Source of the DNA: a virus
UHGV virus genome: UHGV-0096789
Strand: one strand, 5' to 3'
Length of the DNA: 19,581 bases
Part shown: positions 1-19,581 of the stretch, one piece after another
Layout of the letters: each line of letters opens with the position of its first letter
How positions within the stretch are numbered: the stretch's first letter is position 1
Notes under the pieces: model-generated
The model's input: the letters and a program-made list of their open reading frames with translations, nothing else
Told to the model about the DNA's origin: nothing
Databases searched by the model: none
Position numbers and translations under genes: made by a program

Positions 1-40
1 AGGCGGTGAGTGCTTCGCGCAGACGGTTCATTTTCAGCAT
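1..40 (-). CDS. Start of tail completion protein R-like gene (partial, runs off the left edge)
   Basis: ATG at 40..38 preceded by AGGAG (rc of 44-48) 5 nt upstream; reads MLKMNRLREALTA... to the window edge; position matches P2 order (R follows lysC). Too short for the ORF track. Confidence 0.35.
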   Translation of the reverse strand, partial: MLKMNRLREALTA

Positions 41-49
41 GACTTCTCC

Positions 50-343
50 TTACGGTCGCATCCGGCGTTGTTGTCCGGTTGCTTTAATGGCTGCCTTGTC
101 GGCGTTGCAGCTCTCCAGCGCGTCCAGCAGCCGGTCACTCCAGACGGCCAGTCCGCCCCACGTCAGCGGTCGGGGCAGGGAGGGGACCGGCGTTGGCTGT
201 GTCAGGCTTTCCTGCAGCGGTGCGTGCTGCGTCTGAGTGACCACGACGGGGCGCGGCGCGCTGTTGCAGGCGGTCAGCAACAGCGGCAGGCACAGCAGCA
301 GCCGCGCACGGATTTTCCCGGAGTGCGTTGCGTATCTCTTCAC
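50..343 (-). CDS. lysC: o-spanin (Rz1-like outer-membrane lipoprotein), overlapping lysB in another frame
   Basis: In ORF 50..559; GTG at 343..341 preceded by GGAAGGAG; N-terminus KIRARLLLCLPLLLTAC has a lipobox (LLTAC) then a Pro-rich mature part; embedded-then-extending arrangement typical of Rz/Rz1 and P2 lysB/lysC. Confidence 0.6.
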   Translation of the reverse strand: MKRYATHSGKIRARLLLCLPLLLTACNSAPRPVVVTQTQHAPLQESLTQPTPVPSLPRPLTWGGLAVWSDRLLDALESCNADKAAIKATGQQRRMRP

Positions 344-581
344 GGCGTTTTTCTCCTTCCTGATTCCGGTGCTGCTCTGCGGCGCGGACCTGCGCCAGCA
401 GGCCGCTGATGCCCCGGAGTTCTGCATGAAGTGCATCCACGGCGGCATTCGTTCCCGCCAGCGCCTGTTCGTGATATTCACGACGTGCCCGTTCATGCCC
501 TGCCTGCCAGGCCAGACGCAGCGACACCAGATACAGCGCCCCTGAAAACAGGGCGACAACGGCGGCGGTGGTCAGTCTCAT
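135..581 (-). CDS. lysB: i-spanin (Rz-like inner-membrane spanin)
   Basis: ORF 135..608 with internal ATG at 581..579 forming an ATGA overlap with the endolysin stop (580..578); N-terminal TM segment (TAAVVALFSGALYLVSL) then charged helical periplasmic region; follows endolysin as in P2. Confidence 0.6.
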   Translation of the reverse strand: MRLTTAAVVALFSGALYLVSLRLAWQAGHERARREYHEQALAGTNAAVDALHAELRGISGLLAQVRAAEQHRNQEGEKRREEIRNALRENPCAAAAVPAAVADRLQQRAAPRRGHSDAARTAAGKPDTANAGPLPAPTADVGRTGRLE

Positions 582-1120
582 TTCTGTTTCTCCACATCCC
601 GCAGACACCAGGTGCGAAAATCGCTGCGGCGGTTAACCAGCCCCTGACTGCGCTTTCCGCCCGCATTTACAAAATCAGTGAGGCGACCACACATCAGCGC
701 CCAGTTATGCGCATGTGCCTGTTTCCAGATGGTGGTGCGCTGGCGCTTTCCGTTGCGGTCCTTAAACCACATCAGACCGGAGCACCCCAGATTGAAGGCC
801 GCATCCGTCATCGCCTCGAAGGCCGACTGCGGCATGGCTGCCCCCTGAAAATTCTGGTTAATACAGTTCTCCGCCCGCTGCATGTCATTCACCCAGCGGC
901 GGGCCACCTCCTGCTCGCTGTACAGGTGTTTCTGTACGTTCCCCGTGGAGCCGCAGCCCACGGTGGCAACACCCGCGATGTCCGTGTAGGGCGTGGCGCG
1001 GCAGTCTTCCCACGTGGCAATTTTTATCTGTGCCTCCTGTGAGGTGCGCAGTGCTTCTGGAGCCAGCGAGACACCCAGCGCCACAATCACGGCGGCGGCA
1101 TATCGCTTAATGTTTTTCAT
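578..1120 (-). CDS. K: Phage lysozyme-family endolysin (P2 gpK-like) with N-terminal hydrophobic signal-anchor (SAR-like)
   Basis: ORF 578..1204; start taken at ATG 1120..1118 (MKNIKRYAAAVIVALGVSLAPEA...) with GGGA upstream; lysozyme-like catalytic region (E...D...T spacing in ATWEDCRATPYTDIAGVATVGCG); sits between holin and spanins. Confidence 0.85.
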   Translation of the reverse strand: MKNIKRYAAAVIVALGVSLAPEALRTSQEAQIKIATWEDCRATPYTDIAGVATVGCGSTGNVQKHLYSEQEVARRWVNDMQRAENCINQNFQGAAMPQSAFEAMTDAAFNLGCSGLMWFKDRNGKRQRTTIWKQAHAHNWALMCGRLTDFVNAGGKRSQGLVNRRSDFRTWCLRDVEKQK

Positions 1121-1400
1121 CGTTATCCCGTTGCAGTGCGGCAAGTGCCCGTTGTTCACTTTCATGAAGTCCGCGCGTTCCGGCCTGTGCCAGAATCTGT
1201 GCAATCAGCGCATTGCGGCGGACCTGCGCACGCTCCATGCGGCGACGGTGAAGCCAGCCCTGAAAGAGTGAAAGCGCACCCAGCAGCAGCCCGGCCAGCG
1301 CGATTTTTTCGCTGATGGTCATCGCGCCAATCGTGACCGCAGAGACGGAGGCGGAGAAGGCGATGTGGTCGTAAATACTGCGAAAAAAACCTAATCCCAT
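1107..1400 (-). CDS. Y: Holin (two predicted TM helices, charged C-terminus)
   Basis: 97-aa ORF; hydrophobic segments HIAFSASVSAVTIGAMTI and IALAGLLLGALSLFQGWL followed by R/E-rich tail; immediately upstream of endolysin, overlapping both neighbours. Confidence 0.65.
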   Translation of the reverse strand: MGLGFFRSIYDHIAFSASVSAVTIGAMTISEKIALAGLLLGALSLFQGWLHRRRMERAQVRRNALIAQILAQAGTRGLHESEQRALAALQRDNDEKH

Positions 1401-1591
1401 AACTGCACCGTCTCCCGTGTTTTTTTCTCTTCCTGCTCAGGTAATTCCACTTCCTGTCCGGCTTCCAGAAAAATCTGTCCGCACAGCCCCGGATTGGCGG
1501 CCAGCACCTTTTCGGTCACGCCCTGCGTTGTGCCGTAGTGCCGGAAGCACAGCAGGTCAACGGTGTCGCCCTGTAATGCCTTCACCTTCAT
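1391..1591 (-). CDS. X: Tail protein X (LysM-like small tail protein)
   Basis: MKVKALQGDTVDLLCFRHYGTTQGVTEKVLAANPGL... closely resembles remembered P2 gpX; ATG 1591..1589 overlaps the L stop (ATGA). Confidence 0.8.
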   Translation of the reverse strand: MKVKALQGDTVDLLCFRHYGTTQGVTEKVLAANPGLCGQIFLEAGQEVELPEQEEKKTRETVQLWD

Positions 1592-2085
1592 CAGCACAGC
1601 CTCGCAAAGATGCGTGGTGCGCCCTGAATATCGGCAATGGCCCAGCGCACGTCGCGCCAGAGGTCGCCGGTCTGGGCTTCCAGTGCGTCCGCTTTCCGGT
1701 CGCCCTGTTCAGTGGTGTCCACATCGCGCACGCGCTCCAGTATCAGGGCGCGGGTGGCGGCATACACCGCAAGGCGGAAGCGGTGCACGTTGACACTTTC
1801 GCCGTTCACGAGAGAGGCCGGAACGTCCGCCAGCGTGCTGTATCCGTCATTCATCTGCTGCGCCTGCCAGTTGCGCAGCTCTCCGGTGACGTGTGCCACG
1901 GCTTCGGTTGCCGCGTGCATCAGACGCGACGTGGTGGTGCGACCGGGCAGGCGAACGGCAAGGCGCAGCGCCTGAAGTTCTGTCTCAGGCCAGAAGTCGT
2001 CCGTGGTGATGCGTGCATCACCGTCGTCCGTGTCCGCAACATCCTCCGTCGCGGCAGTGATACCGGGTTTTGCAATCATGCTCAT
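1591..2085 (-). CDS. L: Head completion/stabilisation protein (gpL-like)
   Basis: 164-aa ORF between M and X in P2 order; ATG 2085..2083 with GGAGG 6 nt upstream. Confidence 0.8.
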   Translation of the reverse strand: MSMIAKPGITAATEDVADTDDGDARITTDDFWPETELQALRLAVRLPGRTTTSRLMHAATEAVAHVTGELRNWQAQQMNDGYSTLADVPASLVNGESVNVHRFRLAVYAATRALILERVRDVDTTEQGDRKADALEAQTGDLWRDVRWAIADIQGAPRIFARLC

Positions 2086-2193
2086 GACGAGCCTCCGTAA
2101 AAAAAATCAGGCGGTGGGCGAACGGTCAGAAGGTCGCGGAGTTAAAAACCAGGTGACCGTCCGCGCCGCCTGTCGCCGGGGCGAAGTCGTTAT

Positions 2194-2226
2194 GCGTGAA
2201 AGCTGAATTTCACGCGGATTTTTTGC
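2194..2226 (+). terminator. Plus-strand intrinsic-terminator-like element (8-bp stem GCGTGAAA/TTTCACGC, 6-nt loop, then GGATTTTTT) antisense to the late operon
   Basis: Perfect inverted repeat 2194-2215 followed by a T-run 2219-2224; overlaps the 3' end of M on the opposite strand. Confidence 0.4.
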
Positions 2227-3022
2227 TTTTCCGTGTGGCAGTGGCTTTTGCGGCGCTCTTTTTGCCTGCCTTTTTCGTCACGGTTTTCGTGGTGGCGGTT
2301 TTCGCGGTGCTTTTGTTTTCCTCGTTGTTCTCCCCGCCATCACTGCTGGTCAGCTTTTTCACCGCGCGGGACAGCGTGGCAATCTCGCGCTTCACGCCCG
2401 CGTTCGGGTTCAGGTGCATCGCTTCGCGCAGCAGTTTCAGCGACAGGGTTGCACTGTCTGCATCTGTCAGAGCACGGCGGGAAAACGCGCGCGCCTTGCA
2501 GAGTTTGGCGCGGAGCTCGTCCGGCATGTCCCGGCCGGCGACAATTTCCTGTAGCGTGTCCAGCGGGGCGATGTATCCGGACAAATCCTCGTCCTGGTCA
2601 GTGCCTGCCAGCGTCAGCACCGGGTTACAGATTTCCTCTGTCAGCAGCGTGGCGGCATCGCGCCCGAAGCTGTCCGGTGTGCTGAGGTTATGACGCACCA
2701 CGTACTCACCGATACGCAGCGCCAGCGGCAAATCACCACAGTCAACGGCCCAGACCATGAGGGTGACAATCACCTCATCCTGGCGTCCGCTGTCGCTCTC
2801 CAGCGTGCCGTCAATCCAGCCGGAAAAATCCGGCAGCAGTGTCTTTTTCAGTTCCGCTTTCGCTGCCTTTGACTGAATGCCTTTCAGTCGTGCCTGTGCC
2901 AGTCGCAGGCGATGCAGGATTTGTTCGTGAGCCGTGCGCACTGTCTGTGACTGACTGTCATCGGTCAGTCCGGCGCGTTGTGCCATCGTGCGCTGAAAAT
3001 GCGCCTGTGCCGGTGTCAGCAT
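2210..3022 (-). CDS. M: Terminase endonuclease (small) subunit gpM-like, with Lys/Ala/Thr-rich C-terminal tail
   Basis: 270-aa ORF; GAGGAG RBS before ATG 3022; position between N and L; C-terminus ...KSTAKTATTKTVTKKAGKKSAAKATATRKSKKSA is low-complexity and basic. Confidence 0.85.
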   Translation of the reverse strand: MLTPAQAHFQRTMAQRAGLTDDSQSQTVRTAHEQILHRLRLAQARLKGIQSKAAKAELKKTLLPDFSGWIDGTLESDSGRQDEVIVTLMVWAVDCGDLPLALRIGEYVVRHNLSTPDSFGRDAATLLTEEICNPVLTLAGTDQDEDLSGYIAPLDTLQEIVAGRDMPDELRAKLCKARAFSRRALTDADSATLSLKLLREAMHLNPNAGVKREIATLSRAVKKLTSSDGGENNEENKSTAKTATTKTVTKKAGKKSAAKATATRKSKKSA

Positions 3023-3071
3023 TGTTCTCTCCTCTTACGGGCGGTCAGCGCCTGCCCGTGGCTCAGATAAA

Positions 3072-4133
3072 TCAGTCTTCGTGATTACTTTCATCAGCCA
3101 GTTTCAGCCCCGTGATAAGGGCGCACTTGCCGAAGTCTTCCACCACCCAGGCATCGCTGGAGGACTGATAGGTTGCGATGCGGTTGTAGTCCGGCTCTTC
3201 GCGCATCAGGCGACGCAATGCCCCCACCTGGTAGTAGACGGACAGGTTGTCGAACGAGGTGATGAGCAGTGCATCTGCCGGGAAGAACGGCGCGAGATAT
3301 ACCGGCAGACCACCAATCAGGCGGGAGGAGGTAATCAACTGACCGGCCATCAGTTCCGTGTTCGGCGCGGCGGCACTCATGGCGTTAATGAGCGGCAGGC
3401 GCAGCGTGTTGAACAGGTCGCGTCCCATCATCACCACAAGGTCGGATGAATCCTTGTACCACTCATCCAGCAGGGATGAGCGCGCATCCTGTACCAGCGC
3501 GTCCGGGTTGTTGTACTTGCCTTTGTAGGTGACGGCGTTGTCCATATCGCGTGCCGTAATGGTGACATCAGACATCACGCGCTGGGCTGCATTCTGGCGG
3601 ATGCTTTCCAGCCAGCCCACGGCGCAGTCCTGCAACAGCGGATTACTGCTGCGGTCGGACTTCACGGCGCGGGACGTGCCGTTGAAACCAATCATGATGC
3701 GGTCAAGGGCGATACGGCGGGCAATCTGCGCGCTGACCCGTGCCTGAAAATCCGGGTGTGCGGACCACGCGTCCAGTTGTGCGTAGCTGATGAACGTGTC
3801 GTAGTTAATTTGCTCGCAGGCATACTGGCGTGCCGTCAGCTCGTGGAGTGATGCCGGCTCGCGGCGCTCGCTTGTACTGGTGTTCACACTGGCGGACGGA
3901 CCGTTGATGCCGATCAGGACTTTTTCGCCTTTCTGGTCGGTCACACCGATGACGTTGATTTTTTGCAGCAGCTCGTCGCTCAGCTGAATGGCGTTTTCCA
4001 TGCGCTGCTGCACGGCGGGCTGAACGTTAAAACGCTGGGCAAGCGCAGCAGGAGAAACATTGTTCATGCCCGCCTGCTGCTGCATATACATCGCCAGGGC
4101 GCCACGGGTGGTGGATGAAAGAGTCAGGTTCAT
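3072..4133 (-). CDS. N: Major capsid protein (gpN-like)
   Basis: 353-aa ORF with strong similarity to remembered P2 gpN (e.g. GEKVLIGINGP, DRSSNPLLQDCAVGWL, PVYLAPFFPADALLITSFDNLSVYY); AAGGA RBS. Confidence 0.9.
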   Translation of the reverse strand: MNLTLSSTTRGALAMYMQQQAGMNNVSPAALAQRFNVQPAVQQRMENAIQLSDELLQKINVIGVTDQKGEKVLIGINGPSASVNTSTSERREPASLHELTARQYACEQINYDTFISYAQLDAWSAHPDFQARVSAQIARRIALDRIMIGFNGTSRAVKSDRSSNPLLQDCAVGWLESIRQNAAQRVMSDVTITARDMDNAVTYKGKYNNPDALVQDARSSLLDEWYKDSSDLVVMMGRDLFNTLRLPLINAMSAAAPNTELMAGQLITSSRLIGGLPVYLAPFFPADALLITSFDNLSVYYQVGALRRLMREEPDYNRIATYQSSSDAWVVEDFGKCALITGLKLADESNHED

Positions 4134-4150
4134 GGTTAATTCCTTAATCC

Positions 4151-5020
4151 TCAGAAATCACAGGACTGATAAACAACACTGCCGCCGGTTGTACCAGTGC
4201 GGGCGGGTGTGTCCGCGCCCGTTGCGGAGAAGCGCTGACGCGGGTCGCCGTCCTGTGCCTGCAACTGTGTACGCAGCGTGGTCAGTTCGCGGGTCAGGCG
4301 GGTGACTTGTGCGCGGTCTTCGTCGCGCTGGCGTTCCTGTGCGTTGAAACGGTCAAGCAGGTCAGCGTGCGCAGAGGCCACGCGCTCCACAACGTCACGC
4401 ATCTGCGCAAACTGTTCGCTGTCCGTTTTACGGCTGCCGCTGATGAGGTTCATGACACGCGCGAACCACTGAACGCCTTCGTCGTTCTGGCGCTGGTTCA
4501 GGGCAATGACGCCGGCCTCAATGGCATCGGTGAAAAACGGCGGCTCACACTGCTGATTGTTAAACGCCATCGCCTGCGTGCGCTGCTGTGCGGCAAACTG
4601 CAGACGCTCAGTGCCAAGACTTGCCGGGCTGTCGGTCATCGCCAGTCCCTGAACATACGGTCCGCCCGTGATGAATGACTGCGGGTAAAGCTCGATGCTG
4701 GCATAAATCTTTTTGCCGTCATCCAGCAGTTTCTTCATGCGTCCGGTGGGTTCAATTTCGGCATACAGCGCCGTGCGCCCCGCCAGCGGCCCGTCAGTGA
4801 TGTCCTCTGCGCTCAGTGCCACCACATCCCCCATCGCCGCGAAGGCGCTGTCCGGGTGCGGTGAAAGGATGTGCTCCACGTTCACACGTGCACCGTAGAC
4901 GGACGGGTCATAACTGGCGGCAGCAGCTTTCAGCATATCGCCACAGATTTCGCGCCCGTCTGAGGTCGTACCGGAAACGGCCACGCGGAATTTTTTTCGT
5001 TCAGGTTTCTTGTCTGCCAT
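4151..5020 (-). CDS. O: Capsid scaffolding protein (gpO-like)
   Basis: ORF 4151..5173; start taken at ATG 5020..5018 (MADKKPERKKFRVAVSGTTSDGREI...) with GAGGAGG RBS; matches P2 gpO N-terminus pattern and length (~290 aa). Confidence 0.9.
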   Translation of the reverse strand: MADKKPERKKFRVAVSGTTSDGREICGDMLKAAAASYDPSVYGARVNVEHILSPHPDSAFAAMGDVVALSAEDITDGPLAGRTALYAEIEPTGRMKKLLDDGKKIYASIELYPQSFITGGPYVQGLAMTDSPASLGTERLQFAAQQRTQAMAFNNQQCEPPFFTDAIEAGVIALNQRQNDEGVQWFARVMNLISGSRKTDSEQFAQMRDVVERVASAHADLLDRFNAQERQRDEDRAQVTRLTRELTTLRTQLQAQDGDPRQRFSATGADTPARTGTTGGSVVYQSCDF

Positions 5021-5077
5021 ACGGCCTCCTCGAATATCGTTGTGCTCATGATGACGCGCCCTGTGGCCCGTGCTCAA

Positions 5078-5095
5078 CGCGGTGGTGTTGTCGGA
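5078..5095. promoter_or_regulatory. TGT-N12-ACA dyad (Ogr/Delta-type late activator site) in the O/P divergent promoter region
   Basis: TGTcggagcgttgcgACA at 5078-5095, inside the extended inverted repeat TTGTCG...CGACAA; about 85 bp upstream of the P start codon, consistent with a -55-centred activator site. Confidence 0.45.
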
Positions 5096-5171
5096 GCGTT
5101 GCGACAAAGTGCGGTGTGAATACAGGCGGGACGTGCGCGTGTAGCCTGTATGGCAGGAGGTGACAGACGGC

Positions 5172-6914
5172 ATGATTCAGGACGCATTCATCAGGCTGCG
5201 GGCAAAACAGCTTTACTGGCAGGGGTACCCGCCCGCTGAAATATCGCGGCTGATGGGTATCAGTCAGAACACGATTTATTCGTGGAAAAAACGCGACGGA
5301 TGGGATGAGACGCCGCCCGTGGAGCGGGTCACGCAGTCGATTGATGCGCGGCTGGTTCAGCTGACCTCAAAAGCTGAAAAGAGCGGTGGTGATTTTAAGG
5401 AAATCGACCTGCTTACGCGCCAGCTCGCAAAACTGAATGACAGCAAGGGCGGCGCGGAAAAAAGCCCGCGAAAACGAAAGCTGAAAAACCATTTTTCCGA
5501 ATCGCAGGTTGCCGCACTACGTGAACACATCACCGCTCAGCTGGCAGAGCATCAGCGACGCTGGTATGAGGCGCTGGACGTCTGCCGCCGTGCCGGTGTT
5601 GATATTCGCATCATTGTGAAATCCCGACAGATAGGTGCGACCTGGTATTTTGCGCAGGAGGCACTGCTGCGTGCGCTGGATGAGAGCGTGAAATATCCGT
5701 ACCAGCGAAACCAGATTTTTTTGTCAGCCTCACGCCGTCAGGCCTTTCAGTTTAAAAGCGTGATTCAGAAGGCGGCACAGGCTGTGGACGTCGAGCTGAA
5801 AGGCGGTGACAAAATAGTGCTTTCTAACGGCGCGGAACTGCATTTTCTGGGGACATCCGCCGCGACTGCACAGTCATACACGGGCAATCTGTATTTTGAC
5901 GAATTTTTCTGGGTGTCGAACTTCATCACGCTGCGCAAGGTCGCAGGCGCGATGGCCACGCTGAATGGCCTGACGCAGACCTACTTTTCCACGCCGTCAT
6001 CGGAGATGCACGAGGCGTTTCAGTTCTGGAACGGCGCGCGGTGGAATGCAGGGCGACCACGCAGTGAGCGCCGGGAGATTGATGTGTCCCACTGCGCCCT
6101 GAAGAGTGGGGTGCTGTGTCCCGACAGTGCGTGGCGACAAATCGTGACGATTCAGGATGCTGTGGACCTGGGCTGGACGCTTACCAGTATCGACAAAATC
6201 CGCAACATGAACACGCAGGATGAGTTCCGCAATCTCTACATGTGCGAATTTGTCAGCGACGGCGAATCCGCTTTCGACCTTAATGCCCTGCTGGGCTGTG
6301 GCGTGGATGGCTATGACGAGTGGAATGACTGGAAGCCGTTTGCAGCCCGTCCGGTGGGTAATCGTCCGGTGTGGATTGGCTACGACGCTAACGGCAGCAG
6401 CGGTAACGGCGACAGCGGGGCGCTGTCTGTTGTTGTTCCGCCTGCTGTCAGGGGCGGCAAATTCCGCACGGTGGAGACGTTGCAGGTGCAGGGGCTGGAA
6501 TTTGAAGAGCAGGCCCGTGTGATTGAGCAGTTCACGCACAAATACAACGTCCAGCACATTGGTATCGACGTGACCGGCGGTAACGGTGAGGCAGTGTACC
6601 AGATAGTGCGGCGGTTCTGGCCTGCCGCCGTACCGTACACGTTCACGCTGGCATCCAAACGCGCGCTTGTGCTGAAGATGCTGCAGATTATTCGTGCGGG
6701 GCGCTGGGAGTATGACCGGGGCGAACGTGAGCTGGTCAGGGCATTCAACGCTGTGCGCAAGGCAAAAACGGCGGGCGGGGCAATAACGTATGAAACAGAC
6801 CGCACACGCGGCGTGAACCACGGCGACCTCGCGTGGGCAACCATGCTTGCCGTCATTAACGAGCCGCTGGGCGATGAGGATGGAGCAACAGGAATGCGGG
6901 TGATTGAGTTCTGA
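5172..6914 (+). CDS. P: Terminase ATPase (large) subunit (gpP-like)
   Basis: 584-aa ORF; first ATG at 5172 with GGAGG 11 nt upstream (ORF track starts at GTG 5160); divergent from O as in P2; stop overlaps the Q start (TGATG). Confidence 0.9.
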   Translation: MIQDAFIRLRAKQLYWQGYPPAEISRLMGISQNTIYSWKKRDGWDETPPVERVTQSIDARLVQLTSKAEKSGGDFKEIDLLTRQLAKLNDSKGGAEKSPRKRKLKNHFSESQVAALREHITAQLAEHQRRWYEALDVCRRAGVDIRIIVKSRQIGATWYFAQEALLRALDESVKYPYQRNQIFLSASRRQAFQFKSVIQKAAQAVDVELKGGDKIVLSNGAELHFLGTSAATAQSYTGNLYFDEFFWVSNFITLRKVAGAMATLNGLTQTYFSTPSSEMHEAFQFWNGARWNAGRPRSERREIDVSHCALKSGVLCPDSAWRQIVTIQDAVDLGWTLTSIDKIRNMNTQDEFRNLYMCEFVSDGESAFDLNALLGCGVDGYDEWNDWKPFAARPVGNRPVWIGYDANGSSGNGDSGALSVVVPPAVRGGKFRTVETLQVQGLEFEEQARVIEQFTHKYNVQHIGIDVTGGNGEAVYQIVRRFWPAAVPYTFTLASKRALVLKMLQIIRAGRWEYDRGERELVRAFNAVRKAKTAGGAITYETDRTRGVNHGDLAWATMLAVINEPLGDEDGATGMRVIEF

Positions 6915-7963
6915 TGAAAAAACAAAAACGAAAATATTCCCGCCGCGATGACGGCGTGGAGCTGGCAGAGGCACTGCGCCGCCAGCCGTCGTTAAGCGCC
7001 TTCTCGTTCGACGGCCCTTACGATGCGCACGCGCTCGACCTGCTGGATAACGCATACTGCCTGAGTAATGGCAGATACTATGAAACGCCTGTTAACTGGT
7101 ACGGACTGGCGCGGGCATCCCGGCAGACTTCGTGGCATCAGTCGGCGCTGTACTTTAAACGTAACGCACTACTGGGCTGCTTCATTCCGCACCAGCTGCT
7201 CTCCCGGCAGGCGTTCTCCGCCTTTGCGCTGGACTGGTTTGTCTTCGGGAATGCGTTTCTTGAACTGCGCACCAACAGGCTGGGCGGAAAACTGGAACTG
7301 CGGCACGCGCTGGCAAAATACGTCCGTCGTGGTGTTGAGCCGGATGTGTACTGGTTTGTGCAGACGGGCGAGCAGGACCACGAGTTTCGTCAGGGGCGCG
7401 TCTGTCATGTGCTGAACCCTGACATCAACCAGGAGATGTACGGAATGCCGGAATATCTCGGCGGCCTGCTGTCTGCCAGTCTGTCTCACTCGGCGGACCG
7501 CTTCCGCAAACTCTACTATGACAACGGTTCACACGCAGGCTGCATTATTTACGTGGGGGCGGCACAGGTTGACTGCGAAAGTATGCAGGCTCTCGAAAGA
7601 GCGTTGCAGGGCGCAAGAGGCGGTGGGGCATTCAAAAACCTGCTGCTCCAGGCACCGAACGGCGGGAAGGACGGTGTGCAAATCCTGCCGTTCCAGCAGA
7701 TCACCGCCCGGGATGAGTTCATCAACGTGAAGACAGCGTCGCGCGACGATGTGCTGGCGGCGCATCGCGTGCCGCCACAGTTAATGGGGGCGATGCCTTC
7801 CGGTACGGGTTCTTTTGGTGATGTGGAGAAGGCGGCCAGAGTGTTTGCGATCAACGAACTGATGCCGGTGATGGAGGCGATGAAGCACGTTAATGACTGG
7901 CTGGGCGAGGAGGTGATCCGCTTTAACCCTTACGCACTGCTGGATACCCCGCCCACATCCTGA
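6914..7963 (+). CDS. Q: Portal (capsid vertex) protein (gpQ-like)
   Basis: 349-aa ORF translationally coupled to P; size and position match P2 Q. Confidence 0.9.
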   Translation: MKKQKRKYSRRDDGVELAEALRRQPSLSAFSFDGPYDAHALDLLDNAYCLSNGRYYETPVNWYGLARASRQTSWHQSALYFKRNALLGCFIPHQLLSRQAFSAFALDWFVFGNAFLELRTNRLGGKLELRHALAKYVRRGVEPDVYWFVQTGEQDHEFRQGRVCHVLNPDINQEMYGMPEYLGGLLSASLSHSADRFRKLYYDNGSHAGCIIYVGAAQVDCESMQALERALQGARGGGAFKNLLLQAPNGGKDGVQILPFQQITARDEFINVKTASRDDVLAAHRVPPQLMGAMPSGTGSFGDVEKAARVFAINELMPVMEAMKHVNDWLGEEVIRFNPYALLDTPPTS

Positions 7964-7990
7964 CGCGCTCCGCTTGTCTGCTGCTTCGCC

Positions 7991-8021
7991 GGGGCATAAA
8001 AATTTATGCCCCGACTCACCA
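7991..8021. repeat. Perfect hairpin (GGGGCATAAA/TTTATGCCCC) plus CCCCGACTCACCA core; left copy of an imperfect direct repeat
   Basis: Inverted repeat 7991-8012 between the convergent stops of Q (7963) and orf175 (8030); 13-nt core CCCCGACTCACCA at 8009-8021 recurs exactly at 9540-9552. Confidence 0.6.
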
Positions 8022-8029
8022 GCTCCGGC

Positions 8030-8557
8030 TTAACGAAGTGCAAAAGGAGTTCGTTTTTTCAGGCGGGCGGCGATGTGTCTTTTCATGCTTTTCGTCACCT
8101 CCGTCCATTTCCTGTCTTCCGGCGCAGTAATACTCACGCGAACAGAAATATCATCCTCCACGGTGACTTTCAGCGTGGTGCGAGCTTCGTTCACCGAATG
8201 CAGCTCAAACGCAACAACAATATCAACCGGCTCAATACCCGACAGTGATTCAATCCATGTACGCACGGCCACATGGAAAATACCGTCTGCTGCGACAGGG
8301 ATTTGATTAACAGAACAGGCGCGAAAGTCATCCGCGTTCCGACAGGGCAGGCCTGTTTCCACATAAGGCCGCGACTCGCCGTGTTCGTGTTCGCGGTACA
8401 GTGACGGAAGTCCCAGCCAGTCCTCATAAAACCCGACCAGCCTGCGGGCCTCATCCCGTAAGATTTCAGCGGCCCGACAACGCTTTCTTTCCACATCCCG
8501 GTTGATGCAACACAAATCCTCAAAGTGTCCCACGGATCCTCCTTCTGTTGATGTCAT
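8030..8557 (-). CDS. Hypothetical protein, 175 aa (cargo gene, no family recognised)
   Basis: ORF 8030..8692; start taken at ATG 8557..8555 (MTSTEGGSVGHFEDL...) with AGGA upstream; the 45-aa upstream extension is Cys-rich and lacks an RBS. Confidence 0.55.
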   Translation of the reverse strand: MTSTEGGSVGHFEDLCCINRDVERKRCRAAEILRDEARRLVGFYEDWLGLPSLYREHEHGESRPYVETGLPCRNADDFRACSVNQIPVAADGIFHVAVRTWIESLSGIEPVDIVVAFELHSVNEARTTLKVTVEDDISVRVSITAPEDRKWTEVTKSMKRHIAARLKKRTPFALR

Positions 8558-8953
8558 CTGTATCCTGTCGCGCTCCTCAATGGCGCGGACTGCACCACAC
8601 ACCCAGAACAAGCCACAGGGTGCGAATGAGATCGCGCAATGCACATGATACCCCAACAAAAAACATCGCGTCAGGGGCGCAATCAGCCGCATTTCTGGCG
8701 ATTTCTGAGGATGCTTTCAGCCCCCAAATTGCGGGCTGTTCCCCCGGCACCTGCGCGCAACAAAAACGCGTTTTTTTGTGCACGCACGGATCCTTTACGG
8801 ATCCAGCCGCCACGCGGGCCGGAAGGGTAAAAAGTCGTTCAAAAAAATTGTGCAAATTTGTGCACTATCGTGCAGTGTGCATCGTGCTGTTTTCTGCGCA
8901 AAAAACGGATGGTAAATTTGTTCGTAGCAGGGAAATTTTAATGAGCGCAAGAC
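8558..8953. promoter_or_regulatory. Repeat-rich 396-bp divergent control region between orf175 and the membrane-protein gene
   Basis: Hairpin CAGCCC-N9-GGGCTG (8718-8738); palindrome AAAAACGCGTTTTT (8762-8775); direct repeat ACGGATCC x2 (8786-8793, 8797-8804); five GTGC(A) repeats at 7-10-bp spacing (8850-8887) including inverted half-sites GTGCA-N6-TGCAC. Confidence 0.45.
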
Positions 8954-9484
8954 ATGAAGAAAGATTCATATCCTTATTTGATTTGCATGACTGTTTCAGT
9001 GCTAGGGATTATTTTCCTCTTTTACTGGTGGAGGGCAGATATCTACAGGATTACATATCTTAATTCGCGTATATCCAATTATTACATCTTGTGTAGTATG
9101 GGTATGTCCTTTTTCTTCTCCTTGTTTCTGGTGAAGAGGGGGGGAGTGAAGCAAAGTGGCTGGAAAGGACTGTCGGCATACCTGAAGGTTTATGCTGGCT
9201 CTTGCATTCTTACAGGGATATTCCTGATTATCCCTCTTATGATGGTGACTTATTTTTTACCAGGAGTAACATCATCATATGTTGCACCGTATGAGTATAC
9301 ATCTGGTAGTTCAAGAAGCTGTTCCGGAGCGTTTGTTGATGATCCCGAACTGCATAAAAATATTCTTATTTGCTATCCGTATGGTAACTATGAATATGAC
9401 AATATTATCTATGTTGAAAAGAAAACTAATGCATTGGGCGTTGTTGTGACGTATGCACAGACTGCACGAGACGATGCTGAATAA
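8954..9484 (+). CDS. Small integral membrane protein (3 predicted TM helices plus ~70-aa soluble C-terminal domain), AT-rich cargo gene
   Basis: 176-aa ORF; hydrophobic segments YLICMTVSVLGIIFLFYWW, YYILCSMGMSFFFSLFLV, VYAGSCILTGIFLIIPLMMVTYFL; visibly much lower GC than flanking phage genes; only ORF on the plus strand in the cargo region. Confidence 0.65.
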   Translation: MKKDSYPYLICMTVSVLGIIFLFYWWRADIYRITYLNSRISNYYILCSMGMSFFFSLFLVKRGGVKQSGWKGLSAYLKVYAGSCILTGIFLIIPLMMVTYFLPGVTSSYVAPYEYTSGSSRSCSGAFVDDPELHKNILICYPYGNYEYDNIIYVEKKTNALGVVVTYAQTARDDAE

Positions 9485-9521
9485 GATACTACAGAGATAG
9501 TCCACTTTTTTGTTTATTTGT

Positions 9522-9552
9522 CGGGATAAAAACAAATTACCCCGACTCACCA
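9522..9552. repeat. Right copy of the imperfect ~30-bp direct repeat (CGGGATAAAAACAAATTACCCCGACTCACCA)
   Basis: Shares the exact 13-nt core CCCCGACTCACCA (9540-9552) and an A-rich upstream part with 7991-8021; lies between the convergent ends of the membrane-protein gene and orf127. Confidence 0.55.
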
Positions 9553-9574
9553 TGTATTAATCTTCCGCTTTAAG

Positions 9575-9958
9575 TTAGTATTTTAGTTGCGCTGTCCTGC
9601 TGTGCAGCAAAGCGGCGTGCTTTAATGCGTCCTGTGCTTTCTGGAATTTAAGTGCATAGTCTGTGGCGATTTTTTCCAGTTCAGCGATTCGGTTGTCTTT
9701 GGTTTCCAGCCAATCAAGTAGCGCCAATACTTCAGGATCCCCGACATCCAACACTGTTACGCGTGATTTTTCATAATGTTCGTCGGCAAGAGTTCGGCCA
9801 ATTTTGAAATCTCCATCATCACCATAACCGGAGCAGGCATAAACAACCTGTGCTCCAGATATTCGCTGAATTGACATTTCCTCGCCGCAAATAGGGCATT
9901 TCGGTACTGGCACAGGTGAATAACGTTCACGTAATGCCTGATAGTTGATCTCGCTCAT
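9575..9958 (-). CDS. Hypothetical protein, 127 aa, N-terminal Cys cluster (CPICG...ACSG, zinc-ribbon-like) and helical C-terminus
   Basis: ORF with AAGGAGAA RBS before ATG 9958; co-oriented directly downstream of parR; moderate GC. Confidence 0.6.
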   Translation of the reverse strand: MSEINYQALRERYSPVPVPKCPICGEEMSIQRISGAQVVYACSGYGDDGDFKIGRTLADEHYEKSRVTVLDVGDPEVLALLDWLETKDNRIAELEKIATDYALKFQKAQDALKHAALLHSRTAQLKY

Positions 9959-9995
9959 TAAGTCGTTCTCCTTGTTTATGTTCTGAGGTGGAGAG

Positions 9996-10013
9996 CAGGG
10001 CGAACTCGCCCTG
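9996..10013 (-). repeat. Perfect 8-bp-stem inverted repeat (CAGGGCGA-AC-TCGCCCTG) between parR and orf127
   Basis: Read directly at 9996-10013; no U-tract on either strand, so more likely an RNA-stability or processing hairpin than a canonical terminator. Confidence 0.5.
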
Positions 10014-10021
10014 ATGTTGTG

Positions 10022-10333
10022 TTATTCAGGAAATAACGCCCGGATATTTCCGGCCATCTGACTGGTTATCTGTGCGGTTGATACTGGCTGTGATGCGGGG
10101 CGTTCTGTCCTGGTTTGTGTCACTGATAACGCTTCATCATCAGCCCATGCAGCTAGTCGGTAAGCCTCTGCCGGATTCATTTTCAGAAGTGCCAGCCCGG
10201 CCAGAAAAGCCACGCGTTGGCCGCTTTTGCGGGCTTCTGGTGTAAGACTGTCCAGCCAGGCACACGCTTCGCTTTCGTTCTTGACTGCGGCTGGCTTCAG
10301 ATAGAAACTTATCCGCTTGGTTGATGTTGTCAT
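10022..10333 (-). CDS. parR: ParR-like partition adaptor / DNA-binding protein
   Basis: 103-aa ORF 4 nt downstream of parM; resembles remembered plasmid R1 ParR (ISFYLKPA vs IAFKLNPD; LDSLTPEARKSGQRVAFLAGLAL vs LDSIPQGERSRLNRAALTAGLAL; C-terminal IRALFPE vs LRSLFPKE). Confidence 0.7.
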   Translation of the reverse strand: MTTSTKRISFYLKPAAVKNESEACAWLDSLTPEARKSGQRVAFLAGLALLKMNPAEAYRLAAWADDEALSVTQTRTERPASQPVSTAQITSQMAGNIRALFPE

Positions 10334-10337
10334 TGGC

Positions 10338-11297
10338 TCACTCCCTGTTCATGTCATGGAGTCCATTAACCAGGGCAAACTGTGGCTCCGGTGTTGTGTG
10401 AATGTTTGCGTTGAGGCCGTAAGCGTCATGTACCGCCGGAGCCACAATCTCCGCCCCACCACCAACAACCATCACCCGACCGTACCCCGAAAAACCCGCC
10501 AGTGCGCGGATCACGCGTTGTTTCAGTGTTTCTTCCTTTTCACGAATAACCGCCATCAGGCTGGCGTAATGCGCGTCATTGTGGATGTGCTGGCGCAGCC
10601 AGGCTTCATCGTGGCGATGTTCGATAATGGTACTGGCGATGTGGTGGCTGGTACGCATACCGTTGGTGGCCATCACCGACAGCACGGCATCGGTCATCAG
10701 TGAAACGCCTACGTGTGGATCGCAAAATACCTGGCTGATACCTGCCAGTTGCCCCTGAACCTTTGCCACATCCAGCGTGGTACCGCCCAAATCCACAATC
10801 AGCAGGGATTCAAACGGACTCATGTCAGCCAGTGCCTTAAAGCCTGCCGGAATGGATTCAGGCATAACCCGCACGTTACGGATAGTGAATGCCTCACCGT
10901 TCTGGTACTCCACCGGGCGCATGACGTTCGCTTTTTTGCGGTTGATGTTGGTCATATCCGGCTGTGCGTTTGTGTCGAAATACTCGCTCAGTGGCAGGGT
11001 GACAACCACATCCACTTCCTGTGGCGTAATACCTGATTTGACCAGCGCATGATGAATGGCAATGACATTCACATCGCTGTACTGGTATTGCGTGTCGGTC
11101 GTCCGGACAAAGCGATCGCTGACCGGATCAAAACCATAGCGCACGCCATCAAGCATGTAGTTCGCGGGCTGCGTGCCACCGAACGGCGCAGACCATTCCG
11201 ACTTGAAGCTGTTCGGGCTGATGGCGTTGCGGCGTTCGCCGTTCTCAGTCCATGCCAGCTTGATGTTGGTGGAGCCGTCGTCGATACAAATTTTCAT
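10338..11297 (-). CDS. parM: ParM/StbA-family actin-like ATPase
   Basis: 319-aa ORF with actin-fold signatures shared with R1 ParM: MKICIDDGSTNIKLAW, ISPNSFK, QYSDVNVIAIHHAL, RKKAN, FTIRNVRVMPESIPAG, LLIVDLGGTTLD, GVSLMT, FSGYGRVMVVGGGAE, LVNG; AAGGAAAAG RBS. Confidence 0.9.
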   Translation of the reverse strand: MKICIDDGSTNIKLAWTENGERRNAISPNSFKSEWSAPFGGTQPANYMLDGVRYGFDPVSDRFVRTTDTQYQYSDVNVIAIHHALVKSGITPQEVDVVVTLPLSEYFDTNAQPDMTNINRKKANVMRPVEYQNGEAFTIRNVRVMPESIPAGFKALADMSPFESLLIVDLGGTTLDVAKVQGQLAGISQVFCDPHVGVSLMTDAVLSVMATNGMRTSHHIASTIIEHRHDEAWLRQHIHNDAHYASLMAVIREKEETLKQRVIRALAGFSGYGRVMVVGGGAEIVAPAVHDAYGLNANIHTTPEPQFALVNGLHDMNRE

Positions 11298-11328
11298 GTC
11301 GCTTTTCCTTATGTTGATTAATTAATCG

Positions 11329-11440
11329 TTTACGGGATTCTGAAATCCCGCTTTTGCCTGTTTTGTGCGCGCTTCATATATCGCGGCGCGTTTTTTGCTC
11401 ATTTACGGGATTTGTGAATCCCGTTTCTGTCTGTTTTTTG
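11329..11440. repeat. Two ~40-bp direct repeats, each a hairpin core (ACGGGATT-N4/5-AATCCCG) plus T-rich tail, spanning the A 3' end and the A-parM spacer
   Basis: R1 TTTACGGGATTCTGAAATCCCGCTTTTGCCTGTTTTGTG (11329-11367) and R2 TTTACGGGATTTGTGAATCCCGTTTCTGTCTGTTTTTTG (11402-11440); R2 lies inside the A reading frame, R1 between the A stop and parM start. Confidence 0.6.
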
Positions 11441-14214
11441 TTTCCACTGGTCAGGCCACCCCGCAGCAGGTCTGCTTTGCGGCGGGCGCGTTCAGTGGTT
11501 TCACTGATTCTCTGTGCGTGCTCTGCGTCGCGGATGGCGCGCAGCATGTCAGAAAGCACGGTAACGGGTGTTTTCATGGTGTTCTGGTCTTGCTGAAGTG
11601 TGGATGCCAGGCGTGCGGCGGCTTCAGGGTCTGATGCCCCCAGCTGTTCCAGATAGCTGGCGACCGGGTTATGGCGGATCTCCGTGCTGCTTACGCCGTG
11701 ATTACGGCTCAGGCGTTGCCAGAGTTGCGTGATTAGGCCGTCCGGGCGGGTATCCGGTTTGCGTACAATTTCAAATCCCTGCGGTGCAATGATGCTGCCG
11801 TCAACGTACAGACTGCCGCCCCGTAACAGGTGCTGCATCTGCTGTTCACCGATATGCAGGCCGAGAGATTCAGCAGACTCCCGCCATTCTTTAGCGAGTA
11901 ACTCGTGGTTATCAGGCAAAGGTCGCGGCTGTTTGCGGCTCTGTGTCCAGTTCTGCATTTCATCGCTGCTGTTTTTTGCCTGTTTGTCACGCAGCGAACG
12001 CATCAGCGCCCGGCGTTCGTGCCGTTTCAGTGAGCGCATCCATTCATTCACTTCAATGCCGTCAGGAATCTGCGGCCACGGTGCTGGCCGTTCTTCCGGC
12101 TGTTCTGTCCCGCTGTTGTCTGTTTCCTGTACACGGGGACAGTTATTGCCACGAGTCCAAGGGGCGGCAGGGCCGCCCTGAAGGTCAAAACCATTTTCGC
12201 GGGAGCTGTCTTCCGCTTCCGGTTTACGTCTTACCAGCTTCCAGTTATCCGGGTGTGTGCACACACGGGAGGATTCCCCGATGAGTGGTGACCAGATCCC
12301 GTAAATCTGTACACTCTGTTCGCCGTAATCGTTCAGCTCATCTGCGAGGTCGTAGGCGGTGCGAATCAGGTAGTCTTTACGTGGAACAAGTACGCCGCCC
12401 TGTTTCTCAATGTAGGTGGCAAAACATCCGGCATCAGCGGCAGCAAGAACCGCATCCATTGCGTCATCCTTCAGCTGTTGTGGGCCTTCCGGGTTGCGTG
12501 CCATCTGGCTGGCAAGGCGGCGCAGTTCACGCCACACCTGACGGGAGGGGATACCAAAGAACTGGAACTGGCGGACCCGGTGAAGGCGCGCCCAGCCGAT
12601 GGCGCGCTCCACGCTCTCGGCCATTGATTTTCCGGTTTCGTGGTCAACGCGTGGCTTGCCCGTTTTCGGGTCGATACCATCCACGGCGCGGCTGTCCAGG
12701 TTCTTTCCGATGTAGGTGGCGATGTAGCTGGTTGGCGTGCCTTTTGAGCCGTCGACGTACTCCGCTTTAAAACGCGGAGTGATGTCATCGCCCAGCTCGT
12801 GGCGGTCTTCCTGAATGGCAATATCGCAGACGTGGGACACGATGGTTTCAATCTCGTCCGGATGTGCAAAGACCATCATATGCCAGTGCACAGTGCCGTC
12901 ATGGTGAGGCTCCACCGTGCGGATGCCATACCAGCGAAGACCGTCGCGGTTCAGTTTTTTGCGGACCGCCGCAAAAAACGTGTTAACCAGGTAATCGCTG
13001 GAGTCGCGCATGGTGGCCCCGTTCCATTTGGGATTCGGATGACCGTTCTCCGTTGTTGCGTGGTATTTTGACGGGCAGGTGACAGTCAGAAACACCGCTC
13101 TGTCGCCACGGGCTTCGGCCAGAAGTTCCAGCCCCTTCATGGTGGCCATCATTTCTGCCTTACGGTGAACCGGGTTACTTACTCCCGCGTAATAAACCGT
13201 CTCGAGATCAATCGTGAACCCGTCTTCATTTTCCAGCATGAAACTTTTCAGGAAATCGCGAGTTTTCTCGCGCTGTGCGCGAAACTCGCTTAACGCGTCC
13301 TGGCTCAGATAGGGTGATGTTTTTCTGGAAACCAGACAGGCGGCGCGGAGTTGTTCTTCTCTCCACTCGCAACGTAACAGCCACAGTTTGCGTTTCCACC
13401 ATTCCGCACAGGTCAGGCGAAGGATTGCGCCTGGCAGCAGCTCCGTGTCCGGTTCGTTCCTCCGATCTCTATCTGTTGTCAGTGCGTCATAATGTGGAGG
13501 CATGGCGTGCAGGTGTAACGCCATGCGGGCCAGCATCTGATACGCCTTCAGCGTTACATCCATGGTCAGCTCGCCATCAGTCGCGCCAAAGCCATCGCAG
13601 AGTTTTTCGAAGGTGCTGCTGAACATCGCCGCCGTCATGGTGGCCAGCGTCTGTATCTGGTGCTTGTTAAGCTGCGGCAGGTACAGCAAATCATCCAGGC
13701 GTTCGCGTCCGGCAAGGGCGCGATAACCCCGTGTCAGCCAGCGGCTGTCGGTGCGGTCCAGACGTTCGAATATTTTGCGCAGGGTTCCGCGCGCGTAGCC
13801 CTCTGCTGGTCGACTCTTTTTGCCTTTCTGGCGGTCAGATTCCTGCTTCTTACGTAAAAAAGAGAGGCGGCGGCTCAGTGGTTCACGCAGATAAACAGGT
13901 AGTGCCTTTAGTGTGACAAATGCACGGGCCACCGGGTCTTGTTCTGTTGCCCGGCGCTTACTGATGATGCTCTGTGCCAGCTTTTCACGCTGTCCGGCTT
14001 CCTCAAGGGATGCCATGAGTTTTTTACCCATGGCGGATTGTGCGAAAAAGGCTTCCTCCTTCGCTTCCTGTTCTTCCCGTGCCTTTTTGTCCGCCTCAAG
14101 GTAGTAACGGATGGCGCGTTGCAGGTCGGTTTCAGTTTCCTGACTGCGCTCCGTAAATCTGGCCGGATCAATGGCTGGCCGTGGTTCATTCCAGCTCCAT
14201 GCAAACTCACTCAT
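11374..14214 (-). CDS. A: Replication initiation endonuclease (gpA-like rolling-circle initiator), with a long C-terminal extension
   Basis: ORF 11374..14241 (track starts at GTG); first ATG at 14214 overlaps the upstream gene stop (ATGA); conserved core FLTVTCPSKYH...YGIRTVEPHHDGTVHWHMMVF matches remembered P2 A; ~946 aa versus ~760 aa for P2 A. Confidence 0.85.
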   Translation of the reverse strand: MSEFAWSWNEPRPAIDPARFTERSQETETDLQRAIRYYLEADKKAREEQEAKEEAFFAQSAMGKKLMASLEEAGQREKLAQSIISKRRATEQDPVARAFVTLKALPVYLREPLSRRLSFLRKKQESDRQKGKKSRPAEGYARGTLRKIFERLDRTDSRWLTRGYRALAGRERLDDLLYLPQLNKHQIQTLATMTAAMFSSTFEKLCDGFGATDGELTMDVTLKAYQMLARMALHLHAMPPHYDALTTDRDRRNEPDTELLPGAILRLTCAEWWKRKLWLLRCEWREEQLRAACLVSRKTSPYLSQDALSEFRAQREKTRDFLKSFMLENEDGFTIDLETVYYAGVSNPVHRKAEMMATMKGLELLAEARGDRAVFLTVTCPSKYHATTENGHPNPKWNGATMRDSSDYLVNTFFAAVRKKLNRDGLRWYGIRTVEPHHDGTVHWHMMVFAHPDEIETIVSHVCDIAIQEDRHELGDDITPRFKAEYVDGSKGTPTSYIATYIGKNLDSRAVDGIDPKTGKPRVDHETGKSMAESVERAIGWARLHRVRQFQFFGIPSRQVWRELRRLASQMARNPEGPQQLKDDAMDAVLAAADAGCFATYIEKQGGVLVPRKDYLIRTAYDLADELNDYGEQSVQIYGIWSPLIGESSRVCTHPDNWKLVRRKPEAEDSSRENGFDLQGGPAAPWTRGNNCPRVQETDNSGTEQPEERPAPWPQIPDGIEVNEWMRSLKRHERRALMRSLRDKQAKNSSDEMQNWTQSRKQPRPLPDNHELLAKEWRESAESLGLHIGEQQMQHLLRGGSLYVDGSIIAPQGFEIVRKPDTRPDGLITQLWQRLSRNHGVSSTEIRHNPVASYLEQLGASDPEAAARLASTLQQDQNTMKTPVTVLSDMLRAIRDAEHAQRISETTERARRKADLLRGGLTSGNKKQTETGFTNPVNEQKTRRDI

Positions 14215-14600
14215 GGCTGGTATCCCGTCACGTGCTGCCACTCCTGCGAGAAGAGGGCGGAAAGGCGGTTAAATTCAGCGGTGTATTCACTCAGCGAGGC
14301 ACACCCGCCAGCAGTGTGATGCGCCAGCATTGCCGCAAATACGGAGGCCGGGGAGTCGTAATACGCCAGCAGTGATTCGCCGTGTGGTGTCAGGCAGTGC
14401 AACGCCAGCCCGTGTGGTGTGAAGTCCACGCGGTAGCAGTCGTCTACTGTGAAATAAAGGGTGTCCGCATTCTCCGGTTTTGTGGTGCGTGTTCTGTTGT
14501 CACGACCACGGATGTAGAGATCAAATAATCCCTGAAGAACGGGAGCCAGACGGGTGTCCTGTGTGCGCACCCATCTTGTGAAGTCATGAGCGTCAATCAT
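14211..14600 (-). CDS. Hypothetical early protein, 129 aa, translationally coupled to A
   Basis: ORF with stop overlapping the A start; AAAGAGAA upstream of ATG 14600; no family recognised. Confidence 0.5.
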   Translation of the reverse strand: MIDAHDFTRWVRTQDTRLAPVLQGLFDLYIRGRDNRTRTTKPENADTLYFTVDDCYRVDFTPHGLALHCLTPHGESLLAYYDSPASVFAAMLAHHTAGGCASLSEYTAEFNRLSALFSQEWQHVTGYQP

Positions 14601-14672
14601 GCTGCAATTCTCTTTACTACAGATGTGCGAAGGCCTCCCGCCGCAAGGTGCAGGAAAGGCCCGGAACAGGAA

Positions 14673-14903
14673 TTAATTGAGTTTGTTTTGCTGCTGGATG
14701 AGATCCTGAAGAGACAGGAGGTCTTCCGCCAGATAGCTGAATACAGCGGCGCAGTAGTCGGCTGAAATAGTGCTGTTGAGTCTGTGCAATGCGTTGGATT
14801 GCATGATAAAAGCGATGTGCGCAGCGCGGGTGAGTCTGCGGTTGATTTCAGTCTGGATGTGACGACGCGCAGCGTATGCGCGCTGTTGTTTGCGGTTTGC
14901 CAT
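14673..14903 (-). CDS. Hypothetical small basic helical protein, 76 aa
   Basis: ATG 14903 with AAGAGG 8 nt upstream; competes with overlapping 205-aa ORF 14597..15214, which looks like a GC-rich frame artefact. Confidence 0.4.
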   Translation of the reverse strand: MANRKQQRAYAARRHIQTEINRRLTRAAHIAFIMQSNALHRLNSTISADYCAAVFSYLAEDLLSLQDLIQQQNKLN

Positions 14904-15078
14904 GGTGTGGCCTCTTGTGTAGTAAGTTGTGAAAACTCACCATCCAGAGCTGCGAAACTGTGGGTGGCGAGACGTACGAGGTTCGCAGTACCGGCTACAC
15001 AAGAACCCGGCCCGACCGAAGTCGGCCCCGTACGCCCCGCCATAATTCTGGCGCGAAAAAAACGTGGCAATACAGTAC

Positions 15079-15108
15079 GCACAAAAAAACCGCTGGCGCG
15101 GTTGTGCG
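15079..15108 (-). terminator. Minus-strand intrinsic-terminator-like element downstream of orf183
   Basis: On the minus strand: stem CCGC-GCCA-GCGG followed by TTTTTTT, nested in outer inverted repeat CGCACAA/TTGTGCG; ~120 nt after the orf183 stop. Confidence 0.4.
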
Positions 15109-15223
15109 CTTGTGTAGTTAGCAGGCTGCGAAACCCGGCACCCGTTTTATGAGGTGCAGCGGAAATGTAACCTGACTGATTGCGGCATGGCAAGCGGTTT
15201 TTTTGTGTGTACATAGTGGTTAC

Positions 15224-15775
15224 TCAGTCCGGTAGTAGTTCGCAAAGCACGGTATCAGCGGCGGTATATCGTGCGTAAAGCCTGGCGGGGACCCATCTTT
15301 TAAGGGATATCCCGGTCGTGTCCCGGATGTGCTTCCTGATTTCGCTGAATGTCATCCCCTTCTCATCACGCAGTTCAGTTACCAGCTCCACCAGGTGATC
15401 GCTGTATCTGGTTCTGTGGTGGAGTTCCCCGTATTTCCTGAACCGATACCCTCTTTTTCTCAGGTTCAGTTCTACCGTGGATGGCGAGCGCCCCAGCTCA
15501 TTCGCGAGTTCCCGGATGGTTTTTGTGTGGCGATTCCTGATGAGCATGCTGAGTTCTTTTGTACTCAGTGGAGTTTGTTTGGCGTGAATAACCCCCTGAG
15601 AGAGCAAAAGACGGATGCGGCTTCGTATTGCTGACTCGGTTCTCTGAAAATGCTTTGTCAGCTCCGGCGCTGTGTGGGAGTGGTATAACGTGGCTAAAAG
15701 TTCATCCTCCTGCTGTGTCCATGGCTTTACATGTGCCGGAGCCACACCAGGCGTACCCATTGGTTTGAGTTTCAT
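15224..15775 (-). CDS. Putative DNA-binding protein with three HTH-like repeats, 183 aa
   Basis: AAGGGAG RBS before ATG 15775; three similar segments (KPWTQQEDELLATLY...TESAIRSRIRLL; LSTKELSMLIRNRHTKTIRELANELGRSPSTVELNLRKRGY; LVELVTELRDEKGMTFSEIRKHIRD) suggest repeated HTH/Myb-like modules; assignment by motif only. Confidence 0.55.
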   Translation of the reverse strand: MKLKPMGTPGVAPAHVKPWTQQEDELLATLYHSHTAPELTKHFQRTESAIRSRIRLLLSQGVIHAKQTPLSTKELSMLIRNRHTKTIRELANELGRSPSTVELNLRKRGYRFRKYGELHHRTRYSDHLVELVTELRDEKGMTFSEIRKHIRDTTGISLKRWVPARLYARYTAADTVLCELLPD

Positions 15776-15789
15776 TGTGATTTACTCCC

Positions 15790-16089
15790 TTACTGGTTAA
15801 GGAAAAAATCGAAAACGTTGTCGATGCGTTGCAGCAGCTCCTGCTGCATCGCTTCCGGCGTTTCTGATTCACCTGGTGACTCCAGCGGTGCGCAGAAATC
15901 CTTGATTTCATGATGGAGCGTCAGGCGAATGGCAGGAGCCATGGTTCTGGCGTGCTCCAGCTCATCCAGAAGCGCCAGCACGGCAGACGGCGAGAACATT
16001 GCGCAAAACGCCAGTAATTTTTGATGTGTTGCCATTCGTTGCAGGTCAGTCGCCAGTTCGCGTAATTTCTGGTGGTTGATGGTGCTCAT
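15790..16089 (-). CDS. Hypothetical early protein, 99 aa
   Basis: GAAGGAAG RBS; ATG 16089 overlaps the upstream gene stop (ATGA). Confidence 0.5.
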   Translation of the reverse strand: MSTINHQKLRELATDLQRMATHQKLLAFCAMFSPSAVLALLDELEHARTMAPAIRLTLHHEIKDFCAPLESPGESETPEAMQQELLQRIDNVFDFFLNQ

Positions 16090-16325
16090 GCTCTGGCTTC
16101 CTTCAGTAGCTGGTTAAACATGTGGGTTAGTGGGTTGCCACACCCGAACGGCAGCGTGTTCACCTCGTAGCAAAACTCCGATGCGCGTTCTTTCCTGTTA
16201 ACGTGACCATCGCTCCAGAGTCGGCGTAGCCCTCTAGTGATAACTTGTTTTGGCATATTCAATGCGGCTGCAATCTCGCTACTGGTGCATCCCGGATGGG
16301 CTGCGATGTAGTCCAGAATGGTCAT
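16086..16325 (-). CDS. Small winged-helix-like DNA-binding protein, 79 aa
   Basis: AGGAG RBS; MTILDYIAAHPGCTSSEIAAALNMPKQVITRGLRRLWSDGHV resembles a MarR/wHTH recognition unit; translationally coupled both sides. Confidence 0.55.
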   Translation of the reverse strand: MTILDYIAAHPGCTSSEIAAALNMPKQVITRGLRRLWSDGHVNRKERASEFCYEVNTLPFGCGNPLTHMFNQLLKEARA

Positions 16326-16525
16326 CTGCGTGGCTCCTGTACCTGTCGGATAAGATTCACCCGTGCCACGTTGGTGGCGCAGAAGTAAGTGCCGTCAGTG
16401 AGATAGATGTGATGTGCATCCTTTTCTGAACGGTGTTTGTCGATTGTGGTAATCAGGCGTTCGTCAACTTCGTATTCACGTCCTCTGGAGGTGAAACGAA
16501 CGACAGGAAAATGCTTAATTGCCAT
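16322..16525 (-). CDS. Hypothetical early protein, 67 aa
   Basis: Strong AGGAGG RBS 5 nt before ATG 16525; stop overlaps the next start. Confidence 0.5.
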   Translation of the reverse strand: MAIKHFPVVRFTSRGREYEVDERLITTIDKHRSEKDAHHIYLTDGTYFCATNVARVNLIRQVQEPRR

Positions 16526-16552
16526 TACGCCTCCTGGGTGTGTGCGAATACC

Positions 16553-16574
16553 TCCGCGAATGCGGATTTTTTTT
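16553..16574 (+). terminator. Plus-strand intrinsic-terminator-like element (TCCGC-GAAT-GCGGA then T8) antisense to the early operon
   Basis: Inverted repeat 16553-16566 followed by eight T at 16567-16574; in the spacer between the 37-aa peptide gene and orf67. Confidence 0.4.
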
Positions 16575-16612
16575 CACATTTTCTTATTTAATCTGGTGTT
16601 TTATTGGCGCTG

Positions 16613-16726
16613 TTATTCGCCAGTGAAAAAACGTTCAATCTTTTTCACGGAATCAATAATTCGCACAATGCCAATGGCGCAGAACACCGAAATAACCAGG
16701 ACAAGCCAGGATATAAATATACTCAT
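16613..16726 (-). CDS. Unannotated small hydrophobic peptide, 37 aa (MSIFISWLVLVISVFCAIGIVRIIDSVKKIERFFTGE)
   Basis: Hand-translated from the minus strand: ATG 16726..16724 overlaps the stop of orf80 (ATGA), GGGGAA 7 nt upstream, TAA at 16615..16613; one TM-like helix then charged tail; below the ORF-track length cutoff. Confidence 0.35.
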   Translation of the reverse strand: MSIFISWLVLVISVFCAIGIVRIIDSVKKIERFFTGE

Positions 16727-16965
16727 GCGATATTCCCCAGTGTGTACGGCTTAATATAATCCCCGTTTTCTGCGGCGCAGACGAGTTCGGAAAGTTCGTC
16801 GAGTGCATCGAAATCGTCAGCGTAAAAAGCTGCGTCGTACAGACTCCTGATGGCTCTGGTCAATGACTCGCGGGCTGCACGTTCAGCATGAACCCCTGAT
16901 GCGCTTAAACGAAAATAAAAACGCTCAAGAGCTTTGTTGATGAGGGTTTTGTATTCTGTACCCAT
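16723..16965 (-). CDS. Hypothetical early protein, 80 aa
   Basis: ORF in the compact early operon; no family recognised. Confidence 0.5.
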   Translation of the reverse strand: MGTEYKTLINKALERFYFRLSASGVHAERAARESLTRAIRSLYDAAFYADDFDALDELSELVCAAENGDYIKPYTLGNIA

Positions 16966-16986
16966 CTGGCGTTATCCCGAAAATAA

Positions 16987-17244
16987 TTAAAGAAGATGCT
17001 CGATTGATTTACCGGATTTAATCTGTTCAATCATTTCGTTAATCATGAAGAACGGTGGGTAATCATTTGCGGCTGCGGCAACCTCTCTTAATGACTCCAG
17101 TCCGTTAATCAGTTGGCGTTTTGCTTTGGCTGGACTTCTTTCTCCGTTAAGCATGTTGAAAGCGCAGTGCGTGACTACTCGATGAGCAAGACATCGGTAG
17201 ACCGCCTCCGGTGTTGCTTTTTCGCCTGTTGCTGAGGCTGTCAT
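16987..17244 (-). CDS. Hypothetical early protein, 85 aa
   Basis: ORF 3 nt downstream of orf116 stop; no family recognised. Confidence 0.5.
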   Translation of the reverse strand: MTASATGEKATPEAVYRCLAHRVVTHCAFNMLNGERSPAKAKRQLINGLESLREVAAAANDYPPFFMINEMIEQIKSGKSIEHLL

Positions 17245-17247
17245 TGG

Positions 17248-17598
17248 TCAATAGCTCCACGGGTGCTGAAAACTACGGCCTGCAATTAAGCGGTCAACGG
17301 TGCGCAGTGCTTCGTATAATGTGAAATCCTGTCCGAACTGATTGTCGCCGTTGCTCAGTGCAAAAATGCGGTTTCCGGTAAACGGATTACGTGGGCATTT
17401 GTGGACCACGATTCCAGCTTTCTCAATCAGCCAGGCATGTTCGCCGATTTGTTTTACAACGTGACCATCTGGTGTCGCGTGTGTATTGCTCAGGCTGTAG
17501 CGGATGCTATTGCGCGATGCGCTGGTAGCGAAACGGTTGGTGTGGCGTTTCGTTCCGTTGTGGAAGCGCTGCTGTGAAGAATTGCGCCGTTCTTTCAT
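17248..17598 (-). CDS. Hypothetical early protein, 116 aa
   Basis: ORF directly downstream of the cox-like gene; no family recognised. Confidence 0.5.
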   Translation of the reverse strand: MKERRNSSQQRFHNGTKRHTNRFATSASRNSIRYSLSNTHATPDGHVVKQIGEHAWLIEKAGIVVHKCPRNPFTGNRIFALSNGDNQFGQDFTLYEALRTVDRLIAGRSFQHPWSY

Positions 17599-17635
17599 AT
17601 CAAAATACTCCGCCTAAAATGAATTATTGTTTGAG

Positions 17636-18061
17636 TTATGCTGCTTTACCGCTGATATTTCTGTTTCGCCTGCCACTTGTTGGCTTAAATAAAAACAGAC
17701 GGTTTTCCCAGTCGTGCCATTCCTGAGGTGCGTTTTCGATGAGTCGATCGCATGCTTCATCCCACGCTTTTCTGTTGATGTAGAGTTCAGCGTTTCCGCC
17801 TGGTTTGAGAGGGTCCGCCATATACACCGCAGGTAGCTTTCCTGCTTTGGCCATGCTTACGATGGCGTCAACGGTCTTTCCGATATATATCGCAAATCCT
17901 TCTTTTGACAGGAGATGCGAGGGATTTTCTGAAAGTCGAATTTCTTCACGTTCACGTGCTTTGCGTCCTGTTTTTTGATGCTCCCCTTCTGGCATTTTTG
18001 GCTGGTGATCGCATCGTGTTTCGCAAAGTGACTCAGGCGCGTTTTGAGTGCTTTCTTGCAT
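17636..18061 (-). CDS. Cox/Apl-like HTH protein at the first position of the early lytic operon (probable excision/switch regulator), 141 aa
   Basis: Strong GGAGGA RBS 7 nt before ATG 18061; divergent from C; central HTH-like segment FAIYIGKTVDAIVSMAKAGKLPAV; longer than P2 Cox (91 aa). Confidence 0.55.
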   Translation of the reverse strand: MQESTQNAPESLCETRCDHQPKMPEGEHQKTGRKAREREEIRLSENPSHLLSKEGFAIYIGKTVDAIVSMAKAGKLPAVYMADPLKPGGNAELYINRKAWDEACDRLIENAPQEWHDWENRLFLFKPTSGRRNRNISGKAA

Positions 18062-18169
18062 CTGATATCCTCCGCCATTGGTGCTTTCTTCTAACTAGCA
18101 CCATTTAGAACTAGTTAGCGCAATCCATCGTGTGTTAATTGATGCATAAACTAAGTGAGTTAACTTACT
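18062..18169. promoter_or_regulatory. Immunity-switch intergenic region (early and repressor promoters with operator-like repeats)
   Basis: Between divergent cox-like and C genes; CTAACTAG (18091-18098) and its reverse complement CTAGTTAG (18111-18118), plus the 8-bp palindrome AACTAGTT (18109-18116). Confidence 0.5.
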
Positions 18170-18469
18170 ATGTCAACTACCGTAGCTATGAAAATTCGCA
18201 TCATGCGGAAGTCAGAAATGCTTACGCAAGAAAAAATGGCAGAGATTACTGGGCTTACTCTTGCTGCATTAAGGCAATATGAGCAAGGACGAAATGAACC
18301 CAACCTTGAGTCAACAAAAAAGCTTCTGAAAGCTCCCATGTTCCGTAAGTACCGCGACTGGTTTCTGTTTGATGAAGTTGACCCCAAGACCGGGCAGGTT
18401 GTGCCGGCTCTCGCACACATTGGGCAAGGCGAAGCGGAATTATCCCGCTCCGGCAAGAAAACTGGTTAA
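18170..18469 (+). CDS. C: Immunity repressor (P2 C-like)
   Basis: 99-aa ORF resembling remembered P2 C (same length; IRIMRKSE..., PALAH.GQ, C-terminal SGKKTG); immediately upstream of int as in P2. Confidence 0.85.
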   Translation: MSTTVAMKIRIMRKSEMLTQEKMAEITGLTLAALRQYEQGRNEPNLESTKKLLKAPMFRKYRDWFLFDEVDPKTGQVVPALAHIGQGEAELSRSGKKTG

Positions 18470-18490
18470 CGGTTCACCAGGCATTTTTTT
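18462..18490 (+). terminator. Weak terminator/attenuator-like hairpin plus T7 between C and int
   Basis: CTGGT-N9-ACCAG (18462-18480) then GCA and seven T (18484-18490); overlaps the C stop codon; 5-bp stem only. Confidence 0.3.
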
Positions 18491-18535
18491 CCCAGAGCTG
18501 TGATCAAGATGATGTTTTCATTGGAGGGCTTCCTT

Positions 18536-19531
18536 ATGTCGATTAAGAAGCTCGCTAATGGCAAATTTTGTGTGGACGTGCGGCCTGCTGGATCGGAAGG
18601 AAAGAGATTCAGACGGCGATTTGATACTCGTGGTGAGGCTGTTTTGTATGAGCGTCATGTATTGCAGCATTACCACGACAAAGACTGGGTTGATAAGCCA
18701 ACAGAACGGCGCTCGCTGAGGGAGTTGCTGGATTGTTGGTGGCTATACCACGGGAAAAATCATCCTTATGGTGCGATGGAGCGAGTGCGTATTTCTGCGG
18801 TCATTAGTGATCTTGAAAGTATTAATGTTACACGCAGTGACCAACTTACTCGTAAGAACATAATTAATTATCGCTTATTGCTGCTTAACCGCGGAATAAA
18901 ACAATCCACGGTTAATCGTTATTGTGCAATGATGAGTGGTTTCTTCACAAAACTAATTGACGCAGAGGAATATTCTGGGGCTAATCCGTTTCATGATATA
19001 AAAAAACTTAATATCAAACAGCCTGAAATGGCTTATTTGTATCATGAAGATATTCCACGATTACTGGAGTTGTTATCTGGTGATGAATTAAAAGCCGTCT
19101 TGTTGTGTCTGGCAACAGGTGGAAGATGGAGTGAGGTTGCAAATATCAAGGGGGAGCATGTTATTAGCGGCAAAGTCATTTTTATGGAAACCAAAAATGG
19201 GAAGCGTCGCGTTATACCTATATCGTCAGAACTGGAGTGCATGATTAAAACAAAGGCCACTGGTCGTTTAATTTATCCAAGTTATGCAGCTGTCAGAGCT
19301 GCTATCAGAAAGGTGAGGCCCGATCTTCCTGAAGGGCAGTCGATACATGTTTTACGGCATACCTTTGCCACTCACTTCATGATTAATGGTGGGAATATCA
19401 TCACTTTGCAGAGAATACTTGGACATAGCACTATTCAGCAGACGATGACTTATGCCCATTTTGCACCGGATTATCTACAGGATGCTGTGCGCTTTAATCC
19501 TGTGGCTGAGTTGTCCAGATATTGCCCATAA
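18536..19531 (+). CDS. int: Tyrosine integrase (P2 Int-like)
   Basis: ORF 18500..19531; start taken at ATG 18536 (MSIKKLANGKFCVDVRPAGSEGKRFRRRF...) with GGAGGG 6 nt upstream; C-terminal catalytic region HVLRHTFATHFMINGGNIITLQRILGHSTIQQTMTYAHFAPDYLQDAV nearly identical in pattern to P2 Int. Confidence 0.9.
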   Translation: MSIKKLANGKFCVDVRPAGSEGKRFRRRFDTRGEAVLYERHVLQHYHDKDWVDKPTERRSLRELLDCWWLYHGKNHPYGAMERVRISAVISDLESINVTRSDQLTRKNIINYRLLLLNRGIKQSTVNRYCAMMSGFFTKLIDAEEYSGANPFHDIKKLNIKQPEMAYLYHEDIPRLLELLSGDELKAVLLCLATGGRWSEVANIKGEHVISGKVIFMETKNGKRRVIPISSELECMIKTKATGRLIYPSYAAVRAAIRKVRPDLPEGQSIHVLRHTFATHFMINGGNIITLQRILGHSTIQQTMTYAHFAPDYLQDAVRFNPVAELSRYCP

Positions 19532-19581
19532 AATAGGACTAAATAAGCCGACTTAAGACTATGTGTATTGATGTAACTAAT

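Follow-up and report, generated by a model that had tools for sequence, protein, structure and literature searches.

A rare PHROG 5091 allele is very probably a stand-alone moron in the cosL-Q slot of a P88-like Escherichia coli prophage

An open reading frame in the slot between Q and cos

The window analysed here, a stretch of 19,581 nucleotides from the virus genome UHGV-0096789, is a P2-family E. coli prophage of the P88 / Xuanwuvirus type. Its nearest phage records are Citrobacter phage Shae_phiSM, Escherichia phage Chuche and P88, and one draft E. coli assembly (GCA_050551345.1, locus L039 in our comparisons) is 99.99% identical to it over 8.5 kb. The plus strand carries the terminase large-subunit gene P (5160-6914) and the portal gene Q (6914-7963), both recognised by annotated homologues in P88, Chuche and E. 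coli prophages; Q, for which the counterpart in L039 also matches Pfam Phage_portal, is the conserved left-hand anchor of the slot described below. Farther along, the minus strand carries an Ead/Ea22-like gene (9575-9958), a ParM/StbB partition pair (10022-11297) and the replication endonuclease gpA (11374-14241). Between Q and this block lie two more genes: the minus-strand gene at 8030-8557 that is the target of this analysis, and an AT-rich plus-strand gene at 8954-9484 (39% GC), whose 176-aa product has three predicted transmembrane segments and matches phrog_1416 (E 2.6e-45).

The target ORF is intact and encodes 175 aa when read from the ATG at 8557, and the same frame remains open upstream to an ATG at 8692, giving 220 aa. 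Its product matches the phrog_5091 HMM with E values of 2.9e-32 to 6e-32, residues 11-173 aligning to profile positions 4-162 of 164. Comparison with eight relatives yields dN/dS values of 0.21-0.28 (Nei-Gojobori), the signature of purifying selection. By these sequence measures the ORF is a real coding gene, and the plus-strand ORFs that overlap it (8006-8248 and 8073-8306) are without support.

The 175-aa gene given in the initial annotation is thus a genuine, intact frame, but its start is probably misplaced. All diverged homologues begin ATG-AGC-CAC-TTT (MSHF...) downstream of a Shine-Dalgarno sequence and are 164-169 aa long. The codon in the window that aligns with these starts is the GTG at 8533, and AAGGAGG stands 4 nt ahead of it at 8544-8538. 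Because the homologue starts, the Shine-Dalgarno sequence and the length of the relatives all point to this codon, the PHROG 5091 protein is most probably encoded by 8030-8533 on the minus strand (stop at 8030-8032), a reading with which the phrog_5091 match and the dN/dS values agree. The product would then be 167 aa, and the annotated 5′ end would be off by 24 nt. The eight extra in-frame codons of the longer reading (8534-8557, minus strand) align to the untranslated leader in all diverged relatives and are probably 5′ UTR that includes AAGGAGG; upstream of the aligned start, the lineages are unrelated in sequence. Two longer readings were set aside: the 175-aa form from the ATG at 8557, on account of the homologue starts, and the 220-aa form annotated in strain TUM9803, whose extension to the ATG at 8692 shows no conservation in relatives.

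In composition the gene had been likened to the phage backbone. This is roughly correct for its overall GC content of 52.7%, but its GC3 of 0.52 lies below the 0.67-0.70 of P and Q; that of the membrane gene is 0.40.

The gene reads inward from the cos side toward Q and is convergent with it, and on the 175-aa reading it lies 67 bp from the Q stop and 186 bp from the conserved cos core. Between the two convergent stops is a strong stem-loop at 7980-8023, identified as an inverted repeat (fold -23.8 and -30.5 kcal/mol, z -4.2 and -5.4) and presumed to be a terminator for both genes. It corresponds in position to tQ in the P2 annotation; it has no U-tract and was not called by a terminator scan. 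Relative to relatives that have no copy of the gene, the left flank (Q plus the stem-loop) is conserved as far as 8026-8028 and homology resumes at 8660-8743, so that these blastn breakpoints delimit a variable module from 8029 to about 8659 that holds the target gene.

The content of this slot differs widely among relatives. The gene is missing from P2, P88, P88_4B11, Chuche and the prophage of E. coli strain 135. In strain 135 the slot holds only 119 bp, in P2 only 187 bp, and in P88 and Chuche an unrelated stretch of about 240 bp that includes a 42-aa ORF. Two traits by which morons are recognised, presence or absence between the same flanks and a composition unlike that of the core neighbours (here the GC3 difference from P and Q), are both found in the target gene. 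It also occupies the position that marks P2-like hotspot cargo, between gpA and gpQ and adjoining cos. The cosL-Q position was earlier suggested as a hotspot for foreign genes (PMC5694545), and a cos-proximal defence hotspot between gpA and gpQ of P2-like phages has since been defined (PMC9122126; Rousset et al. 2022). In phiCTX (NC_003278) the order is cosL, promoter, ctx, terminators, Q. The anatomy of the locus is very probably that of a stand-alone moron in the cosL-Q slot.

Signals that might govern expression were sought around the gene. No Ogr-type TGT-N12-ACA box occurs in 5106-9442, the nearest (5089-5106) being upstream of P; by this measure the target is not an Ogr/delta-activated P2 late gene. 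Alignment of 11 loci shows that, in other lineages, the sigma-70-like element TTGCnn-17 nt-CA(G/C/A)AAT has been retained some 30 nt ahead of the start codon while its surroundings have not, suggesting that a promoter-like element travels with the gene in those lineages. In the window, the sequence aligned to the -10 hexamer CA(G/C/A)AAT is CAGGAT (8567-8562, minus strand), and the spacing to the -35 element has been lost. The only match returned by a consensus scan of the region is a weak sigma-70-like sequence, CTGACG-18-TATCAT (8674-8645, minus strand), and there are fewer such matches than chance expects. An Rfam search of 7900-9600 returned nothing. Because the promoter spacing is lost and the start is GTG, expression in the window lineage may be low.

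The lost spacing and the replacement of ATG by GTG, together with the rarity of the window allele (4 of 5426 complete E. coli genomes), could also mean that the gene is a decaying remnant in this lineage and that its ORF no longer makes protein. We consider decay very unlikely. The frame is intact in every copy, dN/dS stays at 0.24-0.28 even among copies that are 97% identical, and a strong Shine-Dalgarno sequence precedes the GTG. Moreover, an identical protein has been kept in at least two different prophage backgrounds, those of L039 and L040 (95.6% DNA identity).

The cos core and the neighbouring membrane gene

The target gene and the membrane gene lie head to head across a gap of 396 bp, just as the initial annotation described. 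It went on to read the gap as a control region shared by a regulator/effector or two-component defence pair, and here the comparisons lead elsewhere: the gap holds a cos core, and the two genes are not co-inherited. Positions 8743-8876 correspond to the conserved cos core of P88-like phages, with cleavage presumed at about 8800-8830. This core is 90-98% identical in P88_4B11, Chuche and loci L003-L006, L014 and L016-L019, and the terminus of the linear P88_4B11 record (LR595891) maps within it, at about 8827. The cos sites of P2 and phiCTX are likewise located between Q and the right-end cargo, in agreement with the hotspot position in PMC9122126. No significant BLAST similarity was found between the P2 cos and the P88-type core, and the cos assignment therefore draws on position, conservation and one linear record terminus; the start of NC_049343 is not at cos.

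A conserved cos core in the gap implies that the two genes occupy opposite ends of the virion chromosome. In virion DNA the target gene would stand outermost on the left and the membrane gene outermost on the right, and the two would be adjacent only in the circular or integrated form. This arrangement exposes a trap in reading cos phages from sequence only, as an apparent shared divergent promoter region beside a portal gene may be the packaging site, and the genes on either side of such a site can be unrelated cargo of two separate slots.

Several comparisons bear on whether the genes are inherited together. In every relative with other right-hand cargo, homology to the window ends at 8874-8878, a point between the two genes that marks the right-hand limit of the cos core. 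A protein identical to the 175-aa reading is found in L040 next to an AAA ATPase and an S8 peptidase, and alleles that are 90-97% identical adjoin either an AAA ATPase and Dam (L005) or Ead-type and other small genes (L004, L014, L042 and L044). Among 5426 complete E. coli genomes, 160 carry the membrane gene and 4 the window allele, with no overlap between the two sets, and none covers at least 80% of 7900-9600. The distant family members in lambdoid prophages have no membrane-gene-like neighbour.

These observations weigh against a two-gene regulator/effector or defence pair that shares one control region with the membrane protein. Such a pair would account for the head-to-head layout across 396 bp, for the location of both genes within the cos-proximal hotspot, and for the recurrence of the arrangement in the near-identical L039 and in one further draft assembly (L043), the only places where the pairing is seen again. 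Nevertheless, the cos core in the gap, the recombination breakpoint between the genes, the identical or near-identical alleles beside other cargo, the disjoint genome sets and the lambdoid contexts leave the pair reading with hardly any credence, and the lack of co-inheritance largely rules it out. The membrane gene belongs to the right-end (gpA-side) slot of the hotspot as cargo in its own right, not as a partner of the target gene.

Distribution and divergence of PHROG 5091

The initial annotation placed the protein in no recognised family. The family is in fact already catalogued, as PHROG 5091, although no function is assigned to it there, and by profile match the window gene is a rare allele of it. 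All 26 aligned relatives match phrog_5091. When 1.84 billion cluster representatives were searched exhaustively with HMMER, only 9 family members were recovered, and profile searches of a 5.8-billion-sequence collection gave 29-41 clusters, all from Enterobacterales and all labelled ‘hypothetical’. The genera represented are Escherichia, Salmonella, Citrobacter, Yersinia, Serratia, Hafnia, Pantoea, Rahnella, Cedecea, Xenorhabdus, Providencia and Symbiopectobacterium; on these matches the family is confined to Enterobacterales prophages. A tblastn search of 50,697 phage records with the window protein and with P0010 gave no match, a scan of GTDB species-representative genomes with the P2-type alignment gave no relative, and a literature search for phrog_5091 found nothing.

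Within P2-like phages the address of the gene is nearly fixed. Each of 15 IMG/VR P2-like loci carries a homologue (30-94% identity) that adjoins the portal gene and reads convergently with it, and in 14 of these the gap to the portal gene is about 25-90 bp. In the exception, L015, the gene comes after StbB, at a distance of about 600 bp from a divergent portal gene (31% identity). Wherever a cos core is detectable in these loci, it lies 200-300 bp upstream of the gene. The initial annotation had offered, as an alternative to the pair, a conserved phage gene near the packaging end, and had proposed looking for the gene next to Q in other P2-like phages. That alternative comes closer to what is found in the IMG/VR loci, but the gene is not universal, given that P2, P88, Chuche and strain 135 have none; a gene found everywhere beside Q with a known virion or packaging role, the outcome that was to count against the defence reading, is not what the survey returned.

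The same slot also accommodates a second allele that is deeply divergent. The common E. coli protein WP_000236495 (174 aa; phrog_5091 E 1.4e-67) is encoded there in vB_EcoM-705R2, in PhiR44_2 and in 397 of 5426 complete E. coli genomes (~7%). It resembles the window allele in family, size, slot beside Q and orientation. The two differ in sequence, since BLASTP aligns only 53 residues (38% identity there) and identity over the whole length is about 20%, in frequency (397 as against 4 genomes), and in placement, the common gene lying between Q and the hairpin and the window allele beyond the hairpin. Of the family members used as queries, only the lambdoid P0028 reached the common allele. WP_000236495 is entered 167 times as ‘hypothetical’ in the P2-loci Table S5 of PMC9122126, and in the other supplementary files of that paper that were searched none of the accessions is present. 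Taken together, its alleles make the family a common one, and although its locus has already been mined for defence systems, the family has been passed on as ‘hypothetical’.

Outside P2-like phages the surroundings change altogether. In lambdoid prophages of Salmonella, Yersinia, Serratia, Hafnia and Pantoea, the family gene lies between the antiterminator gene Q and the holin gene, the slot where stx sits in Stx phages. The lambdoid copies are preceded by a tR′-like hairpin, and in L010, L012 and L013 (Yersinia, Serratia) a second hairpin follows the gene. One Xenorhabdus copy is within an E217-like tail module. No neighbour is conserved across the P2-like, lambdoid and Xenorhabdus contexts. 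At the head of the late operon, where the lambdoid copies lie, expression during the lytic cycle fits as well as or better than expression in the lysogen.

Rates of change in the target gene were compared with those in Q. Against relatives of about 55% protein identity to the window, the gene has a dS of 1.4-1.6, similar to the 1.5-1.8 of Q, while its dN of 0.35 is twice the 0.17 of Q, and the corresponding dN/dS values are 0.21-0.28 and 0.06-0.15. Equal dS and doubled dN indicate that the gene has travelled with the backbone in the P2-type subfamily and has evolved faster than the portal. The match in dS also suggests a long history of vertical descent together with the backbone, unlike the quick exchange usual for defence genes in hotspots. 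Even so, three alleles that are only about 20-55% identical to one another are found in the slot, and in many relatives the gene is absent, either lost or never acquired.

Some of these data could be reconciled with a lineage-specific housekeeping accessory for packaging or head assembly, such as a helper of cos, terminase or portal. The gene keeps its place beside Q in every P2-like locus of the IMG/VR set down to 30% identity, shares the synonymous divergence of Q, has a second deeply divergent allele in the same slot of 397 of the 5426 genomes, and lies in the late region of other phage types as well. Several findings nevertheless make a packaging helper improbable. P88, P88_4B11, Chuche and P2 have the same Q and cos with no copy of the gene, and the slot of strain 135 is reduced to its 119 bp; the lambdoid and E217-like hosts of the family have unrelated packaging machinery. 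The protein bears no DNA-binding or ATPase signature, and its gene is transcribed against the late operon and has no Ogr box. Finally, the common and window alleles are inserted on different sides of the Q hairpin.

Predicted fold and likely role

The target protein, of about 167 aa, is predicted to be soluble, with a near-neutral pI of ~6.5 and no signal peptide or transmembrane segment. The statement in the initial annotation that it has no HTH, nuclease or ATPase motif was borne out, in that Pfam, NCBIfam and PADLOC searches with the protein gave no match. Pfam and PADLOC were equally silent for the 26 relatives, so that no PADLOC model, and with it no homology to a known defence system, was found for the target or for any of these members. 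A sequence search of the PDB with the family profile returned only a chance match (E 0.67).

Structure prediction, one of the checks initially proposed, produced an alpha+beta model. AlphaFold2 run with 6 close sequences reached a pLDDT of only 47 and was unusable; the model described here comes from a run with 26 sequences (pLDDT 85.4, pTM 0.81). It consists of a helix (residues 11-47), short strands (54-70), four long antiparallel strands (93-142) and a second helix (147-168). The structural analogues are the beta subunit of actin capping protein, the FP domains of PI31 and Fbxo7, and type III secretion chaperones, and the modelled fold appears to be without a convincing relative. Family-wide, L48, L50, Y65, G69 and F78 are invariant, and A37, L40, Y44, P51, G60, V66, T100, V154 and K159 are nearly so. 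The invariant residues are mostly hydrophobic, Gly or Pro. Conservation is highest in the segment 44-70 and lowest in the 71-92 loop and the later strands. A search for conserved catalytic residues found none, and nothing points to an active site; most of the conserved residues are structural.

We favour, by a modest balance of probability, the view that the gene is a self-contained moron of a P88-like prophage whose product is a lone, non-enzymatic binding protein engaged in phage-phage or phage-host conflict. In this scheme the protein would act alone and without catalysis by binding another protein, probably as a dimer-type scaffold; its own sigma-70 promoter would drive expression, including in the lysogen, and its terminator would be the one in common with Q. 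The conflict role is inferred from the placement in a defence hotspot and in an stx-type slot, from the faster protein evolution and from the multiple divergent alleles.

Among specific roles, exclusion of competing phages or satellites, or abortive infection against them, is tentatively placed first, at well short of an even chance. The late-operon placement in lambdoid phages and the co-divergence with Q fit this role poorly. Counter-defence or host takeover comes second and is rather unlikely: the protein would be a small inhibitor acting during lytic growth that binds a host defence or housekeeping protein, and it might be packaged or made late. A packaging-related accessory role is third and has little probability, and other forms of lysogenic conversion take up the remainder. 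These rankings are our own estimates; they overlap with those given for the rival explanations and are not meant to sum to one.

A broader proposal, which we regard as speculative and not probable, is that PHROG 5091 is an unrecognised single-protein immunity or conflict family, with a fold absent from solved structures, that would act by binding directly to a protein belonging to a competing phage or P4-type satellite, and that is kept beside cos and the portal gene and, in lambdoid phages, ahead of the lysis genes. Were this true, the divergent alleles (~20-55% identity, with portals at ~70-76%) would reflect target-driven diversification. A confident model, a fixed genomic address and three divergent alleles make the family a cheap and well-defined candidate for phage-challenge, anti-defence and satellite-interference screens.

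As an element, the target gene belongs to a known kind, hotspot or moron cargo, and is not a new kind of system. Its closest architectural parallel is ctx of phiCTX, where cosL, a dedicated promoter, one gene directed toward Q, one or more terminators and the convergent Q and P follow in the arrangement proposed for the target gene. Both genes are non-essential insertions in the cosL-Q slot, the hotspot noted in PMC5694545. They share no sequence or fold kinship, and ctx encodes a secreted pore-forming toxin whereas the target protein is cytoplasmic. Judged by position and architecture, the target gene represents what ctx is to phiCTX in an enterobacterial setting, and it falls within the Rousset hotspot.

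The P2 genes old and tin occupy the same hypervariable interval by cos and form transcription units of their own apart from the early and late operons, as the target gene appears to do. However, old, tin and most hotspot cargo are located on the gpA (right-end) side of cos, whereas the target gene is on the Q (left-end) side. It further differs from hotspot cargo in having co-diverged with Q instead of being swapped, and in matching no known defence HMM.

Classical morons in the sense of Hendrix and Juhala include bor and lom of lambda, gp15 of HK97 and the sopE cassette common to P2-like and lambdoid Salmonella phages. Like these, the target is a single extra gene that is present or absent between conserved flanks, differs in composition and occurs in unrelated phage families, in slots where morons are typically found. 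As in classical morons, it also appears to be flanked by promoter-like and terminator-like elements.

Insertion points of PHROG 5091 alleles

The common PHROG 5091 allele (WP_000236495), found beside the portal gene Q in other E. coli prophages, lies between Q, 14 bp away, and the Q-terminator hairpin. In the two comparison loci L030 and L038, the regions concerned are 3353-3424 and 3492-4016, and 2862-2933 and 3001-3525, respectively. The allele of the window, carried on the minus strand at 8030-8557 (or 8030-8533), is located on the far side of this hairpin. Because the two alleles occupy opposite sides of the Q hairpin, they represent different insertion points within one slot.

PHROG 5091 members are also present in three Salmonella lambdoid prophages (L007-L009), where an IS4 transposase gene is followed by the PHROG 5091 member and then by a gene for a 436-aa Peptidase_M4_C protein (region 6829-8139). 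The antiterminator region lies on one side of these three genes and the holin gene on the other.

Right-end cargo and the breakpoint beside cos

A sharp and recurrent recombination breakpoint was observed at 8874-8878, with the presumed cos cleavage region approximately 50 bp to its left, and homology is lost at this breakpoint in every relative that carries different right-end cargo. This is consistent with recombination at cos ends, an idea that PMC9122126 discusses.

In the window, the right-end cargo is an AT-rich (39% GC) membrane gene (8954-9484, plus strand), whose 176-aa product has a C-terminal domain of approximately 85 aa, corresponding to the phrog_1416 match (E 2.6e-45), preceded by three hydrophobic segments. 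Of 5426 complete E. coli genomes, 160 carry the membrane gene; the copy in strain 135 is annotated as frameshifted.

Right-end cargo differs among other prophages whose target-gene allele is identical or 97% identical to that of the window. One carries an AAA ATPase and an S8 peptidase (L040, 302-3630), a combination that resembles IetAS, and another carries an AAA ATPase and a DNA adenine methylase (L005, 5085-7645).

An exact 13-mer, CCCCGACTCACCA, is present in two plus-strand copies, at 8009-8021 after Q and at 9540-9552 after the membrane gene, each directly 3′ of a hairpin. Two copies were recovered in none of 200 shuffles. This repeat might mark module joints or belong to a common terminator cassette.

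Partition genes and small RNAs

Between the cos-proximal cargo and the replication endonuclease gene gpA lies a plasmid-type partition pair encoding ParM/StbA (319 aa) and StbB (103 aa) (10022-11297, minus strand), which is kept in P88-like phages and prophages.

In its early region, this P88-like prophage has two Rfam matches above their gathering scores, adjacent to each other on the minus strand, namely a C4 antisense RNA (RF01695, 14960-15047, 83 bits) and an isrK Hfq-binding RNA (RF01394, 15083-15157, 66 bits).

Follow-up and report, generated by a model that had tools for sequence, protein, structure and literature searches.

A three-helix membrane protein gene at the cos-proximal end of the gpA–gpQ hotspot of a P88-like prophage: an uncharacterised moron and candidate superinfection exclusion gene

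The window analysed in this study, a stretch of 19,581 nucleotides of the virus genome UHGV-0096789, is a P88-like (Xuanwuvirus, P2-like, Peduoviridae) prophage. The gene at 8954..9484 on its plus strand (176 aa plus stop) encodes a predicted inner-membrane protein with three transmembrane (TM) helices and a C-terminal β-barrel. It is an uncharacterised, ordinary-looking moron of a small family which is very common in E. coli prophages and whose kin are already present in a survey of the hotspot concerned. The explanation that we favour, with a probability of roughly 0.4, is that the product is a superinfection exclusion protein which is expressed in the lysogen and acts at the level of the envelope. 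A role in phage exclusion, one of the two suggested by the earlier note (the other being abortive infection), is a reasonable leading hypothesis, since this is an atypical, single three-TM accessory gene in an anti-phage slot and it has the place and orientation of old-tin in P2. Judging from the sequence, a promoter-like element, the gene and a hairpin may constitute a self-contained moron cassette at the cos-proximal end of the gpA–gpQ hotspot.

The frame 8954-9484(+) is a genuine coding gene under purifying selection (dN/dS about 0.1). Its 176 codons are open and end with TAA. No other start codon lies between the preceding stop and 8954, so that a longer N-terminus is impossible in the window allele. 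With this composition, 176 codons without a stop would arise by chance with a probability of about 7e-6, and an open frame of equal length appeared in one of 2000 shuffles of the region 8693-9574. The comparison with the allele of phage 434 gave a dN/dS of 0.10 (dS 1.2) and that with a Salmonella allele 0.15 (dS 1.6), with no indel in 528 nt in either case. The C-terminal domain is under tighter constraint than the rest of the protein (dN/dS 0.07 and 0.12, respectively).

The gene was also described as strikingly AT-rich against a GC-rich phage backbone, and the quantitative analysis clearly confirmed that it is compositionally atypical. Its GC content is 0.390 (GC3 0.395), compared with 0.57-0.60 (GC3 0.67-0.74) for the terminase, portal, capsid and scaffold genes and with a window-wide value of 0.544. 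Equally AT-rich stretches make up only 0.7% of the 531-nt segments, and the GC minimum of the whole window falls at the 8954-9484 locus. The contrast between the gene (0.39) and its neighbours (0.46-0.60) was repeated in five other enterobacterial loci. The conclusion drawn from this composition, a recent horizontal acquisition, can be retained as regards atypical composition and mobility but not as regards recency. All enterobacterial alleles are AT-rich (39-43% GC), despite a dS above 1 between alleles. The synonymous sites between them are saturated or nearly saturated, and the low GC content is therefore a long-standing property of a mobile gene.

The gene order of the region follows from phage records and from a locus of E. 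coli strain 135 with 99.8% identity. The gene lies between the portal gene gpQ (6914-7963, +), which is preceded by the terminase gene (5160-6914, +), and a block at 10022-14241 which comprises the genes of ParR (10022-10333, −), ParM (10338-11297, −) and the replication endonuclease gpA (11374-14241, −). This position, beside the probable cos, is the gpA–gpQ hotspot, the cos-proximal anti-phage hotspot of P2-like phages which was defined by Rousset et al. 2022 (PMC9122126) and re-confirmed in PMC13586616. It is indeed the sole plus-strand gene of the cargo region, as had been noticed from the sequence; this holds between 7964 and 9958, the two flanking ORFs, 8030-8692 and 9575-9958 (the latter a truncated ead/Ea22-like ORF), being on the minus strand. 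On the gpA side of the hotspot, this phage has no other intact gene outside its backbone. In P88, phiSM and P2 the gene is absent and other genes fill the slot. A functional pairing with the ORF 8030-8692(−) was considered and rejected because this ORF, found at this place in the window alone, is missing from every other gene-bearing locus. Position in the hotspot alone is a weak predictor of defence, since only three of eight additional cloned P2-hotspot systems (old-tin excluded) were protective (Rousset et al. 2022, PMC9122126).

The probable cos (cohesive-end) region was located at 8805..8830, because the two termini of the linear phage record LR595891 (P88_4B11) meet at 8829|8830. These termini read ...CCACGCGGGCTGGAAGGGCA | AAAATTCGTTCAAAAAAATTGTGC..., and the corresponding window sequence is ...CCACGCGGGCCGGAAGGGTA|AAAAGTCGTTCAAAAAAATTGTGC; the record ends are presumably the true cos ends. 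The cos sequence of P2, GGCGAGGCGGGGAAAGCAC, was not found in the window even when three mismatches were allowed. The ATG lies about 125 bp inside the probable cos end 8829/8830 and the gene reads inward, which would make it the first gene inward from a genome end. The segment 8720-8877 is backbone and common to P88, which lacks the gene. A phased GTGCA array at 8847..8881 (+), with starts at 8850, 8860 and 8870 (an exact 10-nt period) and a further copy at 8877, is kept in six gene-bearing loci, in the gene-less P88 and partly in phage 434. The array may flank cos or bind terminase, serve as an operator, or combine these roles.

The promoter-like element at 8890..8918 (+) consists of a −35-like hexamer TTTTCT, a 17-nt spacer and an extended −10 element TGgTAAATT; it would start a transcript near 8924-8926. 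Both TTTTCT-17 nt-TGnTAAATT and the GTGCA array formed invariant blocks when six diverged loci were aligned. No plus-strand site was reported by the consensus promoter scan; according to our own count the −35-like hexamer matches TTGACA in three of six positions, the threshold being four. About 135 nt upstream of the gene (8817-8953) move together with it. The 137 upstream nt can be aligned without gaps to phage 434 with 75% identity, and third codon positions are only 58.5% identical. Downstream of the stop codon, the hairpin GTCGGG...CCCGAC (9520..9546, +), also present in phage 434, has a folding z-score of −1.3 and was not reported as a terminator-like site by the scan; lacking a U-tract, it is no canonical intrinsic terminator. 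The gene had been said to be driven from a long repeat-rich control region. The GTGCA repeats and the approximately 135 nt with the promoter-like element fit this description, but part of the 261-nt upstream region is backbone and probable cos.

The location next to cos and the GTGCA array which the gene has in common with the backbone may suggest a role in the cycle of the phage itself, such as lysis timing, DNA entry or exit or regulation linked to packaging, or else a selfish passenger of no benefit to the lysogen. The three TM helices are also reminiscent of class I holins, which have three such helices. We consider this the least probable of the alternatives discussed here. The gene is absent from P88 and P2 and hence not essential, and its position in lambdoid phages is unrelated. 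It lies outside the lysis cassette: the lysis genes (lysozyme and LysC) of a near-identical prophage are about 7 kb away, among tail and head genes, and the window gene does not share the place with endolysin and spanins by which a holin would be recognised. Moreover, the dN/dS of about 0.1 and the retention in degraded prophages argue for a benefit which is independent of phage propagation.

Three hydrophobic helices within the first approximately 100 residues, as claimed by the earlier note, were found in the AlphaFold model (15-sequence alignment, pLDDT 79.5), which contains helices at residues 5-33, 38-61 and 71-101, followed by five strands between residues 105 and 171. A homologue was similarly listed with "3 TM" by Phobius (Rousset et al. 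2022). Helix 1 (8966..9052, +) includes TM1 at about residues 8-26 with a conserved WW at its end. Helix 2 (9065..9136, +) corresponds to TM2 and is followed by a K/R-rich loop (residues 60-78) which is predicted to be cytoplasmic, and helix 3 (9164..9256, +) corresponds to TM3 and ends with a conserved YFLPG junction. Kyte-Doolittle values above 1.6 were obtained with 19-residue windows for residues 5-28 and 75-107, and the hydropathy of the middle segment 42-60 is about 1.5 (calculated by hand). There are no charged or pore-lining residues within the TM helices. The protein was also considered as a lipoprotein, and this reading was rejected because a lipobox is absent and C11 is not conserved.

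The small soluble, Tyr/Gly/Ser-rich C-terminal domain which had been noticed likewise proved to be real: it is a predicted small five-stranded β-barrel (9263..9466, +; residues 104-171), whose loops are rich in Ser, Gly and Tyr (Y+G+S 29% of the domain). Modelled separately, the C-terminal 76 residues gave a pLDDT of 92 and a pTM of 0.78. In the AlphaFold model a short strand (residues 34-36) of the TM1-TM2 loop lies beside the barrel sheet. In the alignment of 28 relatives, with identities down to 24%, the only invariant residues are C123, C140 and G162, all in the barrel; W26, G125, I137 and K156 are near-invariant. C123 and C140 probably form a disulfide. The mean number of K and R residues in the 28 relatives is 1.5 in the N-terminus, 1.8 in loop 1 and 4.5 in loop 2 (6.1 for the N-terminus and loop 2 together), and this bias favours the N-in/C-out orientation. 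On these grounds the barrel and loop 1 most likely face the periplasm.

The statement that the protein belongs to no recognisable family applies to Pfam, NCBIfam and PADLOC but not to PHROGs. The best Pfam match of the window protein was SCAMP (E=0.031, 14.9 bits at a cut-off of 27), NCBIfam gave no match, and none of the families of PADLOC-DB v2.0.0 matched the window protein or any of the 28 relatives. With E<=0.01, Pfam yielded only four differing, unrelated single-member matches (E 0.0015 or weaker) across the 28 relatives, and none of these was to a colicin-immunity or NfeD family. Clear homology to a housekeeping membrane protein was therefore not found in Pfam, NCBIfam or PADLOC. In contrast, residues 90-175 matched PHROG 1416, a group of unknown function, over profile positions 2-87 of 90 with E=2.6e-45. 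Since PHROG 1416 is limited to TM3 and the barrel, the annotated start of the gene is probably an internal Met in many phage genomes. The profile search of PDB sequences gave E=0.2 at best, and full-length searches with the window protein were uninformative. The proteins with a membrane anchor and a small OB-like barrel, NfeD/YuaF-type proteins and DUF1093, scored at a generic level only, and the SPFH/stomatin partner gene of the NfeD type is absent beside the window gene.

Among 5.8 billion proteins the family forms 61 clusters (90% identity), and the exhaustive profile search gave 56 representative clusters among 1.84 billion proteins. All members with a named organism come from Gammaproteobacteria (Escherichia, Shigella, Salmonella, Enterobacter, Cedecea and Pseudomonas). 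Two candidates were discarded. P0105, a repetitive giant multi-domain protein (3074 aa) with 11 weakly matching stretches and only sub-threshold Pfam matches, was regarded as spurious, and "memP" of Citrobacter phage phiSM, although it fills the corresponding slot, is a different protein, with no similarity in hhalign.

In the mechanism which we prefer, the N-terminus would lie in the cytoplasm and the product would insert into the inner membrane, where the three TM helices would anchor the small β-barrel in the periplasm. The barrel, probably disulfide-bonded, would pack against the short loop between TM1 and TM2. Expression would take place in the lysogen, as a case of lysogenic conversion at the envelope, and we infer that the protein may interfere with genome delivery by incoming phages at the periplasmic face of the inner membrane. 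The cell would not be killed; this would be superinfection exclusion like that by P22 SieA, T4 Imm and Sp, or HK97 gp15. Several observations lead to this reading: the old-tin-like slot and orientation, the recurrence across P2-like lineages and the capture by lambdoid phages together with upstream DNA, as well as purifying selection, the retention in some decaying prophages, the lack of a partner gene or cytoplasmic sensor and the precedent of the non-homologous SieA.

The same protein could act by abortive infection, in that a three-TM protein depolarises or permeabilises the inner membrane when an infection is sensed and the cell dies before progeny are made. A membrane protein in a defence hotspot is consistent with this, as the TM proteins of known systems are generally regarded as suicide effectors (Rousset et al. 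2022, PMC9122126). An AT-rich, possibly H-NS-silenced context, reportedly typical of toxic immunity genes, would be consistent with it too. However, this is a single gene with a partner sensor in none of the contexts, its sole conserved soluble domain is predicted to be periplasmic, and the TM helices are without charged or pore-lining residues. Moreover, about 18% of E. coli genomes retain the gene, with some copies in degraded prophages, and it has no antitoxin-like neighbour. We therefore regard abortive infection as improbable, only the role in the phage cycle being ranked below it. A block at entry or at the envelope fits better than a suicide effector, since the conserved soluble domain is most likely periplasmic and a cytoplasmic sensor domain is missing.

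The distribution of the family was explored by a homologue search of the kind proposed in the earlier note, which revealed a conserved context: the gpA–gpQ slot recurs in P2-like lineages and a PMT_2 gene is the neighbour in three Pseudomonas genomes. Relatives of the gene occupy the same slot in the same orientation in at least four P2-like lineages (of E. coli, Salmonella and Enterobacter, and an SSB-carrying lineage); those of Salmonella, Enterobacter and a further P2-like lineage of E. coli are 54-66% identical. An 80% identical allele is present in the lambdoid phages 434, 2B8 and mEp332, between xis and exo and antisense to the pL (leftward early) operon. This 434-type allele also occurs in ybhC-site prophages of many E. 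coli strains, including Sp3 of O157:H7 Sakai (ECs_0804), and some of these prophages are visibly degraded. A copy detectable at the DNA level was present in 999 of 5426 complete E. coli genomes (about 18%), 77 of them with the window-type allele (>=95% identity) and 918 with the 434-type. The same two allele classes were found in IMG/VR.

The family has already been catalogued. The gpA–gpQ "system 4" of Table S5B of Rousset et al. 2022 (PMC9122126) is a single hypothetical protein with "3 TM" (Phobius) from 470 loci, and it is the fourth most abundant cargo in the list for this hotspot. Its listed sequence MRTVKNYSYPYL... is the relative P0047, 54-57% identical to the window protein. WP_000711113 from Table S5A of the same study is the 176-aa window-type allele (about 98-99% DNA identity) in the same slot and orientation. 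The "system 4" sequence is not in the table of systems evaluated for defence in that study, and the literature searches, which included WP_000711113 and ECs0804, found no published functional test of the family. As far as we found, the family is thus catalogued, abundant and uncharacterised.

Solitary chromosomal copies outside phages were found in Cedecea neteri and in an enterobacterial scr-locus. No partner or sensor gene is constant across the loci; the gene is single in every examined context. The solitary copies in variable parts of chromosomes outside phages, like maintenance in decaying prophages, would suit an orphan immunity protein which protects against an envelope-acting toxin (a bacteriocin such as colicin M or a pore-forming colicin, or a T6SS/CDI effector with its target in the periplasm or inner membrane) and thus serves as a fitness factor of the lysogen. 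By analogy, an inner-membrane anchor with a small periplasmic, probably disulfide-bonded domain would resemble periplasm-facing immunity proteins such as Cmi and the colicin immunity proteins. Nevertheless, an adjacent toxin gene was present in none of the examined loci, no member matches a colicin-immunity family (Pfam, E<=0.01), and the strong bias to phage defence slots would be left unexplained. Immunity to a toxin is unlikely in our opinion, even if we would place it first among the alternatives to envelope-level exclusion.

The distant Pseudomonas relatives are chromosomal and their composition is near-native (GC 0.54-0.57, GC3 0.66-0.72). A 477-aa PMT/PMT_2 (GT-C) glycosyltransferase is encoded about 140 bp downstream of the gene, on the same strand, in P. 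poae, Pseudomonas sp. 286 and P. haemolytica. At a fourth Pseudomonas locus the protein is just 36% identical and the glycosyltransferase gene is 3.5 kb away. The upstream neighbours vary, an ECF sigma gene being found at two loci (at one of them with a FecR-like gene). The GC content and the PMT_2 neighbour hint at an ancestral envelope role which was not necessarily anti-phage, and the chromosomal relatives in Pseudomonas and some enterobacteria weaken a purely anti-phage reading.

This arrangement in three genomes of the P. fluorescens group, in DNA of host-like GC content, together with the Ser/Gly/Tyr-rich barrel loops, would suit an accessory function in envelope modification. The protein would be a partner or regulator of a host GT-C glycosyltransferase or envelope-assembly enzyme and alter the cell surface, which could secondarily affect phage adsorption or interaction with a host. 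On the other hand, each phage-borne copy stands alone, unaccompanied by a glycosyltransferase gene, the synteny of related pseudomonads may be inherited rather than functional, and the protein has no enzymatic domain. Such a function seems rather unlikely and ranks behind toxin immunity and ahead of abortive infection. The remaining probability belongs to something else.

A relative of this protein is thus among the most abundant listed cargoes of the best-studied prophage defence hotspot, yet the family has neither a known domain nor a name. A more far-reaching version of envelope-level exclusion, doubtful but conceivable, is that these proteins form a new single-protein envelope immunity family, unlike all known exclusion proteins, in which a small periplasmic, probably disulfide-bonded barrel on a three-TM anchor would block the genome entry of heterologous phages. 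The gene would shuttle between P2-like and lambdoid phages together with its promoter-like element, and it would be of chromosomal origin, from an envelope protein with a GT-C glycosyltransferase as its partner in Pseudomonas. If so, about one in five E. coli genomes, including that of O157:H7 (Sp3 ECs_0804), would carry an unrecognised phage-resistance gene. Exclusion at the envelope would affect the host range in phage therapy of E. coli, Shigella and Salmonella, and it would mean an exclusion protein of a new structural type, the target of which could be identified by means of escape mutants. If envelope modification or toxin immunity proves to be right instead, the gene would caution against reading every hotspot gene as anti-phage.

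Among known systems, old-tin of P2 shares the slot of the window gene: of the cargo on the gpA side it is the one closest to cos, it reads inward from cos, opposite to gene A, as the window gene does to gpA, and it is non-essential. The old-tin promoter lies 150-170 bp inside the cohesive end (cosR), and the ATG of the window gene 125 bp inside the probable cos. The products are dissimilar: Old, which is an ATPase/nuclease, and Tin are both soluble and cytoplasmic, whereas the product of the window gene is a membrane protein whose soluble domain is probably periplasmic.

The small inner-membrane proteins T4 Imm, T4 Sp and HK97 gp15 act at genome entry from the envelope. Their sizes and numbers of TM helices differ from those of the window protein, and homology is not expected. 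SieA of P22 is closer in architecture. It is an inner-membrane protein of 162-164 aa with three TM helices which is expressed from its own promoter in the prophage and blocks DNA injection. The likeness concerns size (162-164 and 176 aa), three predicted TM helices and the single gene, i.e. architecture only, and the localisation of the window protein is a predicted one. The hhalign comparison with P22 SieA revealed no similarity (probability 0.3%). The SieA motif FxRYPxEAxxFNK, which is predicted to be cytoplasmic, is absent from the window protein, whose conserved domain is predicted to be periplasmic, and the sieA slot is a different one, between genes 16 and 9 of P22-like phages. By its presumed function, the window gene would nevertheless belong to a known kind, the prophage-encoded single-gene membrane proteins of lysogenic conversion and superinfection exclusion.

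PGAP calls the window-type allele of the target gene (8954-9484, plus strand; at least 95% identity) a 'frameshifted' pseudogene in some genomes, as at loci L001 (10208-10783) and L011 (3708-4283, each in the coordinates of its own locus). We infer that this call likely arose from a comparison with an over-extended 200-aa version of the 434-type form. The pseudogene interpretation was rejected because the start MKK(D/Y)SYPYL is conserved in all relatives of the target protein and the 176-aa frame is intact.

The gene is followed by an Ead/Ea22-like ORF of 127 aa (9575-9958, minus strand; PF13935, E=7e-30). In near-identical prophages, PGAP labels the corresponding gene as truncated, with the C-terminus missing, and the insertion of the target-gene cassette may therefore have clipped it. 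The slot of the target gene is occupied in the Citrobacter phage phiSM by the gene for the 172-aa protein 'memP' (5385-5903 of locus L002), which consists of an N-terminal hydrophobic segment followed by an apparently soluble region and is unrelated to the target protein. Sister phages thus fill this position with differing membrane proteins. The hotspot also harbours an actin-type partition cassette of the ParM/ParR (StbA/Plasmid_stab_B) type, which adjoins gpA (10022-11297, minus strand) and is conserved throughout the Xuanwuvirus phages. This conservation suggests either a plasmid-like maintenance stage or that ParMR has been put to another use.

The chromosomal Pseudomonas relatives of the target gene (L008, 6001-8078; L028 and L029, 7001-9091; L015, 2404-7820) have a GC content resembling that of the host and are adjoined by a gene encoding a 477-aa PMT_2 (GT-C) glycosyltransferase. 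An ECF sigma factor gene is located upstream at two of the Pseudomonas loci, at one of them together with a FecR-like gene. A type I restriction-modification system and a gene for a Lon-like protease with the domains LonC/AAA_32/Lon_C are found close by at the P. poae locus.

Between the portal gene and the probable cos end lies a 220-aa ORF (8030-8692, minus strand), the true start of which is more likely M46, giving a product of about 175 aa. Its residues 56-218 matched the profile of PHROG 5091, a family of unknown function (E=6e-32), and no match was found in Pfam, NCBIfam or PADLOC. The ORF was missing from all 102 loci in which it was looked for and gave no tblastn match in the phage collection; no complete E. 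coli genome carried both this ORF and the target gene. It may represent a second, independent cargo gene across cos from the target gene.

In the early region of the P2-like prophage, matches to the C4 antisense RNA (14960-15047, minus strand; 83 bits) and the Hfq-binding RNA isrK (15083-15157, minus strand; 66.5 bits) adjoin each other, both exceeding the Rfam gathering score. The early region of the near-identical prophage of E. coli strain 135 is annotated with ash-family and derepression-protein genes; taken together, these features suggest an RNA immunity element of the P4/P1 style. A second AT-rich stretch (18600-19400, GC 0.37-0.43) overlaps the ORF 18500-19531 (plus strand) and corresponds by position to the prophage integrase end in the strain 135 locus.

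The entire cargo region is flanked by two hairpins, a terminator-like one following the portal gene (7993-8021) and another following the target gene (9523-9552), which share the exact 13-nt direct repeat CCCCGACTCACCA as their 3' arm and tail. The repeat could be a recombination microhomology or due to chance. Directly inside the probable cos end, GTGCA motifs are arrayed with an exact 10-nt period (8847-8881). The array, which is retained in P88-like phages without the target gene and partly in the lambdoid phage 434, may be a terminase/cos-flank element, an operator or both. At the corresponding position, P2 carries ATGCA repeats.

Follow-up and report, generated by a model that had tools for sequence, protein, structure and literature searches.

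Gene content of the cassette and its phage context

The window (the whole analyzed stretch of 19,581 nucleotides from the virus genome UHGV-0096789) contains a complete and well-conserved actin-like ParM/ParR segregation cassette of the plasmid type, located in a P2-like prophage that belongs to the P88-like phages (Xuanwuvirus, Peduoviridae). Both open reading frames occupy exactly the positions given in the earlier note and, as stated there, lie directly downstream of the replication gene A and in the same orientation; they are on the minus strand, and 76 nt separate the A stop codon from the start of parM (Table 1). RefSeq and PHROGs already give the names parM and parR, and the module belongs to the core of a known phage genus, Xuanwuvirus (phage P88), instead of being a peculiarity of the UHGV-0096789 prophage. 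We found no published experiment on the P88-type cassette; the paper on phage PhiSM lists the gene only as “fitness” cargo (PMC6456863).

Table 1. Positions of the cassette, the candidate centromere, and other phage genes in the window.
Feature	Coordinates	Strand	Description
parR	10022-10333	-	103-aa short-form adaptor; Pfam Plasmid_stab_B
parM	10338-11297	-	319-aa R1-type actin-like ATPase; Pfam StbA_N and ParM C-terminal domain
parM ribosome-binding site	11302-11310	-	AAGGAAAAG; ends 5 nt ahead of ATG; read from sequence
Candidate parC, proximal 42-nt repeat	11326-11367		palindrome CGGGATT-CTGA-AATCCCG (11333-11350); in the A-parM intergenic gap; direct-repeat family D1
Candidate parC, distal 42-nt repeat	11399-11440		palindrome CGGGATT-TGTG-AATCCCG (11406-11423); overlaps the last codons of A
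Gene A, replication-initiating nickase	11374-14241	-	Pfam Phage_GPA 3.6e-129; PHROG 91 “nicking at origin of replication” 1.5e-276
Cox	17636-18061		found among window ORFs
C repressor	18170-18469		found among window ORFs
Integrase (int)	18500-19531		found among window ORFs

The claim that the element is an integrative prophage is supported by the genes for the integrase, the C repressor, and Cox. Integration itself is not visible in the window, which ends 50 nt past int; it is seen in a close relative (99.8% identity across window positions 9500-11500), integrated in the Escherichia coli chromosome and adjoining glsA. A search with a P2 cos sequence gave no match.

The assignment of the two proteins to the ParM and ParR families, proposed earlier from the letters of the DNA, holds in profile searches of Pfam, in the match to the structure of R1 ParM (PDB:1mwk), and in hhalign alignments with ParR of R100, which served as the reference plasmid for R1-type comparisons. 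ParM matches Pfam StbA_N (3.9e-82) and the ParM C-terminal domain (4.8e-65), both well above the cut-offs, and PDB:1mwk over residues 2-314 (E = 7.6e-92). Its full-length identity is 47% to ParM of R1/R100, and it is 52% identical to ParM of the IncI1 and IncL/M plasmids. The ATPase motifs DDGSTN (residue 6), MPES (145), DLGGTT (169), and GGGAE (279) are all intact. R1 ParM has phosphate 1, phosphate 2, and adenosine motifs, with a catalytic glutamate and with D170 in phosphate 2; residues E147 and D169 of the phage protein are the equivalents of R1 E148 and D170, respectively.

ParR is recognized by Pfam Plasmid_stab_B (PF10784, the StbB/ParR family; 3e-24), and hhalign matches it to ParR of R100 over residues 4-66 with 96.8% probability and 30% identity, and to ParR of IncL/M with 95% probability. 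Its sequence found no match in the PDB, and a word-indexed protein search reached close relatives only. The protein consists of an N-terminal R1-ParR-like DNA-binding domain, a hypervariable linker (approximately residues 65-92), and a conserved C-terminal tail, MAGNIRALFPE, and it lacks about 40 mid-protein residues that are present in plasmid ParRs. By homology, the N-terminus is predicted to be a DNA-binding domain of the ribbon-helix-helix type; in the AlphaFold2 monomer, a model of poor quality (20-sequence alignment, mean pLDDT 57), residues 1-17 are unstructured, as expected for a strand formed only in the dimer. The tail, which is conserved and predicted to be helical at residues 86-100, aligns with the C-terminal tails of the IncI1, IncL/M, and R100 ParRs and is a candidate for the peptide that binds the ends of ParM filaments. 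The ParR sequences fall into two allele groups, common to which is the invariant strand RRISFYLKP.

Repeats upstream of parM and transcription signals

The upstream repeats mentioned in the earlier note do exist: two 42-nt copies, 73 nt apart, lie upstream of parM and straddle the end of A, and each bears a palindrome, CGGGATT-N4-AATCCCG. This motif occurs twice in the window, compared to 0.00 occurrences expected; a complete 34.5-kb relative likewise has two copies, again upstream of parM. As it is found nowhere else in the phage, we consider the repeats a candidate parC centromere. It comprises two repeat units (four half-sites), and its layout, two repeat blocks around a central segment, resembles that of R100 parC, where the blocks are 94 nt apart, and that of the regions upstream of parM in IncI1 and IncL/M, where they are 61-83 nt apart. 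All related loci keep the palindrome, differing by single bases in the arms, and the A-parM intergenic diversity is 0.057 versus 0.107 at the synonymous sites of parM; conservation of the candidate site across loci is only moderate. Covariation of the ParR alleles with changes in the palindrome, sought as a sign of binding, was absent, both allele groups using the same site consensus. We rejected an alternative role of the palindromes as RNA hairpins or terminators, as the T-rich tails lie on the plus strand whereas the genes are on the minus strand, and the changes in the arms are single-sided, not compensatory.

The ribosome-binding site of parM, AAGGAAAAG, is nearly invariant across 84 aligned loci, and the parR start codon follows the parM stop by 4 nt, with a GGGAG ribosome-binding site within positions 10337-10345. 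There is no terminator-like site on the minus strand between A and parM, and judging from this, from the co-orientation of the genes, and from the 76-nt gap, parM and parR are most likely co-expressed with A. A scan for the sigma-70 consensus upstream of parM yielded no promoter; this result carries little weight, as the same scan misses the experimentally known promoter of R100 parC, and a promoter may lie inside the repeat region.

Conservation, distribution, and origin of the cassette

The parM gene is intact, at 319 aa, in 85 out of 85 related loci, and parR is intact wherever the contig permits, with the exception of one locus. Both are constrained to a differing extent: the strongest constraint is on parM, which evolves under purifying selection with dN/dS of 0.076, while the values within parR are 0.31 (core), 0.71 (linker), and 0.20 (tail).

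In the set of 5426 complete E. coli genomes, parM is present in 1303 (24%), at 1441 chromosomal and two plasmid places, and gene A occupies 1627 chromosomal and two plasmid places. The comparison of genomes carrying parM (1279) with those carrying a near-full P88-type A (1320) shows that the cassette accompanies approximately 97% of P88-type A genes. The first search of the same kind had listed 43 “plasmid places,” which drop to two if parM or A alone is used as the query and are due to a flanking Ead/Ea22-like gene, not the cassette. A partially matching 26.8-kb “plasmid” of Shigella boydii proved to be a linear unplaced prophage fragment, not an episome. Outside E. coli, a ParM search of species-representative genomes returned three loci only, and the breadth beyond Escherichia, Salmonella, and Citrobacter is thinly sampled.

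Six of the 72,556 plasmids in PLSDB carry a P88-type ParM, in five cases as part of a prophage within a large replicon (228 kb to 1.4 Mb). The complete 34,461-bp circular “plasmid” record NZ_CP148288.1 is a whole P88-like phage genome joined at the int/ogr ends, and a phage 99.9% identical to it is integrated in another strain; the circle may stem from spontaneous induction in the culture, as excised and replicating DNA. Among 50,697 phage records, R1-type ParM (E < 1e-8) occurs outside the P88-like phages in the P1-like D6 group only, and other P2-like phages do without the cassette.

ParM identity is 93% within the phage clade and at most 52.6% to any plasmid ParM in PLSDB, and this clean gap indicates that the phage clade is separate and old. 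The GC content of the cassette is that of the phage backbone, 0.55, compared to 0.39 for parM of R100. The conserved block stops exactly at the parR stop codon, where a hypervariable cargo region starts, which extends to the portal gene and falls into 20 sequence clusters among 65 loci. Taken together, the intact parM genes, their low dN/dS, the backbone GC content, the co-occurrence with A, and the distance from plasmid ParMs identify the cassette as a core module, not recent cargo. The possibility, raised in the earlier note, that the module is a part of an adjacent unrelated insertion is contradicted by the same GC content, by its conservation in all related phages, and by the start of the hypervariable region only at the parR stop codon.

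Related systems and possible function

R1/R100 ParMRC (StbA/StbB/parC), the archetypal type II partition system, has in common with the phage cassette the order parC-parM-parR (parC being a candidate in the phage), the ParM motifs, a homologous N-terminal domain and an alignable tail of ParR, and the location of repeat blocks upstream of parM. The R1/R100 locus is plasmid-borne, whereas the phage cassette belongs to an integrating phage, follows a replication gene by 76 nt, and has no recognizable TTGACA-type promoter between the repeat blocks. The R100-type ParR is 117 aa long and differs from the phage protein in its middle part, and R1 parC is built of ten direct 11-bp iterons, compared to two 42-nt units, each with an 18-bp palindrome, in the phage. 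The closest true plasmid homologs are ParMR of IncI1/B/O and IncL/M; the IncI1 and IncL/M ParR tails (NIKNLFPDDE and NVQHLFPDDD, respectively) resemble NIRALFPE of the phage, although these plasmid ParRs are longer (140-147 aa).

A segregation system in an integrated element was called unexpected in the earlier note, which is too strong, as there are two precedents. SrpMRC stabilizes the excised form of the SXT/R391 integrative and conjugative elements (ICEs) and is expressed only together with the excision functions (PMC4489591). It is likewise a type II locus conserved in a family of normally integrated elements and is thought to be relevant only to the transient excised replicating circle; SrpM, however, is only a remote relative of R1 ParM, and SrpR shows no recognizable homology to ParR (PMC4489591), whereas the phage proteins are of the canonical R1 type. 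Further, SrpMRC resides not in a phage but in an ICE, whose replication is driven by a relaxase, and the function of SrpMRC has been demonstrated experimentally, whereas that of the phage cassette is predicted from sequence. The second precedent is AlpAC of the Corynebacterium glutamicum prophage CGP3, which is induced early and without which the circular phage DNA does not replicate efficiently (PMC4446434). As in the P88-like phages, an integrated prophage encodes an actin-like filament former (AlpC) and a DNA-binding adaptor (AlpA); AlpA binds sites (alpS) in the region upstream of its own operon, as is predicted for ParR (PMC4446434, PMC5539076). AlpC belongs to a highly divergent actin-like family from a Gram-positive host, and, unlike in AlpA/AlpC, the adaptor gene in the window is downstream of the filament gene.

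We consider it probable that the cassette is a working type II (ParMRC) partition system, a core module of the early operon of P88-like P2-family phages, that acts on replicating circles. We infer that dimers of ParR would bind the two palindrome-bearing repeats at the end of A, that the conserved tail of ParR would capture the ends of ParM-ATP filaments, and that the growth of filaments between two ParR-parC complexes would push sister circular phage genomes apart. The cassette would most likely act in cis on circular phage DNA during activity of the early replication operon, and parM and parR are most likely made along with the replication proteins. It would thus operate once infection or derepression of the prophage has produced an extrachromosomal circle that protein A copies by the rolling-circle mode, and would be idle while the prophage sits quiescent in the chromosome. 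Replicating circles would thereby be spread through the cell and into both daughters, the transient episome would neither disappear nor clump ahead of integration, re-integration, or packaging, and efficient replication would be supported. As to which of these benefits matters, the analogy with AlpAC tentatively suggests the organization of lytic replication, and next to it the analogy with SrpMRC makes inheritance of the transient episome a possible candidate.

Some observations agree less well with the partition reading. The candidate parC has two units against ten R1 iterons, and its arms tolerate single-base changes; the shortened middle of ParR might affect the formation of higher-order complexes; the lytic cycle leaves little time for cell division, making the benefit of partition not obvious; and other P2-like phages manage without it. 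Both P88 and PhiSM plaque on and lysogenize E. coli K-12 and thus provide a tractable Gram-negative system in which the best-understood actin-like segregation machine can be used to ask why integrating viruses keep a DNA-segregation apparatus. The apparatus may organize rolling-circle replication and the packaging of monomer circles in space, or it may keep the transient episome from being lost.

An extension of the partition reading, which we regard as unlikely, is that the unintegrated P88-like genome persists as a hidden low-copy carrier state, replicated by A and segregated by ParMRC over several or many generations; this may happen, for example, in cells whose attB is missing or already taken, or following excision that does not kill the host. 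The circular 34.5-kb record is compatible with such a state and is no demonstration of one. If it exists, P88-like phages are facultative phage-plasmids, the border between integrative and plasmid prophages in the P2 family is blurred, and models of how stably these very common prophages are kept and how they spread would change.

Loci of the par type are known to cause incompatibility through partition, and the cassette could in principle serve interference in trans, with ParR of a resident prophage, with or without ParM, binding parC of incoming related phages or plasmids and causing their mis-partition or silencing. The hypervariable ParR linker (dN/dS 0.71) and the position at the border of the parR-portal region, a P2 hotspot for cargo and defense genes, agree with this, but the cassette itself is conserved core, invariant among related phages, the variable region starting only past the parR stop, and a PADLOC scan of ParM, ParR, and five neighboring ORFs gave no match to defense models. 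Simple titration needs neither a full ATPase under constraint nor a centromere-like site in cis, and the palindrome shared by the two ParR allele groups gives no sign of diversifying specificity. Cross-reaction with plasmids is unlikely, given that the DNA-binding domain of ParR is only 25-30% identical to those of plasmid ParRs and the repeats are unlike plasmid iterons. Overall, interference seems rather improbable.

Even less credit can be given to the view that P88-like phages are facultative or stable phage-plasmids, low-copy circles maintained by ParMRC in the manner of the P1-like phage D6. D6 carries a StbA-type ParM, 46.5% identical to that of the window, and NZ_CP148288.1 is a whole-genome circle; D6, however, is a 91-kb extrachromosomal plasmid prophage, in which a partition system is expected, whereas P88-like phages integrate. 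Their integrase is conserved, a nearly identical copy of the circular phage is integrated elsewhere, the PLSDB matches are few and mainly prophages in large replicons, and the chromosomal places of parM and A outnumber the plasmid ones by hundreds to one, showing that an autonomous replicon is not their normal state. Among the functional options, the stable plasmid lifestyle is the only one clearly disfavored by computation. Partition systems are usually read as a plasmid marker; here, an R1-type ParMRC is core to an integrating lineage and almost always chromosomal, and a match to “plasmid segregation protein ParM” in an enterobacterial contig is a poor plasmid indicator.

R1 ParR is also an autorepressor, and the phage cassette might be a regulatory remnant, in which ParR acts as a regulator or roadblock at the end of A controlling read-through into distal early or cargo genes, while ParM no longer segregates DNA. 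The candidate ParR sites straddling the A stop codon and the shortening of ParR would fit, but the strong selection on ParM with all its ATPase motifs intact, and the conserved tail of the ParM-binding type, make this highly improbable.

Finally, the existence of related P2-like phages without the cassette could suggest a plasmid cassette captured by chance and decaying without function in the phage, but this reading is effectively refuted by the selection and conservation data, namely, the 85 intact parM genes with their low dN/dS and the presence alongside about 97% of P88-type A genes, along with the phage-like GC content and the absence of any plasmid ParM above 52.6% identity.

Complete ParM-ParR pair and candidate centromere

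The earlier note had called a ParM/ParR module with upstream repeats, directly downstream of gene A for the P2-type replication protein and co-oriented with it. This observation and identification proved correct: searches against the ParM/StbA and ParR families gave matches for both proteins on the minus strand, their ORFs occupying the very coordinates given in the note, two 42-nt repeats are indeed present upstream of parM, and gene A precedes parM on the same strand with a gap of 76 nt (Table).

Features of the partition cassette and its surroundings
Feature	Position	Strand	Description
Hypervariable cargo	7964-10021		portal gene to parR
Cargo ORF	8030-8692	-	220 aa; phrog_5091, unknown function
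Island	about 8720-8920		~200 nt, inside the variable region
Cargo ORF	8954-9484	+	176 aa; phrog_1416, unknown function
Ead/Ea22-like protein	9575-9958	-	CxxC motif
parR	10022-10333	-	103 aa; Pfam Plasmid_stab_B (StbB/ParR family), 3e-24
parM	10338-11297	-	319 aa; Pfam StbA_N, 3.9e-82; C-terminal domain, 4.8e-65
Candidate parC, proximal 42-nt repeat	11326-11367		directly upstream of parM; palindrome CGGGATT-N4-AATCCCG
Candidate parC, distal 42-nt repeat	11399-11440		same palindrome; overlaps last codons of A
Gene A	11374-14241	-	955 aa; Phage_GPA, 3.6e-129
Mechanical ORF	14597-15214		205 aa; weak Ash-family match
C4 antisense RNA	14960-15047	-	Rfam, 83 bits
isrK Hfq-binding sRNA	15083-15157	-	Rfam, 66.5 bits

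ParM matches R1 ParM, a protein of known structure, over its full length (E = 7.6e-92) and is 47% identical to ParM of R100 and 52% to those of the IncI1 and IncL/M plasmids. Its actin-fold motifs DDGSTN, MPES, DLGGTT, and GGGAE are complete, E147 in MPES and D169 in DLGGTT being equivalent to E148 and D170 of R1, respectively. The 319-codon ORF is intact in 85 out of 85 related loci (P88, one circular record, three species-representative genomes, and 80 IMG/VR contigs), with pairwise dN/dS of 0.076.

The parR gene starts 4 nt past the parM stop codon and is intact in every related locus where the contig permits, save one. Its product matches, at the profile level, the DNA-binding N-terminus of R100 ParR (96.8% probability) and ParR of IncL/M (95%). 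Pairwise dN/dS is highest in the linker (about residues 65-92), at 0.71, compared to 0.31 in the DNA-binding core. It is lowest (0.20) in the C-terminal tail, MAGNIRALFPE (KKNIQAFFPE in the other allele group), which can be aligned with the very ends of the IncI1, IncL/M, and R100 ParR proteins; in R1 ParR, this end is the ParM-binding peptide. Compared to these plasmid proteins, the phage ParR is a short form without approximately 40 middle residues. AlphaFold2 models the monomer with low confidence (pLDDT 57); the predicted secondary structure agrees with the expected pattern, in which the N-terminal segment has no structure in the monomer and a disordered linker separates three helices from a C-terminal one. 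The linker is hypervariable, with many unrelated variants among 58 alleles, at near-constant length (protein of 103-104 aa) and with conserved domains on either side; it could be a neutral spacer with constrained length or a region under diversifying selection.

The two repeat copies are spaced 73 nt apart, with the stop codon of A between them, and the palindrome occurs at only these two places in the 19.6-kb window (vs 0.00 expected), and likewise in a complete 34.5-kb relative. It is retained in 84 out of 84 aligned related sequences with occasional single-base changes; these are not compensatory, an observation that speaks against an RNA hairpin and would fit a site of protein binding. Diversity of the intergenic region (0.057) is about half of that at parM synonymous sites (0.107). 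R100 parC has the same layout upstream of parM, with two repeat blocks around a central segment, as do the corresponding IncI1 and IncL/M regions. We rate the pair as a candidate parC only, since it has two units with palindromic sites, whereas R1 parC comprises ten iterons in direct repeat. The last approximately seven codons of gene A are dictated by the distal palindrome.

Phage core module and its distribution

Cox, the C repressor, and the tyrosine integrase are located further on, beyond gene A, and the terminase large subunit and portal genes are on the opposite side of the cassette. As a whole, the gene arrangement matches Escherichia phage P88 (genus Xuanwuvirus, family Peduoviridae), whose RefSeq record has the identical order of replication endonuclease, ParM, and partition protein. 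The window stops 50 nt past int, the host junction being outside view; a close relative, 99.8% identical over the parMR region, is integrated next to glsA in an E. coli chromosome, in agreement with the integrative P2-like setting proposed earlier. In protein A, the Pfam GPA domain spans residues 194-518 only, and the C-terminal ~430 residues match no Pfam family, only PHROGs of unknown function.

The parMR module is part of the phage itself; an adjacent inserted element as its source, which the earlier note had named as a refutation, is not borne out. The parR stop codon is precisely where locus-to-locus conservation ends; the 300 nt that follow fall into 20 unrelated clusters among 65 loci, variable cargo occupying the stretch from the early operon to the portal gene. 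The GC content of the cassette (0.53-0.55) is that of the phage backbone, compared to 0.39-0.44 in the neighboring cargo (at 8700-9900) and 0.39 in R100 parM.

Among 5426 complete E. coli genomes, parM was found in 1303, at 1441 chromosomal and two plasmid places. The P88-type A gene (2-kb query) is present with near-full coverage in 1320, vs 1279 for parM, and ~97% of these genes are accompanied by the cassette. The cassette is very common, and P88-like phages are overwhelmingly integrated. A first 2-kb query yielded 43 "plasmid" places instead of two, a difference due to the flanking Ead/Ea22-like gene, which evidently is found on plasmids as well. Among 50,697 phage records, ParM (E<1e-8) occurs only in P88-like phages and the P1-like phage-plasmid D6 (46.5%). 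Six of 72,556 plasmids match at about 93%, the next best at 52.6%; five of the six are prophages within very large replicons, and the remaining one, a 34.5-kb circle, is simply the whole phage. The phage cassette thus represents a separate and old branch of the R1-type family, not a recent capture.

Two records deserve mention. NZ_CP148288.1 (34,461 bp, circular), an E. coli plasmid according to its depositors, comprises an entire P88-like phage genome, closed into a circle between int and the ogr/dam end. Another strain of the same project has a 99.9% identical phage integrated in its chromosome, and the circle may represent a true episome or replicative DNA after excision. NZ_JBQPOM010000071.1, a 226-kb contig labeled Vagococcus sp. 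with ParM 93% identical to that of the window, is most likely enterobacterial contamination or a mislabeled assembly.

Proposed role of a type II partition system in an integrative element

The module is a type II partition system carried by an integrative mobile element; some of its details are unusual, namely, the short ParR and the two-unit palindromic candidate centromere overlapping the end of gene A. By analogy with R1 ParMRC, ParR would bind the repeats, its tail would cap ParM filaments, and filament growth between two ParR-DNA complexes would push two circular phage genomes apart. The earlier note had suggested read-through from the early operon; given the co-orientation and the lack of a terminator-like site on the coding strand between A and parM, co-transcription is the simplest reading. 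The scan for a consensus promoter upstream of parM found none and is uninformative, as it also misses the known R100 parC promoter. With co-transcription, the cassette would be silent in the lysogen and act when, following infection or derepression, the genome is an extrachromosomal circle replicated by A.

Published cases show, by analogy, that a partition cassette can pay off in an integrative element. In the SXT/R391 ICEs, SrpMRC keeps the transiently excised element stable and is co-expressed exclusively with the excision functions (PMC4489591). Prophage CGP3 has the early-induced AlpAC, which binds upstream of its own genes and without which circular phage DNA does not replicate efficiently (PMC4446434). 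Here, the payoff might, tentatively, be the organization of lytic replication; inheritance of a transient episome is an only slightly less likely candidate.

A purely regulatory ParR leaves the constraint on ParM unaccounted for. A trans-acting role in interference or defense is improbable and not supported: the cassette has no PADLOC match and belongs to the phage core instead of the variable cargo, titration would need neither a cis site nor a strongly selected ATPase, and one site consensus is common to both ParR allele groups. A stable plasmid lifestyle of P88-like phages is strongly disfavored by the chromosomal vs plasmid counts, and the selection data refute the idea that the cassette is a decaying hitch-hiker.

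The integrative setting had been considered unexpected for such a system; the cassette is real, but the surprise is only moderate, as it is already annotated and has precedents. RefSeq names the proteins "plasmid segregation protein ParM" and "plasmid partitioning/stability family protein," and PHROGs has dedicated "partition protein" families for ParM and ParR (phrog_691 and phrog_2515). The sole mention in the searchable literature is a table in which the homologue from PhiSM is entered among the "fitness" cargo genes (PMC6456863), and no functional study was found there. The value of the cassette is that of a common, tractable system.

Variable cargo and the early region

The window's own sequence 500-1100 nt downstream of parR is common to ~3% of 64 related loci, and that at 8020-8720, to 0-2%. 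PADLOC gave no match for the three cargo ORFs, which, because of their location, are candidates for defense or exclusion genes of a new type. The island is common to 48-85% of related loci, with both flanks variable, looks non-coding, and is rich in short repeats, e.g., GTGCA; it may be a cos/packaging site, which would split the cargo region into two hotspots. A search with the P2 cos sequence gave no match.

In the early region, the C4 and isrK RNAs lie side by side. The 205-aa ORF overlaps both and probably is not a real full-length gene; RefSeq relatives have a "derepression protein" and a partial "ash family protein" annotated here. These features point to an antirepressor switch under antisense control, similar to that of P1/P7, in this P2-like phage.

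Follow-up and report, generated by a model that had tools for sequence, protein, structure and literature searches.

The parC centromere of plasmid R1, which belongs to a type II ParMRC partition system, was reportedly described by Dam and Gerdes in 1994. Its 11-bp iterons form two groups of five, one on each side of a 39-bp promoter region, and each iteron is bound by one ParR dimer (PMC2241845, Hoischen et al. 2008; PMC5016525). Among plasmids, the ParM closest to the one studied here (approximately 52% identity) is that of the IncL/M (pOXA-48-like) group, in which two clusters of 10-bp direct repeats (CTGTATTTTT) are positioned before parM and a good promoter (TTTACA-16-TAATAA) lies between them. 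Sites of other ribbon-helix-helix partition proteins, such as those of omega in pSM19035 and ParG/parH in TP228, consist of short sub-sites in direct and inverted orientation that are read by successive dimers (PMC5016525). For phages, AlpA/AlpC/alpS of the Corynebacterium prophage CGP3, a prophage-borne actin-like filament with an adaptor and a DNA site, offers a precedent for a ParMRC-like machine that serves phage DNA and not a plasmid (PMC5539076), although its sequences and host are unrelated to those described below.

The DNA analyzed in this work is a stretch of 19,581 nucleotides (hereafter, the window) from a P88-like phage of the genus Xuanwuvirus (Peduoviridae, P2-like), and its 10000-12000 portion is 92-95% identical to 14 P88-like phage records. 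The relevant genes lie on the minus strand in the order A, parM, parR. Gene A (11374..14241) encodes a P2-type rolling-circle replication endonuclease of 955 aa (Pfam Phage_GPA, E = 3.6e-129); the C-terminal 256 aa of this protein match the 14 P88-like phage records only, all of which carry parMR. The parM gene (10338..11297) encodes an actin-like partition ATPase (Pfam StbA_N, E = 3.9e-82; ParM C-terminal domain, E = 4.8e-65) that is clearly homologous to R1 ParM (structure 1mwk, E = 7.6e-92). It is followed by parR (10022..10333), whose 103-aa product is a StbB/ParR-family adaptor (Pfam PF10784, E = 3e-24) and the presumed binder of the repeats; its best profile match among solved structures, the pB171 StbB/ParR 2jd3, is weak (E = 0.06). 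Convergent plus-strand genes end near 9484. ParM and a "partition protein" are already annotated in P88-like phages, and we found no description of the parC of P88 in the literature searched.

A repeat search of the window identified two direct repeats of 42 nt each (11326-11367 and 11399-11440), 79% identical and 73 bp apart from start to start, as a single family with two copies, and also returned the matching inverted-repeat arms. These coordinates confirm the two repeats of about 40 bp, 73 bp apart, reported in the initial annotation, as well as their placement: repeat 1, or block 1 (11399..11440, minus strand; sense strand CAAAAAACAGACAGAAACGGGATTCACAAATCCCGTAAATGA), is distal to parM and lies within the last 22 codons of A, which ends at 11374, while repeat 2, or block 2 (11326..11367, minus strand; sense strand CACAAAACAGGCAAAAGCGGGATTTCAGAATCCCGTAAACGA), is proximal and lies within the 76-bp spacer before the parM start at 11297. 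They had also been called tandem, a term that does not apply strictly, because Tandem Repeats Finder reported no array in this region; the two copies are dispersed, with 31 bp of unrelated sequence between them. This central spacer (11368..11398, minus strand) is fixed in length and free in sequence, and contains an imperfect palindrome, CGCGC-N13-GCGCG, around ATATAT. Between block 2 and parM, a leader (11298..11325, minus strand) includes a conserved TTAATTAATCAAC stretch and the ribosome-binding site AAGGA (11306-11310).

Each repeat contains the dyad CGGGATT-N4-AATCCCG, with half-site centres 11 bp apart. On the sense strand, dyad 1 (11406..11423) reads CGGGATT-CACA-AATCCCG and dyad 2 (11333..11350) reads CGGGATT-TCAG-AATCCCG. 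The dyad proposed earlier is thus present in both copies, although its spacer is of four nucleotides in each and not of four or five. These are the only two exact matches to the dyad in the 19.6-kb window. Similarly, when the 35.8-kb P88 genome was searched for GGGATT-N4-AATCCC with at most one mismatch, two sites were found, both at the A-parM junction, whereas 0.09 would be expected by chance and none of 100 shuffles reached two. A degenerate AAARCRGG unit, a motif derived from these same sequences, occurs 10 bp upstream of each dyad, which suggests that each block may hold up to four units spaced by a helical turn. The phasing of A-tracts is weak (74 of 2000 shuffles, p about 0.04).

From these sequence comparisons, we conclude that the two 42-bp blocks are probably the parC of a type II ParMRC module in a P88-like prophage, located directly after gene A, and that they represent a candidate site for ParR. 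Among the three roles contemplated in the initial annotation (parC-like centromere, replication-origin element or terminators), the centromere is the best supported. The features that sustain it are the position of the blocks (11326-11440) directly upstream of parM and then parR, the pairing of a cognate actin-like ParM with a ParR that has a conserved C-terminal tail, the inheritance of the repeats with parMR as one module, the constraint on their sequence, and the split layout. The promoter that had been expected along with the centromere is the part of the proposal that did not hold, since none was detectable.

The comparison with R1 illustrates both the likeness and the departures. In the two systems, the element is located immediately upstream of parM-parR, consists of two repeated blocks with a non-repeated centre (in an R1-like locus among our sequences, L091, the blocks are 49 nt long and 94 bp apart), and has an A/C-rich sense strand, with units of one helical turn that are only suggestive in the phage blocks. 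Moreover, the ParM proteins are homologous, the ParR proteins belong to the same Pfam family, and the R1-like leader shares CA(C/A)CATAAGGA with the phage parM leader. However, R1 has ten direct iterons, whereas the clear signal in each phage block is an 18-bp dyad with inverted half-sites; the 39-bp R1 centre contains the par promoter, whereas the 31-bp phage centre has no promoter match and drifts neutrally; the two ParR proteins are only about 27% identical; and, unlike R1 parC, the phage site overlaps the end of the upstream gene inside a phage operon. The presence of only two clear sites, compared with the ten iterons of R1, counts against the parC reading.

The IncL/M plasmids show the same split layout before parM, with the two repeat clusters at the same 73-bp offset and a ParR of the same Pfam family. 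Their units, however, are T-rich on the sense strand, which gives them an orientation opposite to that of the phage element, their centre has the promoter that the phage centre lacks as a match, and their parC region contains no GGGATT dyad. The mixture of orientations in the phage element (AAARCRGG, then CGGGATT, then the inverted AATCCCG) resembles that of the omega and ParG sites, although those systems are type Ib (ParA-type) and use 7-bp heptads or 4-bp boxes in many more copies, so that no homology is implied. The best reading is therefore that of a split, R1-like parC that departs from the model in its dyad-symmetric sites and in the absence of a recognizable promoter between its halves.

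To determine which gene the repeats accompany, we gathered relatives from 81 viral contigs, plasmid-borne copies, and metagenomic and genomic contigs, with ParR identities down to 57%. Both dyads are present in all 68 unique relatives, and the 73-bp start-to-start spacing is kept in the window, in Hafnia and Salmonella, and in the contigs L096 and L010. The gene upstream of the repeats is less constant. In L057 and L096-98, an ORF of 145-155 aa without a Pfam match separates A from the repeats and parM. These contigs and Hafnia become similar to the window some 15-20 nt ahead of dyad 1 (about 11440) and remain so through parM. Given that the homology begins at block 1 whatever the upstream gene, the repeats constitute the left end of the parM-parR module. 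A two-dyad pattern scan of genome contigs matched 90 loci, 80 of which were listed; almost all of the loci listed belong to unrelated palindromic repeat families (in Desulfobacterales, Poribacteria, Rufibacter and others), and only two of them showed the match length of P88-like elements and were confirmed as such by sequence, one in Salmonella and one in a probably contaminated "Vagococcus" contig.

This pattern of linkage bears directly on the proposal that the repeats belong to the phage replication origin and are recognized by the A protein or by a host replication factor, which we consider very unlikely. The premise of the initial annotation, that the origin of P2 lies within the 3' part of gene A, is correct, as the rep_origin feature of NC_001895 is placed at 29892, inside A, and repeat 1 does overlap the 3' end of A in the window. 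The counterpart of the P2 origin, however, is found elsewhere: alignment at the protein and DNA levels places the sequence of the P2 nick site that was mapped by experiment, GCCGCGCCTCGGAGTCCTGTCAATAACTGT, on GCCGCCCCTTGGACTCGTGGCAATAACTGT in the window, also inside A, at about 12139..12189 on the minus strand, with the nick equivalent at about 12158, approximately 750 bp upstream of the repeats. In addition, P2 itself has no such repeats after A, where orf91 follows directly. With a clear nick-site counterpart at another position, and with the repeats uncoupled from A by the extra gene of L057 and L096, so that strict linkage to A is missing, an origin role is disfavored.

The same contigs help to assess whether the repeats are simply coding sequence. 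On the sense strand, A ends ...KKQTETGFTNPVNEQKTRRDI, and a 26-codon ORF on the minus strand (11402-11322) reads MSKKRAAIYEARTKQAKAGFQNPVND; both copies of the repeat are in frame (...TGFTNPVNE... and ...AGFQNPVND), which would give a repeated peptide GF(T/Q)NPVN(E/D) at the A C-terminus and in the 26-aa ORF. Although this ORF is open in 66 of the 68 unique relatives, its diversity at codon positions 1, 2 and 3 is 0.065, 0.083 and 0.084, with no third-position excess, compared with 0.009, 0.006 and 0.059 in parM. Its peptide takes 36 different forms among the 68 sequences, and no ribosome-binding site precedes its ATG. Furthermore, the upstream ORF meets repeat 1 in diverse ways: A of L010 already terminates at a TAA ahead of block 1; A of the Hafnia contigs terminates at a TGA that falls in the dyad 1 loop (GGGATTCATGAATCCC); the ORF upstream in L096 passes through repeat 1 in a different frame; and phage Chuche has a frameshift caused by one additional A in a homopolymer run. 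We therefore rejected the GFxNPVN peptide-repeat reading, which appears highly improbable. Without a coding signal in the 26-codon ORF and with such varied ends of A, the element is better described as non-coding DNA that upstream ORFs run into, and it is incidental that block 1 overlaps the A terminus and that a 26-codon ORF spans the element.

The conservation of the element was examined at two evolutionary distances. Between the window and Hafnia, the most diverged relative (ParM 90% identical), the 4-fold degenerate sites of parM are 59% identical, whereas block 1 and block 2 reach 81% and 83%, the parM leader 75%, and the 31-bp centre 45%, which is no higher than the neutral level. In a set of 65 close relatives, the dyad arms show a diversity of approximately 0.04, about half of the 0.064-0.073 at 4-fold sites, compared with 0.10 and 0.21 in the N4 spacers, while the parM leader has the lowest diversity of the junction (pi 0.019). 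Across the 68 unique junction sequences, the inner GG/CC pairs of the dyads never change. Common departures are GGGACT in the left arm of dyad 1 (21 of 68) and AATCCT in an arm of dyad 2 (15 of 68), and the N4 of dyad 2 occurs as TCAG, TAAA, TGAA or TCTG. Every departure in the stems is one-sided, with none of 16 pairs altered on both sides in the 68 sequences, and the resulting wobbles or mismatches fall on either strand, which gives no strand signal. Conserved arms, a free spacer, a lack of compensation and a fixed distance are what a double-stranded protein-binding site would be expected to show; judged from the variants, this pattern does not fit an RNA or cruciform structure.

Accordingly, nothing in these variants supports an RNA hairpin, given that no stem change is compensated, and it is unlikely that the hairpins act in the sense mRNA, either in processing or stability of the A-parM transcript or in parM translation. 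Such a role would be in line with the greater stability of the hairpins on the sense strand (-11 kcal/mol, z = -3.5 and -4.7) and with the fact that one of them lies between the A and parM cistrons, 35 nt upstream of the start codon of parM. Nevertheless, the GGGACT variants place an uncompensated C-A mismatch in stem 1 of the sense strand, the loops vary, the flanking unpaired A-rich stretches are more conserved than the stems, an Rfam search of the region gave no match, and a function in mRNA leaves the two copies at a fixed 73-bp spacing unexplained.

The resemblance of the repeats to terminators on the plus strand, which the initial annotation had pointed out, is real as far as the pattern goes, with both sites matching it and carrying T-rich tails. 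As the genes lie on the minus strand, such terminators would act on the strand opposite to A and parM; in the sense orientation, A-rich runs precede the hairpins and no U-tract follows them. The reading would have to be that of two plus-strand intrinsic terminators that stop transcripts running antisense through parR and parM, for instance transcripts that continue past the convergent cargo genes or a small antisense RNA that overlaps the ribosome-binding site of parM, and we judge it quite unlikely. The plus-strand stems fold at -9.1 and -10.2 kcal/mol, several of the common stem variants are G-U wobbles on that strand, and the T-rich tail of repeat 2 is invariant in eight diverged relatives. 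The latter corresponds to AAAACAGGCAAAA, located just before dyad 2 within block 2 and the most conserved stretch; that it also fits a plus-strand T-tract counts against the parC reading. On the other hand, no plus-strand gene ends here, as A and parM occupy the opposite strand for kilobases; no plus-strand promoter-like site was found in 10000-12500; a hairpin at 9996-10013 is better placed for convergent transcripts; the T-tracts are interrupted; and other common variants, such as AATCCT, produce C-A mismatches in the plus-strand stems with no compensation. A terminator role is thus disfavored, although a short antisense RNA that ends at repeat 2 is still conceivable.

An additional alternative is that the element is a decayed, functionless remnant of a plasmid parC, or a site for another phage or host DNA-binding protein. 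The lack of a detectable promoter, the presence of two sites only, the imperfect dyad 1 in about a third of the variants, and the nearly always chromosomal location of the element are in agreement with this possibility. We nonetheless consider it unlikely, in view of blocks conserved well above the neutral level when the DNA between them is not, a spacing strictly kept across relatives from Escherichia, Salmonella and Hafnia, and parM and parR genes that are intact and under strong purifying selection.

The properties of ParR are compatible with a parC function for the blocks. The N-terminal strand RRISFYLKP is invariant in every clade member found, and the C-terminal NIxxLFPE tail is conserved across the clade; both are kept even in an allele class of ParR that is only 50% identical overall and is accompanied by a 98% identical junction with an unchanged site. 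By likeness to the ParR proteins of pB171 and pSK41 (PMC5016525), RRISFYLKP may correspond to the DNA-reading strand of a ribbon-helix-helix fold. An invariant strand facing an unchanged site is consistent, at the level of sequence, with ParR reading these dyads. The AlphaFold2 model of the ParR monomer has low confidence (pLDDT 55), and its N-terminal strand is disordered, in keeping with a fold that arises only in the dimer. For the more distant relatives of ParR (P0029 and P0031), the contigs begin inside parM.

Regarding transcription, a pattern scan of 10000-12500 on either strand, which covered consensus promoters only, detected no sigma-70-like promoter. By eye, weak candidates can be discerned in the window (ATGAGC-16-TATATG) and in Hafnia (ATGAAC-17-TATAAG), and these are not conserved in Salmonella; given the scope of the scan, a weak promoter at the element could still exist. 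With no sigma-70-like promoter at or between the blocks, and with a central spacer that is not conserved, the autoregulatory half of the classical parC definition, namely a par promoter repressed by ParR, is unsupported. In the absence of a visible promoter, parM-parR is probably transcribed by read-through, which would come from the phage early operon through A, and, at most, ParR sitting on the blocks might serve as a roadblock.

If the blocks are indeed a parC, ribbon-helix-helix dimers of ParR would bind the half-sites CGGGATT and AATCCCG, whose 11-bp separation corresponds to one helical turn, and probably also the degenerate AAARCRGG unit upstream of each dyad. As the blocks are exactly 73 bp apart, approximately seven helical turns, the two ParR clusters would be exposed on a single side of the double helix. 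Once bound, these clusters could assemble into a ring or helix and present their NIxxLFPE tails to the growing end of the ParM filament, as in R1.

The distribution of the family raises the question of what such a machine would be used for. P88-like phages occur in 1304 of 5426 complete E. coli genomes (24%), and the element is chromosomal at 1441 of the 1443 places where it was found, although the database entry of one full P88-like copy is a circular plasmid of 34 kb. The literature lists P88 as a possible phage-plasmid, and the family is suspected of existing in both an integrated and an episomal state (PMC7969092). It is not obvious what a working centromere would do in an element that is almost always chromosomal, which counts against the parC reading. 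One possible, though doubtful, explanation is that the element is a reduced parC of the dyad type, without a promoter and joined to the end of a replication gene, and that ParMRC is not expressed while the prophage is integrated and comes on only when the early lytic operon does. If this were true, ParMRC expressed from the early operon would serve to place or move apart the phage genomes during replication, a role proposed for AlpAC of CGP3 (PMC5539076), or, alternatively, would allow a transient plasmid state; in either case, a type II partition system would be used outside plasmid inheritance.

As a component expected from an already annotated gene pair, the element is ordinary, though undescribed. 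If ParR binds the dyads, a complete cis and trans set of type II partition functions would be defined for this prophage family, with a parC built from inverted half-sites and without an internal promoter. The two 18-bp dyads offer a small target for testing the use of an actin-like segregation machine to an integrating phage, and why ParMRC stays intact in a phage that integrates and is found in 24% of complete E. coli genomes is a question of greater interest than the site itself.

The counterpart of the P2 ori nick site, which was mapped experimentally in P2, lies inside the replication gene A at ~12139-12189 on the minus strand (GCCGCCCCTTGGACTCGTGGCAATAACTGT), and this segment is likely the origin of the phage in the window. 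Between the two direct repeats at the A-parM junction, an imperfect palindrome, CGCGC-N13-GCGCG, is arranged around ATATAT (11368-11398, 11374-11385) and spans the A stop codon; transitions in both of its arms leave G-T wobbles on the sense strand in Hafnia, the most diverged relative. Directly after the parR stop stands a perfect, G+C-rich palindrome (9996-10013, CAGGGCGAACTCGCCCTG), which may serve as a terminator of convergent transcripts; its T-rich tail is weak and found on the plus strand only.

The 3' end of A varies among the relatives compared. The A-run before repeat 1 (11431-11443) differs in homopolymer length, A6 or A7, and this variation shifts the frame at the A C-terminus in several relatives, such as phage Chuche; these frame shifts may be real or may reflect sequencing error. 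In other relatives, represented by the loci L057 (2957-3424) and L096 (1494-1931), an ORF of 145-155 aa without a Pfam match is located between A and the repeats, and A itself is shorter (~871 aa).

ParR, the adaptor protein, falls into two allele classes that are only ~50% identical, one encoded in the window (10022-10333, minus strand) and the other in two relative loci (L085:3001-3315 and L087:3001-3315). Both ends of the protein, the first 24 residues and the closing residues NIxxLFPE, are retained in the two classes, and the middle is replaced; ParM is 93% identical, with no change in the repeats upstream. After parR, on the same strand, the window carries a gene for an Ead/Ea22-like protein (9575-9958, minus strand; Pfam E = 6.8e-30), whereas different genes occupy this place in phage P88, indicating that what follows the par module is variable cargo.

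Genome contigs were scanned with the two-dyad pattern GGGAYT-N4-AAWCCC...GGGRTT-N4-AATCCC. Among the matches listed (L100-L179) are large, unrelated palindromic repeat families from Desulfobacterales, Poribacteria, Rufibacter/Nibribacter, and one Acidimicrobiales genome; the density of matches reaches 106 per 8 kb. A near-identical P88-like A-parM junction appears in a contig labeled as the Gram-positive Vagococcus sp. (L130, NZ_JBQPOM010000071.1), where contamination or mislabeling is the likely explanation.

One complete E. coli assembly includes an entire P88-like phage genome as a circular “plasmid” of 34,461 bp (NZ_CP148288.1, L190), with integrase, C/Cox, A, parM, parR, and structural genes; this molecule could represent the phage as an episome or an excision product caught in the assembly. 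Using window positions 11298-11470 as the query, we detected the junction element in 1304 of the 5426 complete E. coli genomes, at 1441 places on chromosomes and 2 on plasmids. This frequency and mostly chromosomal location indicate that the type II partition module is a very common chromosomal prophage passenger.

Follow-up and report, generated by a model that had tools for sequence, protein, structure and literature searches.

Gene content around the gap

The DNA analysed here (the window, by which we mean the whole stretch of 19,581 nucleotides) derives from a P88-like prophage (Xuanwuvirus, Peduoviridae, P2-family), and the nearest phage records are those of Citrobacter phage Shae_phiSM and of the Escherichia phages PhiR44_2, vB_EcoM-569R5, and P88. 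The early operon occupies the minus strand, and the C repressor gene (18170-18469, +) and the integrase gene lie on the plus strand. Read along the minus strand, the cox-side genes and orf183 are followed by a 320-bp gap (14904-15223), and then by orf76, orf129, and the GPA-family replication gene A:

15775..15224, minus strand: orf183, encoding an HTH protein, adjoining the gap
14903..14673, minus strand: orf76, ATG at 14903, encoding an epsilon-like 'derepression' protein
14600..14211, minus strand: orf129, downstream of orf76
14241..11374, minus strand: gene A, encoding a 955-aa GPA-family replication protein (Pfam Phage_GPA, 430 bits)

The original prediction took P2-like early operons to be contiguous from cox to A, which holds roughly, although the P2 record itself carries a putative rho-independent terminator after gene B. 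It also described the gap as non-coding, and in the relevant sense this is right: two RNA families account for the region fully. A search of the window for tRNAs and tmRNAs returned none.

Two structured RNAs account for the gap

Two Rfam families match the minus strand of the gap (E-values from 1e-14 to 1e-17), the first behind a promoter-like site and ending in an intrinsic terminator:

15193..15164, minus strand: PisrK, putative internal sigma-70-like promoter found by a consensus scan (TTGCCA-18 nt-TACATT), predicted start ~15157
15157..15083, minus strand: IsrK / seqA / c4-a1b1-type RNA (Rfam RF01394, 66.5 bits against a gathering score of 50, full-length model)
15103..15083, minus strand: IsrK intrinsic terminator (stem AACCGC/GCGGUU, loop GCCA, U7)
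15047..14960, minus strand: C4 / CI-type antisense RNA (Rfam RF01695, 83.2 bits against a gathering score of 45)

The C4 match spans model positions 1-87 of 87 (E = 5e-17), and the minimum-energy fold of 15047..14960 is that of the family consensus (-47.7 kcal/mol, z = -4.5), with a 17-bp closing stem, a UUCG hairpin, a second hairpin whose 12-nt loop holds a segment termed b', and a single-stranded junction that holds a segment termed a'; both b' and a' are unpaired in the fold of the isolated RNA, and the acceptor-like stem is followed by ACCC. C4 RNAs are mature RNAs of ~77 nt that are processed (by RNase P) from a longer transcript and act by translational block and Rho-dependent termination. 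Indirect pointers to such a course in the window are the stem with its ACCC and the C-rich orf76 mRNA described below. In its boxes, too, the window's RNA agrees with this family, as complements of its own boxes stand both upstream and downstream on the same transcript, the downstream site over the ribosome-binding site of the first gene.

The minimum-energy fold of the upstream RNA comprises two hairpins, an unpaired linker, and the intrinsic terminator (three hairpins in total), and in the ensemble of an RNA starting at 15157 the core pairs of the terminator form with a probability of ~1 (0.82-1.0; outermost pair 0.2). This is where a minus-strand terminator-like hairpin with a U-tract had been placed, within 15079-15108, and it is indeed present (AACCGCGCCAGCGGTT at 15103..15088, then T7). 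A further family, RF03163 (c4-a1b1, "a1, b1 targets of C4 antisense RNA"), overlaps the isrK match at 20.4 bits, below its cut-off of 46.7, so that membership of the upstream RNA holds for isrK only. In P1, the scores of the upstream element are reversed (c4-a1b1 51 bits, isrK 35 bits), from which it follows that the two families describe the same upstream element. The layout likewise matches that of an IsrK RNA, with a promoter-like site upstream, C4 35 nt downstream, the a1 and b1 boxes (described below) carried within it, and an intrinsic terminator at its end.

PisrK ends 7 nt upstream of position 1 of the Rfam isrK model, its -10 (TACATT) aligns through the c4-a1b1 model with the annotated P1c4 (P51b) -10 of P1, and both hexamers are conserved in 23 relatives. 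We also considered a second promoter-like site before C4 (15070..15042); this one is probably unused, as its -35 is not kept in the relatives and transcription from it would begin within the C4 stem. Three options had originally been offered for the gap, namely a promoter, an antitermination site, or an sRNA locus, and this first reading is partly supported. The sRNA locus has turned out to be real, as the two families match well above their gathering scores, and a separate internal promoter gains support from position and homology (the TTGCCA-18-TACATT site before IsrK and the P1c4 -10 alignment); the antitermination option is taken up with the upstream arm below.

The repeats coincide with RNA pairing boxes

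The gap first drew attention through its short repeats. The 9-mer CTTGTGTAG is found, as had been noted, in three copies (14914-14922, +; 14995-15003, -; 15109-15117, +), all of them within 204 bp, and the 19.6-kb window holds four copies against 0.10 expected. None of 200 shuffles reached four, which rules out a chance origin. The fourth copy is isolated, at 9088-9096. The second repeat, an inverted pair of the 7-mer CTGCGAA with a third copy, is also confirmed (14950-14956, +; 14982-14988, -; 15126-15132, +), and in its two direct copies the match is longer, covering the 10-mer GCTGCGAAAC (14949-14958 and 15125-15134). By count across the window this 7-mer is not enriched (5 copies vs. 4.15 expected); its significance comes from covariation, not from copy number.

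Placed on the two RNAs, the repeats become six boxes, which we label as in the P1 GenBank record:

15132..15126, minus strand: box a1, UUCGCAG, in IsrK hairpin 2 (loop and 3' side of the stem), complementary to C4 a'
15117..15109, minus strand: box b1, CUACACAAG, in the unpaired IsrK linker, complementary to the C4 b' loop
15004..14995, minus strand: box b', UCUUGUGUAG, in the C4 hairpin loop
14988..14982, minus strand: box a', CUGCGAA, in the C4 junction
14956..14950, minus strand: box a2, UUCGCAG, 3 nt past the C4 3' end, spaced as the annotated a2 of P1
14922..14913, minus strand: box b2, CUACACAAGA, overlapping the orf76 Shine-Dalgarno AAGAGG (14916..14911)

Box b2 ends 10 nt before the orf76 ATG (14903). 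The 9-mers and 7-mers are the RNA-RNA pairing boxes of a c4/CI-type antisense system, and as such they are not DNA sites, nor primarily signals for the expression of A. The original prediction did not recognise this role, and it also missed that one copy covers the orf76 ribosome-binding site and that orf76 encodes an epsilon-like derepression protein.

Box sequences vary together across loci and relatives

A pattern built on the invariant C4 core, with the loop left free, recovered 120 loci from viral contigs, among which there were 62 distinct loop/junction (box) combinations. Across these 62, the complement of a locus's own C4 loop had a median length of 8 nt upstream and 9 nt downstream, at fixed offsets, and that of its own junction (a) box, likewise at fixed offsets, was 7 nt long on either side; as a control, the boxes of other loci gave 5 nt only. 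Matches to the b box of at least 8 nt were found for 55-71% of own-locus comparisons vs. ~1% of controls.

A closer comparison was provided by an alignment of 23 distinct P88-like versions of the gap, in which the backbone is nearly invariant and the differences cluster in the six boxes (mean minor-allele fraction 0.243 in box columns vs. 0.057 elsewhere, that is, four times higher). These relatives carry 7-8 types of a box and 10-11 types of b box, which reassort. Between C4 and the downstream boxes a2/b2, 97.4% of cells are paired, 11 of the 17 pairs show compensatory changes, and the covariation score is 0.64 vs. 0.14 in shuffles, 0 of 500 of which reach 0.64; controls in which the boxes were slid were 41-53% paired. 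Between C4 and the upstream boxes a1/b1, 99.2% of cells are paired, with compensatory changes in 12 of 16 pairs. Taken box by box, compensatory changes occur in 5/7 pairs for a1:a' (99.4% of cells paired), 7/9 for b1:b', 5/7 for a2:a' (100% of cells paired), and 6/10 for b2:b'. The boxes thus co-vary as antiparallel base pairs, G-U pairs included, and since the sets co-vary, the pairing is under selection. In these alignments the boxes behave as specificity determinants that can be exchanged.

This pattern bears on two other readings of the gap. The first is that the repeats are DNA sites (operators or iterons) for a phage protein such as the HTH protein of orf183, a suggestion in keeping with their direct and inverted, intergenic arrangement beside genes for DNA-binding proteins. 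We consider it highly improbable, given that the outer two copies are always reverse complements of the middle one, which sits in the loop or junction of a structured RNA, that the boxes co-vary as base pairs with G-U included while the flanking genes differ between relatives, and that the equivalent sites are given in the P1 record as sites of RNA binding.

The second reading is that the gap encodes a protein and that the repeats are incidental. Two ORFs do cross the gap, one of 205 aa (15214..14597, minus) and one of 122 aa (14784-15152, plus), and the larger could be taken for an 'Ash family protein': it matches Pfam Phage_ASH just above the cut-off (27.3 vs. 26 bits), and PGAP places an 'ash family protein' pseudo-CDS at the gap. 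However, this ORF overlaps orf76 out of frame, and indels in the gap between near relatives break its reading frame (net +4 in the relative L020). PGAP itself flags the 'ash' CDS as incomplete, the same bases match two structured-RNA families, and the variation sits in complementary boxes and not in codon positions. We therefore reject a protein-coding gap, on account of the frame-breaking indels, the PGAP pseudo flag, and the RNA-family matches, and regard it as scarcely credible.

The gene behind the downstream boxes is related to P4 epsilon

The nature of the first gene past a2/b2 is informative. By BLASTP, the orf76 product is 32% identical to P4 epsilon over 53 aa (E = 5e-9), and an alignment of nine P88-like orf76 orthologues compared with epsilon gives an hhalign probability of 96.2% (E = 2.3e-9). 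Against Pfam PF25738 (Derepression), the window's protein scores 23.2 bits, below the cut-off of 27, and the P88 orthologue, which is 67% identical to it, scores 31.8 bits; PGAP names the orthologue 'derepression protein'. These sequence comparisons make orf76 a homologue of epsilon, the anti-repressor of P4. P4 epsilon derepresses P2 by acting on the P2 C repressor, and since the C protein of the window is 43% identical to P2 C, a plausible target of orf76 would be encoded in cis. Neither orf76 nor orf129 matched the Icd/Ant family in Pfam, PHROGs, or NCBIfam.

An ORF close behind the boxes is the usual arrangement. Among the ~120 loci in which both a target box and an ORF could be identified, the first ORF mostly starts 7-12 nt past the downstream b box, and what it encodes depends on the context: anti-repressors of the Rha type or the Bro-N/P22-AR type in lambdoid contexts, a ~64-aa ORF in P4-like elements, and Derepression-family proteins in the P88-like group and one further locus.

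Beyond orf76, orf129 had no match in Pfam or NCBIfam; we also considered it as a relative of P4 orf151/orf106 or of P2 orf81/orf83 and found no relation. A scan of 14100-14720 found neither a sigma-70-like promoter nor a terminator, and there is no promoter-like site between the cassette and A. With 77 C and 42 G, the orf76 mRNA is rich in C and poor in G, a composition compatible with Rho loading when the mRNA is untranslated.

An upstream arm complementary to the IsrK terminator

One further element lies between orf183 and IsrK:

15212..15190, minus strand: upstream arm, GUACACACAAAAAAACCGCUUGC, complementary at 21/23 positions to the 3' side of the terminator stem plus its U-tract and tail; candidate antiterminator

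The arm starts 11 nt past the orf183 stop codon and holds both an A-tract just upstream of the PisrK -35 and the first four bases (TTGC) of that -35. In an RNA that begins at 15223, the minimum-energy fold uses the pairing of the arm with the tail, which is favoured by ~10 kcal/mol, and the probability of the terminator falls to 0. Every P88-like relative has the arm at the same offset, regardless of the upstream gene (z = 4.0-8.6), and the divergent L107, which differs on both sides of the helix, has kept it too. Under two search definitions, one hairpin-based and one looser, no arm was found in P4-like or lambdoid cassettes; the distribution given here is that from the looser one. Within the arm:tail helix we found no covariation, and 15 of its 23 pairs are invariant.

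By virtue of the arm, early-promoter transcripts may pass the IsrK terminator. For the antitermination site of the original prediction there is thus a conserved complementary arm but no covariation, and it stands as no more than a possibility. Alternatively, the arm may not be an RNA antiterminator at all, the A-tract being an UP-element-like part of the promoter, or the plus-strand hairpin with its U7 serving to stop antisense transcription, and the IsrK terminator would simply be leaky. An A7 run does lie at about -46 to -40 from the predicted start, and four bases at the beginning of the -35 belong to the arm as well; on the plus strand, 15174-15205 forms a hairpin (-9.2 kcal/mol) with U7 behind it; the arm:tail helix does not co-vary; and read-through of the same terminator takes place in P4 and Gifsy-1 with no arm present (PMC4825925). 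On the other side, the complementarity of the arm, at 19/21 to 21/23, greatly exceeds what chance would give (z up to 8.6), reaches past the A-tract, and is kept in L107, the pairing with the tail is favoured by ~10 kcal/mol at equilibrium and removes the terminator, and the arm occurs only where the cassette sits within an operon. With the evidence divided in this way, we regard the alternative as a serious one that falls a little short of being probable.

Comparison with P4, P1/P7, and Gifsy-1

The same two RNAs are known from other elements. IsrK corresponds to seqA and C4 to CI, and the system has been noted in P1, P7, N15, and some lambdoid prophages (PMC3632133). In P4, both Rfam families match in the same order and on the same strand as in the window (isrK 60.8 bits, C4 74.9 bits), within an immunity region ordered PLE, seqA, CI RNA/seqB, seqC, kil/eta ORF, epsilon, orf151, orf106, and alpha. 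Promoter-like hexamers stand directly before the IsrK-like element of P4 (TTGCCT...TATAGT, which we take to be PLE, as PLE is not annotated in the P4 record), and PisrK of the window stands in the same position. The a and b boxes of P4 lie upstream, inside, and downstream of the RNA as they do in the window, with the downstream b box over a Shine-Dalgarno, but the boxes themselves differ (GUGAGAA and UUCACAGG in the IsrK-like element, and GUGAGAA with UUCACAGGAGG over the Shine-Dalgarno downstream). Both elements place an epsilon homologue and then a replication gene behind the RNAs.

There are, however, several differences from P4. P4 is a satellite and the window a full P2-family phage. The first gene past the target boxes is a 65-aa ORF in P4 and the epsilon-like orf76 in the window, which has no such 65-aa ORF; since this ORF and not epsilon comes first in P4, the wiring of the two is not identical. 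The spacer between IsrK and C4 is 35 nt in the window vs. ~107 nt in P4, the replication gene is of the GPA type in the window and encodes the alpha primase in P4, and the window's cassette, unlike that of P4, lies in mid-operon with an extra arm complementary to the terminator.

In box order and spacing, the window is nearly identical to P1: in both, a2 starts 3 nt after C4 and b2 ends 10 nt before a start codon (the icd ATG in P1), and both C4 RNAs exceed the gathering cut-off. The immI order of P1/P7 is P51a/b, a1 b1, c4, a2 b2, icd, and ant1/2, and the P1 record annotates a1, b1, c4, a2, and b2 and states that a2/b2 are the C4 binding sites at which translation of icd/ant is repressed. The gated operon encodes an anti-repressor in P1 and in the window, but homologues of icd and ant are absent from the window, where orf76 is epsilon-like. 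Likewise, immI is a separate operon in P1, whereas the cassette of the window sits between the early genes and the replication gene, and a C1-type operator is not evident in the window. The window thus works like immI, yet it is not an immI operon, as the gated genes are not icd and ant1/ant2.

The Gifsy-1 locus of Salmonella (isrK, orf45 (STnc1160), anrP) provides an experimental precedent for an upstream RNA that modulates the translation of a downstream gene (PMC4825925). There, IsrK ends at a leaky terminator, and the read-through RNA carries a C4-like region and the anti-repressor gene; short IsrK, acting in trans, base-pairs with this downstream C4-containing region and switches on the anti-repressor AnrP (PMC4825925). 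Only for Gifsy-1 is IsrK known as a stable, Hfq-bound, trans-acting sRNA (PMC4825925). The published account of the Gifsy-1 locus invokes a 45-codon ORF that lies over the C4 region and is translationally coupled to a Rha/Ant-type anti-repressor, whereas in the window the equivalent AUG opens a long, out-of-frame, non-conserved ORF and the gated protein is epsilon-like.

A model for the cassette

Taken together, the gap is very probably a self-contained RNA 'immunity' cassette of the P1 immI / P4 CI type, set in the early operon of a P88-like prophage, in which C4 gates orf76. For the use of the promoter, the processing and stability of the RNAs, Rho polarity, and the direction in which IsrK acts, the model below is carried over from P1, P4, and Gifsy-1. 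By this analogy, PisrK would fire in the lysogen and give rise to a short IsrK, and read-through would yield a precursor that is processed to a stable C4. C4 would pair with a2/b2 on any transcript that reaches orf76 and so block ribosome binding, and the untranslated RNA would be terminated by Rho, keeping the epsilon-like protein, orf129, and A silent. From the lack of a promoter before A and the C-rich orf76 mRNA, we infer that C4 would block orf76 translation and that polarity would silence orf129 and A. IsrK, as a target mimic, would compete for or sequester C4, and the ratio of IsrK to C4 would set the switch. More speculatively, transcripts from the early promoter Pe would carry the arm and pass the IsrK terminator, and those from the internal promoter would stop there.

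The main job of the cassette may instead be replication control in the manner of P4, with C4-induced termination keeping A off in the lysogen or upon homoimmune superinfection, and with orf76 acting as a leader ORF that is sensed. The position of A downstream of the cassette, with no promoter-like site in between, is consistent with such a role, as are the use of the same RNAs by P4 to prevent expression of the replication gene alpha, the parallel order (RNA, epsilon, x, replication gene), and the resemblance of the hypervariable, reassorting a/b boxes to immunity specificities. Yet orf76 is kept as an epsilon homologue in every aligned P88-like relative, unlike an arbitrary leader, and other lineages gate an anti-repressor gene that no replication gene follows. 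We hold replication control as the main job to be possible, though on balance unlikely. It is a variant of the gating of orf76 by C4 and leaves the identities of the RNAs unaffected.

Distribution and implications

The 320-bp gap is present in 1283 of 5426 complete E. coli genomes (24%), almost always in the chromosome. Genome annotations show it as blank or under a pseudo "ash family protein" CDS, and phage records leave it empty or assign it a hypothetical protein; with standard annotation treating the cassette in these ways, a common regulatory RNA pair is systematically missed. Our literature search for the cassette in P2-like/P88-like phages found nothing specific in the searchable literature.

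A long-known regulatory principle thus solves the puzzle of the gap, and no new puzzle is opened. The cassette is a further member of the known P1/P4/Gifsy-1 RNA system, and what is particular to it is the host element, a P2-family phage, the epsilon homologue as direct target, and the position between the early genes and A. Its near-invariant backbone with hypervariable, co-varying boxes makes it a clean natural case of programmable RNA specificity. Treating its lysogen with mitomycin C yielded P88 (PMC5285337), and the cassette may possibly bear on the recovery of P88-like phages after such treatment.

The presence of a P4-type CI/seqA switch together with an epsilon homologue inside helper-type P2-family phages also bears on the exchange of control modules between satellites and helpers. 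We tentatively propose, as a rather doubtful extension, that P88-like phages possess a second, RNA-based layer of immunity that is borrowed from or shared with P4-type satellites, in which a code of a box by b box, independent of the C repressor, gates the epsilon-like protein and A, and in which the arm acts as a promoter-dependent antiterminator that allows none but early-promoter transcripts past the IsrK terminator. As the RNA system is common to helper and satellite, it could then, if this were true, be the match or mismatch of their codes that settles whether an incoming satellite is silenced by the resident helper, or vice versa.

An Ash annotation over the RNA genes

We found that an ORF of 205 aa on the minus strand (window 14597-15214) covers both RNA genes of the gap, IsrK and the C4 antisense RNA, and overlaps the epsilon-like gene orf76 out of frame. 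With Pfam Phage_ASH (cut-off 26) its translation reaches 27.3 bits, and in many E. coli genomes RefSeq/PGAP assigns pseudo ‘ash family protein’ CDSs here; the IsrK and C4 genes lie beneath an Ash annotation at the window locus, and the Phage_ASH match is probably a translation of these RNA genes.

Signals in the gap and genes around A

Besides the RNA genes, the following features were recorded:

15174-15205, plus strand: hairpin CUGAUUGC-GGCAUG-GCAAGCGG followed by U7, folding at -9.2 kcal/mol
15042-15070, minus strand: second promoter-like site, TTGCCA-17-AATTAT, with its -10 at the conserved C4 5' flank
11374-14241, minus strand: replication gene A, 955 aa, GPA domain at residues 194-518
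10338-11297, minus strand: full-length gene for a ParM actin-like partition protein, directly downstream of A

The -35 of the second promoter-like site differs between relatives (TTGCTA, TCGCCA, TCGTCA and CTGTCA), and a transcript initiated from it would start within the C4 closing stem. The plus-strand hairpin shares bases with the internal promoter that precedes IsrK, and it could possibly terminate transcription antisense to the early operon. A putative rho-independent terminator is also annotated in the P2 reference record, in the interval between gene B and orf80 (L124, the P2 locus, 2981-3008; record 26980-27007), so that the early operon even of P2 has internal terminator-like signals. 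The window A protein, at 955 aa, is longer than P2 gpA, which spans 761 aa as calculated from the P2 record coordinates.

Outside the gap, a fourth exact copy of the 9-mer CTTGTGTAG is present at 9088-9096 (plus strand), in AT-rich surroundings and without an a-box close by. This copy is probably due to chance; it would supply a b'-like sequence if the plus strand were transcribed there.

Cassettes in other elements

One viral contig, L070 (IMGVR_UViG_2526164649_000023), carries two C4 cassettes (7051-7082 and 7920-7951, ~870 nt apart) that differ in loop sequence and are each followed by a Rha-like ORF of ~181 aa, an arrangement that makes up tandem RNA-gated anti-repressor modules. In the P88-like relative L015 (IMGVR_UViG_2547132417_000016, 5137-5464), the downstream a2 box (TTTCCAC) matches the a' of its own C4 (GTGGAAA), unlike the upstream a1 (TTCTCAC), which mismatches it; by its boxes, this locus looks like a recombinant in which the a-specificity of IsrK differs from that of C4.

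The best full-length match to the gap (98.4%) was found in prophage L125 (E. coli JNE151685, NZ_AP027258.1 2101925-2111244), whose repressor-side genes are unlike those of the window, with a 134-aa HTH protein in place of the 99-aa repressor C. This pairing of a closely alike gap with different repressor-side genes indicates that the RNA cassette assorts independently of the protein immunity region.

Follow-up and report, generated by a model that had tools for sequence, protein, structure and literature searches.

The window, that is, the whole stretch of 19,581 nucleotides that was analyzed, is a P2-family prophage of Escherichia coli; among named phages, P88 and other members of Xuanwuvirus are the closest to it. 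Its early genes form a minus-strand operon that diverges from the plus-strand genes for a C-type repressor and an integrase, and the gene order, which is syntenic with P88, P2, and 186, matches that of the P2 Pe and 186 pR early lytic operons. Within this operon lies an open reading frame (ORF) of 37 codons that begins with ATG and encodes MSIFISWLVLVISVFCAIGIVRIIDSVKKIERFFTGE, a product identical to the peptide sequence given in the original prediction. Judging from synteny and from the Cox-family gene at the head of the operon, the peptide gene occupies a non-structural, promoter-proximal position in an early lytic operon. The coordinates of the peptide gene and of the surrounding features are listed in Table 1.

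Table 1 Features of the early region of the prophage and its flanking genes.
Feature	Position	Strand	Basis or remark
Integrase gene	18500-19531	+	
C-type HTH repressor gene	18170-18469	+	
Cox-family gene, first in operon	18061-17636	-	
DUF4761 gene	17598-17248	-	
orf85	17244-16987	-	
DUF4754 gene (80 aa), always the coupled upstream partner	16723..16965	-	Pfam PF15946, E 7.9e-49
Shine-Dalgarno-like GGGGAA, 6 nt 5' of the peptide ATG	16733..16738	-	Sequence and duplex energy
ATGA start/stop overlap, translational coupling junction with the DUF4754 gene	16723..16726	-	Kept in all lineages
Gene for 37-aa predicted membrane protein (P88 gp07 homolog)	16613..16726	-	ORF, conservation, and helix prediction
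Spacer between peptide gene and orf67 (87 nt), contains the hairpin			
Conserved hairpin, 39 nt past the peptide stop	16551..16575	both	Operon strand AAAAAAAA-TCCGC-ATTC-GCGGA-GG
orf67, next cistron	16322..16525	-	phrog_3459
MarR-like wHTH gene	16325-16086	-	
Ead/Ea22-like gene, then HTH protein gene, after the MarR-like gene		-	
Derepression-family gene	14903-14673	-	Pfam E 5.7e-5, below gathering score
Replication gene A (GPA)	14241-11374	-	

The ATG of the peptide gene (16726-16724) overlaps the TGA (16725-16723) of the 80-aa DUF4754 ORF in the sequence ATGA, as had been claimed. This overlap was kept at all 83 loci compared and was also found in the diverged lineages L083, L087, L088, and L091; identical 4-nt overlaps join orf67 to the MarR-like gene and the MarR-like gene to the Ead/Ea22-like gene within the same operon. 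The GGGGAA element that had been noted upstream of the ATG was likewise confirmed on the minus strand. Its pairing with the 3' end of 16S rRNA was predicted at -5.5 kcal/mol, compared with -4.1 to -10.3 kcal/mol for the accepted genes of the operon, a modest value that 15% of random 20-mers attain; the corresponding energies in relatives were -4.2 to -8.5 kcal/mol. A GGGGAA or GGGAAA motif precedes the ATG at 83 of the 83 loci, and the diverged lineages retain a purine-rich motif at the same position (GAGGAG, AGAGGTGG, or AAGGGGAA) despite a differing C-terminus of the overlapping DUF4754 protein. The presence of both the overlap and the Shine-Dalgarno-like motif in every lineage supports the proposal that the gene is translationally coupled inside the early operon. 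The peptide would thus be translated by way of the ATGA and of the element in the 3' end of the DUF4754 gene, and such coupling would imply joint production of the two proteins. If the operon behaves like that of P2 Pe, expression would be expected to be restricted to times at which the repressor is inactive, following infection or induction.

The peptide gene had been described as hidden, a claim that did not hold given that the ORF is already annotated in RefSeq and GenBank. An ortholog in the closest Escherichia coli genome is called by PGAP (WP_139501117.1), P88 gp07 (YP_009113050.1) carries the RefSeq label "membrane protein", and the exact window peptide is recorded from 385 contigs as "hypothetical protein [Escherichia coli]", with sister alleles in E. 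coli, Shigella, and Salmonella labeled "prophage membrane protein". The similarity to P88 gp07 extends over the full length (tblastn, 86-89% identity over 37/37 residues, E ~5e-13). P88 gp07 and the E. coli RefSeq clusters are orthologs of the window peptide (86-89% identity, equal length, same operon, and ATGA after DUF4754) and differ from it only at the allele level. The context of the window locus is also that of P88 gp07, with the overlap with a DUF4754-type gene, the P2-like early operon, and a TCCGC-N4-GCGGAGG hairpin downstream.

We matched the 1-kb region around the peptide gene in 1321 of 5426 complete E. coli genomes. The region is thus present in about a quarter of such genomes, yet the peptide and DUF4754 are without known function. 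The peptide gave no match at a meaningful threshold in Pfam, NCBIfam, PHROG, or PADLOC; at E <= 1, the Pfam, NCBIfam, and PADLOC scans returned noise only (DUF6007, E 0.16; TIGR01218, E 0.15; nothing in PADLOC). A sequence search revealed no relative in the PDB, and a literature search yielded no paper dealing with the peptide, DUF4754, or the corresponding region of P88-like genomes. The purifying selection on a tiny frame, together with the constancy of its coupling to DUF4754 and of the hairpin, delimits a compact three-part unit; this is an annotation-level result, sound rather than surprising.

Given the 81 ORFs of 25 aa or longer that overlap positions 14500-19581, the last 5 kb of the window, an ORF of 37 codons is by itself unremarkable, and we counted it as more than chance because it is conserved across relatives. 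A scan with the DUF4754 protein gave relatives among viral contigs, whereas genome contigs gave no confirmed locus; the 83 sequences compared consist of 80 viral contigs fetched with the DUF4754 gene as anchor, two annotated records, and the window. Loss of the frame in related prophages had been named as an outcome that would refute the original prediction, and we found the frame open at all 83 loci. The product has 37 aa at 77 of these loci and 45 aa at the other 6, in which one base is missing from the T-run at codon 33.

The pattern of substitution is that of a protein-coding sequence under constraint. Among 35 distinct alleles, variable sites were distributed as 11, 4, and 18 over the first, second, and third codon positions, and pN/pS was 0.27 in the peptide frame but at least 1.2 in the two other sense frames. 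The peptide frame was the only one of six to be free of stops across all 44 alleles, the other frames carrying stops in most or all of them. Between lineages, pS was 0.47-0.75 (near saturation) and pN was 0.19-0.27, corresponding to dN/dS values of 0.07-0.35 (Fisher p 2.5e-5 to 0.015), with these statistics being derived from 111 nt in a handful of lineages, all of them from Enterobacteriaceae. Relative to the window allele, pN was 0.20-0.27 for the peptide and 0.45-0.53 for DUF4754, so that the peptide is better conserved than the protein encoded immediately upstream. An exhaustive phmmer search with the peptide against 1.84 billion cluster representatives found only seven clusters (50% identity) at E values of 2e-9 to 4.5e-4, some of these homologs being merely 51-62% identical to the query. 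Three diverged homologs were located on their contigs, and each of them belongs to a P2-like early operon, where it lies directly 3' of a DUF4754-type gene and overlaps it by 4 nt.

These data also bear on the possibility that the ORF is a chance frame or a mis-annotation, that is, an untranslated 3' region of the DUF4754 gene that is conserved for an RNA or DNA function. The ORF is indeed very short and without a curated family, its annotation comes from automatic pipelines only, and its Shine-Dalgarno-like element is modest. Third-position and synonymous changes are nevertheless in excess, the frame stays open at 62-74% nucleotide identity with conservative amino acid replacements, and length is largely maintained; moreover, alternative frames are interrupted, and the peptide is more conserved than an accepted flanking gene. 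We therefore regard this explanation as scarcely credible. On the sequence evidence, the 37-codon ORF is a genuine conserved gene under purifying selection, and that it encodes a membrane protein appears highly probable.

The original prediction had described a transmembrane-like helix followed by a short charged tail, and both hydropathy and the AlphaFold model agreed with this description. The mean Kyte-Doolittle hydropathy of residues 3-21 is 2.84, residues 22-35 are amphipathic with a hydrophobic moment of 2.0, and all four positive charges (R22, K28, K29, and R32) lie in the tail. AlphaFold predicted one continuous helix spanning residues 2-35 (pLDDT 93). The peptide is thus predicted to consist of a single transmembrane helix of ~19-22 residues (3-21/24) and an amphipathic, positively charged tail. 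According to the positive-inside rule, it would be situated in the inner membrane with its N-terminus out and its tail in the cytoplasm; Pf3 coat protein is a model for such N-out/C-in insertion. Across 31 distinct full-length sequences, M1, S6, W7, A17, G19, I23, I24, K28, I30, and F34 are invariant, and S13 is nearly so. The invariant small and polar residues together with the tail residues K28, I30, and F34 suggest specific helix packing or binding to a partner rather than unspecific hydrophobicity.

The extreme C-terminus of the peptide is dispensable or plastic at the level of the sequences compared, given that rare truncated alleles of 30 and 32 aa occur in addition to those of 45 aa. 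The T-run responsible for the latter lies at window positions 16621-16626 (codons 32-34), and the loss of one base has recurrently given rise to the 45-aa class, which has a different, Asn/Thr-rich C-terminus. This class has diversified further (P0062, P0064) and therefore represents a stable alternative tail rather than a sequencing error.

In its design, the peptide resembles the E. coli proteins AcrZ, MgrB, CydX, and Blr, which likewise have 30-50 aa, one transmembrane helix, and positive charges on one side. Small single-pass membrane proteins of bacteria and phages typically bind a larger membrane or membrane-proximal partner. The peptide shares no homology with these four proteins or with Pf3 coat protein, however, and its gene is phage-borne and coupled to that for a soluble helical protein.

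A terminator-like hairpin on the plus strand had been predicted just beyond the peptide gene. We found the stem-loop at 16553-16566 (TCCGCGAATGCGGA) followed by T8 at 16567-16574. In relatives, the hairpin, which reads TCCGC-N4-GCGGA between an A-tract on its 5' side and GG on its 3' side, is kept where the remainder of the spacer is only ~60% identical. Its 5-bp stem was 99.3% paired over 30 distinct variants; in one class, C-G is replaced by U-A, a compensatory change, and two variants have a G.U pair. When the viral collection was scanned for the hairpin motif, 120 stretches were detected, and the peptide ORF was immediately upstream in all 118 of those that were assessable.

The scanner flagged an opposite-strand terminator-like site in three diverged lineages as well, and a plus-strand U4-5 tract situated 1-3 nt past the stem is invariant among lineages. 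An uninterrupted run of T7-T8 is confined to the window and L003. At window positions 16568-16575, the operon strand reads A8 (T8 on the plus strand), compared with AAAAC(N)A in almost all relatives, and as a result of this homopolymer expansion the opposite-strand terminator looks much stronger here than it does family-wide. On the operon strand, the hairpin has no U-run, which ruled out a classical operon-strand terminator of the type represented by P2 or 186 tR1. The two G.U variants correspond to A.C mismatches on the plus strand and lean slightly toward a role in operon-strand RNA. The most likely reading of the hairpin, which we hold tentatively and at somewhat less than an even chance, is that of an opposite-strand terminator or insulator; an element for stability or processing of the operon-strand RNA is a possible but less probable second reading, and some other role accounts for the remaining, smaller probability. 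The hairpin region showed no match to an Rfam family.

Diverged relatives harbor opposite-strand genes inside the early operon (L083 4672-5157, L087 2972-3295, and L091 2703-3191, all designated minus; and P88 gp13). Such genes are a possible source of convergent transcription that a terminator at the hairpin could block; window positions 15224-18061 contain no embedded opposite-strand gene of this kind. Two other candidate features at the hairpin were discarded. A mini-ORF running through it (GTG AAA ...) is broken by the extra A of the window, has no start codon in L087-type loci, and elsewhere stops after 14 codons. An outer stem around the hairpin (GUGAA/UUCGCAC) is absent from the diverged lineages.

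The presence of the hairpin beside a hydrophobic peptide had led to the suggestion of a type I toxin-antitoxin locus, in which the peptide would be a membrane toxin restrained by an antisense RNA that ends at the plus-strand terminator (16553-16574). With regard to its size and predicted physical character, the peptide does resemble the toxins Hok, Ldr, TisB, Ibs, and Fst (<60 aa, one hydrophobic helix, and a short charged C-terminal tail), and every lineage retains the opposite-strand hairpin with its U-tract in physical linkage with the peptide gene. The suggestion failed on architecture, however. An RNA ending at ~16574 halts 39 nt short of the peptide ORF, which begins on that strand at 16613, and would lie opposite the start of the gene that follows rather than opposite the peptide gene. 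This next gene differs among relatives, being orf67 or one of several inserts encoding 105-138 aa, so that there is no conserved body for an antisense RNA, and conservation past the hairpin extends for only ~16 nt. No plus-strand promoter was detected within 16000-16640, even under permissive rules.

An antisense promoter within the ORF was also considered and rejected. It was flagged only in L087, L083, and L091, at two different positions, and neither the commonest allele nor that of the window has it; when synonymous codons were resampled, such sites appeared in 7-35% of cases. Codons for Ile, Lys, and Phe, residues in which the peptide is rich, resemble -10 and -35 boxes when read on the opposite strand.

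In contrast to the established toxins, moreover, the peptide had no match to a toxin-family HMM (Hok/Gef, Ldr, TisB, Ibs, Fst, and others), no small RNA was matched in Rfam, and a gene for an antisense RNA was not found. Whereas the toxin gene of known type I systems is separately promoted and translationally silenced, the peptide gene is a cistron in the interior of an operon, coupled to its neighbor through a 4-nt overlap and provided with an accessible Shine-Dalgarno-like element, both of them kept in all lineages. The locus thus shares with type I systems only the physical character of the peptide, and we consider a toxin-antitoxin function very improbable.

A DUF4754-type gene was located directly upstream of the peptide gene at every locus examined. 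On the other side, about half of the relatives continue 3' of the hairpin to orf67, as does the window, and the others have one extra gene at this point. The inserted genes lie between the hairpin and orf67 on the same strand, encode 105, 105, 136, or 138 aa, and are of at least three unrelated types; the mosaic junction corresponds to window positions 16526-16552 (relatives L030, L054, L035, L023, and L055). Given the constant DUF4754 gene upstream, the constant hairpin downstream, and the divergence beyond, the comparison of sequences indicates that the DUF4754 gene, the peptide gene, and the hairpin are inherited as a unit with a mosaic junction immediately after it. The intervening gene in about half of the relatives likewise places orf67 outside this unit. 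For recombination, the hairpin may represent the boundary of a module.

The AlphaFold model of DUF4754 was all-helical (pLDDT 88). Foldseek searches with this model against the PDB and BFVD gave nothing below E ~0.4, only generic helical bundles being returned, and a sequence search of the PDB was empty or yielded noise. The product of orf85 showed a weak match (E 9.4e-5, residues 32-83) to phrog_2549, the PHROG of DUF4754, and orf85 may be a diverged tandem paralog of the DUF4754 gene; no small ORF of its own follows it.

Because neither homology nor the fold of the partner protein was informative with regard to function, our interpretation of the role of the peptide is based on the position and the design of its gene. 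We favor, as the probable reading overall, a coupled early-operon gene for an accessory protein of the inner membrane. The peptide would be a non-structural factor that functions at the inner membrane during early lytic growth, either anchoring or partnering the soluble DUF4754 protein or acting on a host membrane target. Joint action with DUF4754 appears to us to be close to an even chance. A host-targeting role is plausible, the argument for it being genomic position.

This argument comes from phage 186, in which fil (a division inhibitor) and dhr (an inhibitor of host replication) occupy the equivalent slot just before the terminator tR1. The fil-dhr region of 186 and the corresponding block of P2 consist of small, overlapping, non-essential, promoter-proximal early genes that are followed by a hairpin and then by genes leading to A. 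There are differences, however, in that neither Fil (75 aa) nor Dhr (66 aa) is a single-pass membrane peptide like the one described here, and in that 186 tR1 and the putative terminator of P2 are operon-strand structures with a U-run, whereas the U-run of the window hairpin is on the opposite strand.

The same position could be taken to indicate that the peptide is a stand-alone host inhibitor, either Kil/Fil-like or membrane-depolarizing, that blocks division or growth early in infection independently of DUF4754. It is encoded in a promoter-proximal early block just upstream of a hairpin, as are fil and dhr before tR1, and small hydrophobic peptides are often toxic if over-expressed. A BLASTP comparison of the peptide with Fil gave no alignment, however, and Pfam and PHROG provided no match to Kil/DicB-type or other host-inhibitor families; the peptide thus has no similarity to Fil, Dhr, or the Pfam families of the Kil/DicB type. 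Furthermore, the strict genetic coupling to DUF4754 across lineages suggests a joint function. We consider independent inhibition of the host to be unlikely.

An early membrane factor for superinfection exclusion or anti-defence, with timing like that of T4 Imm and Sp, would be directed at the injection of incoming DNA or at a membrane-bound effector of host defence. The accessory genes in this slot vary between relatives, as is typical of host-interaction genes, and early lytic production of a small inner-membrane protein, as the operon would imply, is compatible with such a function. The peptide nevertheless matched no PADLOC system or functional PHROG family, and classic prophage exclusion genes are on in the lysogen, so that the position in the operon speaks against this explanation, which we judge to be quite improbable.

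A more far-reaching version of the accessory-protein reading is that DUF4754, the peptide, and the hairpin constitute a previously unrecognized two-protein module for host takeover in P88-like phages. The peptide would tether or activate soluble DUF4754 at the inner membrane and thereby stop a host process, for which division, membrane-associated replication, and envelope defence would be candidates. The module would be a functional replacement of 186 fil-dhr, with the opposite-strand terminator insulating it from convergent transcription. We put forward this proposal as a doubtful one. Were the peptide found to be a host-directed membrane factor, it would extend the short list of characterized early accessory functions of the P2 family; were it to have no measurable effect, it would be just another conserved small protein of phages.

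Farther along the early region, between the gene for a 183-aa HTH protein and the derepression-family gene, two RNAs were matched in Rfam above the gathering score: C4 antisense RNA (83 bits) at 14960-15047 and isrK Hfq-binding RNA (66.5 bits) at 15083-15157, both on the minus strand. On the basis of these matches, this segment looks like a c4-antirepressor control cassette of the P1/P7/P4 type within a P2-like early region. Two ORFs that overlap the RNAs, one of 205 aa at 14597-15214 (-) and the other of 122 aa at 14784-15152 (+), are probably spurious.
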